Positions 1-10,172 of a stretch of 10,172 nucleotides of DNA are shown one piece after another. The notes beneath the pieces are model-generated. The model was not told the origin of the DNA and searched no databases. It saw only the letters and a program-made list of their open reading frames with translations. The DNA is from a virus (taxonomy: Duplodnaviria; Heunggongvirae; Uroviricota; Caudoviricetes). The position numbers were made by a program, and so were the translations under genes. The stretch's first letter is position 1; every line of letters begins with the position of its first letter. The stretch is taken from the IMG/VR virus record IMGVR_UViG_2778261532_000011. One strand, given 5' to 3'.

Positions 1-276
1 TGGGAGCAGTATGAACACTTGGCAAAATGGCTTATTTATTTCGGTAGTTTATTTGAAGTAAAAGGAACCAATTTTGAGAAAAAATACATACATGCGGTTG
101 AGCACTCAATGACTAATATGAATAAACCTTACGAAACAGGCTGCTCATGGCGAGCATATCTAGCCTGGAAAACAAAATGGCCTTCACTGACAGCATCTAA
201 CCGCTCTCTTATTAAGAATGAGATGGAAGATATCCCGCTACAACAGATTCACGATATTATATCTAAGTTTATATAG
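1..276 (+). CDS. 3' end of a CDS entering from the left edge (partial); product unknown, speculatively the C-terminal nuclease region of a type III restriction Res-like subunit
   Basis: Frame 1 is open from nt 1 (W-E-Q-Y-E-H...) with no in-frame stop before TAG at 274-276, so the TTG at 19 in the ORF track is probably internal. GC of nt 1-120 counted by hand is about 35 percent, visibly lower than the rest of the window. An F-E-V-K about 70 residues from the C-terminus is compatible with the (D/E)xK half of a PD-(D/E)xK nuclease motif; the PD half would lie outside the window. Functional identity is a guess. Confidence 0.55.
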   Translation, partial: WEQYEHLAKWLIYFGSLFEVKGTNFEKKYIHAVEHSMTNMNKPYETGCSWRAYLAWKTKWPSLTASNRSLIKNEMEDIPLQQIHDIISKFI

Positions 277-285
277 TATATTTAT

Positions 286-312
286 CTCCGGCCTAATCTC
301 CCTAGGCCGGAG
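286..312. terminator. Hairpin between convergent genes; putative bidirectional transcription terminator
   Basis: Perfect 10-bp inverted repeat CTCCGGCCTA (286-295) / TAGGCCGGAG (303-312) with a 7-nt loop, lying 9 nt after the plus-strand stop (274-276) and 5 nt before the minus-strand stop (318-320). Flanks are A/T-rich but there is no clean U-run on either side. Confidence 0.5.
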
Positions 313-317
313 AGTTC

Positions 318-566
318 TTAATCAGCATTCAGAAGCAATGCGTTATCTATGATGATCTGCTCCCATTCTTCGAATGCCCGGTCGCGGACACCTTGGGGAA
401 CACTGTTAGTTTTGAAATCGACGACCGTCCGCCATTTCCCGTCCGGGCGGTACATGCGCAGAGCTTTACTTCCCCCTTCCCTGCGCACCTCAACGTTGTG
501 CTTGTCAGCAAACTCTTGTAATGCTCGTAGCGTCCCATGCTTTACTGTGTAGTATCGCTTTTTCAA
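318..566 (-). CDS. lxc: 82-aa small protein with TTG start; probably Lxc/Bof-like modulator of C1 repressor in P1-type phages
   Basis: ORF of 82 codons plus TAA stop (318-320). The start is TTG at 566-564, preceded by GGAGAG about 6 nt upstream. The start overlaps the upstream gene's TGA stop (TTGA overlap at 563-566). I recall P1 bof/lxc as an 82-codon TTG-initiated gene, and the position downstream of a darB-like gene fits recalled P1 gene order. Assignment is by size, start codon and synteny, not by sequence comparison. Confidence 0.55.
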   Translation of the reverse strand: MKKRYYTVKHGTLRALQEFADKHNVEVRREGGSKALRMYRPDGKWRTVVDFKTNSVPQGVRDRAFEEWEQIIIDNALLLNAD

Positions 567-1003
567 GTTTTCTCTCCAGCCTGTGCCAAGGCTTCAACTT
601 CCAAATCGTAAGACTCAAACTCATAGTCCTGGTCGTCAACCTCTTCAGGCACTGGCAGTAAATGCCAGGCTGAGTATATCTGACCATTATCAAAACGCTC
701 CTGGCTGTAGAGCGTCGCGGCTATGAGCGTCAGCGCCGGACGGTCATAACGGTAAATTTTGCGAACGTCACGGTCAACGAGACGACCGAAATTACCATAA
801 CCGCGCTCCAGTAATAATTTTTTAATTTCCGGCCAGTATGGACCATAGCTGCGGTACAGGCGGGGATTTTTCAGTAATCGCCCGCGTAGCCCTGACAGGA
901 AGAAATCAACGTATTCGTCTTCTGTCTTTCCTAACAACGCTGTACGGAGTACCGCCTCAAGATATGTTTTATTCGGTTTTATTGTATCAGATAGTGTGGC
1001 CAT
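563..1003 (-). CDS. 146-aa hypothetical protein with acidic C-terminal tail, co-directional with and immediately downstream of the darB-like gene (Ulx position in P1 gene order)
   Basis: ATG at 1003-1001, TGA stop at 565-563, no internal stops. It is translationally coupled to the 82-aa gene. The C-terminus is acidic (EEVDDQDYEFESYDLEVEALAQAGEKT). I recognise no catalytic motif. Confidence 0.6.
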   Translation of the reverse strand: MATLSDTIKPNKTYLEAVLRTALLGKTEDEYVDFFLSGLRGRLLKNPRLYRSYGPYWPEIKKLLLERGYGNFGRLVDRDVRKIYRYDRPALTLIAATLYSQERFDNGQIYSAWHLLPVPEEVDDQDYEFESYDLEVEALAQAGEKT

Positions 1004-1012
1004 ATTATGCGA

Positions 1013-1030
1013 CGCCCGGCGAACCGGGCG
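1013..1030 (-). promoter_or_regulatory. RNA hairpin (7-bp GC stem, UUCG loop on the minus-strand transcript) between an AGGAG Shine-Dalgarno-like sequence and the ATG of the 146-aa gene
   Basis: Plus-strand CGCCCGG (1013-1019), CGAA (1020-1023), CCGGGCG (1024-1030). On the minus-strand mRNA this reads UAA(darB stop)-CAGGAG-CGCCCGG-UUCG-CCGGGCG-UCGCAUAAU-AUG. The linear distance from AGGAG to AUG is about 27 nt, which is too long unless the hairpin forms. Confidence 0.5.
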
Positions 1031-1036
1031 CTCCTG

Positions 1037-4000
1037 TTATGCGTATTGTTGGATGACGGCCAGAACGTCCGCCACGTTGTGTTTTGTCTCGATAATCCAC
1101 CAGTTACCCGGGAAATCGCTGTTCTTCGCCTTCGCTGGCAGCCAGCGAGCGCCGAATTTCGCCTTGATTGCGTCTTTCGCACGGAAAAGAACGCCTTTCA
1201 TGCCTGAGGCTTCCTGAAGCCCAAATACCTCGCCAGCGGCGAATTTCGGTGCGTACATCATCTTCAGGTCGGCGGTGGATACGCGATAATTCAGACCAAG
1301 AGACTGAGCTATGCTGGTGGCATCACCCTGTATTGATGATAACTCTTCTTGTTTCTCGTTTCTGGCGGCAATTTCTTCCTCCGTGATGTTGCCAAGGGCC
1401 AGGTTTATCCGATCAGCGTCTGCCTGTTTCTCTTCATCGGTGCGCCCGGAAAGTACCGTGTTAATTCTGTGCAATATCTCCACATGGTTCTTGCGCATGC
1501 TGAGCAATTCCGGCGTAACCTCGTTAAGGTCCACCAGCCCAAGGATGGCAAGGTCGGAAAACATTGATACCAGGTTGTAGGTCATGCGATAGCTGAGTTG
1601 GCCATAGGCTGATGGCAACTGCACCGCATCCATTTGATAGGCATCCATAAATTTAGAGCCGTCGTTTACGACATCCGCAATTGCCGGTGTGATTTTCCCT
1701 GTGGCGGCGGCCTCCCTGATTGCTGTTACCCACGATTGAGTCAGCGCGGCGACTGCATGATTCAGATTGGCTTTCCGTTCTGCTGCAATGCGCGCGCTTG
1801 CTGCGTCCATTGCCTGCTTGATCTCGTCTTTATTGCTGTAAATGCCAATGGGGCCAAACTGTGTTGTGGTGATCTCATAATCTGACGCCCGGAACTCATT
1901 GGTACCGAAAATGGCATTGGTGACCTCAAGTTCAGAATCCCCGTTACGAGTAGCCCCCTGGCTTGTTTTCTCCGGCATTTTTGCGATCGCATCCGCTATG
2001 TTCTCCTGAATTGCTTCAGGGGATAGCGTATCTCCGTATGACGCGATTACATCGCCATAATTGGAACCAAACAGTTCAACCAGGAATGCTTCTGCCAAAC
2101 GGACCTGGCGGTTATTCCCTTCAGACATCATACCAAGCACCCATTTTGCAATTGACGACTTCAGCGCGCCGTCACGGCGATCCGGGTAAACCGCATGCTT
2201 CAGTGGGTCCGTATAGGTACCAACAAAATCAATGCTATAGCCTGACTCTGTAGTCTGAACGCCGTATGAGTCAGTGATTTTGATCATGCCGCGCTGCTGG
2301 AAACGGTAGAAATCGTCACAGGAAATGATGTCGTTAATCCCGGCGATGGAGACGCCACCACTGATTTTCTGCATAACAGCATCTTCATCGGGAGTTACAT
2401 CAACCTGTTTATCCAGCGTCTTCACATCCCAGTTACCCGATTTGGTGCCTTTGAAGGTAAAGATGATCTCCACGTCTGCGCGCTGGCTGTCGAAGTCCAG
2501 CGACTTAATGCGAACGATATCACCGGCACAATCGTAGTATTGGCCTACACGCCATGAGCGATCGCCGATAACAAGGAACTCATTCGCATGGTTAACCAGA
2601 TCAGGATCAACATCCAGAATGCCTTTATTTATTGCATCCTCCACCAGCGGGCGCAGGCGTTTGATATCCGTCGCGGCCTTCTGAGTACGGTTCAATAATT
2701 TCTCATAGCGGGAGATGGCCTGAGAGATATTAGCCTTGCGCTGAATGGCGCTTTTCAACGACGCGCGATACTGTGCTAACAACGTACGGTCTGTGTGATG
2801 GACGCTACCCCAGCGGGCCTTCCAGTCTGCGTTATCAGCTGCTTTGGCCATTACCGCCTGTTTGAATTTAGCTACCTCGGCGGTGGTCTTTTCAAGTTCC
2901 GCTTTGCTTCGCTCTAATTCAGCGGTAAGTACCTCCACATCCTCGCCAGCTGCGTGCTGCGCCTTGATGTAGTTCTGAAGGTCGATAGTAGCCTGTTCTT
3001 TCTGGCGAGCGCGTTGCGCGGCTTTCGCCTTATCCATTTGAACCTGCATCATTGCCAGACGTTCGCCATCATCCTTAGCGGTATACATCTGCATTTCGAT
3101 CATATCGTTGGCGTCGGCGTTCTCCATTTCAGACTTATCTGAGCGGAGGATATCGGAGATCCAGCCTGCTTTACGCTTCAGCGTCTTCAGTCGGTATTCA
3201 TCGAAAGAACCCTTGCCGCAGTAGTAGTGAACGCGAACGCTTGCACGGTTGGAACCAACTCGGGCACCGCGACCGTTACGCTGTGCGATACTGGCTGGTG
3301 TCCATGGCAACGTCAGATGATGGATGTCAGTCGTTCCTCGATGCAGGTTGATACCCACCTCTGCCTTTTTGTTGCAGATGATGATCGGAGTCCGGCCCTC
3401 CTGGAAGTCGGCAGCAATCTTTTCCAGCCCGCCCAGCGACATTTCATTTTGCTGCGCGATATAGGCGTCATACAGAGCCATTTGCTCGTTGTATTTCGCT
3501 ATCTGTGCATCTGTTGGTTCATCCGGTAGCTCTTTCGGCGGTTTAACCGCTTTCAGTTTCTTACCGGTTTTACCTGCCTCGGCAACCGTCTGAGCATTCA
3601 GGATCCCCACCTTTGAAGGTTCAAGGTTAAGAGCATTGCAGATAATGCGCTTGAGCTTCTGGTGCTGCGTTTTTTCGTCCGTGAAGATGATTTGCTTACC
3701 TTCCGGGAAAAACTCCTTCAGCGTGGCGATCAGCTTCGCGTATTTGGGCGTAACGGGGTGAGTTACGGTCTGTTCGTCAATGCCAAACTTGGCCAAGCGC
3801 TTATTCACTTCCTGCTCGAACGCTTCCGGAACCTGCAACTGAATAAACTCGCCCTTATCTATCAGGGAGTATTGCGATTGCTGCGTGATTGAATCATCAC
3901 TGTCGTCGTCTTCGCTGGTGGCTTGTTTGGGCAAACTGTCCGCCAGCTGCTGCACCGCATCGGCGTACTCCGGCAGGAAACGATAGGTGATCCGGCGATA

Positions 4001-7000
4001 GTACAGGTCCATGTCAGTACATACGCGGTCCATATCCCTGATTATTGAGAAGATCGGACGGGCTTTCTCGTGCTCAATCACTCCGTCTTCATCGACCGAG
4101 GTCGTTACGCCATTGTTGGCTTTGGCCGCCGCTTCCGCCTGCTGACGCAATTCTTCATACGCCGCCAGTTGTTCTTCAGTAAGTGGTGCATCCTGCTGGT
4201 GTTCGTCCAGCTCCGGGATCTCCACGGTATCCTTAACGTCTTCCGCCGTTTTAAGCGTTACCCAGCGATGGAATATACCGCGCAGCGCATCAAGGTTTTC
4301 AAAGCCCACCAGCGCCATTTTTTCTTCAACTTCACCGCTAATTTTCTGTACCGTTTCCAGCCTGGTCTTGCCGAAGAATTTAACGAAGTCATCAGGACCG
4401 TAGATCCCCATCTTCTGCCAGTATTCCTTCGGCAGAACATGAGAAAGCATGTTGTATGCATCGATCGGGGTGTTAACGACTGGCGTTGCAGTCAGAAGAA
4501 CCGGCCCGCGCCCGCCATTCTTTTTCATCAGGTACGCGTTTTTAATTGCCATATCCCGCGCCGATTGCGCCACCGCGCTGGTGGGCAGATAGGCCAGTTG
4601 TGACGCTTCGCGACCATTTTTATAGCTATTGCGGTAGTTGTGGCCTTCGTCGGCGATCACGCTGTCGAAGCCCATATCCTCAAAGTACGGATACTTCTCT
4701 GCTTTTTCGGTACCGGTATCTGAATACTCCGACAATACCCGGCGACGCGCTGCCTCTTTGCGGTGGGAGTCGGAGTCCATTGCGCTGGCTACGCGCCCGG
4801 CGGCAACGAAGTCATAAAGCATATCCTGTGCATGCTCATCTACGGTGTCATCACGTAGCGGAATGCGGGCGTATTGCTCTTTGGTAAACACGACTGCACG
4901 GTAATTTGAGTGCGGTATCGCGTTCATCCGCGCCGTGATAGTGGCTTCATCTGCCAGCTTAAGGGCATCGCGCATAAGTGGAGTGCCATCAGCACCAAGG
5001 ACAGGTTTACCGTTCTCATCGAGCACCGGCACCTGGCGAATCTGATCGCCATCCATCAGCACATCAAGACCGACGAACAGGTAGTTACTGAATGCCTCTT
5101 CACTCAGGAATTCTTTTGCTTCGTAATACCAGTTTTCCAGCACTGATTTAGGCACTACATACGCAGTACGGGTGGAGCGACCGTTCTCATAGTTGAACGC
5201 CTCAAGCGCCAGCGCGGTCGTGGTTTTACCCAGCCCGGTGCCGAAGCCCAGGATGCCGCGCCCATCTTCGGACAGTCGGCGCACCTCGCTATTCTGGTAA
5301 TCAAATGGCTGGCGCTTACCGCTTAATCCCTTCAACCCAAGCGGATCGCCAGAGTGTTCATACGGGATATTGCTATTGAACACATCGTTGTATTTGGCAA
5401 CCAGCTCATCGTAGCGATCGTGCGTCTTGATCCACTTATTGAACTGGTCCTCAAGCAGTGCCATCTGCTCGCGGTAGCCGTTCGCCGTCGCGCTATCTTT
5501 GCCACCGATACGCGCACCATTGAGATACTTTTCCAGCTGTGCCGGGAACCCGGTCGCGTTTTCACCTGATTTACGGTCCCACTCGTAGCGGATCTCGCCT
5601 GTTTCTTTATCCTTGCGCTGGACGACACCGTATCGGTGCCCGACGAACAGACCATCACCACCGTGATAGGTGTCAGAAACCATTTCGTCGCCTTCCAGCT
5701 GCACTGACTGCACATAGCGCAGATCCGGATAGCCGTTTTCCTGCAAAAACTCCAGAATGACGGAGCGGTCGAACCAACGGCTATTGAGCTTAAAGCGGAT
5801 ATTCTCTGCTGGCGTCTTGATGCGCTTCTCTTCGATCGCTGCCAGCTGATTAAGGACGTTGTTCTTTACTGGACCGTCGGGGAGTGTGGCAAGGAATTCC
5901 TGTTTTGGAGCCACTATCTCGTTAATGTCGCCGCTGGTGGCGCGGGCGAACGGAACAATCCCGCCATACGGTGAAACCGCAATGCCAGGGGTGCTGGCCA
6001 ATAAATTAAGCAACTCGTCATCACTGGCTGGCAGTTCGCCGGTAAACGCAAGGCGGAAATCATCGAGCTGGATTGGATCGCGAGTGAGATCACTGTAGAG
6101 ATAACGCAGGGTGTCCTGATAGCTGGTGGAGTCATAACTGGCGCTGGAATCATGCGTAACCAGTTTTCCTGTCAGCTCGTCAGAAATAGTGCCATCCAGC
6201 TTAATTGCACCACGGAAAGCAAACCAGGCGCGCGCACCGCTCCCCGATAATTTCGCTATCGGACCGCGACCGGGGTTACCAAAACGGTCAATCTCTGCCT
6301 GCAAACGGGATACCAGAGAAAGGCGCTGCTGTTCGATTTGTTCAGCACTATGCCCGGCGGCCTTCATGTCCTGATATTCAATTAACATCCGGCCAATCAT
6401 CGCCCCGCGATACAAGCGTTCACGGTATTTTTCAGGCTGGCTGTTAATCCAGTCCACCAGCTGCACCATATCGTCGCTGATTGATGTGGTGTACTTATCG
6501 CGGACATTTGCCATCTGGGTAAATGTCATGCCGAGACGGCCTTCTGTTGTAGTCAGGTTACGCTGAAGAGCCTCCCAGCTATCCGCGCCATAACTGGCAG
6601 CATCGATCTTAAGTTCCTTCCCGGCATCAGCTTCAATCCAGCGACCACCAGCATATTTTTGCCATACGCCATTAATCAGGCGCATTTCCCCTTCACCAAC
6701 AACGTCTGCGGTCGGTGACGGTTCAGCCATATCGAGCAAAGACCAGTCGATACGGCTTTCGAAACGATGAATCAGCTTCGCTTTAAGAGCCTGGTTATCA
6801 ATCTGACCGTCGGCACGAACCTCAATACGCCCCTGGAAGCCCTTTTCCTGGGTGCCATGAACAAACCGGCGGCCGTCCTTTTCAAACCACTTGCCAGAAA
6901 TAAACGTTGGCCAAAGCACATTTGCCAATTCAAGAGTGCTCTCATCCACCAGGGGGATTTTCTCAGCCATCTCTGCCGGATGTTTGCGCATCAGCACCAC

Positions 7001-7804
7001 ATCTACGACCGTACTGGTCCCGTTTGCGTCAAAAGTACCGGTAGGCAAGCGGTGAGCGCCAAGAAATTCAGCTTTACGGGATAGGCGCAGGCGCAACCGC
7101 TTCATGTTTGAACCTGAAACAATGGACGGCGGCACAATCACACACATGAATCCGCCTGGCTTTATCTTGTCCAGCATGCGGAGCATGAAGTAAGACCCCA
7201 TGTCCGTTTCTTCTGCGTAAGGCTTATCGATGTTGCGTGTGTTATCACGACCACCGAACGGAACGTTACCCACAACATGGTCGAATGAATCGTTAGGCGT
7301 GCTTACAGCCAGCTGTTCGAACGGGGAAATCTGTACGCTGTCTTCCGGGTGTAACAGCTGGTTTATACGACCGGAAACACTGCTGATCTCAGTCGCGGTC
7401 ATCACCGTACCAACCGGTTTTGTCTCATTAAAAACGCCGGTGCCCGCCGATGGTTCCAGAGTGTTACCTACGTCCGCGCCGTAGAGCTTCATGATCTCCC
7501 AGACACCTTCAGCGATCGGCTTTGGTGTGTAATATTCGGAGACGGACCCGCCAATGCCGCCTTCGCCGGTGTACCCAGCCAGGATCTGGCGCTGTTCATC
7601 TGTCAGTGTCGCGCCGTCCACCAGCGAATTAAGCAAATCTATCGCCTTCTGATTCGCCTCCCGGCGTAGTCGGTCATAGCTTTTGCCTTCCACCTTTTCC
7701 ACGCCGTATCTAATCGGCGCTCGATGAGATGTTATTGCCCTAATGTATTTCAATATTTCGCTGACACTTGAACAGCGAAACACCCCCATAGATAGCTTTT
7801 TCAT
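1037..7804 (-). CDS. darB: 2255-aa multidomain protein: N-terminal gamma-class N6-adenine methyltransferase domain plus central SNF2-family (SF2) ATPase/helicase plus coiled-coil and unassigned C-terminal region; DarB-like phage antirestriction protein
   Basis: Single uninterrupted ORF; ATG at 7804-7802 preceded by AAGGA (7815-7811) 6 nt upstream; TAA stop at 1039-1037. Methyltransferase motifs in gamma order: YYTP (aa 91-94), LEPSAGTGVF (aa 116-125), FDHVVGNVPFGG (aa 174-185). SNF2 motifs: PFDYQ (aa 833-837), GILGFGTGLGKTTTA (aa 851-865), DEGHNYRN (aa 1052-1059), LLTATPVVNTPIDAYNML (aa 1103-1120), IIICNKKAEVGINL (aa 1474-1487), QRNGRGARVG (aa 1508-1517). The length equals my recollection of P1 DarB (2255 aa), which is described as a methyltransferase/helicase fusion. 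Confidence 0.9.
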   Translation of the reverse strand: MKKLSMGVFRCSSVSEILKYIRAITSHRAPIRYGVEKVEGKSYDRLRREANQKAIDLLNSLVDGATLTDEQRQILAGYTGEGGIGGSVSEYYTPKPIAEGVWEIMKLYGADVGNTLEPSAGTGVFNETKPVGTVMTATEISSVSGRINQLLHPEDSVQISPFEQLAVSTPNDSFDHVVGNVPFGGRDNTRNIDKPYAEETDMGSYFMLRMLDKIKPGGFMCVIVPPSIVSGSNMKRLRLRLSRKAEFLGAHRLPTGTFDANGTSTVVDVVLMRKHPAEMAEKIPLVDESTLELANVLWPTFISGKWFEKDGRRFVHGTQEKGFQGRIEVRADGQIDNQALKAKLIHRFESRIDWSLLDMAEPSPTADVVGEGEMRLINGVWQKYAGGRWIEADAGKELKIDAASYGADSWEALQRNLTTTEGRLGMTFTQMANVRDKYTTSISDDMVQLVDWINSQPEKYRERLYRGAMIGRMLIEYQDMKAAGHSAEQIEQQRLSLVSRLQAEIDRFGNPGRGPIAKLSGSGARAWFAFRGAIKLDGTISDELTGKLVTHDSSASYDSTSYQDTLRYLYSDLTRDPIQLDDFRLAFTGELPASDDELLNLLASTPGIAVSPYGGIVPFARATSGDINEIVAPKQEFLATLPDGPVKNNVLNQLAAIEEKRIKTPAENIRFKLNSRWFDRSVILEFLQENGYPDLRYVQSVQLEGDEMVSDTYHGGDGLFVGHRYGVVQRKDKETGEIRYEWDRKSGENATGFPAQLEKYLNGARIGGKDSATANGYREQMALLEDQFNKWIKTHDRYDELVAKYNDVFNSNIPYEHSGDPLGLKGLSGKRQPFDYQNSEVRRLSEDGRGILGFGTGLGKTTTALALEAFNYENGRSTRTAYVVPKSVLENWYYEAKEFLSEEAFSNYLFVGLDVLMDGDQIRQVPVLDENGKPVLGADGTPLMRDALKLADEATITARMNAIPHSNYRAVVFTKEQYARIPLRDDTVDEHAQDMLYDFVAAGRVASAMDSDSHRKEAARRRVLSEYSDTGTEKAEKYPYFEDMGFDSVIADEGHNYRNSYKNGREASQLAYLPTSAVAQSARDMAIKNAYLMKKNGGRGPVLLTATPVVNTPIDAYNMLSHVLPKEYWQKMGIYGPDDFVKFFGKTRLETVQKISGEVEEKMALVGFENLDALRGIFHRWVTLKTAEDVKDTVEIPELDEHQQDAPLTEEQLAAYEELRQQAEAAAKANNGVTTSVDEDGVIEHEKARPIFSIIRDMDRVCTDMDLYYRRITYRFLPEYADAVQQLADSLPKQATSEDDDSDDSITQQSQYSLIDKGEFIQLQVPEAFEQEVNKRLAKFGIDEQTVTHPVTPKYAKLIATLKEFFPEGKQIIFTDEKTQHQKLKRIICNALNLEPSKVGILNAQTVAEAGKTGKKLKAVKPPKELPDEPTDAQIAKYNEQMALYDAYIAQQNEMSLGGLEKIAADFQEGRTPIIICNKKAEVGINLHRGTTDIHHLTLPWTPASIAQRNGRGARVGSNRASVRVHYYCGKGSFDEYRLKTLKRKAGWISDILRSDKSEMENADANDMIEMQMYTAKDDGERLAMMQVQMDKAKAAQRARQKEQATIDLQNYIKAQHAAGEDVEVLTAELERSKAELEKTTAEVAKFKQAVMAKAADNADWKARWGSVHHTDRTLLAQYRASLKSAIQRKANISQAISRYEKLLNRTQKAATDIKRLRPLVEDAINKGILDVDPDLVNHANEFLVIGDRSWRVGQYYDCAGDIVRIKSLDFDSQRADVEIIFTFKGTKSGNWDVKTLDKQVDVTPDEDAVMQKISGGVSIAGINDIISCDDFYRFQQRGMIKITDSYGVQTTESGYSIDFVGTYTDPLKHAVYPDRRDGALKSSIAKWVLGMMSEGNNRQVRLAEAFLVELFGSNYGDVIASYGDTLSPEAIQENIADAIAKMPEKTSQGATRNGDSELEVTNAIFGTNEFRASDYEITTTQFGPIGIYSNKDEIKQAMDAASARIAAERKANLNHAVAALTQSWVTAIREAAATGKITPAIADVVNDGSKFMDAYQMDAVQLPSAYGQLSYRMTYNLVSMFSDLAILGLVDLNEVTPELLSMRKNHVEILHRINTVLSGRTDEEKQADADRINLALGNITEEEIAARNEKQEELSSIQGDATSIAQSLGLNYRVSTADLKMMYAPKFAAGEVFGLQEASGMKGVLFRAKDAIKAKFGARWLPAKAKNSDFPGNWWIIETKHNVADVLAVIQQYA
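2645..3082 (-). other. Predicted coiled-coil / charged helical segment of the large protein (approx. aa 1575-1720)
   Basis: Run rich in A/E/K/Q/R with heptad-like spacing (ERLAMMQVQMDKAKAAQRARQKEQATIDLQNYIKAQ...AELERSKAELEKTTAEVAKFKQAVMAKAADNADWKARW). Judged by eye only. Confidence 0.4.
3215..5317 (-). other. SNF2-family ATPase/helicase core of the large protein (approx. aa 830-1530)
   Basis: Walker A GTGLGKT encoded at nt 5222-5245 and DEGH at nt 4640-4651, both verified by reverse-complementing the sequence. SNF2-type motif III (LLTATPxxNTPxDxYNML) and motif VI (QRNGRGAR) are present. There is a long insertion between the two RecA-like lobes (aa about 1130-1360). Borders are approximate. 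Confidence 0.75.
6980..7543 (-). other. N6-adenine methyltransferase domain of the large protein (approx. aa 88-275)
   Basis: Motif X-like YYTP, AdoMet-binding motif I EPSAGTG (nt 7430-7459), and catalytic motif IV position reading N-V-P-F (within nt 7253-7273) instead of the canonical (D/N/S)PP(Y/F/W). Domain borders are approximate. Confidence 0.7.
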
Positions 7805-7814
7805 TGGTAATCCT

Positions 7815-7835
7815 TAACAAGTGACTAGTGTTAAA
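7815..7835. promoter_or_regulatory. Palindromic element in the 75-bp divergent intergenic region between the darB-like and portal-like genes; candidate operator or late-promoter element
   Basis: TTAACA (7815-7820) and TGTTAA (7830-7835) are inverted repeats flanking AGTGACTAGTG, which contains the ACTAGT palindrome. The element overlaps the darB-like Shine-Dalgarno (7811-7815) and lies about 45 nt upstream of the portal-like TTG start. No convincing sigma70 -35/-10 pair is visible in either direction. Confidence 0.35.
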
Positions 7836-7870
7836 TTCCGTTCAAACACGATGCGAATTATTCTAATTAA

Positions 7871-10172
<2,302 letters not shown>

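Follow-up and report, generated by a model that had tools for sequence, protein, structure and literature searches.

Knowledge of the darB gene of bacteriophage P1, of its product, of the packaging of this product and of the resulting phenotype goes back to 1987, and that of the P1 sequence to 2004. We know of no solved structure of DarB and of no published biochemistry. The protein is part of the P1 virion proteome (~40-45 copies per head), entering the head by means of an N-terminal targeting signal and aided by Hdf, DarA, DdrA, DdrB and Ulx (PMC9024508). It is reported to be ejected together with the DNA and protects against the type IA enzymes EcoKI and EcoBI (PMC12810830), while being dispensable against the type IB enzyme EcoA (PMC9024508, PMC12810830). 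Dar protection is strictly cis and covers whatever DNA a Dar+ head has packaged (PMC12707154). As to how DarB works, reviews favour "occlusion" or leave the mechanism undefined (PMC12707154, PMC12602166, PMC9009780), a methylase-translocase partnership has been proposed for the DarB family (PMC5512222) and, the main genetic study (Piya et al., 2017) aside, we found no report in the literature of DarB-dependent methylation of P1 DNA or of ATPase activity. The preliminary description of the sequence studied here likewise called this mechanism poorly understood.

In terms of architecture, DarB is the archetype of the methylase-SWI2/SNF2 "dyad" of polyvalent proteins (Iyer, Burroughs, Anand, de Souza and Aravind, 2017; PMC5512222). 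It has in common with the other members the order LPD36, EcoKI/TaqI-like adenine methyltransferase and SNF2-type ATPase, and differs from its dyad relatives in the C-terminal ~530 residues, which they lack.

The darB gene and its surroundings

The window analysed, that is, the whole stretch of 10,172 nucleotides, is dominated by one ORF on the minus strand (1037..7804; 2255 codons plus the stop) that starts with ATG, has a Shine-Dalgarno sequence (AAGGA) 7 nt 5' of it, and lies at the position homologous to that annotated darB in P1. The ORF list and the translation, free of internal stops, agree with the single giant 2255-aa gene described before. The preliminary description had gone no further than placing it in a known class, as an antirestriction protein resembling DarB. 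By BLASTP the product is of equal length to P1 DarB (AAQ13985) and identical to it at 2223 of 2255 residues (98.6%) with 0 gaps, and this collinearity leaves no room for a frameshift splitting the ORF. At the DNA level, identity to P1 (AF234172 / NC_005856) is 98.3% over window positions 318-9959, and to P7 98.2%. Both the gene order, lxc-ulx-darB / prt-pro as in P1, and the PHROGs assignment (phrog_1685 over residues 1-2255, 4037 bits, with a further match to a "DarB-like antirestriction" family) point the same way. The giant gene is darB itself, of a P1-type phage-plasmid (plasmid prophage), and an ordinary, already described darB. ORFs on the opposite strand within it (e.g., 4070-4603, 177 aa) were regarded as chance.

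The codons of darB differ from those of P1 by 71 synonymous and 32 non-synonymous changes. The substitutions spare the catalytic cores and cluster in residues 287-402 (7 of 32) and 1900-2120. An identical protein is encoded by P1-like elements on 17 public contigs, which bear ddrB as well; on such contigs the ddrB-ParB gene is found ~8 kb from darB, and hdf, darA, ddrA and ddrB fall beyond the 10-kb window. Apart from the 32 substitutions, the locus differs from that of P1 (and P7) at its two ends, sharing with it the length of DarB, the neighbours ulx, lxc, prt and pro, the control region and, but for one residue, the targeting sequence.

Downstream of darB and on the same strand are ulx (563..1003, 146 aa), identified by the P1 annotation and by its PHROG ("Ulx-like anti-restriction", E 4.5e-66), whose product aids the entry of DarB into the capsid (PMC9024508), and lxc, or bof (318..566), the modulator of the C1 repressor, annotated so in P1 and as "modulator protein" in plasmid records, a neighbour that lies outside the Dar system. 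The divergent darB/prt control region (7805..7879) was read by homology with P1, with 2 differences in a 161-base alignment. On this basis it contains the late promoter LPpro (plus strand, 7819-7837; P1 feature 9002-9020, offset 1183) and overlaps a predicted sigma-70 promoter, PdarB (minus strand, 7860-7890; P1 feature 9043-9073, same offset), which extends 11 bases into prt; a promoter scan gave a minus-strand match at 7886-7857. The portal protein gene prt (ORF and P1 annotation) occupies 7880..9589 on the plus strand (569 aa). At the opposite end of the window, where P1 has its EcoP1 res-mod genes, lies the 3' end of a SIR2-family gene (1..276, plus strand), annotated in plasmid relatives as a 434-aa SIR2 family protein (PF13289, SIR2_2) ending here; it has PADLOC matches to PDC-S25, ThsA and LmuA.

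The gene following prt is pro, which codes for the head processing protein or prohead protease (9582..9959, plus strand). P1 homology ends at 9959, after the first 126 of the 339 codons that pro has in P1, and what follows is, by sequence identity, the terminal 213 bases (istB end) of the IS21-family element IS100 (9960..10172, minus strand), with 100% identity to the istB ends of IS100kyp from E. coli genomes. The same junction is found, identical, in a public draft contig and is therefore real. The insertion argues against a working virion for this element, and with pro broken its DarB may no longer be packaged at all. It could even be held that, mature heads being prevented by IS100, the darB copy is a relic with no current function. 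We consider this doubtful, since darB is intact and relatives with an intact pro encode the identical protein, which indicates a recent insertion; besides, the argument bears only on the present state of the element and not on the identity of the gene.

Chi sites are 44-fold enriched in this DNA. There are 11 of them within darB, whereas the whole window would be expected to have 0.27; the enrichment extends to the Pantoea and Serratia homologues, and the flanks of darB and other P1-like DNA are Chi-rich too. In the experiments of Skutel et al. (2024), darB on a plasmid relieved EcoKI restriction by way of its DNA (Chi plus an EcoKI site), and it still did so with a stop codon or with mutated catalytic residues. 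The trans assays in the literature are thus uninformative about the DarB protein. Taken at face value, the demonstration with plasmid-borne darB fragments could mean that darB DNA provokes RecBCD/RecA-dependent, ClpXP-mediated alleviation of EcoKI restriction in which the protein has no part. As an account of Dar protection this is extremely improbable, given that restriction alleviation acts in trans and on the whole cell while Dar protection is strictly cis (PMC12707154), that the protein is physically present in virions (PMC9024508), and that the enrichment is not specific to darB; Skutel et al. themselves treat the Chi effect as an artefact that needs to be controlled for. We have accordingly rejected the Chi sites as the real function of the locus, Dar acting in cis and the flanks being Chi-rich as well.

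Domain structure and conservation of DarB

We have compared the protein with profile and structure databases and, in a family alignment of 17 members, with 16 full-length homologues that are 32-50% identical to it. The first 30 codons (7715..7804, minus strand, as are all the regions below) correspond by homology to the capsid-targeting sequence defined in P1 DarB, where they suffice to direct a reporter into P1 heads and residues 6-10 are critical (PMC9024508). Here 29 of the 30 residues are as in P1, the sole change being N2K, and residues 6-10 (MGVFR) are unaltered. The link between this architecture, capsid packaging and antirestriction against type I systems, drawn in the preliminary description, likewise matches the literature on P1 DarB (PMC9024508, PMC12810830, PMC12707154).

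Residues ~45-290 (6935..7672) comprise, judging by Pfam, motifs and PDB matches, a helical N-domain of the LPD36 type (domain names after PMC5512222) with the sequence GEGGIGGS, and a methyltransferase domain, placed by Pfam at residues ~90-290. The N6-adenine methyltransferase proposed earlier was recovered by profile search, with N6_Mtase (residues 145-290, 33.7 bits, gathering threshold 20.4) and Eco57I (residues 166-244, 31.8 bits, cut-off 25.3) both above threshold. The motifs appear in gamma order: YYTP at 91, EPSAGTG at 117 (AdoMet motif I) and NVPF at 180 (motif IV). From profile and motifs a gamma-class N6-adenine DNA methyltransferase is predicted. Its best matches among PDB sequences and solved structures are HsdM subunits of type I enzymes (EcoKI, StySJI), with which it shares the catalytic fold and the order of motifs, although only ~100-170 residues align (E 2e-5 to 1e-3), and DarB differs from them in being fused to a motor and in having no detectable HsdS partner or target-recognition domain.

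A linker region without a recognised family (residues 291-830; 5315..6934) separates this domain from the ATPase. Per 50-residue block, 27-59% of the sequences in the family alignment match DarB here, and some residues are invariant, e.g., W298 and S350-R351-I352. A Pfam search even at E<=10 gave only noise for the linker and for residues 1561-2255.

Residues 831-1550 (3155..5314) form a putative SNF2-type superfamily 2 ATPase core of two RecA-like lobes with long inserts, recognised by Pfam, motifs and PDB profile matches. In the first lobe, SNF2-rel_dom scores 42.1 bits against a threshold of 24.9 (residues 849-911, the best stretch spanning just profile positions 19-85 of 290) and ResIII is also above its gathering threshold (residues 833-904); in the second, Helicase_C scores 27.7 bits against 23.5 (residues 1455-1517). 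The sequence carries GLGKT at 857 (Walker A), DEGH at 1052 (motif II), TATP at ~1105 and QRNGRGAR at 1508 (motif VI), and the family profile matches the SMARCAD1, INO80 and SNF2L2 chains in the PDB. The ~455 residues between motifs II and VI are compatible with large inserts, and helical inserts typical of SNF2, in both lobes, have been stated for the methylase-SNF2 family (PMC5512222). With both lobes above threshold and motifs I, II, III and VI present, a member of the SNF2 family of superfamily 2 ATPases is predicted. Of the "complete SNF2-type translocase core" claimed in the preliminary description, the SNF2 type was upheld, with modest scores; its completeness as a translocase is read from motifs and not from activity. 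With the methyltransferase and SNF2 profiles both above threshold, and with the alignment to P1 DarB, a lack of similarity to any of the three can be discarded.

Parts of several host defence proteins resemble this core. For DISARM DrmD, Zorya ZorD and Dpd DpdE the matches are partial, in the second ATPase lobe or around Walker A, at 16-44 bits against curated cut-offs of 500-1100 (DrmD, 43.8 against 610; DpdE, 31.3 against 500). We rejected membership in these families, the likeness being that of a shared superfamily or ATPase lobe only; moreover, they serve the host whereas DarB serves the phage. A PglX match was far below its cut-off and was also rejected.

Throughout the 16 homologues every motif of the methyltransferase and of the ATPase is either invariant or replaced conservatively, while the sequence flanking them has diverged. 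The family forms are YYTP, EPSAGxG, N[VPA]P[FY], GxGKT/S, DE[GA]H, TATP and QRNGRGxR. The second position of motif IV, a conservative variant, is V in 13 of the 17 members and A in one, the canonical NPPY appearing in two. As the motifs have been kept at 32-50% identity, selection appears to act on both enzyme activities. Neighbouring genes have been kept as well: the pro-prt / darB-ulx arrangement is preserved in two distant homologues whose DarB is 33-37% identical, with a ulx homologue (140-147 aa) after darB and a prt relative (38-41% identical) divergent from it.

The ATPase is followed by a long helical segment (residues ~1563-1726; 2627..3118) of low conservation in the family alignment. 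The coiled coil announced at this point is a probable one according to a single-sequence AF2 model of residues 1561-2255, which has helices at fragment residues 3-105 and 110-166. Overall this model has a pLDDT of 44 and is unusable beyond the long helices; block pLDDT reaches ~63-84 only at fragment residues 61-150 (residues ~1620-1710), staying at ~48-63 elsewhere.

Finally, the C-terminal region (residues 1727-2255; 1040..2626) is the least conserved portion of the protein, contains 14 of the 32 differences from P1 DarB and is seen only in the DarB family. Where ~500 residues with no recognised motif had been reported, we count ~530 residues without a Pfam family match. It could be modelled with confidence (pLDDT 82.8) as a beta-barrel, followed by a helical body and a small alpha/beta end bearing the invariant K2214 and W2236. 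The barrel has a weak Tudor/BAH-like resemblance. A Foldseek search of this model against PDB and BFVD gave nothing at E<=0.001, aminotransferase-like matches being rejected for a TM below 0.2, and the family profile of the region found nothing among PDB sequences (best E 0.19). A homologue search with the C-terminal 695 residues returned near-identical proteins, 71-72% relatives and chimeric fragments only. Whole-protein homologues were seen only in Pantoea (72%), Serratia (45%) and further proteins of DarB length; the match to a Pseudoalteromonas homologue (39%) reaches residue 1939, and relatives in Lachnospiraceae, a Streptomyces plasmid, Bacteroidota and Betaproteobacteria cover just residues ~45-1650. 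One might speculate, as a rather unlikely possibility, that these ~530 residues are a target-recognition module that docks particular host restriction complexes, the type I (or BREX) systems that a given P1-like element evades depending on how this module varies. If true, DarB would be a modular, retargetable "methylase-motor-adaptor".

How DarB could protect the entering DNA

The best overall explanation of the locus, to which we give about an even chance, is the darB gene of a P1-type phage-plasmid encoding a packaged, cis-acting antirestriction protein with an enzymatic mechanism. That DarB is an enzyme tracking along the entering duplex in cis, rather than a passive shield, we infer with slightly less than even confidence. 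DarB would load onto the DNA during entry, and its SNF2-type motor would drive it along the duplex with ATP. The methyltransferase domain, EcoKI-HsdM-like and without a recognisable specificity subunit, would methylate adenines with relaxed specificity. For a type I enzyme to turn from cutting its site to maintaining the methylation there, a single methyl in either strand is enough; sparse processive hemimethylation could therefore disarm enzymes of unrelated recognition sequence, only on the DNA that carries DarB. The motor may additionally dislodge type I complexes already bound at their sites, and the fast-evolving C-terminal third probably contacts proteins, be it the capsid or Ulx, or a host target.

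SNF2 remodellers translocate on duplex DNA, and it is these remodellers and HsdM that are the nearest solved relatives of the ATPase and of the methyltransferase, respectively. This, together with catalytic motifs kept down to 32% identity and changes from P1 that avoid the catalytic cores, supports an enzymatic mechanism. On the other side, motif IV is NVPF and not the canonical NPPY/F, a variation that could weaken or alter catalysis, and DarB is dispensable against EcoA, a finding not easily accounted for if hemimethylation were indiscriminate.

The cis-only effect has classically been read, and in reviews still is (PMC12707154, PMC12602166, and the introduction of PMC5512222), as one of passive shielding, with DarB and the other Dar proteins staying on the ejected DNA and blocking binding or translocation of type I enzymes, with neither methyl transfer nor ATP hydrolysis and with the enzyme domains as DNA-binding modules. 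The ~40 large copies of DarB per virion do accompany the DNA; however, 40 copies cannot coat 94 kb, nor could they locate sites whose sequences are unrelated. When the translocation of a type I enzyme is blocked, the usual outcome is cleavage, so that a shield of this kind would provoke cutting rather than prevent it. That the AdoMet, catalytic, Walker A, DEGH and arginine-finger motifs are strictly kept down to 32% identity would also be unexpected in a mere DNA clamp, and we think it improbable that DarB acts in this manner.

Another possibility is that only the motor matters. The ATPase would remove or stall EcoKI/EcoBI complexes in the way of Mot1 or RapA, the methyltransferase fold being an HsdM-like decoy that docks HsdS/HsdR, and methylation being irrelevant. 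SNF2 motors are indeed remodellers of protein-DNA complexes, the methyltransferase is nearest to HsdM, including that of EcoKI, one of the enzymes counteracted, and such a mode of action would explain why type IA enzymes are counteracted and type IB ones are not; that DarB interferes with the assembly carrying out restriction has been suggested (PMC9009780). However, the match to HsdM is weak (E 2e-5 to 6e-4) and covers the catalytic fold only, and the AdoMet-binding and catalytic motifs, needless in a decoy, are as conserved as those of the ATPase. We give stripping by the motor alone a small chance.

As a gene find this locus adds little, darB being already known. What is new comes from the comparison, namely the conservation of the motifs down to 32% identity, the conserved synteny and a C-terminal third confined to the family that models well. 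The methylase-SNF2 fusion of which DarB is the archetype is widespread, being delivered into cells by phages and plasmids, and for the question of how DarB works the comparative results give concrete mutants and a domain map, in which the catalytic motifs, the variable family-specific C-terminal module and the darB-ulx / prt-pro synteny can be put to use.

The giant gene and its surroundings

In megablast searches of phage records, positions 318-9959 of the window matched phage P1 (AF234172, NC_005856) at 98.3% DNA identity and P7 at 98.2%, with other near-full-length P1-like phages mostly at 98.1-98.8% and one at 97.9%. The genes annotated in the matched P1 region are lxc, ulx, darB, prt and pro. 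The giant product equals P1 DarB in length and is identical to it at 2223 of 2255 residues, with no gap. It is covered end to end by phrog_1685 of PHROGs (4037 bits), and the 146-aa gene downstream matched the PHROGs entry 'Ulx-like anti-restriction'. Plasmid records spanning 80% or more of the window number 425 (the best span 1-9959, at 98.4-98.6%), the exact DarB protein sequence is carried by 17 public contigs, and the draft contig NTOC01000053.1 is identical to positions 1-10122 with no mismatch. Near-identity to P1 and the PHROGs, plasmid and contig matches together identify the gene as darB itself, residing in a P1-type phage-plasmid of Enterobacteriaceae, which sharpens the preliminary description of a DarB-like protein of a known class.

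The gene (1037-7804) lies on the minus strand, a detail missing from that description, and has a ribosome-binding site (AAGGA) 7 nt 5' of its ATG. As first described, it is a single open reading frame, with 2255 codons and no internal stop. Five Pfam families passed their own gathering scores, N6_Mtase (aa 145-290), Eco57I (aa 166-244), SNF2-rel_dom (aa 849-911), ResIII (aa 833-904) and Helicase_C (aa 1455-1517), and the full set of diagnostic motifs was found, namely YYTP (91), EPSAGTG (117), NVPF (180) and GLGKT (857), followed by DEGH (1052), TATP (about 1105) and QRNGRGAR (1508). The N6-adenine methyltransferase domain and SNF2-type core reported from the sequence are thus both present. 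Pfam gave no family match for aa 291-830, nor for the ~530 residues beyond the long helices that follow the ATPase (aa ~1563-1726), in agreement with the coiled coil and ~500 residues without known motif noted before.

P1 homology stops at 9959, inside pro past codon 126, and from 9960 to 10172 the sequence belongs to IS100, an IS21-family element, of which it is the istB end. The 9959/9960 junction was found in no complete E. coli genome of the collection searched; NTOC01000053.1 is identical across it. IS100 thus breaks the head-processing gene, and with pro interrupted the P1-like element has probably lost head maturation and would be defective as a phage. At the other end, positions 1-276 (plus strand) hold the 3' end of a SIR2_2 gene (434-aa product, with ThsA, PDC-S25 and LmuA-like PADLOC matches), separated from lxc by an 11-bp GC-rich hairpin (285-313). 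In many P1-like plasmids this gene stands where P1 has its EcoP1 res-mod genes, suggestive of an exchange of defence genes at this site. In elements encoding an identical DarB (L042/L043, 3486-4163 and 1-2354) a Tad2-like gene, Tad2 being an anti-Thoeris family, adjoins ssb, and ddrB is found ~8 kb from darB; some such elements have an insertion of IS605 type separating lyz from pro, and in some, aminoglycoside phosphotransferase genes of the strA/strB type lie past the SIR2 gene.

Two distant DarB homologues (33-37% identical), on replicons of 73 kb (L004) and 82 kb (L005), keep the P1-like local gene order: on one side of darB both have a portal gene (38-41% identical) together with a pro homologue, the two genes being divergent from darB, and directly downstream a ulx homologue (28-37% identical), the pro-prt/darB-ulx block being retained. 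A DarA gene lies near darB in one of them, and L005 carries a Rep3 gene. Both are apparently P1-like phage-plasmids, well beyond the similarity seen at the level of Enterobacteriaceae.

Conserved enzyme cores and the C-terminal module

Among 16 full-length homologues, 32-50% identical to the window protein, none of the methyltransferase or ATPase motifs varies except by conservative substitution (motif IV reads N[VPA]P[FY]), with conservation peaks at aa 51-300, 801-900, 1051-1200 and 1451-1550 and minima at aa 1651-1700 and 1951-2200. Relative to P1, darB differs by 71 synonymous and 32 non-synonymous codon changes, the latter concentrated at aa 287-402 and 1900-2120. From motif conservation and this substitution pattern, purifying selection seems to act on both cores, a sign of catalysis more than of mere binding. 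Passive occlusion by DarB is an unlikely way of protecting DNA, disfavoured by the conserved catalytic residues as well as by its copy number, about 40 per head (PMC9024508). The best solved relatives found with the family profile, the type I HsdM subunits of EcoKI and StySJI for the methyltransferase and SMARCAD1, INO80 and SNF2L2 for the ATPase, fit the proposed activities. No PDB chain went beyond remote, domain-level sequence similarity to DarB, and hence there is no solved DarB structure.

When one genome was scanned for each species, near-whole-protein matches came only from Pantoea (72%) and Serratia (45%). The match of a Pseudoalteromonas relative (39%) extends to aa 1939, and relatives in Lachnospiraceae, a Streptomyces plasmid, Bacteroidota and Betaproteobacteria are confined to aa ~45-1650. 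This narrow distribution of full-span matches indicates that the C-terminal module was added specifically in P1-like elements. When aa 1561-2255 was used for an exhaustive HMMER search, just 68 of 1.84 billion representative proteins matched, each of them either of DarB length (about 2100-2300 aa) or a fragment. The module (aa 1727-2255; 1040-2626, minus strand) is the least conserved region of the family and holds 14 of the 32 substitutions relative to P1. Codon changes number 14 non-synonymous versus 11 synonymous at aa 1751-2250, versus 18 and 60 in the rest of darB, and selection on the module may be relaxed or diversifying.

How DarB might protect entering DNA

The analysis itself establishes which gene this is, which domains it encodes and that its motifs are conserved; for packaging, action in cis and the EcoK/EcoB phenotype we rely on the literature. 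DarB belongs to the P1 virion proteome, its residues 1-30 alone send a reporter into the P1 head, and Ulx and DdrB aid its incorporation (PMC9024508). Protection from EcoB and EcoK requires DarB, Ulx and DdrB, and that from EcoA requires DarA (PMC12810830). DarB served Iyer et al. as the archetype of a 'dyad' that combines, in this order, LPD36, an EcoKI/TaqI-like adenine methylase and a SWI2/SNF2 ATPase, and they proposed ATPase-dependent methylation of injected DNA (PMC5512222). Its mechanism, described preliminarily as poorly understood, is indeed still termed undefined (PMC11109961; PMC9009780).

Chi (GCTGGTGG) occurs 12 times in the window (1313-8093, both strands), 11 of them inside darB, versus 0.27 expected from shuffles. 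Copies on the coding strand are mostly read as L-V, those on the template strand as T-S; the flanks of darB are likewise enriched, and there are 7 sites in the Pantoea homologue (72% protein identity) and 8 in that of Serratia (45%). The window count agrees with that already published for P1, and in EcoKI assays Chi gives rise to a plasmid artefact (PMC11109961). Skutel et al. found that plasmid-borne darB DNA relieves EcoKI restriction, stop codons notwithstanding, through Chi plus an EcoKI site and depending on ClpXP; since relief comes from the DNA, trans assays are uninformative about the protein (PMC11109961). Such a DNA-level Chi effect can hardly explain protection by the phage, being contradicted by its cis action.

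Tentatively, at somewhat below even chances, we favor relaxed-specificity adenine methylation of the entering DNA by a DarB that moves on its SNF2 motor. One methyl group, on either strand of a type I site, makes the enzyme carry out maintenance methylation instead of restriction. DarB would ride the entering duplex, driven by its motor, and methylate adenines along it; because of that switch, sparse and processive hemimethylation would guard against enzymes whose sites are unrelated, and protection would be limited to DNA that carried DarB. Against methylation count the lack of any report of DarB-dependent methylation in the accessible literature, the NVPF variant of motif IV, which could weaken or alter catalysis, and the protection from EcoA without need for DarB (PMC12810830). 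Stripping by the motor, in which the HsdM-like domain would serve as a decoy for docking, would account for the type IA specificity and leaves the conserved AdoMet motifs unexplained; we consider it improbable.

The darB of the window is an already described gene and adds little as a discovery. Room for novelty lies only in the unsolved mechanism of DarB and in its family-specific C-terminal module.

What the first reader, a model, noticed from the sequence alone, without database searches (positions are those of the whole stretch)
7253..7273. Non-canonical catalytic motif IV (N-V-P-F) in the methyltransferase domain
At the position where gamma-class amino-methyltransferases carry (D/N/S)-P-P-(Y/F/W), this protein reads FDHVVG-N-V-P-F-GG, with valine replacing the first proline. 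Motif X (YYTP) and motif I (EPSAGTG) are intact. The substitution could mean altered substrate geometry, a non-DNA substrate, or a domain that binds AdoMet but is catalytically weak.
Basis: seen in the sequence. Interest (0 to 1): 0.5.

Follow-up and report, generated by a model that had tools for sequence, protein, structure and literature searches.

The report
DarB methylase's conserved N-V-P-F catalytic motif
The phage P1 anti-restriction protein DarB carries N-V-P-F instead of the textbook N-P-P-F at its methyltransferase active site; this is a conserved hallmark of the whole DarB-like family, not a defect, and probably still supports catalysis.

Summary
Observation confirmed. Window 7253-7273 (- strand) encodes V178-G-N-V-P-F-G184 of a 2255-aa ORF (1037-7804) that is 99% identical to phage P1 DarB. 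Sequence and fold comparisons place N180-V181-P182-F183 on the NPPF motif IV of type I HsdM methyltransferases, directly after strand beta4. No canonical (D/N/S)PP(Y/F/W) occurs anywhere else in the protein.

The valine is not strain-specific. Among 320 family sequences covering the site, some only 24% identical, 292 read NVPF, 13 NIPF and 10 NPP(F/Y). Asn and the second Pro never vary. The AdoMet-binding motifs are equally conserved. A search whose query lacked motif IV gave the same picture. The few NPP(F/Y) members form several small groups whose closest relatives read NVPF, and no other position changes with them, so V and P look interchangeable.

Active N6-adenine rRNA methyltransferases (Erm, KsgA/Dim1, TFB1M) use N(L/I/V)P(Y/F); PikR1 and PikR2 have exactly NVPF. 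The substituted residue contributes only its backbone carbonyl.

Most likely this is a catalytically competent variant motif IV. Weak catalysis or a non-DNA substrate is not supported, but no DarB methyltransferase activity has been demonstrated. Modest interest: an apparently undescribed family signature in a known protein.

The parts
1037..7804 (-). darB coding sequence (2255 aa plus stop codon), the virion-packaged anti-restriction protein
   Evidence: ORF list and translation. 2223/2255 residues are identical to P1 DarB AAQ13985, and residues 61-286 are 100% identical.
7715..7804 (-). N-terminal 30 residues, the capsid-targeting signal defined for P1 DarB
   Evidence: PMC9024508 shows the first 30 residues of P1 DarB suffice for packaging. 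The window copy differs from P1 at residue 2 (K for N) within this stretch. Assigned by homology, not tested here.
6935..7555 (-). Gamma-class (EcoKI/TaqI-like) N6-adenine methyltransferase domain, about residues 84-290
   Evidence: Pfam N6_Mtase 33.7 bits (cut-off 20.4) and Eco57I 31.8 bits (cut-off 25.3). Profile hits to HsdM structures down to E 3.6e-12. The AlphaFold model (pLDDT 81.5) matches HsdM, BsaXI, CamA, M.BseCI and M.TaqI with probability 1.00.
7523..7534 (-). Motif X, YYTP (residues 91-94); the 'TP' cap that contacts the motif IV asparagine
   Evidence: Aligns to YFTP of HsdM. T93 is 99% and Y92 96% conserved in 266 relatives. Role as described in PMC5512222.
7436..7456 (-). Motif I, EPSAGTG (residues 117-123), the AdoMet-binding glycine loop
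   Evidence: Aligns to dPaaGTg of HsdM. P118, G121, G123 and F125 are 98-100% conserved.
7388..7390 (-). E139, the conserved acidic residue I assign to motif II; in this fold it binds the AdoMet ribose
   Evidence: E or D in 266/266 relatives. The motif II assignment and ribose-binding role are inferred from its position after motif I, not aligned or tested here.
7256..7267 (-). Motif IV, N180-V181-P182-F183 (AAC GTT CCG TTC), the catalytic loop after strand beta4
   Evidence: Aligned to NPPF of EcoKI, StySJI and BsaXI. The model strand at model residues 106-112 ends at N180. Family census: NVPF 292/320, NIPF 13, NPP[FY] 10. Codons identical in 80 P1-like viral contigs.
3125..5308 (-). SNF2-type superfamily 2 ATPase/translocase module (about residues 833-1560) with intact motifs: GTGLGKT 855-861, DEGH 1052-1055, QRNGRGAR about 1508-1515
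   Evidence: Pfam SNF2-rel_dom, ResIII and Helicase_C above cut-off. Partial NCBIfam matches to the DISARM helicase DrmD and to DpdE, far below their cut-offs. Motifs read directly from the translation.
563..1003 (-). ulx, a Dar-system protein that aids DarB localisation, immediately downstream of darB
   Evidence: Position matches P1 ulx in AF234172. Role from PMC9024508.

Best explanation
N180-V181-P182-F183 is the genuine catalytic motif IV of the DarB methyltransferase domain, a gamma-class, HsdM/TaqI-like AdoMet-dependent N6-adenine DNA methyltransferase fused to an SNF2 translocase. The valine is the ancestral, selectively maintained state of the whole DarB-like methylase-helicase family, not a lesion.

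Inferred mechanism, as in NPP(Y/F) enzymes:
- The Asn180 side chain and the backbone carbonyl of residue 181 accept hydrogen bonds from the N6 amino group of a flipped adenine.
- Phe183 stacks on the base.
- Pro182 fixes the loop.
- Residue 181 contributes only its main chain. A beta-branched residue placed before a proline is held in much the same extended conformation as a proline, so Val can replace Pro without loss of chemistry. The Erm/KsgA/Dim1 N(L/I/V)P(Y/F) enzymes work this way.

Shown here: the motif's position, its homology, its family-wide conservation and V/P interchangeability. Inferred: catalytic competence, adenine-N6 as the target, and DNA as the substrate.
For: Position and homology:
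- NVPF aligns on NPPF of EcoKI HsdM, StySJI HsdM and BsaXI. Motifs X and I align as well.
- Pfam N6_Mtase and Eco57I match above threshold.
- The model (pLDDT 81.5) has its best fold matches in HsdM-type and other N6-adenine DNA methyltransferases, probability 1.00, TM-score (query-normalised) 0.55-0.63.
- There is no alternative [DNS]PP[YFW] anywhere in DarB.

Conservation:
- The profile search found 11,912 cluster representatives at E<=1e-3 and 4,519 at E<=1e-30.
- Across 266 near-full domains, N180 and P182 are 100% conserved, F183 98.9%, V181 92.9% (V/I/L 97.7%). T93, P118, G121, G123, F125 and E139(E/D) are 98-100% conserved.
- Census of 320 sequences covering the site: NVPF 292, NIPF 13, NLPF 1, NAPF 1, NVPY 1, NPPF 7, NPPY 3.
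- Relatives at 24-25% identity still read NVPF.

Ascertainment control: a query lacking motif IV returned 45 fragments that reach the site. Of these, 38 read NVPF, 1 NIPF and 4 NPPF.

Interchangeability: NPP[FY] members fall into at least three small groups whose other nearest neighbours read NVPF, NAPF or NIPF at about 50-55% identity. No column co-varies with the V/P state.

No strain polymorphism: 80/80 P1-like IMG/VR loci carry AAC GTT CCG TTC, and the methyltransferase core is 100% identical to P1 DarB.

Precedent:
- ErmC' has NIPY. PikR1 and PikR2 have NVPF. The CDD consensus is (A/S/N)(L/I/V)P(Y/F) (PMC6787224).
- DIMT1 has NLPY and TFB1M has NLPF, and both are active. [quoted passage not shown]

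The fused SNF2 module has intact ATPase motifs, consistent with an enzyme that works on double-stranded DNA.
Against: - No methyltransferase activity of DarB or any family member has been reported in the literature I could search. The mechanism of DarB is described as undefined (PMC11109961).
- DarB protects against EcoK and EcoB but is not the factor needed against EcoA (PMC12810830). A simple broad-specificity adenine methylase does not obviously explain this.
- V is more conserved (93%) than a purely neutral P-equivalent would need to be, which hints at some family-specific advantage.
- The sequence samples are the best-scoring 150 representatives plus short database fragments, not the whole 11,912-member set.
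Confidence: 0.7

Rival explanations
1. Functional specialisation. The valine is maintained because it changes what the active site does compared with NPPF enzymes. Possibilities are a roomier or more flexible pocket that allows sequence-independent, translocase-coupled methylation of entering DNA, a second methylation (N6,N6-dimethyladenine) as in Erm/KsgA enzymes, or a different substrate form such as single-stranded DNA or RNA.
For: - V/I/L occupies the site in about 98% of 266 relatives down to 24% identity, more than neutrality requires.
- (A/S/N)(L/I/V)P(Y/F) is the signature annotated for dimethylating N6-adenine methyltransferases (PMC6787224).
- In REBASE-derived class A enzymes the motif is predominantly NPP(Y), and variants such as NLPY are called rare and of unknown significance (bioRxiv 10.1101/2023.12.13.571470).
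Against: - NPP[FY] has re-arisen at least three times inside the family in otherwise typical members, including full-length proteins of about 2,200-2,300 aa, without compensating changes.
- PikR1, a monomethylase, has the same NVPF as the dimethylase PikR2, so the motif does not dictate mono- versus dimethylation (PMC6787224).
- Fold and sequence similarity are to DNA methyltransferases. No RrnaAD (Erm/KsgA) Pfam hit appears at E<=0.01.
Confidence: 0.15
2. Pseudo-enzyme. The domain binds AdoMet and/or DNA, or mimics HsdM to interfere with type IA restriction complexes, but does not transfer methyl groups. The non-canonical motif IV would be a sign of lost catalysis.
For: - No activity has ever been shown. 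Protection is limited to the EcoK/EcoB family, which would fit a protein-targeting mechanism.
- The closest solved relatives are HsdM subunits.
- The best PDB match in the single-sequence and fold searches, 7eew, reads S-G-V-P-F at this site, lacking even the Asn.
Against: - Known inactive paralogues lose the catalytic residues (METTL14 has EPPL; PMC10915109). Here Asn, Pro and Phe and all AdoMet-contacting motifs are 98-100% conserved across hundreds of clusters from several phyla.
- The substituted residue acts through its backbone only.
- Exactly this tetrapeptide is active in PikR1/PikR2.
Confidence: 0.13
3. Artefact or private mutation. The valine is a sequencing error or a strain-specific change, or the true motif IV lies elsewhere in the domain.
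For: None found.
Against: - Codons are identical in 80/80 P1-like viral contigs, and the protein is identical to P1 DarB over the domain.
- NVPF occurs in 292/320 family members.
- There is no [DNS]PP[YFW] anywhere in the 2255-aa protein.
- Three independent alignments to solved structures agree on the position.
Confidence: 0.01

Closest known systems
Phage P1 DarB (AAQ13985), the archetype of the methylase-helicase dyad of 'polyvalent proteins' (Iyer et al. 2017, PMC5512222)
   Same: 99% identical over all 2255 residues, in the same gene neighbourhood lxc-ulx-darB / prt-pro. Same architecture: an N-terminal region, then an EcoKI/TaqI-like adenine methyltransferase, then an SNF2 ATPase.
   Different: 32 substitutions, none within residues 61-286. 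The published family description gives motif IV as NPP(Y/F). In my samples the family reads NVPF in about 91% of members and NPP(F/Y) in about 3%.
Type I restriction-modification HsdM subunits (EcoKI 2y7c/2ar0, StySJI 2okc, EcoR124 7bst) and related gamma-class enzymes (BsaXI, CamA, M.BseCI, M.TaqI)
   Same: Same fold and the same motif order X-I-II-III-IV. Motifs X (Y-[YF]-T-P), I and IV align residue for residue.
   Different: These enzymes have N-P-P-F/Y. They need a specificity subunit or domain for DNA recognition. DarB has no Pfam-detectable HsdS-like domain, is fused to an SNF2 translocase, and is only about 14-22% identical to them.
Erm / KsgA / Dim1 / TFB1M rRNA N6-adenine methyltransferases (Pfam RrnaAD, PF00398); PikR1 and PikR2 in particular
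   Same: Motif IV is N-(L/I/V)-P-(Y/F), and exactly NVPF in PikR1/PikR2. These are proven active N6-adenine methyltransferases (PMC6787224, PMC10915109).
   Different: A different family and substrate (rRNA), with a different C-terminal RNA-binding domain. There is no detectable sequence match to DarB. The resemblance is confined to the active-site tetrapeptide and is best read as convergence.
Vibrio vulnificus YJ016 HsdM-like methyltransferase (PDB 7eew / 3ufb)
   Same: Best PDB match in the single-sequence and fold searches and among the top four in the profile searches. It also has Val-Pro-Phe at the motif IV position.
   Different: It reads S-G-V-P-F, with Gly where DarB has the catalytic Asn. 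It is part of a type I system and was crystallised with the DNA-mimic protein Ocr. I could not find its paper, so I do not know whether it is active.

Membership tests
Gamma-class (EcoKI/TaqI-like) N6-adenine DNA methyltransferases (Pfam N6_Mtase PF02384 / Eco57I PF07669) | Significant match to the family profiles | tested here: met
   N6_Mtase 33.7 bits against cut-off 20.4. Eco57I 31.8 bits against cut-off 25.3. Profile against PDB HsdM down to E 3.6e-12.
Gamma-class (EcoKI/TaqI-like) N6-adenine DNA methyltransferases (Pfam N6_Mtase PF02384 / Eco57I PF07669) | Linear motif order X, I, II, III, IV with an N-terminal helix capped by a TP motif | tested here: met
   YYTP 91-94, EPSAGTG 117-123, E139, NVPF 180-183, aligned with the same motifs of HsdM.
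Gamma-class (EcoKI/TaqI-like) N6-adenine DNA methyltransferases (Pfam N6_Mtase PF02384 / Eco57I PF07669) | Rossmann-like class I methyltransferase fold resembling HsdM/M.TaqI | tested here: met
   AlphaFold model with pLDDT 81.5 and pTM 0.80. Foldseek probability 1.00 to 7eew, 3ufb, 8w0p, CamA, M.BseCI, 2adm and 2y7c.
Gamma-class (EcoKI/TaqI-like) N6-adenine DNA methyltransferases (Pfam N6_Mtase PF02384 / Eco57I PF07669) | Motif IV consensus (D/N/S)-P-P-(Y/F/W) | tested here: not met
   It reads N-V-P-F. Positions 1, 3 and 4 conform and position 2 is Val. This is a departure in one consensus position, not in fold or motif order.
Gamma-class (EcoKI/TaqI-like) N6-adenine DNA methyltransferases (Pfam N6_Mtase PF02384 / Eco57I PF07669) | AdoMet-dependent methylation of adenine N6 in DNA | not testable with these tools
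DarB / methylase-helicase dyad of polyvalent proteins (PMC5512222) | Adenine methyltransferase domain fused at its C terminus to an SNF2-type superfamily 2 ATPase | tested here: met
   Methyltransferase Pfam hits at residues 145-290. SNF2-rel_dom/ResIII at 833-911. Helicase_C at 1455-1517.
DarB / methylase-helicase dyad of polyvalent proteins (PMC5512222) | Orthology with P1 DarB, including gene neighbourhood | tested here: met
   2223/2255 residues identical. The order lxc, ulx, darB, prt, pro is as in P1.
DarB / methylase-helicase dyad of polyvalent proteins (PMC5512222) | N-terminal LPD36 domain (the helical region that precedes the methylase in this family) with a GXGU motif (U = G, A or S) | tested here: inconclusive
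   GEGGIGGS (residues 80-87) precedes motif X and is conserved in relatives. No LPD36 profile was available to test against.
DarB / methylase-helicase dyad of polyvalent proteins (PMC5512222) | Packaged in the virion and protects DNA in cis against EcoK/EcoB | not testable with these tools
   Known for P1 DarB from the literature.
Erm/KsgA/Dim1 rRNA adenine dimethyltransferases (Pfam RrnaAD PF00398) | Motif IV (A/S/N)(L/I/V)P(Y/F) | tested here: met
   NVPF fits the consensus and equals the PikR1/PikR2 motif.
Erm/KsgA/Dim1 rRNA adenine dimethyltransferases (Pfam RrnaAD PF00398) | Match to the RrnaAD family profile | tested here: not met
   No RrnaAD hit at E<=0.01 in the Pfam scan of DarB. Erm/KsgA structures are absent from the 50 listed fold matches. 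DarB is not a member; the similarity is at the level of active-site chemistry only.

The most novel reading that the evidence does not exclude
The N-(V/I)-P-F signature marks a mechanistically distinct branch of DNA adenine methyltransferases. Coupled to their SNF2 motor, these enzymes would methylate entering phage or plasmid DNA processively and with little or no sequence specificity, or even dimethylate adenine as Erm/KsgA enzymes do on rRNA. That would explain the protection of P1 DNA in cis, unexplained since 1987. The V-for-P change would be the active-site adaptation that allows this.
Probability: 0.08. Interest if true: 0.7.

Novelty: new variant of a known kind. Interest (0 to 1): 0.3.

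Why it matters
How DarB works has been unexplained since 1987, and whether its methyltransferase domain is catalytic is central to that question. This analysis removes one reason to doubt it. The odd motif IV is a strongly conserved family signature, with a proven catalytic precedent in Erm-type enzymes.

It also refines the published description of this very large family (at least 4,500 clusters at 50% identity with E<=1e-30), which gives the motif as NPP(Y/F). It identifies clean mutants to test: N180A, F183A and V181P.

Practically, motif-based annotation tools that require (D/N/S)PP(Y/F/W) will miss or mis-score the catalytic motif in these anti-restriction proteins of phages and plasmids.

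Tried and rejected
- True motif IV elsewhere: rejected. DarB contains no [DNS]PP[YFW]. DKPY (193-196) lies in the loop after motif IV. NIPY (812-815) lies outside the stretches matched by the methyltransferase profiles, just before the helicase. About 1.4 such loose matches are expected by chance, by my rough estimate.
- Strain-specific valine: rejected.
- Word-index bias. The second homologue search could have been enriched for NVPF, because NVPFG is itself a conserved 5-residue word. I repeated the search with an alignment that stops before motif IV and got the same result.
- Compensatory co-variation with the V/P state: none found.
- The search for homologous proteins returned only proteins up to roughly twice the query length, so its hits are fragments. 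Full-length relatives came only from the representatives search, which lists just the best 150 of 11,912.
- The search for related loci failed with the diverse alignment A3. With the closer alignment A4 it returned only P1-like contigs, useful for polymorphism but not for diversity.
- Literature: Lobocka 2004 and Piya 2017 are not held. No paper for PDB 7eew was found. No paper mentions NVPF in DarB.
- Model coordinates are not exposed, so I could not measure the geometry of the V181 carbonyl.
Full report
**What is in the window**

The 10,172-base window is a segment of a P1-like phage-plasmid. It is 98-99% identical to phage P1 and P7 and to hundreds of P1-like plasmids of Escherichia, Salmonella, Klebsiella and Shigella. 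The gene order is that of P1: lxc (318-566, -), ulx (563-1003, -), darB (1037-7804, -), prt (7880-9589, +) and pro (from 9582, +). The 2255-aa darB product shares 2223 of 2255 residues with P1 DarB, and residues 61-286 (the whole methyltransferase core) are 100% identical. Everything said here therefore applies to P1 DarB itself.

**Checking the observation**

The reverse complement of 7253-7273 is GTG GGT AAC GTT CCG TTC GGT. In frame with darB it reads V178 G179 N180 V181 P182 F183 G184.

**Is NVPF really motif IV?**

Yes, on several independent lines:
- Pfam N6_Mtase and Eco57I match this stretch above their gathering scores.
- phmmer with DarB alone, and profiles built from two alignments, put NVPF on the NPPF of EcoKI HsdM, StySJI HsdM and BsaXI. 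Motif X (Y-Y/F-T-P) and motif I align in the same hits.
- An AlphaFold model of residues 69-325 (pLDDT 81.5, pTM 0.80) has a strand ending at N180, followed by the loop, which is the canonical motif IV position.
- The best structural matches of that model are HsdM-type subunits, BsaXI, CamA, M.BseCI and M.TaqI, all at probability 1.00.
- No (D/N/S)PP(Y/F/W) occurs anywhere in the 2255 residues.

**Is the valine private or a family feature?**

It is a family feature.
- In a first set of 20 homologues (42-93% identical), N and P were invariant and V was present in 19. The exception was a Vibrio protein with NPPY.
- A profile search of 1.84 billion cluster representatives, which uses no word index, found 11,912 relatives at E<=1e-3 and 4,519 at E<=1e-30. 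Most of the best 150 are 2,000-2,600-aa proteins like DarB.
- In that set plus the first set the motif reads NVPF 153, NIPF 11, NPPY 3, NPPF 3, NAPF 1 and NLPF 1.
- A second search with a diverse alignment added 103 more distant sequences at 26-37% identity, many from Actinobacteria. These read 101 NVPF, 1 NIPF and 1 NVPY.

That second tool selects candidates by shared 5-residue words, and NVPFG is such a word. I therefore repeated the search with an alignment that ends before motif IV. Of the 45 fragments that extend to the site, 38 read NVPF, 1 NIPF and 4 NPPF, and 2 are fragment ends that start with NVP. The bias is not the explanation.

Pooled over 320 sequences: NVPF 292, NIPF 13, NPPF 7, NPPY 3, others 5. 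All 80 P1-like viral contigs retrieved carry the same twelve bases, AAC GTT CCG TTC.

**Conservation pattern**

In 266 near-complete domains:

| Residue(s) | Conservation |
|---|---|
| N180, P182 | 100% |
| F183 | 98.9% |
| V181 | 92.9% (V/I/L 97.7%) |
| T93 (motif X) | 99% |
| P118, G121, G123, F125 (motif I) | 98-100% |
| E139 | E or D in 100% |

This is the pattern of an enzyme under selection for AdoMet binding and catalysis. Degenerate paralogues look different: METTL14 has lost the catalytic residues (EPPL; PMC10915109).

**V and P are interchangeable here**

The ten NPP(F/Y) sequences fall into at least three small groups: two among gammaproteobacterial-type members and one among the distant fragments. 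For the five with near-complete domains, the nearest neighbours outside their own groups mostly read NVPF, at about 50-55% identity. Relatives at only 24-25% identity still read NVPF. This suggests NVPF is ancestral for the family and NPP(F/Y) a repeated secondary change. No other alignment column changes consistently with the V/P state.

**Precedent and mechanism**

[quoted passage not shown] The aromatic residue stacks on the base (PMC10915109). Residue 2 therefore acts through its main chain.

Active enzymes with an aliphatic residue at this position are well known. ErmC' has NIPY, DIMT1 has NLPY and TFB1M has NLPF. The Erm-family enzymes PikR1 and PikR2 have exactly NVPF, and the CDD consensus is (A/S/N)(L/I/V)P(Y/F) (PMC6787224; PMC10915109). 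From general structural knowledge, a residue preceding proline is restricted to extended or polyproline-like backbone angles, so Val-Pro can present the carbonyl much as Pro-Pro does. That step is an inference.

DarB is not a member of the Erm/KsgA family. There is no RrnaAD profile hit, and none of those structures appears among the 50 listed fold matches. The resemblance is local and probably convergent.

**What this does and does not say about DarB function**

Iyer et al. assigned the family to the EcoKI/TaqI-like adenine methylases. They proposed that the SNF2 motor carries the methylase along entering DNA, and they described the motif as NPP(Y/F) (PMC5512222). My samples show the family norm is NVPF.

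The ATPase motifs of the SNF2 module are intact. However, no methyltransferase activity of DarB is reported in the literature I could search, and its mechanism is explicitly called undefined (PMC11109961). Apparent anti-restriction by cloned darB was traced to Chi and EcoKI sites in the DNA, not to the protein. DarB's role is tied to EcoK and EcoB, not to EcoA (PMC12810830). This keeps open a non-catalytic, HsdM-mimicking role, and it also keeps open some family-specific advantage of valine. I rate these rivals at about 0.13 and 0.15.

**Novelty and score**

The gene and protein are well known. N(L/I/V)P(Y/F) is known to be catalytically competent in another family. What appears to be undescribed is that the very large DarB-like methylase-helicase family has NVPF, not NPP(Y/F), as its signature. 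The only paper in the library that combines 'NVPF' with 'methyltransferase' concerns Erm enzymes, and a recent classification calls such variants in DNA methyltransferases rare and of unknown significance.

This is a modest refinement with clear experimental consequences (N180A, F183A and V181P alleles), not a surprise to a specialist. Interest 0.3; new variant of a known kind.

Noticed in passing
window 9582-10172 (+), breakpoint near 9948-9960: The pro gene (P1 head-processing protein/prohead protease) matches P1 Pro for about 126 codons, then diverges into stop codons. From about 9948 the DNA matches the end of an IS21-family element (IS100kyp/ISEc12-like, next to istB) found in many plasmids. 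This P1-like element therefore appears to carry an IS insertion in pro and may be defective for head maturation.
   Followed up: partly
window 1-320: The left end is absent from phage P1, which has the mod promoters and mod gene there. It is present in P1-like plasmids where the neighbouring gene is annotated 'SIR2 family protein'. This suggests the EcoP1 res-mod module has been replaced by a SIR2-type candidate defence gene in this lineage.
   Followed up: partly
window 1313-8093 (12 sites; 11 inside darB): There are twelve Chi sites (GCTGGTGG) on both strands, against 0.27 expected by chance (0 of 200 shuffles reach 12). This matches the report that darB carries 11 Chi sites and that cloned darB DNA triggers restriction alleviation independently of the protein (PMC11109961). 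Only one EcoKI site (485-497) is present, no more than chance predicts.
   Followed up: partly
PDB 7eew_A / 3ufb (Vibrio vulnificus YJ016 HsdM-like methyltransferase), aligned to DarB residues 174-186: This is the best PDB match to the DarB domain in the single-sequence and fold searches. It reads I-S-G-V-P-F-G where DarB reads V-G-N-V-P-F-G. It shares the Val-Pro-Phe but has Gly in place of the catalytic Asn. I could not find out whether that enzyme is active.
   Followed up: partly
DarB residues 193-196 (window 7217-7228) and 812-815 (window 5360-5371): Two further [DNS]xP[YFW] tetrapeptides occur: DKPY just after motif IV, and NIPY just upstream of the helicase. D193 and Y196 are conserved among close relatives as D-x-x-Y. 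Neither sits at a motif IV position, and roughly this number of matches is expected by chance.
   Followed up: yes
DarB residues 186 and 238 (window 7247-7249 and 7091-7093): R238 is invariant and R186 (in NVPFGxR) is 90% conserved in 266 relatives, as strongly as the catalytic residues. They may be family-specific DNA or phosphate contacts. No function was assigned.
   Followed up: no
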